DNA from: Podarcis bocagei
Taxonomy: Eukaryota
Reading direction: 5' to 3' (one strand)
DNA: 64,000 bases
Assembly: GCA_964188305.1 (NCBI GenBank)
Contig: OZ076885.1
Positions 1 through 64,000 of the stretch are shown here, one piece after another. The position numbers and the translations under genes are program-made. The first letter of the stretch is position 1; each line of letters opens with the position of its first letter. A model generated the notes under the pieces. That model was not told where the DNA came from. It was given only the letters and a program-made list of their open reading frames with translations, and ran no database searches.

Positions 1-116
1 CTGAGAGTACAGGAAAAGGAATGGCGTTGCAGCATTTAATTACCATGCATCCTGTAATAACTATATACCAAGATATTAATGAAGTGCTGGTAAAACATGT
101 AATCGCATTACATGTA

Positions 117-286
117 CCATATTTTTCTGTGTATAACACACCCCCATGTATAAGACGCTCCCTATTTTGGGGGACTCAAAATTAAGAAAATGGGGGGAGA
201 TTGTACCCATGTATAAGACTACCCCCCCTTTAACATTATTTTAAAGTAAAAAAACAAACCCTAGTCTTATACACGGAAAAGTAAGG
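117..286. mobile_element. Tc1/mariner-superfamily MITE
   Basis: Imperfect 23-bp TIRs (ccatatttttctgtgtataacac / gtcttatacacggaaaagtaagg), TA flanks, internal tgtataagac repeats. Confidence 0.8.
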
Positions 287-3200
287 TAATTGGTTTTCCC
301 TGTTCCCGGGAAAATTTTGCACCCAGGGCAACTGCCCAGAGTACCAGCACCTTTTTTGTTCTAGAAACAAAGCACTGCTAAGGGCAACCTGGGGGTTGAA
401 CACAGAACATTTAAAACATCTCAAACTCAAAAGCTAAACTGGTGATTTATGATGTATCTGCCAGCTTGAAACTTTAGAAGTCATTTCTAAATAAGCAGGT
501 ATCATGTGCCCCTCCATACCTGTATCCTAACTTACCCCAAAATATACAATTATCTAGCATGTGAAGATTTCCCCCTTTCTTAATGTGAACTATTGACTGC
601 ACTCAAATTGCAGGAGCAATCAACGCAGTGGGATGGTGCCATGGAGGATACTGAATTGTTCCCACTTGAATGGATGGGGTATAGGCAGAGGAGAGTGGTG
701 GCAAGGTTGAGCCTGAATGGGCACACCAGCAGGAGTGCCAAATTGGGCTCCACTGGTGTGTCCACACAACTCTGAACACCCCACTCTCCTGCACCTGCCC
801 TGGTAATCAGCAGCAACGTGGGTTTGTGGAATGTGCTTCTGCTGTAACACCACACTGGTTGCTCTAAGTAAAATATAATCCCAAACAATAGCTTGGCACT
901 GTTTGAATGAGCTGTGGTGAGCTATTCCCTCCTCCTGCTCTTCCTTCACTCTTCACAATCAAATGTGACAAACTGTGGTCTGAGCATAACATAGCATAGT
1001 ACGTTTGCATGCAGCAGCAAACTGTGGCTTGTCAAGAAACTCAAAGTGCTTTAGGAAACTGCAGTAGGAGAAGGGGGAAGAATCATGTGACCCTGACATT
1101 TGCCATTGCTTTCTTACATTTGAATGCAGCGGCTTCGTACTTCAGCACCCTCATACATTTCAGCCAAGTCCCCACCATACAAAACGTCTGCTTCTAGGTG
1201 CATAATCTCTGCTACAGTAAGAATTGGCATTCCCGCCTCCCCTCCAATCCTGCTTTTAGAGCTACATGTGACACAAATTCAACAAATGTAACTTTTCTGG
1301 GAACTGATATAAGTAAAGAGTCAAGGTATTACCTTCTTAATTTCTGAGCTGCTATTAAAGGCACGGGAGCAAGCCCCTCCCAAAAGAGGTAGCAACCCTA
1401 GCTATAACCCAATGTAGAATCAACAAATCTCATTTGCTATTATCAATGTGATGCTATTATATATGTCTGCAACCAGCTCTGAATCTCATTATCAGATGAT
1501 TTATGCCATTACTGTGCTTTGGAGACACCAATTAAACAAGGACAGCAGTTCGTAAGGTCACAGCTAATTAATCCGAAAAAGTATAAATACACTTTAATGC
1601 ACAGCACCTCATGTAGTGAATTTAGGAACAAAGCATCAACACTATATAATGGGTTACACAATTAAGCATGAAGGTTAAATACACACACAGAGAGAGACTC
1701 AACACAGTCTCTATGCTCTGCTAAATGTATTTTTATTATAGACTTCCTCTTTCTTTCTTTTTTAAGAGGAGGAGAACTACAGGCCAGCAAAAGAACAGCA
1801 CTGGAAAGATTTGCATCTGAAAGTCTTGATGCTTAGGGCAAAAATATGCGCAAGTGAGAAGACAGAAAAGGACTAACCATGTCCAGTGATCCTGAGCTAA
1901 TTAAGGCCTCCCGTTGTTCAGATAACACCTCAGAACTGGGAATCAGCTGCAGGCTGCACTATTATAAAGGCCGTCAGGCAGGGGGTGGGGACCAAAAGGT
2001 AAAGCTCAGTCTACTCAACTCAGTTTCATTTGAGCAAGGCCACTGTTTTAGAGACCCACTTCTTTGACAAATATTTGCCAAACCAGGCTTTCATATACAT
2101 ATACCTTACATTCCCCTCTTCGGCACTCTGTTCTGATACTCCTCCCCCCACTGGCATGTCCCCAACTTGTCCATATAACAAGTGATCTTGCAGTGGTGTG
2201 AGGCAAATGGTTTTTCCTTTGCAGCATGGCAAGCAGTGCTACCAAATTAAATCCAAGCCAAATGAGGCTTGATGCCACTGCTTGTCAACTGCTAGGTGAT
2301 GGTGCCAATCCTGCTTTCTGCAGGAATCAACTGTGCAACCAAGTTCCCCACGGCTGCCGTGCTCTCACCACAGATCAGCTTATTCATAGTGACAATGAGC
2401 CTCCCTTGGAAATGTACAATCAGGAGCACATTTTAAGGCTCCCAGTTGTGCACTGGCAAACATGTCTCTACCTGTCCCACACCTGACATCACATGTGCAG
2501 AAAATGTTTATTTAAGAAAAATCTGCACAAAAATTAGTAATCAAATGTGTATTTTTCAACATGTGCTCTTACGAAATATGCATTTTCCAACATATTTTCT
2601 CTCAAGATATGCATTTTTTATTTTAAAAGATATTCATTTTGAAATGTATTTTGATGCTTTCTCGGCCAAATACTGCACCACAAATGTCAGAAATGTGCAA
2701 AATTGGAATGATAACAATTTTTTTATCCACACATTTAGCTTGAGATGAGTGCATTTGGTCAGTTCGTATTGGAATATAGAAATATCAAATTCCTCAAGCA
2801 TTGCTGATATTAAAAAATAAATAAATGCAAAAGGTGGTGATCTGTCACTTTGGCTCCTCTTCCTGATTGTCTCATGCTAAAGTATACATCTCATTAAGCA
2901 GAAAGAAACCGATTAGCTTGAGAAGAACACTTCCTAATCATTTCCCTCACCTCTTCCCCTTCAAAATCAGGGCCTCTTTCATTCCTCTGTTTCCTTTTTC
3001 TTAAATATAATGCATTTGTGATTCTATTGGGCTGTTTTTCTTCCTAGGACTACAACTATGATCCAGTCTCAAGATTCTCACTCCCCCTCCTCTCTTTTTC
3101 AGCACATTTCAAAGGTTTCAGAGTGCACATTTGTACAAATCCATTGTTAATCAAGGGATTTTTAAAAAAAAAAACTGTGTCCCACAATGCTGGCAGTCTT

Positions 3201-4011
3201 ATACCAACAATATGCATTTGACTCTCATGCCTGGTAATTTGCCAAGTTGCCAACCTTATGGAGTTATCAAAGGACTCCACCTTTGAGGGCATTTTTGTAA
3301 CAAGTGGTTCTCAAAAACACAAAATTCAGATAAGGAGTTCCACAAAGCACTCCCTCCCCAAGACCCTGCCAAACAACATCCTCTGCCAATTTTACTAGCA
3401 GTTTACTTCTCTAAATATTTTATTATGCTGTTCACTAGAGAAACTAATATGGACCATTATTGGCTTGCTATTTACAGTGTTATTTGCATTACACGGGCTG
3501 CTGTAAAACTACAGCAGCTGCTTGTGGTCTCAGTTTAAATGCACAAACCATTTTCAAAGCTTGCATTATGTACACACCCTATTAAGTAAATCCTACCTCT
3601 GCCTGCCTGCCAAGGTTTCATTACAGACATCACTCAAACCCAGAGTCTTTTTTCTGTGTATTAGCTCAAGTGCTGGGAATATGCTTACGAGCATGTACAG
3701 AGTGCCAGTATCCTTAAAGTCTTGCAAATTAGAAAACCTGATTTTTTTTAATGCTTGAACTGCTGTATCTCAAGGCATTGCTGCTATACCCACAGAGTAC
3801 TCTAGATTGTGCCACCTTAAGCTGAAATATACCAAACTTTTGTTATTGTTGCTTAACAAACAGCAGTGTCATACTAATATTTGTTTTACCCTGCAGCCCT
3901 AACCATGTCCACTTGTAAGTAATTCCTGTTGAATTCAATGGCGCTTACTTCCAGGAAAGTGGATTTAGAATTGCAGCCTTGATCCAAGATCCAAGATCAA
4001 AAACCACAATA

Positions 4012-4251
4012 CAGTGGTACCTTGGGTTACATACGCTTCAGGTTACATACACTTCAGGTTACAGACTCTGCTAACCCAGAAATAGTATCTCAGGTTAAGA
4101 ATTTGGTTCAGGATGAGAACAGAAATCATGCTCCGGCAGCGCACAGCAGCGGGAGGCCCCATTAGCTAAAGTGATACCTCAGGTTAAGAACAGTTTCAGA
4201 TTAAGAACGGACCTCCAGAACAAATTAAGTTCTTAACCTGAGGTACCACTG
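4012..4251. mobile_element. Tc1/pogo(Tigger)-type MITE, copy 1
   Basis: TIR CAGTGGTACCT.., TA TSD on both sides. Confidence 0.92.
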
Positions 4252-4542
4252 TAAATCACACTCTCCTCTGCAGGCCCAATCAATTCCCAAACATTTATCA
4301 TGTGTACAGAGAAGTACCAGTAGAATTAAACCTTTCTTGGCATTTTACTGGTTTTCCCAACACCTATCCTAGAAATAAAATTTGTCTAGCTGTATTATTC
4401 TAAAAAAGAGAGAGAAAAGATAAAAGCTGCTAGCGGCTGCAAGCAAAGTAGTTTTACATCCATAAGATACCCAAAGGCTACATATGAGTTTGCAGCCCCA
4501 TTGCACTAAAAATGTTAACAAGCTTATCAAATGACAGTGAGT

Positions 4543-4850
4543 TTTTATTATTTATTTATTTATTTGAATTTCTATCCCGCTCTTCCAAAAGGAGCCTAGT
4601 GTAGCAAACAGGAAAACAATACAATTAAGGGGATGCATTAAAGAAAACTGCCTCAGAGCTAATGATTTCAAGGCTGCAAAAAAGAAAAGTATTTCAGCTG
4701 TCAAATGCCCAGGTGATCAGCAATGTTTAAAAAGCCCACCTGAATGTTAACTATGTGGAAGACTGATGCACCTTATTTTGCACTGAGCATTTTTGTAAAT
4801 GATGGCCCAATACTGAGAAGGTCCTGTCACCAGCTGGACAGCACCCAGCT
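4543..4850 (-). mobile_element. Old L2-like 3' end
   Basis: (TTTA)n tail followed by tttctatcccgctcttcc and a decayed L2 3' region. Confidence 0.45.
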
Positions 4851-5763
4851 TCATTTCCAAGTGCCCAATTTAGCAATAAAACACAGATAATTTCATTGGT
4901 GACAGCAGTTATACAGATCAATTAAAAATGTGTAAAGGCATTCTACCCCAGCAAGGATTAGCAGTTCACAAAGATAAATTTCCATTTTTAATTGCACTTT
5001 TGGATCCAGTCCCTTACATGCTGTGAGGAGGAAAGAATCAGCATTCAGCCCTTCGGCATACGTATTAGGCACTGCTGAACAGTATGTGCACATAAGTGTG
5101 CACGCACACACATACAAACAAACAGACGATTGTGGTAATGAACAGATCCAGAATGTTTTTCCTGCCTTTCCTCTTTCTACGCTTCACTTCCTCTCTCTAA
5201 ACATGTAATAACCACTGTTAGTTCTGATCATCTGTTCAGTGGAGAGAGATCTCCACATGCAAGGCACATGAAACTCTAGTATTCAGATTTGTACATTTCA
5301 ACAAATTCTCCCACTATGTTATATTTAACATAATAATGCTCAGATTAAGCTTGTTAAAGGATCATTCTATGCAAAACTATCATTCTATGTAAAAGGCAGA
5401 TTTCTTTCTCCCAATGATTGTTATATTAAGCACAGATATAAGTGGCAGCTTAATCGTGAAGACTATAACATCCCATTCAACCCTGTAATTGAACATGCAG
5501 TCAAGTCTTTTTAATGAACTCCATATTGAAGTAAACTAAAATTCAATTATATAACAGAAAAGAATCATATTGATTCACTACAGTCTACTTCATATCAACT
5601 TTATCTACCATTATTAAAAAGATATATATTACATTTTATTTTAGAGGTTAGATATTAAATAAAATTGCTGGGATATTCACTGCAAATGTACTGTATTTTT
5701 AGAAGTTAGATGGTATACTGTGCAATACTGTGCATTCTTGCTCAGCAGTAATCCACTGGAATA

Positions 5764-5947
5764 CAGTGGTACCTTGGTTCTCAAACTTAATCCATTCCAG
5801 GAGTCCATTTGACTCCCGAAACCATTTGAAAACCAAGGCACAGCTTCTGATTAGCTGCAGGAGCTTCCTGCACTCAAGTGGAAGCCGCATTGGATGTTTT
5901 GGCTTCCAAAAAACGTTCGCAAACCGGAACACTTACTTCCAGTTTGC
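5764..5947. mobile_element. Related Tigger-type MITE subfamily, truncated
   Basis: TA+CAGTGGTACCTTGG left end with a different internal sequence; no right TIR. Confidence 0.7.
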
Positions 5948-8900
5948 TTAGTGAAAGCACTAAAAGATGAACCTATTTGCCTCCAAGAATAATTCAACGT
6001 TCCACAGTTATTCAGCAAGTACAGACTACTACAGGTCAACTGTATCCAAGTTGTAGGCAACTTCCTACAAACAATAGGATTTTCAAAATAGGTGGGCATG
6101 ATCTTCTTCTTTTCCTACTTCTCTGCACTTTTTTAGCTTTGAAAATCAAATGGTGAATACAATCCACCAGTCAAATGAAATCTTAAATGGTGGTTAAGTT
6201 GTAGCTGCTTGCATAGAGTTGTCAATTTACCAAACACTTGGGAGACATTTCCCCCATGGTATAAGTATCATCTCTTCTTGTGTCACCTAAGGACATCTTG
6301 ACATTTCTCCAGGATTCCCCAAGAGCCAACATATTGAAAAAGGTCTGACAGATGTCAGTGATTGTAAACTGCTTGGCCAGTGAGCAGCCCAGGAGAAGTT
6401 TGTTGCACCCTCACATAAAGACCTTTCTGAATGAGTAATCCCTAATCTCTGATGCCCGCAACTGGAATTGTGGGAGAGAGCACAAGAAGCATGGGGAGAT
6501 GTTTGTAACTATATATAAAATTTTACTCTGTACAAAAAAAAAAAAAGTACAATTTCAAGTTTGTACTTCAAGCATTTTAGAATTAGGCCTTTAATGTGAA
6601 ACTACTGCAATAGCTACCCTTGCGAAAAACAAAAAGCAGCACAAACCAATGCTGAACTCAAGATCACCTATCAGCACTGCTTCAGATGAATGTCAGACAA
6701 TCAAACGAAGAACTGGCTTGGCTTCACAATGTCCCCAGTTGACTCTGGTGTTTTTTTACATCTTCATACAAGTCTATTTTTAAAGATGATCCAAAAAGGA
6801 CGGTGCCATTTTCTCTCACAGAAGCCAAGTGTCAGTACTAGGTATTCTGATGAGTACTTCTTAGTACTGAGATTGTAAATACATTCTAAAGAAGCTAGGC
6901 TCTGAACTCCCAACAATTGCTGCCATACTGGATTACAACCACCTTACTAAATGCCAGAAAGAGAGATTTAAAATCACGGAAGTCTGAGTGATCTATCATG
7001 CTTTGGTCTTTGGATATTACAGCTACCTCATTCCTATTATGTTAATCATGTTTACTCAGTAGGACGTCCCACTGAGTTCACTCCTAGGTAACTGTGCAGT
7101 GTTAAGAATCTAGACCCCACTTCTTGTGCAAAGGTTAAGGTTTTCTGAAGAATACTCATAATTCACAAAGATCATATGAGGACTCTGTCATAAATATATG
7201 CACACATTATTTGTATGATAAGGGTGAGCGAAAGCAGTACACCAGAATTGGTCTTCTGTTCTTAAATGGTGCAACTGCTCTTTAAAAAAAAAAAACCAAA
7301 AGTTTTGAGACTCAGAACCTTTCAAGGAAGGAACACACTCTCTCTTCTGAAAGCCTGCACAAAAAGTTCTGGTGACTCATTTATGAGGAAATTGCACTCT
7401 GCACATGCTCAAATGTTATTTTGTTTATGGTTCATATATTACAACCTGGGCCCTAGCAAAGAAAACAATTGCCACAATGTTGCTCAGAATCTACAGTGCA
7501 CAACACTGCAGCACAATATCATGTTGGCACAAGCACAGCTTCAGTCTCTATCATGTCCAGGGGACTGAATTTAACGAAGGTCCCTTTCACTCCTACCATT
7601 CTGTGTGGGTGGCATTGGTTGCCAGTTGGGTACTTGTAATGAGGACTGATCACTTCATACTCTGTGTGTCTTTCCAGCTCTAATTGATGGCCAGTCTGAA
7701 GTTGGACTGCCTATCCTGCTGGTGGAAGAGATGTTGTGCTGCTGTGAGTTGATGGCAGATAATATCCATAAAGGAAATGTACACAATGTATCTTTGCTAC
7801 CATGTGATGTGCTCTTCAGCATACATGTACAGAATACATGGGAGGAGCATGTGTCAGCATTTAACCACAAAGAAAGAGCTTTGTACTTTAAATCTCTCTG
7901 CAAAGACTGGTCATGAGTTCAAATGCATGTTTTGGTTCTGTCTTGTAGATTATTGGAAAGCAGCAAGTTAAAGTTAAAGATTCTTTGCATGAACTTTTTG
8001 TTACATATGGGTACCCTGGGATGCGACCCCCCCCCCGTACCCCCTACAACAGACAAACAAAGATGCAAGGCTGATAACAAGAGGGATGGCTACCGCGATA
8101 TGTTACAAGTTTCTTTTCTCTTTTTATCCCAGAATGTTAACACAACATCCCATTTTAAAACACAAAGAAGAGCTGTAGTATAAATCATTTCATATAATTT
8201 AACCAATTACCCACAATAACTTAATGATCCTCATTATTAAGTAAGGTTAACGTCAACAACTAATTTTATTTTAAGTGCTAATTTTATTTTAAGGTAGAAC
8301 TCTCCTTTATTTTTTTAAAAAAACCTGTTGTTCTGTACACCTGGTATTGTAGGATGCTTTAGTTCATTTTGAACTTAATGAAATACCAAATAACAGAAAA
8401 CAGAATTGCAGAATTGGACTGGGACCCCAAGGGTCATCTAGTCCAGTAATAAATAGTCTCACTAAATGACTAGAGTACAAATTACTCTAAAGTTTACAAT
8501 TGAAAGTGAAGGATTCTGTTTGCAGATTTGTTTTGAATTTTTTCTTTTAACTGGGCATGCCTTACTCCCTAAAGGAGTAAGCATACATATTCGCACTCAT
8601 CTGGAGCAACAGGAACCACCTTATCCCTATTTGCTTTAACTGCTTTTAATTTCTGAATTTTGAATTGCAAACCCACTCTGGGACTTGTTGGTCAAAAGCA
8701 GGCAATAAGTTTAATATAATAATAAGGGCTTATTATAAGGCAGCAATCAATGCTTGTATCTGGCATGCTTCCAATGCAGAGCTGTTGTTGCATTCGACAT
8801 TCTGTGGCCATAGGATCCCCTGATATTTAGATTTCAACTGACCAAGACCCCTGCTTGTAACTCCCATAAAAACAGACATCTGCACTGAGTACTTGGCAAA

Positions 8901-9863
8901 TTTGACATTGGTGAGTCAAATACTGTCCCCACCTCTGATTCCTGTTGCCAGTTTGGTCATTTTTCATCATCTGTTTAAGATGGTGAATCACCAAAGCCTA
9001 GTGACTCAAAGCCAGTGACAAGAACGGAAAGCAACTGCTCAGCAGTGAAACTATGTTCACTTCATGATGATGTCTGATCCCTCCAGTCAAGCCAGAGGAG
9101 TACCAAAGCAACAGATGCCAAAAGAATTGCAAAACAACGATCAGAAGAGAGGCCGTTGCATCATCACAGCCTATGCAGTTTTGTTTTTCCAACTTGCATG
9201 AGTGTGCTTAAAATACCAAGTTGAGTTAGTAACACCAGAGATGCTAAAAATCCCAAAGGTAGCTTACAACACATCAGAAAACGGCACTTCACACTGCAAA
9301 TTCATTCTTTCATATTGACTCCTAAAAATAAATAGTACAAGAGAAGACTAGCCACACCAGCATGGGCTAGATTCCTAAGGGCACTTCCAGGTTCACGGTG
9401 TATATCGCACACATCTTATTTTATTTTAAGGCAAAATTTCTGAACAAATATGGTTGGCTGAACCCTCTAAATTTCAAGGATTCTGCAGATAATGAATTTT
9501 TAAAAATGAAATAAAACTGATTTCACAAATAAATCTAAGTGCAGCTATCACAAACAATGAAACTTTAAAAGCTAGAAACAAAAAGAGCTTGGCAAGACAC
9601 CAAATACAGCCTTCTACATAGCATCCTCTAGTAACAAACATGCATAACATTAAAAGGTCACCAGCTGATACGTAAGCATGCCTGAATGTGCACTCCAAGG
9701 TTAAATATAGGCAACACTGCCCCGATTAGCGCCTCCTTTTACCGGATTTGCAAGTGACCAATTTTTCATGCTAAATAAAGATTAGGTAGCTTTCCAACTT
9801 ATTGCAAGCAACTTAATGTATGGTTCATTCTAAAGAAGATGATGGAGAAAAAGAGTTTTTAAA

Positions 9864-10256
9864 ACAGTGCAGCTAGTGGCATGTCAAGTAACTATGTGGT
9901 AAGGGACACAAATATAATAAAGGTTACTGGTAACTAGATACATTATCTATTGGTAAATAAAATTAGTGAAAAATTATATGTATTGGAGGGGGAGGGGCAG
10001 TTGCCCCAGGTGCAAAATGTCAACGGCCAGTGCTGGTGCCTCAATACAGCTGCATGCTTATGCTGTTGGGCTCCGTTGAAAACGTGAACCAAGAAATGAC
10101 CTCTCCAGACATTGGAACAACTCTATTCTTCGTAACTCTGCGGCTGCAATCTGCTGGGTGACACAGACGCCATTAGGCAGTTGAATATGCCTCCCACCCA
10201 CCCACTCCCACCCCTCCTCATGGCTCCAGGCACTGGCAACTCACGCTACGCCACTG
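9864..10256. mobile_element. Old hAT-type MITE remnant
   Basis: Right end gctacgccactg (CAGTGGCGTAGC-type TIR); left end decayed. Confidence 0.4.
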
Positions 10257-10444
10257 AGTGGATTGTGTGAGTTTAAAAGAAAATATAACAAGGGCTTCTT
10301 AATTCTTCAATTCTGCACAAGTACAGGAGTGCTTCCCAAAAACAGCTGCTTTTTATATTTCTCCTATGAAAGTATTTTTGAAAGTATTTGGGTAATACAA
10401 ACATTAGAGCACATCATGGGGGGCAGTATTAGAATACAGTGAAT

Positions 10445-10593
10445 GAGCCTAGATAACTCAGTGCTCTCAGTGCTGATAATGCCAAGGTTGCAGGTTTGAT
10501 CCCCATATGGGACAGCTGCATATTCCTGCACTGCAGGGGGTTGGACTAGATGATCCCCAGGGTCCTTTCTAACTCTACAATTATATGATTCTA
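10445..10593 (+). mobile_element. Short tRNA-head / CR1-tail SINE
   Basis: B-box-like ggtttgatccc, then the CR1 3' end ggttggactagatgatccccagggtcc..aactctacaattatatgattcta. Confidence 0.75.
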
Positions 10594-11250
10594 CTCACAG
10601 CCCTAAATATAACTACCAGTCTTACCAGACCAAAAATAAAACAAAACAAAACAAAATGGAGTAAAGTAACAGCATCCAAAATGGAATAACCTGGATCTTA
10701 TTTATGTGAACTATTGAATTACCCAGAAGAATGTGTAACTGTGGGATACACATTGTCCCAGGACATCAATGACAGCAACATTATCATTGCCTATAATCAG
10801 GATAAAATTCTGGTCAGTACATAAAAGGTGAGTGAAGAGAAGACAAATTAAGTTATAGTGCTACGCAGAGCGCTCACCAACACACCCAGAAAACACATGT
10901 ACATACACAAATTCCTATTTCTGCTTCAGGTAATTGGAAGAGAACTGGAGAGGGGGAATCAAGGGCACCTTGATAAATGAGTCACTGAATTAGCTGCTAA
11001 TTAAACCTAAAAAGCTTGTGAGGAAGGAGCAAGAAAGTAGGTGGCTAAACTGCTAGAAAAAAAGTCAGTTTCTAATAAATGAACTGCTACTTCACAGCAC
11101 TAATTGACAAGCTTTTTTCTAAGCACACAATATTCTCAAGACGCCACAAGTATCAGCACTGTCAAAGACAGTGGTGCTTTGGAGAGGGGGTTTGTCTTTT
11201 CTCAACTGAATAGTATCATGAACTTTTTGACCCAAATTTTATATTAAACC

Positions 11251-11422
11251 AAAGGCAAAGGTAAGGGACAGTTAAATCCAGTCAAAGCAGTCAAAGGCGA
11301 CTATGGGGTGCAGCGCTCATCTTGCTTCAGGCCGAGGGAGCCGGCGTTTGCCACAGACAGTTTTCCGGGTCATGTGGCCAGCATGACTATATTGCTTCTG
11401 GTGCAACGGAAACACCGTTTAC
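11251..11422 (-). mobile_element. Sauria SINE 3' fragment
   Basis: AAAGGT-type tail, ggtcatgtggccagcatgact and ccgtttacc are the reverse complement of the 28.9 kb copy. Confidence 0.85.
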
Positions 11423-12144
11423 CAAACTGCAGAAATGGTGACCTTCATGCAGGCCACACCAAATGCAGGCCAGTGGACACACATTTTGCAATTCCAGGCA
11501 GACCGCAAAATAGAAGATTGACTGAACTTCTGGCTGAGGTCAGCTTGACAAATAATAATTTATGCAGGCATGAATCATATTTTATTGGTGTCAAAGGTGT
11601 TATAGAAGCATGTTCCTTCCTTTTAATGGTTCTTTCCCCCTTTTTCTCTCTCAATGTTTACGTACTGCAAACTCTCTCGGGTGCCTGGGTGCCACACCAC
11701 CACCCACCACATCTCATAGAATAACCAGGCAATGCAATGTATTTGGAGGCAAATAAGACCACAACTACTGGCATCGCCATCTTGGGGAGTGCTATGGCCC
11801 TAGCACCCGCCTGGGCATCTGGACAGAAGCAGTTCCCCCGAATCCCTTTAATGGAATACCATTTTCCTCAGAGGAGCAGGCAGAGGCTATAACCTCCCCT
11901 CCAGCCAAGACTAAGGCTTACCCAGTGCCTAAACTGCCAAAGTTGTGACAATTGCTATTAGGAAGGCAAAACCACAAGGTGTGAGCCAATTTGCCCTAGT
12001 GGGAAAATTCCTTGCCGGCTCCAAATACAATGTCCATAGTAAGGTTAAGCATTGAACAAGGCAAAAATACAAGGGAGGGTGGAAGGAAAACTTAGACCAA
12101 CAAAGAGAACACAATTAGTCTTACCATAGCCTGTTGATTATTGG

Positions 12145-12500
12145 CTTTTAGTGACATGGGCTTCATCACTGGTGGCACCAGTGTTCTTGAATGCACTCCC
12201 TGCTGTATTGGCATTCCACAGACTTTTAAAGATGCATCTGTTTACACTGTCATTCTCTTGATCTCTTGATTTGGACCTCCTATCTTAATCGCTGTTTTAA
12301 TGGCATTGTTTTATTGCATACTGTGATCATGGATGTTTTAAATATTTTAATGGGATTGTTTAATGCTGCATTTAAATTATAGGGTATTTACAATTTATTC
12401 TGCATTTTAACAATGTTGTGCAATTGGTTTTTATGTTTTATAAACTGCTTAGAAGCCACCTAGGCATTAAGCAGTATATAAATTAATAAACAACAATAAC
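12145..12500 (+). mobile_element. Old L2-like 3' end
   Basis: T-rich 3' UTR, taaactgcttagaag...aagcagtatataaattaataaa terminal motif. Confidence 0.45.
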
Positions 12501-14309
12501 AGAGTACAGTCTTCAGCAATGCAGAATGGGAGGGCAGACTTGAGCAGTGATCTTTAAAATGGGAACAGGGGTGTTACAGGCGAATCCTTATTTTGTTAAA
12601 TATTGGAGGTTAGTACAGATGTGTTGGCAGGCTGAATCCATGCTTCGGACCGAACAAAAACTTCCACTCATGTAATGGTCTGCATAACTCTCATACAATA
12701 TTGATACCCTTTGTTAATGCAAGTTTACAGCAATAACATTTCACAGAATTTATAGTGTTATTCAATAATTAAATGCTCATCAAAAGCAAAATCAGGCCAT
12801 TTAGAAAATAAATGCCAGGTTGGAATCAGAGCTATAAATCTAGGATATTGGCGACTGTAAATTGGGAAAAGCTTTAAAATGCAATATCTGAAGTTCTGCA
12901 AACACTGGATTTGTAGACTAATATTCTAACAATTGTTCCAAATCCCACCATTGCTAATTTTGGGAAGATTAATGTTTAGATCCATTTTGGGAGGAATCCA
13001 TCCTTTTGAAAGTGGACATCTAATCATGAAATTGGGTGTCACCTTTCTTTCTTCCCCATCCCCTCACAGCTTCTCCCACATCGCCAAAATCTGCTTTGAA
13101 GCATGCTCAAGGGAGACACCGAAAACAGCAGTGGGGAGGAGATGAAGTTATAATCCCACTACGCAAGCAGAAGTCTATTCCACTCATGAGTGGACAGCAT
13201 TGAATTCCAAAGTAACACATCCTAAAAGATGAAAAGTGGGAGTGGGGGAGAAATGGACAACACTTTGCCCTTTGCAACTGCACTTATGTAGTTGTGTTTG
13301 CATGCATTGGCTGGGCCTAAACGTGGTTCACAAAATTCAAAGTTTGCAAAGCTTTTTCCAATGTACTGTAGAATTTATTTTTTATTTTTTGTGTGTGTTT
13401 CTGTAAAGCAACAAAATACCTTTAACCAACATTATAATTCACTATTGGCCATCAATCACTCTCTACTCAGACAGTGAAGTTTTTGTTAATGTCTGGTGAG
13501 GATATTTTCCTATAATACTTAGTATCAAGTCAATCATATGGCAAATTAAACTACAATAGACTCAGTTGATCTATGAGTGGTCAGGTTACAGTGAGTCATA
13601 TTAGTCCAAAACTATTGTGCTGTTCATATTCAAGCACCACTATATTTTTATATTACTTTTAATGTCAAATCAGAAGTGGACTTCACTGGCCTTCTTGAAG
13701 AGCAGACAAATATAAACCTGAGCCAGAAAAAGTTAAGGCTATAACCATATTTAAATAATGAGTGATGGCAAATATGCCACTTTTCTGTTAGTCAGTCTAG
13801 ACACCAGGGAGAGGGTGGAGACATAGATCTACTGCTTCCAACAGCAGCAAACATTATTCTTCCATGACATCTTATTCTGGTTCCTTGCTTATGACATAAG
13901 ATGCAAAGTAGGATTCAAATATATCACCCAGAGGTCCATGGTATGGAGAATGAAGTAGCCAGAGAAGACACCATACAGAAGCACTTCCCACACATTAGGT
14001 CCCCTAATACATGTACGTGTATCTGTGTATTATCAAAGTTATTGAGAGCAATTTCAAACCCAGAAGCTATTGTGTATGGATAAATTATTATTTTTCTTCT
14101 CCCATGTTGCAACAAAAAAAAAGTTTGCAACCAACATTTGCACAAATGTAAAAATTATGGTTCTAAAGAATTCAAGATGTACATGATTTTTGATCTTATT
14201 AAAGTCCTTCATTTTGAAACAACTTTTAAAAATGTAATCACCTTCACAGGTGAGCTGCTTTGTTTATCTATGGAGAACGATTTCATTGTGGATTGTAATT
14301 CTTCTAAGT

Positions 14310-14443
14310 AGTAGATAGGTAGCCGTGTTGGTCTGCCATAGTCAAAATAAAAAAATTCCTTCCAGTAGCACCTTAAAGACCAACTAAGTTAGTTCTTGGT
14401 ATGAGCTTTCGTGTGCATGCACACTTCTTCAGATACACTACAC
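14310..14443 (-). mobile_element. Short Penelope-like-element-derived insertion with 13-bp TSD
   Basis: Typical reptile PLE terminal sequence (gtagccgtgttggtc..gcaccttaaagaccaac..agctttcgtg..cacttcttcagat), flanked by AATTCTTCTAAGT at 14297-14309 and 14444-14456. Confidence 0.8.
14399..14436 (-). ncRNA. Minimal type I hammerhead ribozyme motif
   Basis: Minus strand reads GUAU-CUGAAGA-A-GUGUG(CAUG)CACAC-GAAA-GC-UC^AUAC: conserved core, 5-bp stem II, 4-bp stem I, palindromic AGCU in place of stem III. Confidence 0.75.
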
Positions 14444-16667
14444 AATTCTTCTAAGTGATTGTGATAATTTCTGTGAAGAACATCAGAAAGGAAAGTATTT
14501 ATATGGAAAGAACTTTATTTTGTAGAACATATGTTAGACAGATAGTTCTCATAGTATCTGAACTTGGGGAACTGTGGACTGGTAAACAGTGCTGAATGAG
14601 AACAGTGCTGAATGAGAATAAACCACAATCAAACTGGTTTCAGGTCCTGGCTTGTTGTGAAACTATTGTTTAAACAAACCACAGTTCCTGTCACAGGAAA
14701 CTCTGGTTAGTTTAAAATAAAAAAATGTTTCTAATCTTGTTCTCTGGAATACAAAAGAAGAGGTATGTGTGGGAAATCAACTCAATAGGTCATTCACATA
14801 TCAGGAAAACACAGTTTCTCATTACTACTGAACCAGGCAAGAATATGTGATGTACACATGCAAGTTTTCAATCAATCTGCTTTGGATATTCTGGCTTTTA
14901 AGGAAGCTGGCAGTGCATTTGCGAGTCAGGAATGGAAATATTCACAGGGCCACAGGTAGATGGTAATAGTACTGAAGATTTTAAATTATTATGTATATCC
15001 CTGAAATTCAATTCTGAGTGAGCATGTCACTTACAAATGTTTAAAATAGTTGTACTATTTCTTAGATATGAGCAAAAAAGATTTGCTTTATAAAAAAAAC
15101 CCCATAGAGGCATAAATACTGACGGTAGACTTTTACCCAGTCAGTGTTTTGAGTGAATTTATTTATTTGGTTTCAACTACCAGCATAAGTAATTAAGCAA
15201 CAGTGAACTTAAAAGGGGGGGTTTCCCCTTATGGTTGAATGATAGGATCTCTAACTCAGCCAATATTAAAAAATACTGATAACTTGCACTACATTTGAGC
15301 AAATGCCTATTTTGGCACATGTTGATTCTGAAAACACACATTGTTTGACCAATGAGCCATAACTCCTCACTGAAAGGCATTGTGAAAATCCCCCTTATTT
15401 CATGGATCATTGACCACTGTTTTCAAATCCTTCTTTTCTCGCAGGCCATAGCTCAGCTAATCATAAGGGTTCCAAATAGAAAGAAAATCCTTATGGTCTG
15501 ATGAGCAAATGAAGTAGCTTTCAATGCCCAACTCCCACAAACACTTATACATTTAAGTCCTACCCAAATAAATAATGTGGCCCCGATCCAGCTAAGGTTT
15601 AGGAGGAAGCCCTACTGAACTTACCTCCCGATTTGTGTACACTGATGGGAAAGGAAGATGACAAACAAAGGAGCACTTTCAAGCAAGTGTCAGAAGTGTT
15701 TTTAATACTGAATTTTAAATGGTTGTAACCCACCCTGTGACCTGCTGATGAAGGGAGGGAAATCAATATAATAATAGATTCAATCATCAACATCATCACC
15801 CCTGTCATGCTCTGTCCTGAGGAGAAATCTAAAAGGGCACAGCAAGGTGGGGCTGCTGTCACAATCCCAAAAGAGCTCCTAGTGAACAGCTTGCTTCAAT
15901 GAGGTCCAGAGGCAAACTTGAGACCTTTTGCACCTCCACCTCTAGTCCACCTCTCCTAAACTCTGCTCTGCTCCCTTTGTTGGAAAACTGCAGGCTCTTA
16001 AAGAGGCAGCCCTCTGGCCTGAAGATGGACTTCCTGTCTTATGTACTGTTCTATTATGTGATCAGTTGCTACAATTTACAGTTTGAAAACAAATGTAAAT
16101 TGATTTATTCCTAGACCTCTTTATTCCTTGGCCCAAAGATTAACAGAAGGCAGGGAGAGGGGATGGGGACTCTTCAAAATCATCTTAAAACACCCTGGCC
16201 TCAATCCAGTTAAGGTCAGTCATTTCTAAATGTCATTAGGACCACCAGAACTGGAGTTAGATACAAAATATTTGTTCCATTGGGTCAACCAGGCTTTAAT
16301 ACTGACTAGCATATTTCCTTTAGGGACACTGACTCCAGAGTTTAGCTTATCTTATTTCTATCCATATCAATGGGGTGGCAAGGACACACACCTAGAATAG
16401 GAGCATCCCCCTAAATTCAAAGATCTCTGTAGATCAAAGACAACAAATATTCTTTCATGGATGGGGGGTACACTTTATTAAAATGTGCATTTCTAGTATG
16501 CATCTACCACACCCATTTATAAGTACTTCCTATCTTTCTTTAGCAATTTCTGGCATTTACTGAAACTGTGAATTGGGCAGTTTAAAGTCTTTCAACAACA
16601 GTGAAGCTCTGTTAGTTCCAATACAAAAACAATGATGTGAGTGGTCACTGAATCTAAAACTCTGGTA

Positions 16668-16915
16668 CAGTGGTACCTTGGGTTACATACGCTTCAGGTT
16701 ACATACGCTTCAGGTTACAGATTCCGCTAACCCAAAAATAGTACCTTGGGTTAAGAACTTTGCTTCAGGATGAGAACAGAAATTGCGTGGCGGCGGCAGC
16801 GCAGCAGCGGCGGCGGGAGGCCTCATTAGCTAAAGTGGTACCTCAGGTTAAGAACAGTTTCAGGTTAAGAACGGACCTCCAGAACGAATTAAGTTCTTAA
16901 TCCGAGGTACCACTG
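16668..16915. mobile_element. Tc1/pogo(Tigger)-type MITE, copy 2
   Basis: Same family and orientation as copy 1, TA TSD. Confidence 0.92.
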
Positions 16916-17836
16916 TATTTGAAGTCTGCCACAATCCAAAACCTTGCAATGAAAAACTGCACTGCTAAGGCTAACATTTGCTTTTGTTCACAATATTTTG
17001 TTAGATATGTTACTTTTCACCTTTCATTTCAAGTGGAAAGCAAAAGCAGTTCCAAGCTGCAGAAATGCAAATGTTATTTTCAACAGTGCTGGCTAACTGT
17101 TACTCTCTAAGATCACCCTAACATGAGGTTACTATTATCAATTGTGAAAGCACAACAGGTGGGTCACGAGGAAGGTCACATTAGTTTTGTTCACAGGCCC
17201 AGACACAAGGTTTTCATTATCCTTAATAAAAACAGAAGCAAGCAATAAAAATATATCACTGCAGGAACATATCTCTCCATTCATAGGCCATATATAACCT
17301 CAAACATTAGCTCCTAGTATTTCAAAATACTTCTGCTGGCTTCAGTATTATGATTATTTTTGCGGTTGCTACTTTAGAAAATAAATGTTATAAATCATGG
17401 CTCAACTTCTCAACAGTCCTTTTGAAGTGCATTTTAAAACGTTGGTCTAGACGGATCTAAAATATATTGGTCCACTTCAAAATTTTAAGCACTTTAGATG
17501 GTCAATAAGGTAAGAGAGCTATTTAGCAATTCCTGTCATTAGAGCAATATGAAATTATGATGACCTAGGAGCAATTAATGGCCATGTTCAAATCCCAATA
17601 CTAAGCTAAAGTAGAAACATAATTCAGTAGTGGTGCAAAATAGCCCAGAAATTTAATCTCAGCATAAAGTTATGAGAAATCAGCTTGTTCACATTCTACT
17701 CAGCACATGCTATAAGAAGTCCCTTTACCTAAGATAATACAACTCTACAGTTTTGATGTCATGTATTTGTGCACTTTTTTTAAAAAAAAAAAAGCTTTTT
17801 ACATGTATCATTGAGAGCTAACCCTATGCTGCCTCA

Positions 17837-17890
17837 TTTAAATTTATGTTAAGAAGCCCAAATTTAAATTTATGTTAAGAAGCCCAAATT
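17837..17890. repeat. 26-bp tandem duplication
   Basis: atttaaatttatgttaagaagcccaa occurs twice in tandem. Confidence 0.9.
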
Positions 17891-18055
17891 ACACATAGCA
17901 CTAGCTTTCTTCGTTCTACATTTTCCTTCTTCCTTGCCATGAGCACGGCAAACAACTGTAAGATTCAACAGAATTCACAGTCTGATCAGGAACGAAGGCA
18001 ATTTGAAGCTCCAGTGTTTCCACGATTCCCAAACCTGTAGTATGTCATGACATAC

Positions 18056-18320
18056 CAGTACTGGCCCTACCATTAAACAGAGTGTGGCAGCTGCCCCAGG
18101 CGGCATACACTGCATATAGGGAGCAGCAACAAGATAGTGGAGAGCATAGCTGTTTCTACCACATGGCCTGGCTTTCGTCCCCTAAACCTGCCTGCTACTC
18201 TCAGGAATACACTGTCCCTTCACCAGTAAGGTTCAGTTGCCAGTCTTTTATTCATAGAATGGGAGAGGGTGCCATTTTGACCTTTGCCTCAGGCAGCAAA
18301 ATATTGTGGGCCAATCCTAT
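18056..18320. mobile_element. Old hAT-type MITE remnant
   Basis: Decayed ends ggccctaccatt.. and ..tttgcctcaggcagcaaaat..gggcc; GC-richer than its flanks. Confidence 0.45.
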
Positions 18321-18955
18321 ACCATATGTCAACTTTTCTTCCAGCTCTTTTTGAACAGTTGAGGACCAGCCTGTCCCTTCCAACATCCATATATAGGCTC
18401 CTCTGACAAAGACAAAAAAAAAAATTCCTCACATGGGATAGGTGATGGGGAATGAGTTGAGTCCCAAACCCAGAAAGTTGCAAACATGTCCTTAAGTCCA
18501 ACTGAATAACTAATTTGTGTTTTTTTAAAAAAAAAAAAGATTGAGAAATAAGAGAATATATTGGTGTTCAATCAAACATAACATGCATTGTAGATTTGTT
18601 CCTTGCTGCAAGAAGCAAAAGACAGGGAGGGAGATGTCAGATATTTGAAGTCAAGGACAATCCTATTTTGTTTCATCCAAAACTTATTCACACAGCAGGT
18701 GATGCTATCATGCTTACAAAGCATGCCAAAACCCTATCTACAAAGTGTTATACTAAAAGCAGTGGCATGTAAATAATTTTGACATGATAAATATCTTGTG
18801 AAGGCAGGTTATGACCAAACAAAGTGTATTTTATTCAATTATGTTTATACTAAAAATTCCAAAGACTCCTGCAGAATTAGTCAAAGTAGTTTAGTGGGCA
18901 AATTTGTGGTTAGCATTTTAGCAAATTAGTTCTTTTTCTTTTTCCACATCCTTAC

Positions 18956-19022
18956 CTGTGCGTGCCACGCTGTGCACTGACATTAATTTCTGGAACACTT
19001 AGATTGTATAGTATGCAGGGTA
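18956..19022 (-). other. ENOX1: 67-nt internal 5' UTR exon (putative exon 2), probably ENOX1
   Basis: Minus strand reads gctaattttattttaaAG|TACCCTGC...GGCACGCACAG|GTAAGG: branch-like CTAAT, T-rich tract, consensus donor, and CpGs retained in CpG-poor DNA. Length is not a multiple of 3. Size and sequence fit my recollection of the ~66-nt ENOX1 non-coding exon 2. Confidence 0.65.
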
Positions 19023-19559
19023 CTTTAAAATAAAATTAGCACTTTTCAAGCAATTGCCAAGTGTACATAGTTTTTAAGCAGCTATGGAATTCTCCATTCC
19101 CATCCTGCCCAGTGGTCTCATATATAATAGACAACAGTAAGTTTTGATTCCCCCCCCCCAAAAAAAAGGTTTTATAATATGGAAAGAAAGCAAATGCATT
19201 CAAGCAAACAGAGCACAAATACTTTATAAGGATAAAGGAAATTTATGGACAACACTATAACATTTTGAAAAGTTTGCTGTAATTATAATTCCACTTCCCA
19301 CATTTGTCAATTGGATATTTAATACTTTAAAGAACCCCTCTCCTTGTTTGCCTGCAGGATGTGCAAGTTCCATTTCTTTCAGAGGTTTGCCTGCCACAGA
19401 AATCCAGTCCCTGTGTTAGGTTGTGCTCTCTTCTGCCTAATAAGAAATGAGTGTCATCAACATATTTCACAGGGGCATGCATATGGCTGCTAATGATTTG
19501 GTTATAACAGCAGGAATTGAAATGGCATCTGGAATGTGGTATTTGTTGACAAGGTTTTG

Positions 19560-19780
19560 GTTAAACAGAGGATGGTTTGTGGTTTTCTGTCACCATGCCC
19601 CTCAGGCATTTATAGCATTATTAATTAATCTTCACAACCAACCTGTGAAGTTGGTTAGGCTGAGAGACAGAGATTGTGCTAGAGAGCTTCATGACTTGAG
19701 TGGGGATTTAAACCTGGGTCTTCCAGCTCCTATCCTGACTATCCATTACATTACATTACATTACACTACATTAGCTCCTA
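19560..19780 (-). mobile_element. MIR/Ther1-like (Squam3-type) SINE
   Basis: CORE-like segment aatcttcacaaccaacctgtgaagttggttaggctgagag, gatttaaacctgggtcttcc B box, cactacattagct A box (reverse complement). Confidence 0.65.
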
Positions 19781-21773
19781 TATACTGACTGCTATGATGG
19801 GTTTAAAACATGAAATTTCTCATTAAAATAAAAATCCAAAAAAGTCACATTTCCAATTTATCTTAAAATGTGTTGATACATACAGACCAAACTCAAGGTT
19901 CCAAGAGGAAATCTGAGGTGCAGGAAAAGAAAAAGGCTTTACTTGTTCTTGACACCAAAGATGATCAATATCTTGTGAAGGCATCTAAAATGTCATGATG
20001 CAGATTGCACCTACGTACAAAGGCACGCAAGACATAAAGGAAGCAGCTATCAGTGGCATAGATTATGCACCCCTCCTGCCTTCCAAAGTAGATCTCAGTG
20101 CTACTGAAATGTTGTATTTAGAAAAATAATGATTTGGCAGAGTCTCTATAACAAATCCTAGGTCTTAATTCTGTAAATTCAACCACGAATACTTTTAACT
20201 TTGGATGGATTATTCACATGCTTCGTTGTTAAGCATCCTGAGGGCTTTGATCCCAATTTGTAGGGTGAAAAAAGTGTAGCTTGAATGTTCATGTATCACA
20301 TGAAATCCATTTCATAACACTACAGTGATTAAAGGATTACAGTGTTTTCTTGTAACTGATATTTTGGATGTGGAATGTGTTGCCAAAACTTTTTTTTTTT
20401 TTACATATGCATCACTCTTCATCCAACGTGAAAACTACCTCTATACATGCAACAGACTCTGTATATACTTTTCTGCCACATACATGGCAGCTTCTCCAAG
20501 GAATGCTGGAATGTTAGACAAATACTTCATTTCAATCCCAAAGACTCCTGGATTGTCCAAAGAACCAGTTCTAAACCTCTCCTGTATTGCCTATCTTGCA
20601 GAAGTTCAAAAACCACCAGCACAGCACAAGTGTAGTAATATGTGATTCGTCATATATAGAACTGGGAGGCCTCAAGCTACTGATTTCCCTAAGACCTTTT
20701 ATCACAAAACTATGCCTGCCTTCCTGCCTGCCTTCTTTGGATTAAGTATATCAGAAGTTAATGAGCATGTGAAAACAGGAACAACAAAAATCTGACATCT
20801 TAAAGTAATAAAAACCTTGACCATAGCATGATCTTTTGTGGGCAAGAGTTCTAGTTGCAATAAAGTTATTAGCCTTTGCCACTTATTGATTACTAATGAT
20901 CATAAATAACAATTCCATGGGCAATCCAGTAGCAACAGGTGTGATGAGGAAGAGCTGCAAAGCCTCTCTGCTGACACAGACATCACTGCAGCTTACTTTA
21001 AGAGGGCTGAGGAGGGGCAAGATAGTAGTGAGTTCATCAAGGCAGAGCAGAGACATCAGCAGAGTGGCCCTACCGTTGCATCCATGTGGCCCAGACCATG
21101 TCATTTCCCAGCCCTAACCCTGCCTCATTCGGGTGAAACTATTTCAATAAGGGAGAAATCAGAAGGTCCAGAGGTCTTCCTGGAACGTTTAGATGAGAAT
21201 GAGATGCACTGCCTTCAAAAGGAAGCTCCAGAATCTGGATGCAGATGTTAAGAAGCTCTCTCCCTGTTCCCAACTAGGCATACTTCTAGGTACATAAGGA
21301 CTCACCAAATTATCCAGTGACAGTTTTTGTAGGTGGTCATGCTCTTTTGGGAGAAGGCAGCTCTTCAAACTGCTCCCAAATCACAAACAGCTTGAAAGGT
21401 CATCAGCAGTGCTTTAAATTGTTTCTGGAAACAAATTAGAAGCCAGCGGAACCACTTCAATCAGGGAGTCACTGGACCAGTTGTAATTTCCAAGAACTCA
21501 TCAAAATACATCCCTACACAAGAGCACATTGCAGCAATCCAGATGTGATGTAAGTAAGGCATGTGTTACCATGGTCAGGTCTGCTATCTGCAAGAGCTAA
21601 CATAGTTTGTGCACCAGCCAAAGATATGCAAAGGGACTCCTGTCCATAGCTAGCCCGGACTTTGAAAGTCATCTAATCTCCCTTGCTGTATTATACTGTA
21701 TTGTTTAATTAGTGTTTTTATGGAGCAGTCAAGTAATTTCGTTGTCCCCGAAGGGGGCAATGACAATAAAGAT

Positions 21774-21790
21774 ATTATTATTATTATTAT

Positions 21791-21830
<40 letters not shown>
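21774..21830. repeat. Compound (TTA)n(GTA)n microsatellite
   Basis: Read directly from the sequence. Confidence 0.95.
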
Positions 21831-21831
<1 letters not shown>

Positions 21832-22679
21832 TCTACCCACCCAAGGTCAAAGTTGGATCCAGAAGAACTACAAGTCTATATTTTCAAGGGAAAGTAATCC
21901 CATACATTACTGTTTGAACCCCTATTTCTGGACCAGCTTTAGTAGCCAGGAACACCTCTCTATTCACTTTGTTTGCCCAAATCCAGGTCATTTCAACCTC
22001 CCAGCATTGGTTTAGGATCTCTACAGCTTCCCTTTAATGAGTTGGCAAGCAGAAATTGAACTAGGTGTCTTCCATATACTGATTATATTGAACTCCCAAA
22101 TCCCTTGATGATTTCTCTCAAAAAATTTCAGTAAACAAACAACATAGGGAACAGAGACTGAACTCTCAGAACTCTTGGGCCAATGGCCAAAGCTTCAAAA
22201 TGGAGTGCCTCTAGCTCCATCTTCTGGGACCATGCCAAGAAGGACCAGAGCCACCATAGCATCACGTCCCATCCTCAACAACCAGTCCAGAAAGATACCA
22301 TGGATAATGGTTCTTGACAGCCACCAAGTAGTCCATCATAGTCACCGGGGATACACTTCTCTTATCCTACTCCTGGCATAATCAGAAAAGTGACCAAGGC
22401 TGTTTCCATACCAAAATTGGCTCTAAGACCAGATGAAAATGGATCAAGACATTTAGATACTAGATCTGAAAGGCCGGTATGTGCTTTGCCTTCCGATGGA
22501 ATATTACAAGATTGGGTGGAACTTCTCCAATATGATCAGATTAAGGGAGGGGTTTTCAACCACCACCTCTTTCAAACTTCTGGGGACCGCAGCTTTCCAG
22601 GAGGAGGCATTCACTATGCTACTACCCACTCCTCCAGCAGCTCTTATTAGCTTAGATGGGTAAGAGCTGGGTGAATATG

Positions 22680-23107
22680 TTGTTAGAATTCCTGCTCCAT
22701 GATTGCAGTCATGGGATTGTTGTCTTTCAAAAGACGGTATATGTTTTGACTCCACAGAGTGGGAAGTGACGGAGACAGGATGTTTGTGTTACTGTGTTCC
22801 GTGAAGGGGGACTATTGTCCTTTGTTCTTTCTCTTTGCTGTCTGATGCTAGAGAAAGAGGGAGGCATGTTGCAGTGCTCCATGAGTGTTTATATGTAAAT
22901 AAAGTAGATTAGCCAAAATGCTGAGGTCTGTTCCGCAAGCTGCGAAAACTCTGAGGATCCCTAAGTGTGCCGATGTCTGTTGGCATCAGTTGCTGTGATG
23001 TTCGGGCAGAAGAAAGCTTTTAAGCTCCCAAACGATCGACCAGGAGGGAGGGAACATGCCAGTCTCTTCCAGGGTCCTACTGGAGTGTAGGACGAGCTCC
23101 TGATACA
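22680..23107 (+). mobile_element. Probable solo LTR
   Basis: ~430 bp with TGT...ACA-type ends, internal AATAAA (~22898), ATATG direct repeat at both junctions, inserted into the L2. Confidence 0.55.
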
Positions 23108-24481
23108 TATGACTGGCCTCATCTCACCTGGAAACCTTCATATCCTAAGGCTTCATAAATTGGGACATATTCAACATAACTGGACAAGGATGCGCCAAAA
23201 ATATACCTGCTGATATTGCTCTAGCTGCACCTAAGTCAGAACAGGTATGAGTGTTTATCTGCAAAAGTGGTCACAGTGAGATACCACGCAATCCTCCTTG
23301 AGGGCCAAGATGTAAACAGGAGCCTCAGACTCTGAAGAAAGGTAATGGTAACTAAAACATCCTAAATAGCCTGCTCCTGTGCACATTTACTCAGCAACGC
23401 ATTCAATCCACTTTTAGCTTCATTTCTTCCAGAAATATTTTATTAAGGCAAATCTCCAATTTCTACTTTTTCAGACAAAGCTTAATAGTTAAGCATTAAG
23501 AAGGACAGACAGAATGTAAATATAATCCGATACATGTATATTGTCTTCTGATGAATTTCAATAAGCTGCATTAAGTTACACTGGCCATTTTTGTCTACTT
23601 TATGCATTCTTCTTTGCTTCAAACAACAAATCTATGCATTTTTGAAAAAGAAAGAAAGCATAGACTAGGAATCAGGCCTTCAAGTGCAAACGCTTTGCAT
23701 CACAGTTGGAAATGGATGCAATGAAACAACTTCACTCAACACAATTAATAGCTGGAATACAAAGAATCAATTAAAAAAATTAAATGTGCATAAGAGCTTG
23801 TGTATACCCAATGGGGTGTCACACTTTTTCCTGAGAGCATCACTTGTACTGTATTGGAGGATGCTTGTGATACAGCCCTGAATTTTAGCATACTTATCAA
23901 TTATCATAGGGAACACTGCTGTTGGGAGAAGAAATTCAGAAGCCAAGATAGATGCAATTTCCTGCACCTCTGACAATATTACTTCATGAGTCTCCTTAGT
24001 AGCAGAGCTTTTAAGGAAATCACACCAATATGCAATGCATAATATGCATTCAGCTACAGATGGGAATATCTGTCAATGACTGTTGGTAGCAGATAACAGA
24101 ATTAGATACAAAATTTATTTATTATGTTTATATAATATTCTTCTCCCTAAAGAGTTGAGGCTGACTTTGAACCAGGAACTCTGGAATACAATTTTGTACA
24201 AAACTTGTTGCATGGTTGTCTGGCAGGTTATATTATTTAGGATACTAAATACTGTATAGCAAACAAGAGTTCAAAGTGCAGAATACAGCTTGGTATACAA
24301 CCTAAAGGGCCTTTTAAATGGTACCATTTTAAAACCTATGCAAAAGCATCCTCAACAGCATACTAGGCTTTACATAGCTTCCAGATTATTCTCAGGAACT
24401 GGCATCGCCCTTGTTACTTCATCTGCGAATGAATAGTTTTTGTTTCCAGAGCAGGGGCTCAAAAGCTTCACAGCAGACATA

Positions 24482-24680
24482 CAGTGGTACGTCTAGTTAA
24501 GAACTTAATTTGTCCCGGAGGTCCGTTCTTAACCTGAAACTGTTCTTAACCTGAGGTACCACTTTAGCTGCCGCCATGCAATTTCTGTTCTCATCCTGAG
24601 GTAAAGTTCTTAACCTGAGGTACTACTTCTGGGTTAGCGGAGTCTGTAACATGAAGCGTTTGTAACCCGAGGTACCACTG
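24482..24680. mobile_element. Tc1/pogo(Tigger)-type MITE, copy 3 (internally deleted, opposite orientation)
   Basis: TIRs and TA TSD; shorter core. Confidence 0.9.
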
Positions 24681-27600
24681 TATAACATTTTTTAAATCCA
24701 ATTTATGAAGATAATCCAATGGGCTTCCTGAAAATGTGCCAGCTGGTAACATTAACTCTGTTAATGAAGAAGGTGGTAGCAAGTCCATGTAAACCAGAGC
24801 AAAAAGCTCTGGAGAAACAGATACTAACCCCCAGACACGGATCGATTCCCAAACATTCCACTGACTTGCCCAAAGTGGCTCCATGTTGGTTGTAATTCTT
24901 GAACCTTTTCAACATATGGATTGCCTTGGTCACATAGACTCACTCTCCACACAAGCAACCATGTGGAACATGGACCACATTCCTTGTGCAGAAGCTTCTC
25001 AGATCAAGTAGATCCACGTGCTCAGTGGGTTTTCAAATTTTCTGGCACCTTAAGGGAGCAGCTTATACCCACACAGAGAAGAGACTGCTTTAAATGGTTC
25101 TGTGCAATGGCTCAAGGCTCCAATTCTGATTCTCCAGCCCACGCTATATCATGCTGTTTGTACATTTTGGCCTCAAAGTAGGTAAGGAGGTATATTTGTT
25201 ATTCAATAAACAAACCTTATTAATGATTATGATGATGATAGAATAATGTCTGTAACATTTTCTTCCCCAAGGGAACATGAGCTTCCCTTTCTGGTTTAAC
25301 TTTACAAATGGCAGCTTTTCACAGTAGAATGACTATGAACTACAAAGGCTCTTGTTACTCTGCCCTGGCAGTGGCTTACTTCATCCATTTACTTTCTTCT
25401 CTGGCCTTACACGATCCCCTAAAACAAAGGAAGGAAGGCAAGTGCTCCTTCCCTCCTGCATGGCTGGCCTTTCTCTTTGTCCAAGAGGAAAAGTGACAGA
25501 CCTAACCTACTTTTACTCTACAGCTTTTCCACATGGGGCATCAATTATAATATAGAATCTGTCCATTAAACATCAGCCTCTCTCTTTCAAAGGGGGGGGG
25601 GAGGGATATCCACTTTAGAAATGTGTAAATTTGCACTGTGCCCATTTATATATTTTTAAAAAATACTTCTCAACATCAGAAAGCATGTTAATTGTAGTAA
25701 AATGAACAATACTGAAGTTGTTTGAAGACAGAATTAAATTTAATGAAATTCACAAACAACCCCTTTTAAGAAAGTAACAACATTTTTTGAACATTAAAGA
25801 GAAGCTCATTATATCAAGACAACTCCAATGTAAAAGGCAGCCCAACTTCAATCGCTGCATATCTGCATGTTAATGAACTTGCTGTGTGCAGCAGGGACTG
25901 AGCTGAGCAAGTATGGAGAAGACTGTCTTAAAGCACACAGTGCACTCTGAAAAGGGGGAAAAACACGCCACCTTTAATCAATAGAACACCTTTTCACTGG
26001 TACCTTAATAGCAACTGAAATGATTTCAAACGCAACACAAAAGGAAGATGATACTTAGTAAAGGTTTCTTTAAGACATAACATTTCTTGCACATTCCTTC
26101 AGCGTTCACATGCTGTCAGCATCACTGTGGCAAAGACTTTCAAGTTTCGGCAGACAGATACCGCCTAGTACAAAGTCTTTGTCATAATAATTTCATTGCA
26201 GTGCCCTGATCAAACATCTAGACAAATCTGAGACTGAAAAGTGAGAGCTAACCAGTGACCTTTGATTATAACCACCAGCACCAGTTTTAATAAAATGCCT
26301 CATTCATTGCTTTCTGCTGCCAACAAGGAAGGTGTGTTAGAGCCTCAGAAAAATGAAGTCAATATACCATTTACACCCATATAATGATTCCTATTATTCA
26401 CAGCTGGACTTTGTGAATGTACCAAGTGAAACACAGAGATCTTAAAATAGCAAATAAAAAAACCATACAAACAGAATGTTCCACCTTGAAAATAAATACA
26501 GGTCTCAAATACAGTTGTCTCATTCTCTGGTTTGCCTGCTGCTGGCTTTCATGTCATGTAATAATCTTCCTTCCAAAACTTTACTTGCACACTGTTTGTA
26601 TTTGTTACCACTTCTGCAGGTCTGCAGACGGGGGGGCGGGGGCGAGTTTTCAGGGTCATGAGACCCCTTTGATTAATGAACAGTACACTATTCAAACATA
26701 CCATCTACTCAAAAGTTAGAGAGCTGTTTTCAGCTGGACTTCCTAACATCGTCATCACTGTTTTATGCTTTATTCTAAAAAATAGAAATAATAAGACTTT
26801 TGGGCTTTGGAAGCAATTTCAGGATAGTTTTCTGCCTTCTACGTACAAACAGCTGTTGTCAAGCACAATGCTCCAAGGAGATACAATTAGAGCCAGTCTC
26901 ACATATTTGTTGGTTAGCATATCAGGCAAAGGAAGAGGAAAGCCGGCCTTAGCACATTTATTTCCCACTTGAAAAGGAAAAAAGTATTACGCAGGGTAAT
27001 AAATATTCAAATGACTTTGCACCATCGAGCGACCATATCAAGCTAATGATCTGTAGTCTGGAGCCCTATATAAAATGAAGAAGCCTTCCGTCACCTAGAG
27101 GTGTTGCTGTAAACACGGTGGGGGGAATCGGCTCCTCTCAGTATGTGTGCGCACAACTCCACTTTATGTTGTTTTCAAGAAGGAGATATATTGCTGAGTA
27201 GTACAGCCAAAAAAGTTCTTGTCTTGTTTTGGTTTTTGCTTTATTTTTAAAAAAAGAAGATGAAAGAAATGGTGGGAAGACATTCAGAGGCAAGAATAAA
27301 AAGACACGTTTAAATTTTTTGTAGCATTTTTTATACTTAAAAAAATAATAATCCAACAGAAGTTAAGAGATTCAAGATCTCACTGACTGTTGAACTAATT
27401 GGAAGCAGGAAAGAGCTGCAGACGTCCTTTTGATGGGAACTAGGCTGAGCTGGCTGAGAAGGAGTACCACTAGGAACTGGGCTACCAAAAGGCTATAGTT
27501 GATATTTGCGGGCTTTTCCACATAATCAGCATTTACATTTTAAAAAGTGAGCTAGTTATTCTTTTGTTGCAAGCAATCTGCGTATCTTTCTTCAAAACTG

Positions 27601-27753
27601 AGCTACTTTTCTGAAAGCGCTGCAACCATACAGTATTTTGTAACTGCAGAAGATGTGTATAGGAGAAGCGCTGGGAAAGGCACATACAGTTACCACTATA
27701 ATCTTCCCTACACCCAAAGTTTTTGTGTCCCGCCAGCAATGTGTACATTGACA

Positions 27754-27863
27754 CAGGGAATATCCAGCTGGTGACAAGACTCTTGGGCACTACACACAAG
27801 TAGTGTATTTGTCGCTAGTGGAACTAAATGCACAAGAGTCATACACCAGCTGGATATTCCCTG
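27754..27863. repeat. Inverted repeat / foldback
   Basis: 20-bp perfect arms CAGGGAATATCCAGCTGGTG extending to ~35 bp imperfectly, with a ~40-nt spacer. Confidence 0.85.
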
Positions 27864-28887
27864 CCATGCCCAACTACTGTCATTTTAAAAACCATTTCTT
27901 TGAACTGCTTACTGTGGTACAGAGAAGCCCTAGACCAGGTGGCTGCTTCTATCAAAAGCAGATATGGGGTCGCACTGGGTGCTGAGCCTCCAGGGTGCCA
28001 CGACGGGTGTCAAAACCATGACATCCAATGGAATGTGAGAGGTAGGGAAGTGCCAGATTTTGGCGCTGCACACAGCACCGTTGAAATTTGAGGTGTCATG
28101 ATTCACCACTGCTACTATCTTCCTTATCAGCAATGTCCCTGGGCCCTCAGGGGACTGTATCCAAGGACTGAACTTGGAACTTTGTTCACATAGCGCCTTT
28201 TGCTTCATTCTGGGCTTCCAAGCTGAATTTCCAGACTAAATTTATGTCCTGGAAAAGTAGTGTGGTACAATTATCATCCCCATCTGACAAAGCAGGAGGA
28301 GAACATTTATGGACCAGTATCTGTTTGACCAGTAGAACATTTAATTCCTTGCCCACATCTTGCAAATTGTCTTAAGGCCACAGCTTTCCATATCAAGAAC
28401 AAGGAGTCAGAAATCACAAGCAGTAATTTAAGAATAACTTTGGCTCATAATAGTCATCCAGTTTTTGGTCTTCCAGCCAAAATCCTCAAGGTACCACAAA
28501 GTATTTAGAATGAAAAATATAACCAAACTTAGAACTATTAGATATACCCCCCCCAAAAAAAAAACCATTATAAAGTAGAACAAGAAATGTCCCATCAGCA
28601 CAAAGGATTCATTAAATCCTATAACTGTCTCCTGTTAAAGATGTGCCAGCCCCCTTCACACATGAACAAACAAATCCCACTGCAGCCAACCAAAGATAAT
28701 CAACCACACCCTAGGCCACCCCAACTTCTCTTACCACCAAGGAAACATAACAAGCAAACAGAAAGAGAACTTTCTCAAGTGACGCTGACACAAAAAACCC
28801 ATGCATACACTAAGTAAAGAACATAAGCTTTACAACCCCAACTGCTCTTCTGCTGTCTCCCCCCCTCCTTTTATTCCCAACCCTATA

Positions 28888-29243
28888 GGACGCGGGTGGC
28901 GCTGTGGTCTAAACTACAGAGCCTAGGACTTGCCGATCAGAAGGTCGGTGGTTCGAATCCCCGCAACAGGATGAGCTCCCATTGCTCGGTCCCAGTTCCT
29001 GCCAACTAGCAGTTCAAAAGCACGTCAGAGTGCAAGTAGGTAAATAGGTACCGCTCCGGCGGGAAGGTAAACGGCATTTCTGTGCGCTGCTCTGGTTCAC
29101 CAGAAGCGGCTTAGTCATGCTGGCCACATGACCTGGAAGCTGTATGCTGGCTCCCTTAGCCAATATAGCGAGATGAGTACCGCAACCCCAGAGTCGTCCG
29201 CGACTGGACCTTACGGTCAGGGTTCCCTTTACCTTTACCTTTT
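28888..29243 (+). mobile_element. Full-length Sauria SINE
   Basis: tRNA-like head (A box TGGCGCTGTGG, B box GGTTCGAATCC), Sauria body (aataggtacc, gtcatgctggccacatgacc), (ACCTTT)n tail. Confidence 0.93.
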
Positions 29244-30509
29244 ATATTGGATATAAAACCAATGTCTCACAACAAATGTAACTGATCTGTAGAAAATACA
29301 ACCTGAAGAAAGAGACAATGCTTGTGTTTTTGTAAACGAGGAAAATCTTTAATAAAAATTATATTTAAAAAAAAAGATGTGCCAGCCAGTTACTCACCCT
29401 TCCCAAACAAGAGTCATAACATCCATCCCACATGTGGTTTGGAAGATGCCACACACAGCGCACCTCAAATCCTCCTTGTTAATTTGGCATTTGCTGCTAA
29501 AAAGTCTAAATGGACTTGGTCCACTAACTAAAACAATTACAAATTGCCTATTATTAGTGATATGGGGGGTTTTGTGGTAATAAATAATCAGCAACTTTTG
29601 CAATGTTGTTTAGTTCAAGGTGATTAGTGTGCAATTAGCACTCTCTTTTGCCCTTGCTCTATATCTGAATTCAATTCAGAAAATACATTTCTAACTACAG
29701 TACTACCAGACTGCCTGCCTAGATCACTGTAATATTGGCCTCCTTGACAAATCAAAACACTGCCTGGAGAGCTACCCAGGATTTACATTTCTACAGATTA
29801 CACAGAAGCAAAGATAAATCCCACAGGACATCTTAAAATCAAACTGCAGAAGCTTATTCTGATTGGACGAGTTCAGATGTTTCTGGAAGACACAACCTTT
29901 TCATTCTATTCCTGCTGCTCAGCTCTCTCAAACTTCTCTACTTGAAGACTGTAGCACAGTGTAACATTATGACAGCACCCACAGCCACACCTCCAAAAGA
30001 GAAAAAAATGCAGGGAGTTGTGTTGACCCTAGATATAGACCACACAGTACACATAATACCCAATTTATTGTAGTGAACAATACAGCCACAGCACACGCTG
30101 TAACTCTCCAAAGGTTTTACTTCACCCCTGAAGGCACACTCTTCCATTCTCTCCAAAGACAATGTAAACAACAACAATTTGAAACAGTATGCAGTTTCCT
30201 GGAAGTGTTACTATTTAAACTGATAGTATGAAGAAACTCCATCGATGAAAAGTAAAGTAGTATCTAGCATTTGCTCAATTTCCTCTCTCTCTCCAATTTC
30301 ATTTGTGACAAACAAACCTGAAAGCTTCATTTACCAGAGCAAGAAGATCAGTAATCTACATGAAGCCTGAAATAAACGGCTGGAGTTAGGCTCCCCAGCA
30401 TTCCCACTCCACTCTAGACCACTGCTTGAATGCCTCTGAGGGCCCCTCTCTGTGCTATCTCTTTCTGTCTCTTTCAAGCCCATGGTGTGATTGGGGAAGG
30501 TTGAAAGAG

Positions 30510-30622
30510 TAGGACACAATCAATCTGGTGCCCTCCAGATGTGTTGGACTACATCAGCCCCATCATGAATGATGAAATTTATAGTCCCAAACATCTGAAG
30601 GGCACCAGATTGGGTAAGGCTG
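30510..30622. mobile_element. Short palindromic hAT-type MITE (other copies ~36465-36535, 37515-37645, 41055-41182)
   Basis: aatctggtgccctccagatgt..ggactac / tagtcc..acatctgaagggcaccagatt foldback. Confidence 0.75.
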
Positions 30623-31566
30623 CTTTACATTATGCTCCCAAACTGCACTTTTTTAATTTAAAAAAACAAACAATTTTTATTGTTTTTTAAACAAATAAAA
30701 ATACAATAACTATCAAACACTTCTCCAGCATTCCACATTAATTGCCATCAGTCTTGTGATCTCTTTCAATTTGTTTTCCAAGCACTCAGTTTGAGTCAAA
30801 ACCCGATGTCACACGTGCCTGCTATTTTCAGCATGCAACTTATTTTAACAACACATGTTAATCATTGAAATACATAACAGACCTTTAAGCCAGACTACAT
30901 AAAACAGTGTATCTGTCATATAACAGTGAATGTTCTCTATTTTCAACTCCATTCACAATTTAATGAAATTAATGTATTTATTTGGTTACTTTCATCACAA
31001 CTTTAAAAGGTAGGACTCTATCCCAAAATAAACCCCTCATACATCAATATTTGAAAGGACATTTTTATTCAACCAAAGATGGTTTGACCTTTTGTCTGAA
31101 GAAATATTTATGTCTTGATTCCAGCATGATACATGTCAATGCTGGTTTATTCTTCCAGTAAGCATCATGATTTATAACATTTATTGCCACTCCTCAAAGC
31201 ACACAGTTATTAGCATTGTAAAGTTAACTCTGATAAAAGCCACTAACACTTCAATCCCACCTGTGTCTACTCAGAAGTAATCCTATGGAATTCAGTGACA
31301 CTTGTGAAGAAAGTGTGCTTATAGCACTCCTTTGCAAAGTAGACCACACTTTGTGCCTATAGCTCTCAGGGGGGAGGAAATTCTGGGGCTCTGGGGCTCT
31401 TTGGCCAACTCTTAAACATGGGCCACATGACAGCATCTAGTTATTTTAATCATCCCCCTGCCAAGATCCCTATCCGTTTTCAAGGGGAGAAGAGCCTGCA
31501 CCCGACTCCCTGTCTCTCCCAGAGATCTAAGCAGCCTGTTTTTCTCTGTCAACCCTCATTCTATAG

Positions 31567-32300
31567 CAGTGTTTCCCAACCTTTTTTGGGCAAAGGCACA
31601 CTTGTTTGAGGAAAAAAATCTCGCGGCACACCACCATTACAGCCCCGTGACGTCAGCGCGCAGCGTCACGCCGGGAGGGACGCACGAAAGTGAAAGTTTT
31701 CAATTTTTCCCCTCCCCCTTGCCGGGGAACCTCCAAGCTTTGGGGGTGGGGGGGGAGGAGGCAGCAAAGCGAGGGACTGAGGGACGGCGGCAGCTGAGGC
31801 GGCGGCGGCTGTTGTGGTGGTGGCGGCGATAGCGGGCGGAGGAGGGGGCGGCGGCAAGGCCGAGGTGGCCGGCGGCGGCGGGGGAGGCAGCGGCGGGTGG
31901 AGCAGGAGGGCGGCCGAGGCCGGTGAGGGAGTAGGGTTGCCCGGGGCTTGAGGAGCCGTCGCCGGGAGTTGCTGCTGCTGTTGTTGCTGCTGCTGCCCGT
32001 ACATGCCGGCCTCCTCCTCGTCCGCTGTCTCGCGCTCCTCCCTTTTGCACGCGCTGCCCCGCCACCGCCCCATTGGCTGGGTCCTGTCAGCTGATCCTGT
32101 GTTATTTCCTGTGTGTGTGTGTGAGGGGAGAATGGAGAGAGAAGCCTCGGCACCACCACCGCGGAGCCACCCCCGGCTCGACGCGGATCCTCGCCGCCGC
32201 CGCCTCTCACCGCCCGACTCGCCCGCCTCCCTCCCACGGCACACCAGCCAACTTCTCACGGCACACTAGTGTGCCGCGGAACACCGGTTGGGAAACACTG
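31567..32300. mobile_element. Non-autonomous hAT element carrying GC-rich cargo
   Basis: Perfect 15-bp TIRs CAGTGTTTCCCAACC / GGTTGGGAAACACTG, perfect 8-bp TSD TTCTATAG (31559-31566, 32301-32308), subterminal CGGCACAC repeats. Confidence 0.95.
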
Positions 32301-32453
32301 TTCTATAGCTTTGTAGCATAAACCAAGGGTCTTAGGCTCATGGGAGGGTTTTCTTCAACCCTGTGAGTTGGCAGTAAAGCCAATTTGTTAAATATATAAC
32401 ATTTCTTAGGGATGAAAAGCGCAAGGGAGAGAACAAAGGGACAAAACAGACTA

Positions 32454-32693
32454 CAGTGGTACCTCAGGTGAAGAACTTAATTCGTTCCGGAGGTCCGTTC
32501 TTAACCTGAAACTGTTCTTAACCTGAAGCACCACTTTAGCTAATGGGGCCTCCTGCTGCTGCCACGCTGCTGCCACGCAATTTCTGTTCTCATGCTGAAG
32601 CAAAGTTCTTAACCTGAGGTACTATTTCTGGGTTAGTGGAGTCTGTAACCTGGAGTCTATAACATGAAGCGTCTGTAACCCGAGATACCACTG
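32454..32693. mobile_element. Tc1/pogo(Tigger)-type MITE, copy 4
   Basis: TIRs and TA TSD. Confidence 0.92.
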
Positions 32694-32738
32694 TATTGAA
32701 ACAAGAGTTTGAAAATAAAAGGAGCTCTTACATCTCAA

Positions 32739-32860
32739 CATGGGCGTAGCCAGGATTTTTGTTAGGGGGAGCAGGCCCCCAGTTAGCTATGTACAGTATT
32801 TTTATTGAATTTTATTGATGGGGGGCAGCTGCCCCTCCCTGCCCCTCGGCTACGCCCATG
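32739..32860. mobile_element. hAT-type MITE
   Basis: 13-bp perfect TIR CATGGGCGTAGCC; 8-bp TSD CATCTCAA/CATCTCCA (7/8 match). Confidence 0.85.
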
Positions 32861-35800
32861 CATCTCCAATCTAGCTTATCCTGAACCAGTTAGTTACAGA
32901 CATGCTGGTCTCCTGATGAGTAACACCATGTGTGCAAAGGTCATTTGCATGGCCTTCTGATGGTTGGAGAGGGATGGAATGTGAAGGACCCTGGTGTGAG
33001 GGACTGCAAGACCACATCCCATCTTAAGGGCTTAAATGACAGTTGACATTTGTCCAGCAATCAGCTCATGCCACTTTCATCAGAAAACCAATGTGGTCCT
33101 TTTGACACTGCACTTACTCCCAGGTAAGTGGCGTTAGGATTACAGCCTAAATTCTGAATTCATGATAACGGGCTCCTCAGTCCCTGGTGGCTTTTATTTC
33201 CCACAGCTCATCACAAAATTGGGTTCGGATTCAATAGTTTGCAGGGATCCCTGACTGAAATAAATGAAAGTAAGGAATTCCAATTCAAGCCAAAAGTAAA
33301 ATCTTAGGGATGGAACAGCTATCAACAATGCGTTCCTTCCAGAGTACCGTGTAAAATTTGCCAACACAATTTATATTTCTGCATGAAATTATTTGCTTTT
33401 GTCTTGTAACAGACTAATCAGATTTGATGGAGTGACACAAAGACAGCAATATTGTTGGCTTTTGTTTCATAACTAATTTGTGAACTGCCTTGTTTTGGTG
33501 TGCAAACCACATAGTTGAGCATTAGCCCCAAGTTAAGCGGTAATATGATCCATTTAGTGGCACACTTATCGAGTCAGTTCTGCTGCTGTTTATTTAAATG
33601 GAAACTGAAAGATTAGCTAGCCAGCAAACACCAGGCATTCCACACAGGAAATTGAAAGGACTCTAGGTCCCCCCTCTAATGAGAGAACTTTTGACAAGGT
33701 CTCCTAAACAGTTTCCTGTTCTGAAGAATAATCATCGTAAGCATCCAGAAGAAAAAGACACCCTACAAAATGTACACATATTAGAAAAGCCAAAATATAT
33801 TTAAATGATTGGCACTCTGTTAATTCCCAAGTGCTTCTATTAATGTTACTGCCTCCAGGATGTACTTTTCCTGTGGTTATGGTCTTCATTAATAATTGCC
33901 ACTGCCCTTGTAAAAATATTAACTCCTTAAAACAAAAAGAGCTTTCAAGGTGGAGGGGGGACACAGTAGTAACTATCAACAGTCAATAGAAAACTACAAC
34001 TATTAGTAGCCATTGAACTATTCCTTAAAAGTCTCCTCCAAAATGACATTAAACAGCATGAGTTGCATTTCTTAAGCATTAGTGCACCAATGCCTCTTGG
34101 ACCATTTTGCACACCAAAGCGTATGATACATGCTGGACTATTTATTAAGTTTGAAAATATTAGCTAACAAACATTTACCACAGTCTCAGAGCCCTGTGTT
34201 CAATATTTCAAAGCAACGTAATTTTCTATGGTGGGATCAGTGACGTTGGTTGCCATTATATTAATAAACTAAATTTCACCAGCTGTAATATTCACATAAA
34301 CGAACAATTCTGATAACCAAGTAGACTCTGTTCCTTTAAAAAAAAAAAAGTTGACCATTCCTCTAACTAGTGTTTTATATGGATATAAGCAGTCACAGTA
34401 ATTGGCAATCATTTTTGTAAAAGAAGAGATCAAAATAACTCTGAGACTGCATTCACAGACTATATCTTGTAACTTCTACATCTCAATTTGGTTATGTAAA
34501 AAAGAAATGTGATTTGAGGATGTAAAACTAAGTGGTTCAAGTTTAAGTTTTCTACTTTTGCCACCTGCCAGGGAATATCCCCAGGGAATGCTGCCACAAT
34601 CCCTGATTCTTCACACCCTAGGACAAGTGATATTTTCCATTTCTGTTCCATTCTGTTTAGCCAGACATGCTGACTTTGATTTGAGCTAGATGCGTTATGC
34701 ATTGAGTGGTGGGGAAAATAAAGGTAGGCAGGCAGGTATACGGTGAAGCTTTCGGCATAGTGGCAGCTAAGCAATATTGCGCCACACACTAGCCTTATTG
34801 CAATCAGGGGATGGGGGGAGGAGTCAGGAATTATTTTCTTCTTTCAAGTCCAAACTAAAGACATCTCTTTTTTTTCTGCGCTCACACTTTCTGTACTATG
34901 CATGCTTAAAGTATTTAACAGTGGAACAGCATTTCAGAACCTGATGCTGAAAGCTCTTCTTAAAGTAGGCAGCCCAGAGCAGAAACAGATTGTTTAGGCA
35001 ACAATCTTAACCTGGCCTACCTTGAAGAAAGTTCCATTTAATTCAACAATACTTACTGTACTTATGAGTCAACATGGTTAGGGTTAAAGTCCTGCTACCT
35101 ACACTTCTTCTTTTACTTTAGTAAGCTGTGCAACACGAGCCATTGTATTTACACATGGAGAAGCTATCCATTATTTATGCTACTACCTCCTCTCATAGTT
35201 AATGGTTCTTGCTTCACACTTGATGCTATAACAATTATATCAGTGCTTATCTAAAACTATTATTGCCTTTGATTTTTTTCATTTTGACAAAATTTATATT
35301 CTACACAGCAATGGATAAACTTCAATTTCATTGTTCATCCTATATTTCTTGGTTATCTGAATCATGTTACCAGCGGCTTGATCCTATGTTTGTTAGTAGC
35401 TGCATTTAGGAATCCAGCCTCAGAAGATTTTTCTGATGATGCCTTGCTTCTGATTAATCCGGAGTCTCTCATATTAGTTTTTCTGGAAAAAACATATTGT
35501 CTGCTGCGCCTTTCATTTTAAAGATGATTCCCTCACTTTATACTACATGGAATGAGTGCCTTGTTAGCATAGTCTAAACAGCCAAATGTAGTTTCTCAAA
35601 TTAATGTTGATATTTCCAGCTGCAAAGCCCTACTTCCAACAGTACAATAGCAACTTTGTTGGTGCTGAAAGACTGATTTCATCATTTAAGAATCTAAGGT
35701 GCTTAAAGATGCTAGACTAGAGCTTGAGACTGATAGTCTTCTTTTTGTCCAAAAGAACTACTCAACGATATCAGGAGTTCTTGTTGTCTTACATTTAGGG

Positions 35801-38050
35801 TAGCAAGTAAGAATGTGAAGTGACAATGGGCAAAATTGTCATATTTCACTGGACTCTGGTTATGAAACTCTACAAGCTAATATAAGTACCTGTAGAGAGA
35901 AAGTGGGGGGAAAATGGGCCCCAACACTTTACTCCATTAACAAGCTCTTCCATGATTGTAACTCTTTTGTAAATGCAAGTGCCTTCCCATTCACAGAATG
36001 ACAAGTTAGGATCCAAGCCATAGATATGAATTTGCTTCCTTTCAACTTTAATAATGAATAATTTCCTCCATTTAAGTGAATTGGTTATTAGCAAGAGATT
36101 AAAATCCTGTCCTAAAACAAGTTATATTATTGCTTATTCCAACTCTACAATTATGTGATTCTATGACTTAATTTACAGCCAATAACAAAGGCTAGAATTC
36201 CATGCGTACTTATGTAGGAATAAATCCCATTGATTATAATATGCCAACATGTAGAGCACTGCAATGTTAGTAAGTTAATTTGTTTAGACAGTTGGTTGAA
36301 ACAAACTTTGCAAACTTGTGCAAAGTTTACAAACAAAATAAATTCCAGGTTAACAGCCAGATACACTGATCCATTTTGTGTCAGGAGGCCTTACACTGTG
36401 CCTTATATTTGTAATTTGTTGCCAAGCTGAAGTATGAAAAGAAACCATTTCCCTATTTACAGCATGGCCTATGGACAGGAATGGTGGGTGCTGGATCCCA
36501 GCAAAATCTGGAGGACCACCCAGGATAGCTGCCCCAATTTACAGGTAACATTTTGTTCACCTTTAAAGCCAGTGTCACTCCTTATCCAGTCTATATGCTG
36601 CTAATTCTAATAAATTAATAGTCTAATGATCTGCATTAATTCATAACTAATGCTACCACAACAAGTATTTATCATGTCATTAAAGATTATTTCTATGAAG
36701 CAGCTTCTGTTACAATATCTTTCTAGGAAGAGAGGACAGCTGTACAAACTTTTTGAAAAGCTAGCATATCCTAACAAATTACAACTATCCAGCACATGGA
36801 CAAATAGGTCAGGGCCAAATTATCATTCCTCTCAACTTTTCTTAACCACCAGTTATATCTTATTTGTGGTTTCTCAGCTCATATTAAATCCAATCATATA
36901 TATTTAATCCCATCCTTAAAAATTTTAGTAGACAGCTTGAGTGCTAACCCTGCAACTGGCCTGTCAGAAAATCTTTGATGTCACAGCATAATGCCTCCTG
37001 AAAGAACAGCAGTAATACTTAATGTAACATGAAACCAAGGCCCTGCAGTGGGCTTGTCTCCTGTCAGGAACAAACAGTTTCACTGTGGTGCCCCAGAAGT
37101 GACAAGGATTGAGACCTAGCAGGGCTGTACCTTCCTGACTTTTCCATGAGACCTGGCACTAGAGTCACTAGAGAGAAGATTCAATATTGTCACGGCAAAT
37201 ACGCCAGCTGCAACTTTGGCGGGGGGAAGAGGGGGGAGCCCGATTGAATCACTCCACATTACAAGTCTGAGAATAATAAGCAGATTTTCACACATTATTA
37301 ATAATTTTAATAGCATACCTAACTCTAAGAGCAGTTCCCAAGAATTCAGTCACATTTATTTAGAAAGTCTTTCTAAGAAAGGGCGTTTCAGACTGTGGCT
37401 TAACTTAAAGAATTTTCTTCAGTATGACGCAAGCTATATAGAGATCTCAGAGCAAAAGGAAATGATGCTCTTATTGATGTTACTCTTACTGATACTGATA
37501 ATCACTTAGAACAGCGTTAGGACACTGTGGGCCTCCAAATGTTGTTGGACTTCACCTCCTAACAGCCCCATCCAGCAAGGCTGGCTCAGGTCAGAGATAA
37601 TGCAAGTCTGGAGCAACATCTGCAGGGCCATAGCTTCCCTACCCTAATTTGGATTATAGCTACGTTATGTACAATATACAACCTGCTTATTTATAACCAT
37701 CTCTCTTACTTGCCAAATACCAGAGTAATAAACCTAAACAAAAGAGAATGCAATATCGGAAACATTCATCAGATTTGAACCACCCTGATATCTATGGATG
37801 AAGGGTGATATCTATATTTAATAAATAAAATAAAAATAAAAGGAGCACAGCATTTTTGCATGGGTTTGACTCTGAATAGACTCTTGTAGCACACTTATTT
37901 CCAGAAAGAAATACTTCATTTTAAAAATACATTTTCATGTCAGTTTTCAAAAACCAGGGACTCCCCAAAGTGGCTCTGTTATAAAAGTTTCTAAAAGACA
38001 GAAGCTAAAAAAGGAGCATCAAACATCAAGCCATGTATATCACATCACAA

Positions 38051-39127
38051 AATCATAGAATCATAGAGTTGGAAGAGACCACAAGGGCCATCGAGTCCAA
38101 CCCCCTGCCAAGCAGGAAACACCATCAGAGCACTCCTGACATATGGTTGTCAAGCCTCTGCTTAAAGGCCTCCAAAGAAGGAGACTCCACCACACTCCTT
38201 GGCAGCAAATTCCACTGTCGAACAGCTCTTACTGTCAGGAAGTTCTTCCTAATGTTTAGGTGGACTCTTCTTTCTTGTAGTTTGGATCCATTGCTCCGTG
38301 TCCGCTTCTCTGGAGCAGCAGAAAACAACCTTTCTCCCTCCTCTATGTGACATCCTTTTATATATTTGAACATGGCTATCATATCACCCCTTAACCTCCT
38401 CTTCTCCAGGCTAAACATGCCCAGCTCCCTTAGCCGTTCCTCACAAGGCATCGTTTCCAGGCCTTTGACCATTTTGGTTGCCCTCCTCTGGACACGTTCC
38501 AGTTTGTCAGTGTCCTTCTTGAATTGTGGTGCCCAGAACTGGACACAGTACTCCAGGTGAGGTCTGACCAGAGCAGAATACAGTCGCACTATTACTTCCC
38601 TTGATCTAGATGCTATACTCCTATTGATGCAGCCCAGAATTGCATTGGCTTTTTTAGCTGCCGCGTCACACTGTTGGCTCATGTCAAGTTTATGGTCAAC
38701 CAAGACTCCTAGATCCTTTTCACATGTACTGCTCTCAAGCCAGGTGTCACCCATCTTGTATTTGTGCCTCTCATTTTTTTTTGCCCAAGTGCAATACTTT
38801 ACATTTCTCCCTGTTAAAATTCATCTTGTTTGTTTTTGCCCAGTTCTCTAATCTGTCAAGGTCGTTTTGAAGTGTGATCCTGTCCTCTGGGGTGTTAGCC
38901 ACCCCTCCCAGTTTGGTGTCATCTGCAAATTTGATCAGGATGCCCTTGAGTCCATCATCCAAGTCGTTGATAAAGATGTTGAATAAGACCGGGCCCAAGA
39001 CAGAACCCTGTGGCACCCCACTAGTCACTCTTCTCCAGGATGAAGAGGAACCATTGATGAGAACCCTTTGGGTTCGGTCAGTCAGCCAGTTACAAATCCA
39101 CTGAGTGGTAGCATAGTCAAGACCGCA
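38051..39127 (-). mobile_element. Young 5'-truncated CR1 LINE (RT C-terminal half plus 3' tail)
   Basis: ORFs contain [43 protein letters not shown] and RRLRGD CR1 RT motifs. (ATTCTATG)n-type 3' tail at 38051-38067. Confidence 0.97.
38125..39127 (-). pseudogene. CR1 ORF2 reverse transcriptase fragment, one +1 frameshift in an A9 run at ~38774-38782
   Basis: Two supplied ORFs (38771-39265, 38125-38754) join as ...[15 protein letters not shown]... if one A is removed. Confidence 0.9.
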
Positions 39128-39299
39128 TGACCATACGCTGAAAGAATTTGAAACAAGAGCAAAACTAAATAAGGCACCCAACTTTCCTAGATGAAGGCAA
39201 ATAAAAGATTTTGTTTTAGCACCCAAAAGTAAACAGGAAGTTTTATAGAAGGGGGTCATGATCAAAATGAGATCTGTCTTATGTTCTCATTTGTATCTA

Positions 39300-39640
39300 T
39301 TGCTGGGTCTGCAAGCAGGGCCTCCTTGGCCAAACTCAAGATGCAGAGGCACTCCTATGTTGCAAGTGAGCCATCAAATAATTTGTCCCAAACAGTTTAG
39401 GGGTTTAAAGGTCAAAACCAGCACTTCAAATTGAGTTCAGAAGCAAATAGGCTGGCAGTGCAGCCAATATTTATTATTGGAGTGATATGCTCCCACAAGC
39501 ATTTGGGGAGCTGTATCCTGTACTAGCTGAAGCTTCCAAGCCCCCTTCAAAGACAGCCTCATGTAGAGCAAATTACAACCGTCAAGTCTGGATGTAACTT
39601 AACAGCATAAGTAACTTAGGCAAGGATTACAGCTGGCATA
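39300..39640 (-). mobile_element. Decayed L2 fragment
   Basis: Same C-terminal L2 region as the 44.1 kb copy, more diverged (tttaaaggtcaaaaccagcacttcaaattg). Confidence 0.6.
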
Positions 39641-40121
39641 GAAGAGTTCATCTCTATTCAAAACATTTGAAGACTCACATGTAACTAGTTTAGGTCATGA
39701 AAAATTAGGTTGCTAAATTTATTTGCTTTCTTCAAAAGCCAGTATGTCATTCCAAATACAGCTTGAATTAAACCATGTTGATTTGGGGCAAAAAAAGGAG
39801 TAATTTTTAAAGTTTCCAAAATCTAGCCTCTGACCAATTTGCATTCATCAAGCATAGTGGGTGGTATCCAACACTTTCTGCCCACTGATAGAGGGAATAT
39901 GTCAACAAAACTGTGAGGGGAGCATTTTTTTTGTCATTTCTTCTCCACCATACAGCCCCCAGCTTCCCCTCCATCTGTTTCGGGGAGTCTCCTGGCCCTC
40001 CCGAACATCTTAGAGGATGCCCTTAGCAAGGGGAATCATTTAAAACAGCAACATACACACCAATCTGATGAAGGAATCCTTCTGTAGTGGATGGACACCA
40101 CTGGATAACCCAGTGTGTTTT

Positions 40122-40240
40122 GCATCTGATAAAAGTGGAGTGTACCACAATAGCTTATGCTATAAATACATTTATTAGCCTTTAAGGTGCTACAATACTG
40201 CAACAGAGTAACACAGCTCACAGCTGTCTCTCCGGAAACT
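40122..40240 (+). mobile_element. Older Penelope-like terminal remnant with a degenerate hammerhead
   Basis: gcat-CTGATAA-aa-gtgg..ccac-AATA-gctt-atgc followed by ttagcctttaaggtgctacaa..taacacagct, homologous to the 14.3 kb element. Confidence 0.6.
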
Positions 40241-41229
40241 GTTATGTTTCATTTTTAATCTTTGGATATTAATATGCAAGCTTTAGTAAACGTCCTAGCA
40301 TACCAAAAATCTAAACTACTCACAATTGTGTCAAAAACAGTAAATTAAACCAAGGGTCAAGAGATAAGGATTTATGTATTGCCTAGTAAAACTTTCTTGA
40401 TTCCAGCAGCCACTTTCCTTAGACAAGGAGGTATGAAGTTGAAGTTACATTTAACCTGGGGCTTAGGACAGACAACATAACAAGAAAGTTATATGCAGGT
40501 AAGAAGGAGTGGAGTTGATAGTTCCCCTGTAAGAAAGGAGATTGGTGAGTTAAGAAAAGGTCTCCGTAAGATATATTATGGAGTAGGATATATACTAACA
40601 GTAGTCCAGAGAGGGAAGCAAATTTGATTCTGTAATGGTTGCAGGTGCCAGACCTGCTGATACAAATCTCTCTGGAGAACTCCATAACCATAATAAGCAT
40701 CCACCAAAGATCGAAAGACGATTTTGTAATGCTTATTGAAGGAACATATGTTTGCTCAGGTAGAATCTCAACAAATGTATTCCACAAGAGAACCTGCCCA
40801 CAAGATGGCTAAAGGACCAGATCCAATGTTGTTATCACTGATGTGTCCTATGGGATGTTAATGTCCCCCCATTCTATTTTATAACGTTTGTATGAATATG
40901 GTATTCAGTGCAAGTTGCTTAGAAACCTGTTAGGAGACAGCAAGTTGTATTAACTACATAACACTACTGCGCACTAATGCTGCACTACAGAGCTGTCAGT
41001 CTCCGCCTCTAGGCTTCCCATTCAAACACAATACTGTCCTTATTTTCATGTGTGGCAGGAATAGGAAACCTGCAGCCCACGGATGTTCTTAGAGACTCTA
41101 CCTCCCACCAGCCATACTGTCTGGGGCTGATGGGAGTTGGGAGTCCACCATCACTTACAGGGCCACAGGTGTCCCATCCCTGATATATGAAATGTTGTAA
41201 TCGTAATATAAATAGCCTTAACCTGTGGT

Positions 41230-41960
41230 TTCCTCATTTAGTCCACAACTGATCATCTGGAGAAATGACCTTTGCAGAGTGGGACAGGCAGTGCGTGACT
41301 TTGCTTCTGCTTCTTGATCTCTCTTTGGCTTTTGATACCGTTGACCATGGTACCCTCCTGGATTGGCTCCAAGGAATGGGAACTGGGAGCATTTCATCAC
41401 CGTGGCTGCAGTTCTACCTCTGAGACAGTGTCCAGAGAAAAGCATTGGGAGAATGTTTCAGTGTCATGATGGTTCTGCCATCTTAGCTCAAATGCTATTT
41501 AACATTTGTATGAAGCCACAGGGGGTGATCATTTGGAGTCTTGGGTCAAGCTGCCATTGTATCCTGATAACACTAGCAGCTCAACATCTGAACTGGCGGA
41601 GGCCACATAGGCCCTGGACTGGTGAGATGGATGAGGAAAAAACAAGCTGAGCTTCAACCCTGGCAAGGCAGAGGCAATGTGAATGAGTTCCTGTGTCACT
41701 GATCAATTGCCTACCCTGGATAAGGTTGCATTCCCCCTAAAGGAGCTGATTGACAGTCTTGGTGTAACTCTGCATCCTGCTCAGAGACCTGCACTGGTTG
41801 ACAATTTCCTAGCATGCCAACTTCAAGGTGTTATAGAAAGCCTTTAACAGTTTGGGACCAGTTTACTTGTGAGATCACCTTAGCCCTCGTATGCTCACTC
41901 GATCACTTCCATCTGCAGAACTTGCACTGTTACAGGGATGCATTCATACTGGCAATTTAT
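41230..41960 (+). mobile_element. Decayed L2-clade LINE RT fragment
   Basis: cttctgcttcttgatctctctttggcttttgataccgttgaccatggtaccctcctggat translates to LLLLDLSLAFDTVDHGTLLD. Confidence 0.8.
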
Positions 41961-42263
41961 CAATGAGCCTGCCCTTACTACAATAGCGTTGGCCAATGAC
42001 CAGCAGCAGTCAGATGTTAGGAGATCCAGTAGAAATTTAATGCTGCTTCTGAGGGAAGGCTTGACAAAGACAGTGAATAAAGTGAATGAGGTCCAGTTAT
42101 CGCTGGTATCTTAAGGCTGTGTGTGGACTGCAGCTCATGTGGCTGAATGTTCCACAATACACATACACACAAAAATAACCTCCCTGCACATAGCAATCTA
42201 GCAGTAAAACAGCATAGTAAACTATTAAAACTTCTGCCTGACATGCCAGTTTTCTATGTGGAA

Positions 42264-42302
42264 TTTCTTTCTTTCTTTCTTTCTCTTTCTTTCTTTCTCT
42301 CT
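42264..42302. repeat. (CTTT)n microsatellite
   Basis: Read directly from the sequence. Confidence 0.85.
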
Positions 42303-44124
42303 CCTACTTTTTAAATGTTATTATTTTTTGTATGGAAGTATATTCAGTCCCAAAAGCCTCTGCCTGTGATCTGAAATGCTACAGCCCAGATAGATACACG
42401 TGAACAACCTCAGTAAGGACTAGATCCACATCTGTCCACCTAAGCAGAAGCAGCTGGATAGTGTCATTTTCCAAAGCAGTAGACTCTGTTTCCTTACTCA
42501 ATGCAAGTTAATACGGGATGTTCCGTGTGTGTGTGGCAGAGGAAAGGGGAATGGCAGTGCTTTATTCTCCATTCAAGTGGCAAGGCAAATATTATAGAAG
42601 TAGCCCTGGTGGTGATGAACCGGGAACCAACTCTAGCATTTTGAAAAGGTCTCTGTACCTCAAATATTGAGTATTAATATAAAGACGTCGAGAGGTGGGA
42701 AGAAAGAAGCAGGTCTCAAAAACAAAGCAGTAGAATTATGGATAAAACCTTTATCTTCCTGTGTTTCTGGTCACTTGTCCGTTCTCCTTCCTACTCAAAC
42801 TAGTTATATCCAGCAATACCTGCATAGGCATACCTCATTTTCTATAAACAAAGACACAATGAGCCACATTCCAAGCATATTTTAACAGCACACTTAAGCA
42901 ATAACTATGCAACCAGAGGCATATCTACTGCAACATACCCCACCCGGCTCCAATCTGCTGACAAATCAAGACCTGAAAGACTTATAGAACAATCCTGTGC
43001 ATGTTTACTTAGAAGTAAATTGCATTGTTTTTAGCATAACTTACTCCAAGTTAAAGTGTGCATCCTAAAATACCTAAGAAGCCTGCCATTAAAACTGTGG
43101 GGGGGGGGGGAATGAGTAAAAGTAAATAGTGAAATTTCCATCGATATACACTCAGACCTTTGCAGAACTTAGCACAGGCTAGCAAGTGGATTAAGTATGT
43201 GCTAAAAGCTTTATGGACCTGAGCAATGCAAACCACTCACACTCTTGCAGGCATCAGAGCAAGAGTGTGTTCAGAATCAAGCTCCAAATTTTACCAACTG
43301 TTTACTTGCTTAATTTAAAATTTGCTACCCCACCAATCAGTCTGAAGGGCCTTTAAAGTGGCTTATGAAATAATATTGAGCACAATTTCTGTAAAACAAT
43401 AAAATATAAAACAGAAACAAGGAAGGCACAGAACAAGATAGATAAAAACTGTTGTTCTGTATTGTTTTCATTTCCCTGTTTTCAGCTGGTTATGCCATGT
43501 TGCTGTTGTTGTTATGGTGCTTTTAAGTGTCTTTGTTGTATTTGTAGTTTTTCCCTATTTTTACTGTATGTGTATATCCTTTGCTAGCAAGATTTAACTT
43601 TTTGGTAAAGTGGGAAATAAATGATTTAAATATATACACGGTAAATAAATAAAAATGCACTATAAGTCTACGAACAGCAGTGAAAATATCTGTCCAGTAT
43701 AAAAACAGCTGCTAGCTTGACTATCCCAAAATGCCTGGTGGGAAATAAAGTTTTTCACTAATTTCATAAATACTGCAATAGACCACGCTTGGCAACAATG
43801 TTTTGGGGCACGGGGACATATTTGGAAATCTAAGGAACAATCAGGGGCCAAAATATCCATGCCACAGAAGAAAAACAGGTGGTGCTCAGAGCCCATCCAC
43901 CCGCAAACAAGCAAGCCACCTGCACGCTACCCCAAAACAAATAAACAGCAACAAAAACCAGGCAATATCCACGCCAACATACAAAAAGAAGCAGACAACA
44001 CACCAAATAGAAAAGCAAGCAAAGGATTCACACCTAAGACCCTCATTCTGGGGAAAGAGGGTGGGTTGTATGGATACCTGCCATTTCCTTTCTAGCCAGC
44101 TCCCTGTAACATTACTTCTTGCGG

Positions 44125-44420
44125 TGAGGGAACCTAGAAGGCCCTAGGAGCTGGATCTTGGTGTCCGGGTGAATGTCGGGGTGGAGATGTTCCTTCAGGT
44201 ATACATGACTGAGGCCGTTTAGGGCTTTTTAGGTAGCACCAACACTTTGAATTGTGCTTGGAAACGTATTGGGAGCCAATGTAGATCCTTTAGGACTGGT
44301 GTTATATGGTCCCAGTGGCCGCTCCCAGTCACCAGTCCAGCTGCTTGCATTCTGATTTTGTGGTGTTTCCACATGACCTTCAAAGGCAGACCCACATAGA
44401 GCGCATTGCAGTAGTTTAAT
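44125..44420 (-). mobile_element. L2-clade LINE C-terminal fragment
   Basis: Reverse complement encodes YCNALYVGLPLKV...DHITPVLKDLHWLPIRFQAQFKVLVL-like sequence. Confidence 0.8.
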
Positions 44421-44557
44421 AGTCCATCTAGCTCAGTACTGTCTGAAGGATTTTAAACTGGGAGTCTTTGCAGCACTACCTGGAGATGTCTGGGGTTGAA
44501 CCTGGGACCTTCCTGCATACAAGGCAGATACTCTACCAATGAGCTATGGCCGTTTCC
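44421..44557 (-). mobile_element. tRNA-derived SINE (tRNA-Ala-like head, internally deleted)
   Basis: Reverse complement ggccatagctcattggtagag...gtcccaggttcaacccc...tactgagctagatggac. Confidence 0.75.
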
Positions 44558-47500
44558 TGCACTTTTATCTTCTAACCAAGGAAGAACACTTAATCATCCA
44601 ATCAGATCAGGAGCTAAGGCTGCAGGCAAGGTCTGGCAGCCTACATCCCATAGCATGGTGGGCTGGATGTGACTCACTGGCTGCAAGTTAACAATCCTGA
44701 GCCAAAAAATATTGAGAAGATATTTACTTCAACTTTTCAAAAGCAACACCTCTTTTGACACCTGTTTTCAATATATGGACTGGATACATTGTTTTGATTT
44801 TACTTGGATTAGCCAGTGCTGCAGGAGAGGCACAAAACATGTGCATCTCCTATTGCAGCTGTTTCTCTCGTTGTTTGCTGGCAACTAGAGGCATCCAGTA
44901 TGCTCCCAGCATCCTTATCCTGAGGACAGTCTCAATTTACTGCAACCCCCGATTAAATGCTACTGCCTACCCCTACCACTTTGAAATAAGTAATATTTAA
45001 ACTTTGGTTTCTTTTTGGTCGTGCATAGGTACCTATGCTACTTTGCAACAACATATATTTGCATGTTAATTTCTCTCCATAACCTAATTAGCTCCATGCA
45101 TGTCTACCAGGCAACCACTGCCTTTGCCTCCACCACATTTGGTATCAGCTCCCTTCTATTACTATCTGCTTTATATTTCACCCCAAAGTTGCTAGACCAG
45201 TTTGAACTTTGCTTGTTAGTTTTTTTCTGTGATAACTTACACATTGCTATTCTTCAATAAATTGTACACTTATTTTAAGCACTGGTTTCTTGTCTGGTTC
45301 CTTGCCCCACGGTGTGCAGTGACTCTGAGCTAAAGATCTAAATGTGTTCCTGTCTCCAACAATATGTAGATGAGGACATATAGGGTTGAGTGCATGAGTG
45401 AAAGCAGTTCAAAAAAAGAGGAACTATTTTGAGCGATACCTACAGAAACAATGAGTGTTGTTGGCATTTCAGCAAATATAGCCACAGACTGAGGATTGGC
45501 GTGTTTGATAAAAATTATCACTACCCTGTAGCTTCTCTCCCCCTTTCCTCTCTTTTTAAACAAGTCCATCTCTTATTTTTCCTAATTTCTCATTTGTTCT
45601 GGCTTCAGATGCCTGCTCCCTTGTTCTACTCACAATTTTTTTAAAAAAAGGAAAATAGCATTAATTGGATGTGTCAAAGACAGCAAAGTGCTATTTCCTG
45701 GAGCACTCTTTAAAACTGCAATCCTATACACACTTACCTGGGTATAAGCCAAATTGAACCAAGGGAGACGAAGTTTTAAATATGTATAGGATTTCACTGC
45801 ATTTTTTTAAAGCAGCGGCTTGGAATTCAGTGAAAAAGCACAGAGCTGTCTAGAGATATATGCATATTCTGTTCACTGGGAAGATATACCATAAATCATA
45901 ACCAGCACTAATGAGTAATGAAGAATGCAAGTTACGTTTTGCTATTCCCCACACTTTTTTTTGTTTTTGTTGGTTCATAAACTATTAACTATTAACACCT
46001 TTTGCTTTGAACACATAACGTCCTTAACATTCTCTATATAACCCCCTTGCTATATTCCTACCTCTCTCAAAAAAAAAAAAAAAAAAAGACAAGAAGGGAA
46101 GGAAAAGGCGAGTCATAGTCAACCCAAATTTATACCAGTCATTTGGAATAGGCATATTACATTGAGCAGAAATTGTGTAGCTCCATATAAAATGACTGAT
46201 CCAATCCACAGAGCCCAATTCTACACAAGCGCCGCAGGTTTGTACCATAATTAAGAAGTACACTAGTGACTTCATGCTTACGGCTGCAACTATGGCAACT
46301 TTTCTCTTTGATGTTAAAAATGTGCAGCATTGTCCCTCCGCACCTTCTTCTTCCTAATTCTTTTACAAAGAGAGAAGGAAGAGAAATAGAAGCATTCGTT
46401 TGTCTCTCCCTTCATTCTTTTTTCTCATAGTCTTCCATACAATAATATTAAAACAGCACACTCTTTGTCGTGTACTGCAAAATGTACAAAATCATTCTGG
46501 CTCATTCTGAAACTAGAACGGAGAAAAGAAGGGAAACACACTCAGTAGCTCAATGCAACTATCAAAATTATAGATTTGAGTGGGATCAAAGTTTTACCAA
46601 AGTCTGTATACTGAAAAAAACTTAGTAAGAGAATTTAAACTATTTAACAAACTACATTTTAAAGTAGCAAGCCTAAGCTTAAAATCGAAATATTTATCCT
46701 TAGTACTACACACTAATGCAAATAAGAAGGAAAAAAATGTGTTCATGTAAATTAGCCTGTTTGCATGCATGAATACCTTTTTCGACTACAGGCTGTTGCA
46801 GCTTGTGGCCTGTTGTAGGAATCACTTTTATCATTGGCAATAAACACTGTATGCACTTTTGGCACAAAAGGAAATGGCGAAAGGAAAACCCTAGACCTCC
46901 ATGCAATTACCTGGATCTGTTCATACAACTCTTTCCACAGAGCACAAAAAGACACATCTTTTGAAACAAACAAACAAAGATCAGTTCATTTATTCTATGG
47001 CCCATTTGCTTTTTGTAGGATAGAACTTTATGGACTCAGTGTTATCCCAAATGCATGCATGAAATCTGAGTTGCTGTCTCACAACTATACTGAATAACAA
47101 AGCAAGAATCCAAAGAGGTCCTTAGGTACATGCAAGTGGTGGTCAAGTAATTCCTGTCTTCAGCTGCTAACCTGCCACTTCTTGCGCTGCTTTGAAGACC
47201 ACTCCCAAAGTCCCCTGAGTAGCTTTCAGAACAGTAGGCTGTGCTGCCTTTAGAAGGGGGGAGGGGGGGACATCAGAAGCATCAGTCCAAATGGGGCCTA
47301 TTGGATCCCAACAGACCTCAATAAAGTGGAAGGAAAATTAGAAGCCTTATGGTTCCAACAATTTCAGTGTTCCAAAGGGACAAAAAAAACCCCCAAACTT
47401 TAATGTGAAGAATTAAGACTAAATACAAGTCTCGACTGAATTGTAATAGAATAATATAATCACAACTGAATTGTAACAGAATAGCTTGCTTAAGAAAGCT

Positions 47501-48493
47501 AAGTAACAAAGAACTGTGATAAACAGTTTATTTATTGTCTGACGCAGTATAAGTTTTCACAAAAAAACCCTTAAGGAATATCTAAGGCAATCTGCATTAT
47601 TTTAATAGCATCCAACATTCCAGAAATAAGCACCCAACATTCCAGGAATAAGTTTAAAGCTTCAAATGCTGTTTATCTACTGTACCCCATAAGACCAGTC
47701 TTGCTTTCTGAAATAGCTCATAAAATGAGACTGAATCTATGTAACCTTTTACAACTATTTGGTACTATAAAAACAAAATCCCCTCTGTACATTAACACCT
47801 TCCATCCAGAAGGCCCCCAGAGTATTTTGTGTACCACATAGCCTGAGGCATCACACTAACTGAGGCTAAAGGTGGATTCAAATGACTTTAACTATTTTAC
47901 TCTCATCACAAGTTCATTTTTACAATCACCCTCCATGTGCTTCATGGTGAAAGAGGTCACATGAAAGATCTGACACACATCAAGATCAACGCAAGCTCAG
48001 CATGCCTCAAAAAGGCCACTTGTCAAATGTGTGTTATTTTGCAACATGAACATATAGTTCTGATCCTTTGCATGACCTAGTTCCAAACAGCTCTGCATAA
48101 GAAGTCACTGGGAAAACACTTTGGGGGGGGGGGGAGGTTGTGTGAACCCAACTTTGCCTTATTGGTAACACAGAATATAGTATAAGCTGACAACACTGCT
48201 CAGTGCAAGACATTTGAATCATGAAAAGAGCAGAATAATACCCTGCTGCACTTCAAGAGTGTTTTCATTTCTATTGTATTTCTTACACACAGCAGAATTT
48301 AAAAAGCGGGATGACAAGGTCCATCACGTAATCCACTGATGCGCCACTAAAATATATTTAGGAGAGGAAGTTAGGATTATGTGAGCCAGTTGAAACTGCC
48401 AAGGAATGTGGATGAGTAGATACATCCTACCCTGCCTATGCTAAGATTTGGCCATGACTCTGAAGCTTAAAACACCAACTCCTGCAAATAAGA

Positions 48494-48543
48494 ATTATTA
48501 TTATATTATATTATAATTATATTATAATTATATTATTATTATA
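48494..48543. repeat. AT-rich low-complexity (TTA/TA) repeat
   Basis: Read directly from the sequence. Confidence 0.8.
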
Positions 48544-51500
48544 AATTTCTTAGATTGCTTACTTTTAACAGTTCACCCAAAATGCTGTTTTCTATTCAAG
48601 CACCAGTTTCTTAATTCAATTATAATCTTAAAGTTTTAAAAACAATCTCTAAGACCAAGCATGGTGATAATAATAAAAAATTCTAAAAGAAACAAGAATA
48701 ATACCCAATATACTGGTTTTTTTCACTTCTGAAATCATTTGAGTATTAGCATAAGAAACCAAAATGATTTAACTCCCCCTACAAATATAACCCGAGGAAA
48801 GCAGAGTTGTGAAAAGGTGTGCCCAGAGCACAGTGCATTCTTCTGAGGAATTTGTTCATCTTTACATTGTGTAAGGATGAGTCATAACTAGGAAATGTGC
48901 ATTGTATATTTAAAAGAAAAACTCTCCTTATCATACAGTAGATTTACCCTAAAATGCAACATGTAACCTTTTGTGCTCTCTTCAATTAGGCTATGAAAGA
49001 GTCCTATTCTGACCTCAAAATTAAAGAATTTTTTCCAATCACAAAATACAAATGTGAGACAGGGTTGGGAGGGGGAAGTCTTAGGAAATATAAAGTGAAT
49101 GTGAATATAAACAAGCCATCATTCTGGTAAGAGGAAATACAAACAACCGGAATAAAAATAGTTGATGCACAAAAGCCATAATGAGGGGGTTGCTCAAAAA
49201 AAATAAAATAGCTCTGGCTTTGAATGGCTTGGATGAAATACAAATTATCCACAAAAAAGTGTGGACTGGCATAAATGTTTGTGCAAAATTGCAAGTGTAT
49301 TTCTAGAAGTATGCAAGAGGCAACCGGCTGCATTCTGTACAAGATCCCAACAATGCTCTGCTTAAGTGATAGCGCAGAGTCCAAACCACTGCATTTTAAT
49401 TACTATGCAGCCTCAGATATATTGCCTTTGATATGGAAATGTTCTTGTTCTCTCATCTTCACATACGGTCTCATGCACAGAAATCTTTATCTGATTCATA
49501 AAAAATAAACTAGAATCCAATCTCAACACCTGACCTCAGTGCTTAGAAGTTTTTTTACTAAGCATAGTGTCACTATAAAAAGAATGGCTAATATTGGTGT
49601 AAAGTTAGATATTTTGAGCAATGATATGAAGGCCCTGCAGTTAAGAATCAAGTCAATACTGCATTTCAGAGATGTACAGGTTTGGGAAGGTCTTCTTTCG
49701 ATGTACTGGAGAAACAATGGGTTAGATACATCTGTTCTGTAGAAGTTGCAAACAGCAGGCATTCCAATATTATCCCATCTTCCAAAGTACAAAAAAATGC
49801 CTTAGTTGGAATAACATACACTCACACTATATAAACATGTCCGTATTTTTTCCAGGTAGCTTTGCTTGCAAATTATCTGTGTATTATTTTAAACTTGTGG
49901 TGTTTTGTACAGTAAATTACCAAAAATCAATCACCAAAGCTCTTCTACTATTTCCTCATGGCACACACACAGTAGATGAAATTCTTGTGGCACAATCAAA
50001 ATACAGCTGCATTTAATTTTATTTTGTATAGGGGTATTCACATAACAAAAAAAGCTGCATGTCAACAGGTACAATCTGTATACAACAGAAGAAAACTATT
50101 AGTTATTATGATTGTTGGAATGCCATACAGTAAAAACTGTTGTACGAACAAGGCAGTTTTGAAAAAAATATAAACACAGCATACAAAGACAATAATTCCG
50201 GTATTGCTGCTTGTTAATGCTTTTAACAAATTCTACCAAATATTTAATAATAATAAAAATATGCAAATATGTCTACTCCTGTTTCTAACATTCTTTTTAC
50301 ACTGAACAATGATACAGGTTTACATCACTGTGGAAGATCTGACATACCTGTAAATCAACTAGTTGTAGGTAATCTGTGCTTTGCATGATACTCCTAATCA
50401 CAGTAACCTGATAGCGTGTTTCACTTGTATTCAGAAACATAAAAAAGCATTCATTTATATTACAAATAACCAAACAACCACATTTTCTAATTGACTTTTT
50501 TCTTATTAAATAAGTACTTCTAAACAGTTTTAAACTGTGAAGAGGTTATTCTTTATTTAAAAATGCATGCATGGCTAAAACTGATAGAAGAATTGTCAAG
50601 TATGCAAGGGGGAGGGAAGAAATCACTATGTACCAATTCTTGTTTCTTTAACAGAAATCCATTTTTCAAGTCCCTGTTATACTAATTGAAAGAGAATTAT
50701 TTAAAACTTCACTGAATACTTGAATATCTGATGGGTATGTGTAGCAGTTTCATCAGTGTCAAATAAGTCATGACTTTCTAAGATAGCTACAAACCAGAAA
50801 TTGGCACGATTATCTATTATGGCAATGTCCAAAACAGGCTAATTCTAGACCAAGCAAAATTATAATGAAAGGGATAATTTATCATAATTGCAATATCATC
50901 ACGGTTTTAAAATCAGTGGATTTCTGGTCTGGCAAATATACATAATGAACTCACCTCCTCTATATAACTTGGCACCTCAATCCTAAGTATGCATACGCAT
51001 TCAAGTCCCATTGAATCCAGTTTATTTCCTAATAACACTACAATTTAAGTGGCGCTTACTTCTTAGTAAGCATGCATAGGAGTGAACTGCACAGGTGACG
51101 GAAATAACACCCCGATTCTCAATGTAGTACTGATGGATACCACATAACTTCTACACATTTTCAGAACAGGGCATGCTAAATACTAGACAAACTGTAACAT
51201 CACCTAAAAGATGTGTCCAAAAGCAGGCACAAGAAATTGGGGGCGGGGATGAATTATTCATTTGCCTCAGTTTATAGAGGTATAGAGAATATTTCTATGT
51301 AACAACAACAACAACAACAACAAAATTTAAATACCTATTTAGGAGCTGGCCAAGAGCTTCATACTTACTATATAGTTGCAACCTATTATAGCTGGGGAAA
51401 AGGCGAGAAAAAGAAAAATAGACAATATGCTGAAGAGGTTTGTTTCTGGGCATTCCACTCTTGAAATAAACTACAGGTGAATTAGTACTGTAATTCACAT

Positions 51501-52839
51501 CTCATCAATCTAGTGCTACTCTAAAAACTTAAGTCTCTGTTTTCATGGTGGGAAGCACCACTAATTGGAATCTACCTTACAATGACAATCTAATACTGTT
51601 ATTAGCTAGCATTAAAAACAGCTCTGTACAGAATTGACTGTGAATTGGCTTACATACAGGCATACATACATACAGACACACATTGAATTTTCTATCTGCA
51701 GTCACACTATGAATTGGGGATGGGTTTAAACATTGAATTATTTTTCAGATATTTCACATAAAAAGCTAGCTACCTTGATATACTTTATAAAGAGGTATTT
51801 CCTAGGGTGATTAAAGTGCTTGGCAAATATAATAAGGTTTTCACTGAAGAAACTTTTTTATGTCCACCAGAAGCAAAACAGTTATTTCTACTCATGTACG
51901 AAGGCCTGATCTCCATCACTTTTCCAGCTTTTCCTACACATTCATTGATTCTCCAACCCCCACAGAAAGAGGTTACCCTGAACTTAACACCGTTATTTTC
52001 CTCTTTAAAACATATTTGGTTAAAATGTCAGAAATGGACTAACTATAGGAGATAGACATGCCCAAGCCACAAAAACTGACCTTTGTTTTGGGTTAATACC
52101 TTAGTATGAAGCACTGCAACATATTCACATCATACAATTATCTTCAATTATTTTTTAAAGCTTGCCCTTATTTGAAGGCTATATAGTTTTGAACATTGGA
52201 TTGTGTACCTATGTACTCAACGCCCACAAACACTGAACTGTTATAGATTGAAACATATACATACACTATTAAGACACATCTTAACCTACTCGGTAATAAA
52301 AATGAATTCAGTATGGTTTGCTTCTGATAAGGCCAATCTATAAAGCATAGCTGTAGCAGAATCGTTATTCTCATTCCCTGAACCTAGTCAATCAAACTTC
52401 ATAGCTGGCCACATAGCACCCTATGGAAATATTCATTCCATTCACGTAAACTGTTACACTCTTAGGTGACCAAAATATACACCCACATCATATTATCAAA
52501 TAACATTCTATCAAATGTCCAACTTCCAGTATGTGTTTAGGAAAGAGGAAAATTTTAAGGCATTTCCACACTGCTCCTCTCAGAAGATATCACGCAACAG
52601 TGTACAAACATAAATAATTAAAATTGCAATCAAATAGCCATATAGTACTACACAAAGAGACAATATACTCCTGGAATATACTGCATAGCTAACACATTCC
52701 TGAGGTGTGCGTGTGTATGTGGAGTTTGGAGTGGAGGTGTGTGTGAGATAAGAGAGATGGATAAGCACACATACAAGCCTATTTGCGGTGCTATAATGCC
52801 AACGTCTGCACTGTTCAGCGCGGGGGACATGTTTACATG

Positions 52840-53680
52840 GGACACCAGTGGCGGGAGGCAGCAGTCACACAACTCATTTGTCCCAGAGCAGTCGCATTAA
52901 GATCAGTGGGGCTAATCCAGTGTAAACGAGTTGCGGCACTCCTGGCGCAAGCCAAGGGGGAAGGAGCGAGGCCCAGGCAAACTCTGCAGCCAAGCCTGCC
53001 TGGAGAAGCAGCACTGAAAGGAAGATAAAGCGTGGCCGGCGGCTGCGGCGGCTCCCCCGCCCCCCAGCCCAGTCCCGCCGCTGTGGCGAGGGGTGTTGCA
53101 AGGCAGAGGCGCTGCGGCGCGTGTTCTTCGCTGCTGGCCCGCGGCTGCCACTCGCCCCCAACGAGCCGGAGCCGCCGCGCCATCTGTGGGGAAACTTTGG
53201 AGACAAACCACCAAACCCCCTGCGGACGCCTCACCTCCCACTTTCCCTGCGGACCCTGCCGCCGACGGCGCACTTGGCCGCCTCTGTATCCCTCCTCAGC
53301 GGTCGCTTCCAACAGAGCAGAGCTGGGTGGGGGGGTGGGTTAAGTTTGAAGAAGTTCGGCCGGCGAAGCACCCTTCCCCTCCCCCCCGCCGCCGCGTGCG
53401 CGAGGATCGCCAGCTAACCCTAAAGGCAGCCAGCGCCTTCCTTCCTCGGGAATTAGAAGGTCGTTGATTGAGAGGAAGGGCCTGAGAATGCAAATGACCT
53501 TCTTCCTTCTCCCTCCCCGACAGCCTATTCCCGCCGCTCTCCGCCGAAGAGCGTTGAACTGCCCCTCTGCCGAGCAGGAGGAGGCGGCGGCGGCTGCAGG
53601 AGCAGCAACCACGGCTTGCCTGAAGCTCTGCTCCTTGTGACTGACTGCACAGGGGGCGGGAGAGCTGCTGCCTGCAAGCA
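52840..53680. promoter_or_regulatory. Second CpG island / candidate alternative promoter
   Basis: Very GC/CpG-rich, GC boxes (cccccgcc, cccgcc), minus-strand donor GGGAG|GTGAGG at 53235. Confidence 0.75.
53235..53400 (-). other. Candidate alternative first exon
   Basis: Donor GAG|GTGAGG inside the CpG island; 5' boundary is a guess. Confidence 0.4.
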
Positions 53681-55149
53681 AAGTTTCTTCTTATAGTCCT
53701 CAGGAGGGGCTAAAGACTTTTCCTGCCAGTTTTCCCAAGGACCTGTGTTCAGTTGCAAGCACAGGTGTAATTGTCCTATATCCTTTGGCCATTTTTTTAA
53801 AAAAGAAAGAAATATATGCTAGGAACTTCCCCCCCCCCCCGTATCCACACTGGCTGATTTTAGTTCCCTCCTCCCAAATAACTTTTTTCTTTAAAAAGGA
53901 AAAAACAAAACTCCTCTCGCCAAACTTATTGTATTTGATGTATGGCTTCCCCAATACAATTGTTATGAATTGCTCTCCTTATATTCTTTGGCCTTTCATG
54001 GCCAGCTGAGGGGAGAGATTGCAGAGTTATTGTTTGCTTTCTCTCTCAGCCCCCCTCCCGTTCTCTCATTGCCTATTCTAAATTTGATGCCGAAGTTGAA
54101 GTAGTTGAATTGGCTAATTCTGAATACAGGCTATTGAGAGAGGCCAGACACAGCAAGTATATCCCTGTATAGCAATGGATACAATGTGCTGAATTGGCAG
54201 TCTAATTATAAATGTGGCATTTGGACCTCCTTTCAGAGAGCCAGTGCCACCTTACCTTATGAGGGAACTTCAACTACAGCAACTGTTCAAAACAAAATGC
54301 CATTACAGGATCAGCTTCACCCAACACTGGGACTAGCCAGGGGATTGTTTTACAAACAGCCTTTCTCACTTAACACAAGAATGTATTATAAGAAACGCAG
54401 TTATGGAGAAGGAGGCAGAGTTTAAAGAAAACGCTTAAGCAGTTCTCTGCCAGGTGTCAAGCTACTTCAAGCTGCAAACGTAATCCAAGTAACCTAATTA
54501 TTTTCATTCAAATATGTACCTCCCTAAAAATACATTGGAGGAGAGGATCAGATTTATTTTTAATTTTTTAAAAAAGATTAACTTCGAGATACGGTTACTA
54601 ATTATAAAAGGGAGATATCATACATACAGAAATCGGATGCCAAAAAGCGAGGGAGAAGAGTCTTAAGATACATCATCTTGCACAGGGCTTCCAAACGTTT
54701 TAGACAGAGGTTCGCGTTGCAGGGCAAATTTTGTGTCCATCTTAAAAACTATTTGCTTTGTGGCAGAGCGGTTTGATGCAATGAGCCCACACAAGGGAGT
54801 CAGTATAACAAGTGCAATCTAGCTGCAATCTCAAAGCAGTTTCTACAACACTACCACCTGCCCACCCAACCACAGTCAAACCCACCCAGCTACAGGGTTT
54901 TTCAAAATGTAAAAAGTCACTTTAGACCGAGATGCCCACCAGTTTCAATCACACCGTCCTTTTAAAAATGAAAATATGTTTTAAATGTACGTTCCTCTCC
55001 CCTTTCAAATTAAAATTAGGTTCAAAGCTGCTCACCCTACTACGATGGGCTATTAAAAAAAAGAAACCCACATGCAACCTGTCTCCTTTATCTGCATAAC
55101 AACAGGCGCAGATACGCTTGTTTATCTCGTTAAGTTTCCCTGTCTGTGT

Positions 55150-55500
55150 TTTTGGGGGAACACCCAGGAGGACGTAGCTAATCTCCTGACCGCAGGCTCC
55201 CAAGCCCCGGCGAGATCACCCTGACACACAGACACAACAACGCTCAGTTGCCTTTTCACATTTGCCACCTCTTCCTTCTCGCCGTCCCTAAAAAAAACAC
55301 ACCCGGGAAACGAGTCCTCCGCAAAGGAGAGGTGGCGGCAATCAAATCAATATGATCTGCGCCTCTGATTGACCCCAAGGCCCTGCTCTGCTCCTCAGAC
55401 GCGCGCGCACACAAGGAACCCCGGCTGCAAAGCGGCTCCAAGGCGCTCCCAAAGGTGGCGGGGGTGGCGGGGGAGAGCTGGAAGACTTCAGATCTCACAG
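55150..55500. promoter_or_regulatory. Small CpG-rich patch between the two islands
   Basis: Local CpG enrichment (gcgcgcgc, ggcggggg repeats). Confidence 0.4.
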
Positions 55501-55756
55501 CAACAAAAAGCCCGTTATATACACTCGTGCAAGTTGTATGTGTGCGTGGTACAGTGTCATGTTGTATACATTTATATACACACACCTTCGTGTACTCTGT
55601 CCCATACATACGACACACACACACCTGTTTTACTACTGGATCAAACAGAGAACTTTTAACTCCTGCCAAACGCCCTCTCTCATATATAACTTTAGGAATA
55701 TTTGTAAGGCGACATTTCAACAATACAACGTAAAGCAAAATAAAAGCACCAGGTGA

Positions 55757-55808
<52 letters not shown>

Positions 55809-55810
55809 AC
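55757..55810. repeat. Compound (CT)n(CA)n microsatellite
   Basis: Read directly from the sequence. Confidence 0.95.
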
Positions 55811-56142
55811 AATGCCTGGCTAAGTGACATGCAATTTTTCAGAGACAAACCAGATTTACAATAGAAGATTGAAAGATCTTCAAAATAAATTACATCAAAC
55901 CCATCTTAATTTTTTTTTAAAAAAAGATCCTTCTTCAAAAATGACAAACAAGAAGCACCACTTATGAAAAAAAAGGGGGGGGACTAGCGCTCCCACCAAA
56001 CCACCTTGCTGCCTCCCTACCATCTCTGCAAAGTATGCTTAAAACTGCGGTTGAAGGCAGTTTCCCTGAGATTAAAGTTGCGCGAAATAACAACAGAAAA
56101 CGACGACAGTAATACAAAAGAAAATACGTTCTGGGAACTTAC

Positions 56143-56440
56143 TTTGCGTTTACTTTAGGCACTATTCTTTTCTTCCAGCTCGCAAAGGAAGCCGTTTTGT
56201 CCAGGTTAGGTATTGTCTACTTATGAATCAGCCCGTGGCTACGGGGTTTATTTTAATTTATGGCTTATGCATTCTTTTAAGGTCGATTTGCATGACCTCC
56301 GGCGAGAGCTAAGACACAGCAAGAAATCCCCAGCTGAATGTTGGGCGAGCCCACAATGCAGCCAAGAGCTCCCCTTCTCATGGTGTAAGCAGAGCCCTGT
56401 GTGTTGTTGGGCTCTCACTCTTTTTTCTCTCTCTCCCCCT
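56143..56440 (-). other. Candidate alternative first exon
   Basis: Donor CAAA|GTAAGT (last exon base 56143) in the promoter cluster; 5' boundary is a guess. Confidence 0.35.
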
Positions 56441-56554
56441 CCCTGTGGAACACAAATTAGGGTGTGATATCAATTTTAAAGTTTTCAGTATAACTTTATC
56501 CCAGCCTCTGCCTGCGGAGAGATAAGGCACCACAGGAACAGCAAATCCTCGATA

Positions 56555-56598
56555 CACTGCCCCTCTGTGGTCAAATCCAGCATTACCACCTAGCGGTA
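56555..56598 (-). promoter_or_regulatory. CTCF-like motif pair
   Basis: Minus strand has CCGCTAGGTGGTA (56583-56598) and a weaker CCACAGAGGGGCAG (56555-56573), both resembling the CTCF core. Confidence 0.3.
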
Positions 56599-57075
56599 TA
56601 ATACTCTCTCCCCCCCCCCCCCTTTCTCTTAAGGATCTGTTCTACAGATATATAAGCACACTAGCAGCGAACTTCTCGGCAAGTTTAACCACCACAAAGT
56701 TAACAGAGAAATTAGAGGCGCTAGCAAAGCCCCCTTGTTCCTTCATCCTTACTATCTCCAAGGGTGAGGACTTCGGAGGAATGGCAGAAGCTTTAGGCTC
56801 CCAAAGATTGATTTAAGGGCTTTATATTTTTCCTCGCTCGCCTGCCTCTGTTGGTATCACTCTTACGCGCAGTATCTCTAGAGCGCCATGTGTTCGCAGG
56901 CAGCGGGTGATCTTAAAATACAACGCTGATCTGTCACTACGTTTTAAAATAGACACACCACTTGGAGGGCGGAAAGGAAAGGGGGTGGGAAGCAGCAGCA
57001 GCAGCAGTGTTGTGATTTCAGAGAGAAGCGGGATCTTTTTTACGCAGCCTCAGGATCCTCCCCAGAGCAACTCAC

Positions 57076-57220
57076 CCCAGGTCAGAAGCGTAAGGACTTT
57101 CTCCACCAGTTCGCCTCTTCCCATCCCATCCCAGTCGGCGCCGCCGCCACCAATACCGCCCTCCCCAAAAAGTCCAGCACTAAGCAGCCGCGCCGGGGAT
57201 TCATTCAGAAATCTCCCTAA
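57076..57220 (-). other. Candidate alternative first exon
   Basis: Donor CTGGG|GTGAGT (last exon base 57076) inside the CpG island. Confidence 0.35.
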
Positions 57221-57529
57221 CTTCACAATCTACCTCCGGACGCCGCTATTGCGGCTGCTGCTAATGCTGCTGCTGCTTTGGTCAATTGCAACCAGCAAGC
57301 CCTTAAAAGACAGCGGGGAGGGGGGGGGGAGAGAAACAATACCGTATTCTCTGGTATAAAGCGACACATACAAAACGTGGAAGCCCCTTTTCAAAACACG
57401 ACTAAGGAACGCGTCCGCCGTCTCTCCCCCCCCCCCCAGCCCAACCAGGCTGCGCACCACACACGACCAAGTCCACAACAGGTATCAGCAACACAACGAG
57501 CGCTGCGCCGGTTTGCTTTTCCTAGTTAC

Positions 57530-57890
57530 CTCCTTCGAGATCCAGTGTGGCGTTTTATAAGCCTTGGGGGTCCTTCCTTTAAAAACAATAACAACAATAA
57601 ACAAACAAACAAACTGCCGTAGCCGGACGGAAGGAAGGAAAAGGTGAATGAGTGTCTGTAGGGCTGGATAAACAAGCTGCAGAAATACTAACGAAAGGAA
57701 TAAATTCACTGAGCTACTGGCTGGCTGCGTTTCTTCGGGCCACGGATGCGCAGGATCCAGATCGTCAGGAGAAGTTTGCTGACGGGTTGCCTGGAGATTT
57801 AGTTACAATCGGGTTCATTATTGTTTGTTGTTGGGCTTGGCTTCCCCCTCCCTGCTCCCCCCGCCTCTCTCTCTTTTTCTCTCTCTCCCC
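57530..57890 (-). other. ENOX1: Non-coding first exon (5' UTR) of a minus-strand gene, probably ENOX1
   Basis: Lies in a CpG island and ends in a minus-strand donor GAAGGAG|GTAACT (last exon base 57530). The sequence ACAATAATGAACCCGATTGTAACTAAA..CCAGGCAACCCGTCAGCAAACTTCTCC..ACGCCACACTGGATC resembles my recollection of the amniote ENOX1 5' UTR (not database-verified). TSS position is approximate. Confidence 0.6.
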
Positions 57891-58913
57891 TCCTGATACA
57901 AGCGAAGGCGCTGGTTTACTGCTGTCAATCTTGGCAATCAACGTGAGCGGCCATGTCGTAAGTATTCAAAGCATTTCCCGTCGTGCAACATCAGAAAGTG
58001 AGTGGCCAGGAGCATTGATCGGAGGAAGGCGAAAGGAGGCAGGGCTGCTATATCGCCGCCGCCGCCGCCGCTTCTCTCTTCTTACCCCCACCCCCGACGG
58101 CAAGGCAAGACGAGGCAACAACACACACCAACAAGCACACAGCCGGGAGGCAGGGAGGGAGCGGTAAAGGGGGGGGGGAGCGTGGAACCGAACGACCCAG
58201 GAGAAAGTGAGCACAAAAGAGAAAGTGAAATATCATTTTCTCTCCCTCCCTCTCCCCTCTCCTCCCCCCCACAACAGGGGCGCGCGCGCACTCCTAGCCA
58301 CAATCCACACCCCCCCCCCCGCTTCCCCCTTCCTTCGCAGTCGCCACTCATCACAGAGCGGTTGGCAGACGGCTGCAGTCCTACGCGCTCTTTCCTGGGA
58401 GTAAACACTTTGGGGCACAGCGGGACAATCCGCAGCCTTCCGGGCTGCTAGATTCTTAAGCGCGCATCTCTGAACATAGTTCGCGCTGAAGTTAATCAGA
58501 TTTGCTTTCAAGTAAACGTGTTCAGCGTTTAGTGACGCTTCACCTCCCCCTCCCCCTCTTGGGGGCTTTGGTTTTAAGGGAACTTAAGACTCCCGTGGCA
58601 AATGTGTCAGTCGGACTGTCAGCCGTGCAACCGCATTCTGTGCGTGTTTACTTCGAAGTAAGCCCCGCTATGTTCCGTCAATGACGCTCACTGCCAAACG
58701 CGTGTGTGAAGAATTAAAGTTATACCCATTCATTTCAATAGAACTTCCTGTCAAGGAAGCAACTGGGGGAATCCTGCCAAAAGTAAGGACATTCATTTAA
58801 ATGAGAGCTTTAAGCAAGTGCTTAATTTTGGCTGCATCGTGCCCTCCTGGTTGCTTCCGTTGAGTTCCACTGATTTATCTGGATCTTATGTGCAGATGGG
58901 TTAATTAAACCTC

Positions 58914-61900
58914 CATCCTAAGAATATTTATACAGACGTAAATCCCACTATATAGGATTACAGCCGCGCTGCCAGATCCTATGCTTATTTACTCAGAAGC
59001 TTCCGGCTGATTTCAGTGGGATTTACTTAGGTCATGCTGCGCGCGCTTTTAACCTTCGGTGCTATTCTAACCACGCTCACTTGCAAGCAAGTCCCGTTGA
59101 AATCAATAGGAATTACTTTCAAGGCAACTGATGTTTAGCCTTCAATCCTATGCCCCACTTACTTACTTGAAGCAAATGAGTCTTTCTTCTGAGTAGACGT
59201 ATACAGGAGGGCGCTATTAGGTTGGGATAGGAAGGAACCCACATTGACTTTAAACACAACTGCACGCCGATCCTCCTACATAAACTTACCTGGATGTGCC
59301 GCTGAGTTCATTTGGACATTCAGTAAATGCGTTTAAGAGTTGCTGCGTTGTTCCCTTGACTGAAATCAATGGGGCTTACTCGCAGGGAGGTGCGTAAAAG
59401 CTATGATACGGCATGATTTTTTGAATCTATCGAGCCATGGTGCTTAAGAATGGGATCTTGTAGACGTACTTACTTGAGTTGCACGACTAACACTGACCGG
59501 TAAGGCAAGGCTTAATGGAAAACTGGAGAGGGGAAGGGGGTGGCCCAGTGGGTCAAAAGGGGGAGCGGGGCGGGGAGGACCCTTCCTTCCAAGAGAAGTG
59601 ACTGCAGGGTTTTTCCTTCCCGCGCATTATGTACTGGAACTTTTAGGGGAAGACAAGGTAGAGGGTGCGAGAACAGAAGAAAGGCGGAGAGGAGCCGGGA
59701 ATAAGAGGGAGGTCAGCAGAGAAACTAGAAGGAGGGAAGACACAGAGGCTCATATAGGAAATGCGGCCTGCAATCCTAAACCCCGCTGGGAAGCGCTCGT
59801 CCGCAGGCTTACATAGAAATAAGTCTCGCCAACCTCGGTGAGTCTCACAACTTAGTAACTCTGCACAGAATCGCAGTGAGCTTTACGGACTGACTTCCTG
59901 GGAATGCTCTTCAGGATGCTCAGGTGGCGGAGAGAGTTGTAAAAGAAGACTTAGGCTGGCTGCAAAGTTTCTCTCGCACTCTTACTTTGGAAGAAGTTCC
60001 GTTGACAACAGTGGGGCTTACTCCGGAGTAAGTACATACAGCAGAAGGCTGCTAGAAGTCACTCGAAACTCGAGAAGGCAAGGTCAGGTGGCAGGCTGCG
60101 GTCTTCGGCACTCGCACTTGGTCACAGAAATCCAAAGAGTTTACTCGGACTAACCCTAAACTAACTTACCCGGGACTTGCTTCTGCGTAGACACGGTTAG
60201 CTAGGATTGCGGTATTACTTCCTATTCCCTTACTTAACATCAACTACGGATAGGTTCGGGGTGCGCTAGAGATGCAAGGCGGCAGTTCACTAGAAGGAGG
60301 AAGAGGGGTGTGTGTTTTTTAGAGTTTTGGGTCGAGCTGAAGAACTCCGCTGAATTCAACTCTCTCAAAGTGGCCCCTTCGACTTTCGCTGGGCGGAATC
60401 GCGACTTGCGAAGTGTTCCGAAGGCACATGAGGCCCCCGCTGGGCTGAAGCTAAGCAGGACCGAGAAAGGGCGAACGTCTGCATGGGAGACCGCATGGGA
60501 AGCACGTGTACGCCGTCCTGGGTTCCGCGATGGAGGAAAGAGGGGATATTATAAACAGAGTAATAAACATTAATTGATACGCGGGTGCTGGGCGGTCGCA
60601 AAGGAACACTGGCGCATAGCTCGAAGCGGGCCAAGAGAACAGGACCCTAAGTTATGGGTTCAAGCTGAACTGCTGGTTTGCTGTTCCTGAGGGTGCATCG
60701 CCCGAAAACCAACGGGAGGAGGCATTTGAGGAACTTTCACTTCCTTAGAAGTGTTAATTAGAAGCCGAGGCTGGGGAAGAGAAGTAGAACTGTGAAGAGA
60801 TGGAGAGAATAAATCCAAAAGAGGGGTGTGGGTGTTTAATGTTGCATGAAAGAGAAAAGTCTCTCAATCATTTTCTTTTTAGGAATTTTTTTTAAAAGGT
60901 GTGTGGGGCAGTCAACCCTTGAAAGAGGCTTTTCAAAGTGCCAGGAGGCGCCGGGATCATGTGAGCAACCACCAGTGGAAAAACTTAGCGCGCCTCTCTC
61001 GCCCTTTTGATATTCTTCGCACCTCGACGCAAGGGGATGCGAGGCGGAGGGCGCGCGGGGGGCAGCCGCCTCCCCCCCCCCAGGCCCCCAAAACAGAAGA
61101 GGCGCTTTGTGGGTCCGCCTTTGTGCTTGGGGGCCAGGCCGGTCCCATCACCACCTACTGCTTTCGCAGATCAAGACGGGGGAACTTTTCTGTTTCCAAA
61201 ATAGCTGCACGCGTTTCCAAAAGGCCAAGAATGGAGCATCACTGCTGTGTCTGAAGTCCCCAAATGGGCGGGTTTGGTTGGGATCCCAGCACCTACCTGG
61301 GCAGAGCGCTCGGCGCAATATAGTCAGCCACCCAAATCCTAGGGATGAACAGCGAAACAGCGAACTTGCCCTAATCTGGTTTCATTTCAATTCACGTGGG
61401 GAGATTGATCTTTCAAAACTTAATGAAAGCGTTTCTTCTTTTCTCATCCGCTAACAAGACCACGTAAAATATTCTGGCCCATTTAAATGCGCGTTTCGGA
61501 GGAATAAGTAGTTTTAAGTTTGCAACCCTATGTACACTTACCTTAGAGTAAGTCCACTTACATTCAATTGAACTTGCTTCTGGGTAGACATATAAAGGGT
61601 TGCTCTGAAAAAGTCGGGATCGCTAGAAATTTTCTAGTTCTTGTTTACATTTTAATTCTGATATTCCTCCCCAGTTAAAAAGGCAGTCCTTTGCTAACCT
61701 GCATTCCTGTTTCTCTTCCCGCGTTTTAATTTATCCGGTTCTTCTGCACAGCTTTTTTCCTCAAAATTTCCTAAACTGCACATCTACAACACATCCTAAT
61801 TTTGACTATTCCTTTCCTTTCATTCAAATTGTTTTCTTACCAACAAAGTTTGCACCTAGCGCCTTTCACGATTTTCACTAAACTTATTTATCCTAGTTTA

Positions 61901-63560
61901 GTTTATACATTATCATGAGGGAGACTCGTGCATTTTTAAAAACCCACATTTTAATTGCCATAAAGTCTGAGATTCTTTTTCCAATCTTGTGTTAATAAAT
62001 CGACACACAAATTATTAAGATGTATATGGAGCAACATTTCTTCCCCCATCGAGTGATAAGATCTAAAACAAATCCCTTGCTGTTGAGAGACTTGTGTGAT
62101 TCGTAAACTTGCCTACTCCTGCACCCAAAATACGCACAAAGTCTAAGAAGAGACTTAATTTTACCTGCAGTGTCCCCTCCCCCCAACACCCCGATTCCAA
62201 CCTGGCTAGCCTTTCCTTGCAGCGAGATCTATAAGAAAACGACCCAAATGCGCACTTTGCGAGGGAACGCCGGCTGCTGCCTGATGCTCTGCCCTCGGAT
62301 GCCTGCATTACCGAGCCCTGTCGGGCGTGTTGTGTCAATCAATGCACGGAAGAAGCATCAGGTGGGAGATGCACCAGGAACCAAACTCATGTCCATGCAG
62401 GCGACTGGGGAGCATCTTTTGCAGCGCCGGAGGCTGAGAGCGCACGACAAATATTTCCAAACTTAGGGAGAACAAAACTCGCCCGCGGGAGACATTTGGA
62501 ATTTTTGCAACCCCGGGGTGACGATTCTTTTAGTTATATCAAAGTGCGGAAATCAGAATTAAACAGATCAAGAGGTACACAGACGTATCCCGGCACTGCG
62601 CTGCCCTCAGGGTAGAATTCAACACGCCAGTCTGGCTGAGCCCTACTCTAAACACTGCGCAATGGGAATAAGTCCCATATTGCCGTTATTCGGCCTCATT
62701 TTAAGGAGGGGGGGAAAGTCATCCCAGAGAAGTGACTGCGAGCTGCTAAGGAATCGGATGCCGGTCTCCGAAGAAGGCTTTTTGATCTGAACGGGACTTT
62801 CCCCTACTGGAAGCTGAAGGAATCCCGGCAGGGCTTTGGAGAATAAAAACTAAAAACCCCAGTGCCTCTACCAGGCGATTTCATGCCGATCATCCAGCCA
62901 CAGTCTTAGTGCTGGGCTGCTGAATCGGATGAAGAGGAGACGAGCAAGATTCGGACTTGCTACCACGTGCGGCCCAAATCCTATGCACACAGTTAGGAGC
63001 GCCTATGCCGCTAGAAACTTCTGCAGGACCTTCAACTTTTCTGAGATCAAGGTTAGGAAGGGAGAGATGTTCTGTTCTCGCAAGACTTTCTACAAATGGT
63101 GCAGAATCTCTCTCTTCCCTGACACTGCTGACTCACACAGGAGAACTGAGGGAGGCACACTTGCCACCCTCAACACGCTGCCTCGCAGACAAGTCTCCCC
63201 AAAACCTAAGGCCTCCCAAGTCCAGGTGTGTAACATCTCCGGTGCCCCCGTCTAGAAGCACATGGATGATCTAAAACCACGTTCATTCTATGAAAGCACA
63301 ACAAGGCGTGAGGCTACGATCCTAACCGCTCCCTCGTTACTTGAGAGTAAATCCCGCTGAAGCTGGCAGGGCTAACTGGGCAAGGATGCTTTGCTTGGAA
63401 GAAAGGCTGCAGTCTTAAACAGTTTTATTAGGGGCAGCAAGTTTCCACTGAGCTCAGGTTAACATGTCGGAGTAAATTTAAGTAGGACCGGGCGCAACTC
63501 AACGGGGTTCAGCTGCCAGTAAAGTTTTGTGGAAAACTTACCCCACTGGGTAAAGTCTAC
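58914..63560. repeat. Cluster of ~15 diverged ~85-bp palindromic mini-elements
   Basis: Recurring pattern (gc)aatccta..acttac..gagtaagtccc..tga..tca..gggacttac..gagta..taggattgc. Cleanest copy is 61522-61603 (GCAACCCT...AGGGTTGC). Confidence 0.75.
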
Positions 63561-64000
63561 TCTCTTTTTTATTTCTCTTTTTTACAGGCTGAGGAAAATA
63601 ACTCGAGGAAGAAGGAGTAATAAGAAAAGCAACTTTTTAATTAATTAAAAGAGAATGATGTTCAATGGACCAATTTAGGAATAAAATCGCACGATTGGCA
63701 AAAAAAAAAGTTAAGTCAGGCAAAAAGCGAGCACATGGTTCTCTTACAGGCCGACCCAGAAGTTGTTCTGAATCCCCAGACAGCGCAAAACTCCCTCCCC
63801 AAGGCGATTTGCATCTGTGGGAGCAGAAGGACCCCAACCCCATATAACTCACCGGACACGCATCCCCTCTGCATCCACACAGCCTAAGACAACAAAATCT
63901 AATCATCCCTCCAGTCGGCTATTGGCAGGATGCGCGGTATTGTCCCTTGAGCGGAAGTGGCACTTTTGAGTTCATCTACAACGCTTGAGAGGGATCGACC

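Follow-up and report, generated by a model that had tools for sequence, protein, structure and literature searches.

Plants provide well-documented cases in which cut-and-paste transposons have captured gene fragments. The plant Pack-MULEs belong to the Mutator superfamily and have long terminal inverted repeats (TIRs) and target site duplications (TSDs) of 9-10 bp; they contain no transposase, carry fragments of host genes, often their GC-rich 5' ends, and form families. In animals, captured gene fragments are mostly single, immobile copies. A survey of 100 animal genomes identified 370 Pack-TIRs, of which 208 were hAT elements and only four were multicopy (Tan et al., 2021; PMC8277862); its main text makes no mention of lizards. 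Pack-hAT-N8_XT of Xenopus tropicalis is present in three copies and carries 291 bp of the CAPSL 5'UTR (PMC8277862). A second vertebrate case is HelibatN3 of vespertilionid bats, a Helitron with the NUBPL promoter, six codons and a splice donor (PMC4778049). A search of one literature library found no paper combining RANBP9, transposon and lizard.

We analysed a window of 64,000 nucleotides from Podarcis bocagei (assembly GCA_964188305.1, contig OZ076885.1), which contains a 734-bp element that, by its sequence, is a hAT-superfamily Pack-TIR. Elements of this kind have already been catalogued in animals. The 734-bp element shares with the Pack-MULEs the presence of TIRs, the lack of a transposase, a GC-rich 5' fragment of a host gene and membership of a family. 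The resemblance to Pack-hAT-N8_XT is closer in kind, both being non-autonomous hAT elements with TIRs and a TSD that contain copied 5' DNA of a host gene; the frog element later moved to other sites with distinct TSDs, and the present one presumably also spread by transposition. The two differ in that at least 16 paralogous gene models of Podarcis muralis are related to the present element, and in that its cargo includes both promoter-proximal and coding sequence. HelibatN3 may be considered its nearest functional analogue, since in both a DNA transposon of vertebrates picked up the promoter of a gene together with the start of its first exon and was amplified, scattering promoter-like DNA. 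However, HelibatN3 is a rolling-circle element that captures by read-through at its 3' end, is present in thousands of copies and has been shown to trap exons, whereas the element described here is a cut-and-paste hAT and has no splice donor in this copy.

The features of the element are listed in Table 1. A sequence-only reading of the window had proposed perfect 15-bp TIRs and a perfect 8-bp TSD, and both were exact at the ends of the element. The TIR CAGTGTTTCCCAACC occurred exactly twice in the 64-kb window, once at each end and with no mismatches, and no further copy, such as a cognate autonomous hAT would carry, was present there. The TSD TTCTATAG lies directly outside both ends and is identical at 8/8 positions. 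Perfect 15-bp inverted pairs within 2 kb of each other are expected by chance at a rate of ~0.12 per 64 kb, and the expectation for such a pair with an adjoining perfect 8-bp duplication is ~2e-6. The element has a GC content of 0.67 and contains 68 CpG dinucleotides, with an observed/expected (o/e) CpG ratio of 0.83; in its core (31640-32230) these values are 0.70 for GC and 0.85 for CpG o/e. The 5-kb flanks on the two sides, in contrast, have CpG o/e ratios of 0.28 and 0.20 and GC contents of 0.41 and 0.39, so that the description of the interior as CpG-island-grade DNA in an AT-rich, CpG-poor setting was borne out.

Table 1. Features of the transposon copy at 31567-32300 and of its target site, in window coordinates.
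Feature	Coordinates	Strand	Remarks
Left TSD, TTCTATAG	31559-31566	.	Fits hAT target nTnnnnAn (T2 and A7)
Left TIR, CAGTGTTTCCCAACC	31567-31581	+	Exact match; CAGTG start fits hAT YARNG
Left subterminal shell	31582-31640	.	One CGGCACAC (31624-31631, +); GGCACAC (31595-31601)
Tail between RANBP9 fragment and left shell	31641-31791	-	TGACGTCA at 31648-31655; ORF stop at 31666-31668
RANBP9 coding fragment, ATG and ~65-71 codons	31792-32004	-	blastn to L001; tblastn with P0001
RANBP9 5'UTR and promoter-proximal DNA	32005-32231	-	CCAAT at 32076-32072; GGGGCGG box; (CA)n at 32115-32128; 22-nt block at 32210-32231
Right subterminal shell	32232-32285	.	Three CGGCACAC: 32237-32244 (+), 32259-32266 (+), 32269-32276 (-)
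Right TIR, reverse complement of left	32286-32300	-	Exact match
Right TSD, TTCTATAG	32301-32308	.	Identical to left

The target consensus of hAT elements is nTnnnnAn, and TTCTATAG fits this consensus, a single site being weak evidence. The first bases of the TIR agree with the YARNG motif at which hAT TIRs start (PMC3014272), and the two ends are complementary at 15/15 positions. Taken together, the 8-bp TSD, the ends and the target site place the element among the non-autonomous hAT-type transposons, the class to which it had been provisionally referred. Two elements of Anolis carolinensis, hAT-N3_AC (TIR CAGTGGTTCCCAACCT, 600 bp) and SPIN_NA1_AC (TIR CAGTGKTTCTCAACCT, 745 bp), resemble it in having an 8-bp TSD, a TIR of 15-16 bp and a size of 600-745 bp (Novick et al., 2011; PMC3014272). 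The comparison is one of TIRs and not of interiors; the TIR of hAT-N3_AC is one base off that of the element (14/15), and that of SPIN_NA1_AC also agrees at 14/15 positions. The TSD of the element fits the NYYTARRN consensus of the two Anolis elements at 5/6 constrained positions. No gene cargo is reported for either of them in PMC3014272, from which the words 'captured' and 'host gene' are absent. We do not assign the element to the SPIN (Space Invaders) family, the likeness to SPIN_NA1_AC being that of the TIR.

No Pfam family was matched by any of six ORFs of the element, and we therefore conclude, in agreement with the sequence-only reading, that it encodes no transposase. The octamer CGGCACAC occurred five times in the window as against 0.48 expected, and four of the five copies were located within the two ends of the element, in the ~70 bp inside each. 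These subterminal copies are candidate transposase-binding repeats. A match to CGGCACAC at 22965 was considered as a possible related element and was rejected on inspection. If the repeats are used to place the extent of the hAT shell, it covers about 31567-31640 and 32232-32300 and encloses an interior of ~590 bp; these boundaries between shell and cargo are approximate, since copies of the family were compared at the protein level only.

A minus-strand ORF of 112 aa, with its ATG at 32004 and its stop at 31666-31668, was reproduced exactly as first described. This peptide and a 197-aa ORF were compared with an index of 5.8 billion proteins, and the only matches were P0001 and P0002, both ORFs of Logan assemblies, whose contigs (L001 and L002, respectively) were retrieved. 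P0001 (153 aa) starts with MSGQQ and continues with a Q/P/A-rich stretch containing LLLHPP, which is followed by non-repetitive sequence up to a GT donor. Residues 24-149 of P0001, including the LLLHPP region, matched Ran-binding protein 9 in the PDB (7nsc_A) with an E value of 1.1e-41, whereas the match of RANBP10 was limited to the last 50 residues, at the start of the SPRY domain. On this basis, L001 is identified as exon 1 of RANBP9 from another squamate. Its exon-1 splice donor is intact, and the TIR was not found in L001 with up to 3 mismatches allowed. The sequence-only reading had looked to a TIR-less locus of the parental type as confirmation of a capture, and L001 is a locus of that type.

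Positions 32012-31811 of the element (minus strand) aligned by blastn with L001 1537-1726 at 76-78% nucleotide identity (E ~1e-40), with the ATG in register. At the protein level, the match to RANBP9 reached about residue 65-71 (tblastn with P0001), and P. muralis models that start with AAAASAGPMP put the breakpoint directly after the AAAASA of the element, at residue 71 or about position 31792. Through the alignment with L001 and the match of P0001 to 7nsc_A, the interior, which had been thought to be the 5' end of another gene, can be recognised as that of RANBP9, with ~230 bp of promoter-proximal and 5'UTR sequence and the first ~65-71 codons. The CCAAT box reported on the minus strand is also present (Table 1).

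The link to RANBP9 thus runs through the nucleotide alignment and P0001, and not through the 112-aa peptide itself, which fails to reach RANBP9 in protein searches because it is of low complexity. A phmmer search with the peptide against 1.84 billion representatives gave only P0002 and two low-complexity matches, and nothing meaningful was obtained from the PDB. BLASTP against P0001 was not significant after composition adjustment, despite identity at 27/33 residues, and none of eight element ORFs was present in an exact look-up in a collection of 15 billion. The poly-Q/P/A nature of the peptide, the BLASTP result and the empty PDB search could indicate that the GC-rich interior is the native sequence of the transposon family, and that it resembles RANBP9 only as an artefact of low-complexity CAG and GCC runs. 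We consider such an artefact highly improbable, however, as the alignment with L001 holds with the low-complexity (dust) filter on (E = 3e-40), and the observed score of 158 bits exceeds by ~125 bits the maximum of 32.8 bits obtained from 200 dinucleotide shuffles of the element. In addition, the ATG context is in register, the P. muralis copies run on into the non-repetitive SPRY start of RANBP9, and other CpG islands of the window reach at most ~35 bits.

The 3' half of RANBP9 exon 1, which encodes the SPRY start, was absent from the entire 64-kb window. The window is therefore not the RANBP9 locus, a possibility that we rejected on this ground, and the native splice donor is missing from the copy; with a crude PWM, no donor-like 5' splice site was detected after the ATG inside the element. 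Sequence likeness is all that speaks for a genuine RANBP9 exon 1 with an independent MITE insertion on either side, or for an assembly artefact, and either is hardly credible when a single identical TSD brackets the inverted ends, half of the exon is nowhere in the window, and the flanks are AT-rich and CpG-poor. No parental locus or second copy was found within the window, the best other matches (CpG islands and a GC-rich repeat) scoring ~35 bits. The contig L002 (Logan contig ERR14042001) aligned with 32019-31845 of the element with 159/163 identities and one 12-nt gap. It begins 15 nt upstream of a RANBP9-type ATG and has Ser at codon 2, but was rejected as the parental gene, as it departs from RANBP9 after codon ~49 into unrelated CpG-rich DNA and has no TIR. 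Past the ~49 codons, L002 (1-1751) consists of CpG-rich DNA with an exon-like ATG...GGgtgagt, followed by AT-rich DNA, and no hAT end was found in it within 1.6 kb. L002 is thus a chimera that arose in assembly at a repeated sequence, or else a copy that is truncated or composite.

Upstream of the coding region, the landmarks follow each other in the same order in the element and in L001, namely a 22-nt block, (CA)n, the CCAAT box and the ATG. The block (32210-32231) matches L001 1220-1241 at every position, but in the opposite orientation to the coding match, and the similarity extends to 53 nt at 75% identity (window 32182-32231 against L001:1189-1241). This inverted orientation counts against a simple copy of the 5' region of RANBP9, and we offer no explanation for it. 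The ~150-bp tail on the other side of the coding fragment (31641-31791) had no match in the RANBP9 locus L001. Residues 71-99 of a P. muralis model (P0130), on the other hand, matched positions 31742-31656 of the tail with 72% identity (E = 6e-10), and since the tail is common to this model it is likely to be content of the family, whether shell, intron piece or filler. The CRE palindrome TGACGTCA noted in the earlier reading is present, and sits in this tail, outside the demonstrated RANBP9 DNA. The cargo had been described as a promoter and exon-1 piece, and this holds for the 5' region and ~65-71 codons of RANBP9, while the rest of the 112 residues would be read-through into the tail. Codon 2 of the element is Tyr where relatives have Ser, and two Pro-to-Leu changes separate its ORF from both L001 and L002. 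Because of the Ser2Tyr change, the two Pro-to-Leu changes and the read-through, the ORF is best read as a relic that probably has no coding function.

A search with P0001 returned many short UniRef entries from Podarcis muralis, which with a cluster look-up amounted to at least 16 distinct sequences. All 16 models contain the conserved end of RANBP9 exon 1, and they differ from one another at residues that are invariant across vertebrates, as would be expected of decaying paralogous copies and not of one gene. Residues 1-31 of P0013 and seven relatives were 100% identical to a shifted frame of 31987-31895. Three models (P0025, P0046 and P0131) start with RGGGGEDPRR, the translation of 32207-32178 in the upstream block, joined to RANBP9 exon 1. 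Four others (P0009, P0124, P0126 and P0129) close with HYKG, then GWETL, the translation of the TIR GGTTGGGAAACACTG, and lastly residues that differ between them. The long forms contain the whole of exon 1 and read on past its donor. These models show, as far as protein sequences can, that many P. muralis loci combine RANBP9 exon-1 DNA, cargo-specific sequence and a hAT end. The evidence for multiple copies consists of the 16 protein models. Some junctions in the models may be introns introduced by gene builders and not deletions, and exact deletion points were not read from them; a RANBP9 model from a mole (P0049) has the same kind of skip. A scan of metagenomes for the right end of the element gave 0 matches.

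As cargo and shell are combined in many P. muralis models, the capture would have taken place once, earlier and elsewhere, and the element is, on these comparisons, a transposed copy of an already chimeric and amplified wall-lizard family. The proposal that the start of a gene was captured and mobilised is therefore retained, with the amendment that this copy would have arrived at the site as a finished chimera. The concern that the interior might be the consensus of a high-copy hAT family without a source locus was half justified, as it is multi-copy family content, yet a TIR-less source exists. Single-copy Pack-TIRs mostly arise by gap filling in situ (Tan et al., 2021; PMC8277862), and a hAT MITE at this site could have had its interior replaced by RANBP9 DNA through this transposition-independent route. 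This is very unlikely here, given that the same combination of RANBP9 and shell recurs in P. muralis with different residues after the TIR; furthermore, gap filling is biased to nearby donors, whereas the window is not near RANBP9. We favour, with a probability of about 0.85, a non-autonomous hAT Pack-TIR ('Pack-hAT') that contains the 5' end of RANBP9, would have captured it once elsewhere, and has presumably spread by transposition. The hAT anatomy of the copy, the origin of its interior from RANBP9 and the many paralogous P. muralis copies linked to the same ends carry this interpretation.

The long forms read past the exon-1 donor, and the present copy includes upstream DNA that does not look transcribed; the capture therefore drew on genomic DNA and not on mRNA. 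In the mechanism that we propose, the RANBP9 CpG island had a hAT element in its vicinity. During replication or the repair of a gap, a template switch may have brought flanking or ectopic sequence into this element, which is the route that the FoSTeST model proposes for multicopy Pack-TIRs of animals (PMC8277862). Such an event could have been favoured if the element, like some other hATs, was biased towards open 5' regions. In human cells, the hAT element TcBuster showed a weak preference for CpG islands and transcription units (PMC3499496), which makes the proximity of a hAT element to gene starts plausible. The chimera would then have been moved in trans by a related hAT transposase, for which the 15-bp ends, and probably also the subterminal copies of CGGCACAC, would have served as recognition sites. 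As it reached many sites in wall lizards, length variants would have appeared, with internal deletions giving rise to short forms like the 734-bp copy. One such short variant, without the 3' half of exon 1 and its donor, would have inserted at TTCTATAG, leaving an orphan CpG-island-like patch in AT-rich, CpG-poor DNA.

The insertion had been judged recent on account of its undecayed CpG dinucleotides. That the CpG density has been retained points to a young insertion or to one protected from methylation, and the perfect TIRs and TSD bound the age only loosely, allowing up to ~10% divergence; the copy may nevertheless be young. The same CpG density (o/e 0.83) in a CpG-poor setting, together with the CCAAT and GC boxes upstream of the ATG, raises the question of whether the carried promoter is active and gives rise to sense transcripts into a host gene or to an orphan non-coding RNA, as in the case of HelibatN3 and NUBPL. 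The promoter captured by HelibatN3 can drive chimeric transcripts (PMC4778049), and some P. muralis models extend from RANBP9 exon 1 across the TIR and into the flank. We nevertheless regard an active promoter as unlikely at this locus, where the copy is without the native exon-1 donor and the crude PWM gave no donor-like site after the ATG.

Taken as a whole, the family may represent a notable vertebrate example of gene-fragment capture, whereas the single copy adds little beyond another insertion, namely one dated insertion with a known source gene, and is on its own probably neutral. A hAT family that spreads a promoter-proximal region together with a coding start offers a natural system in which to study how TIR elements acquire host DNA, whether dispersed CpG-island fragments stay unmethylated, and whether they have founded new promoters or first exons. 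It is conceivable, though doubtful, that this lacertid hAT shell habitually captures gene starts with CpG islands, and that its RANBP9 version is present in dozens of copies, far beyond the three-copy cases catalogued in animals. If so, it would be the first cut-and-paste counterpart of Pack-MULEs and HelibatN3 in a vertebrate, and would have seeded the genome with orphan CpG islands and with DNA that could serve as new promoters.

Elsewhere in the window, no host exon was identified from ORFs of at least 90 aa, and an Rfam scan of the whole window matched no family at gathering thresholds, including at 14297-14456, a candidate hammerhead ribozyme core. A LINE remnant with two adjacent ORFs is located at 38125-39265 on the minus strand; the upstream ORF (38771-39265) matched Pfam RVT_1 (E = 3e-17), and the remnant is an ordinary retrotransposon fragment. 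Ten ORFs around the CpG-rich region at 52-63 kb had no match in Pfam. This region contains a second CpG island (52850-53700; GC up to 0.71, o/e 0.6-0.96) and smaller CpG-rich patches as far as 62350, with a (CA)n run near 55770-55810 among them, and may represent, over 52850-62350, the start of a gene or clustered regulatory DNA. Finally, a stretch ~140 bp to the right of the insertion (32440-32600) resembles a SINE-type repeat.
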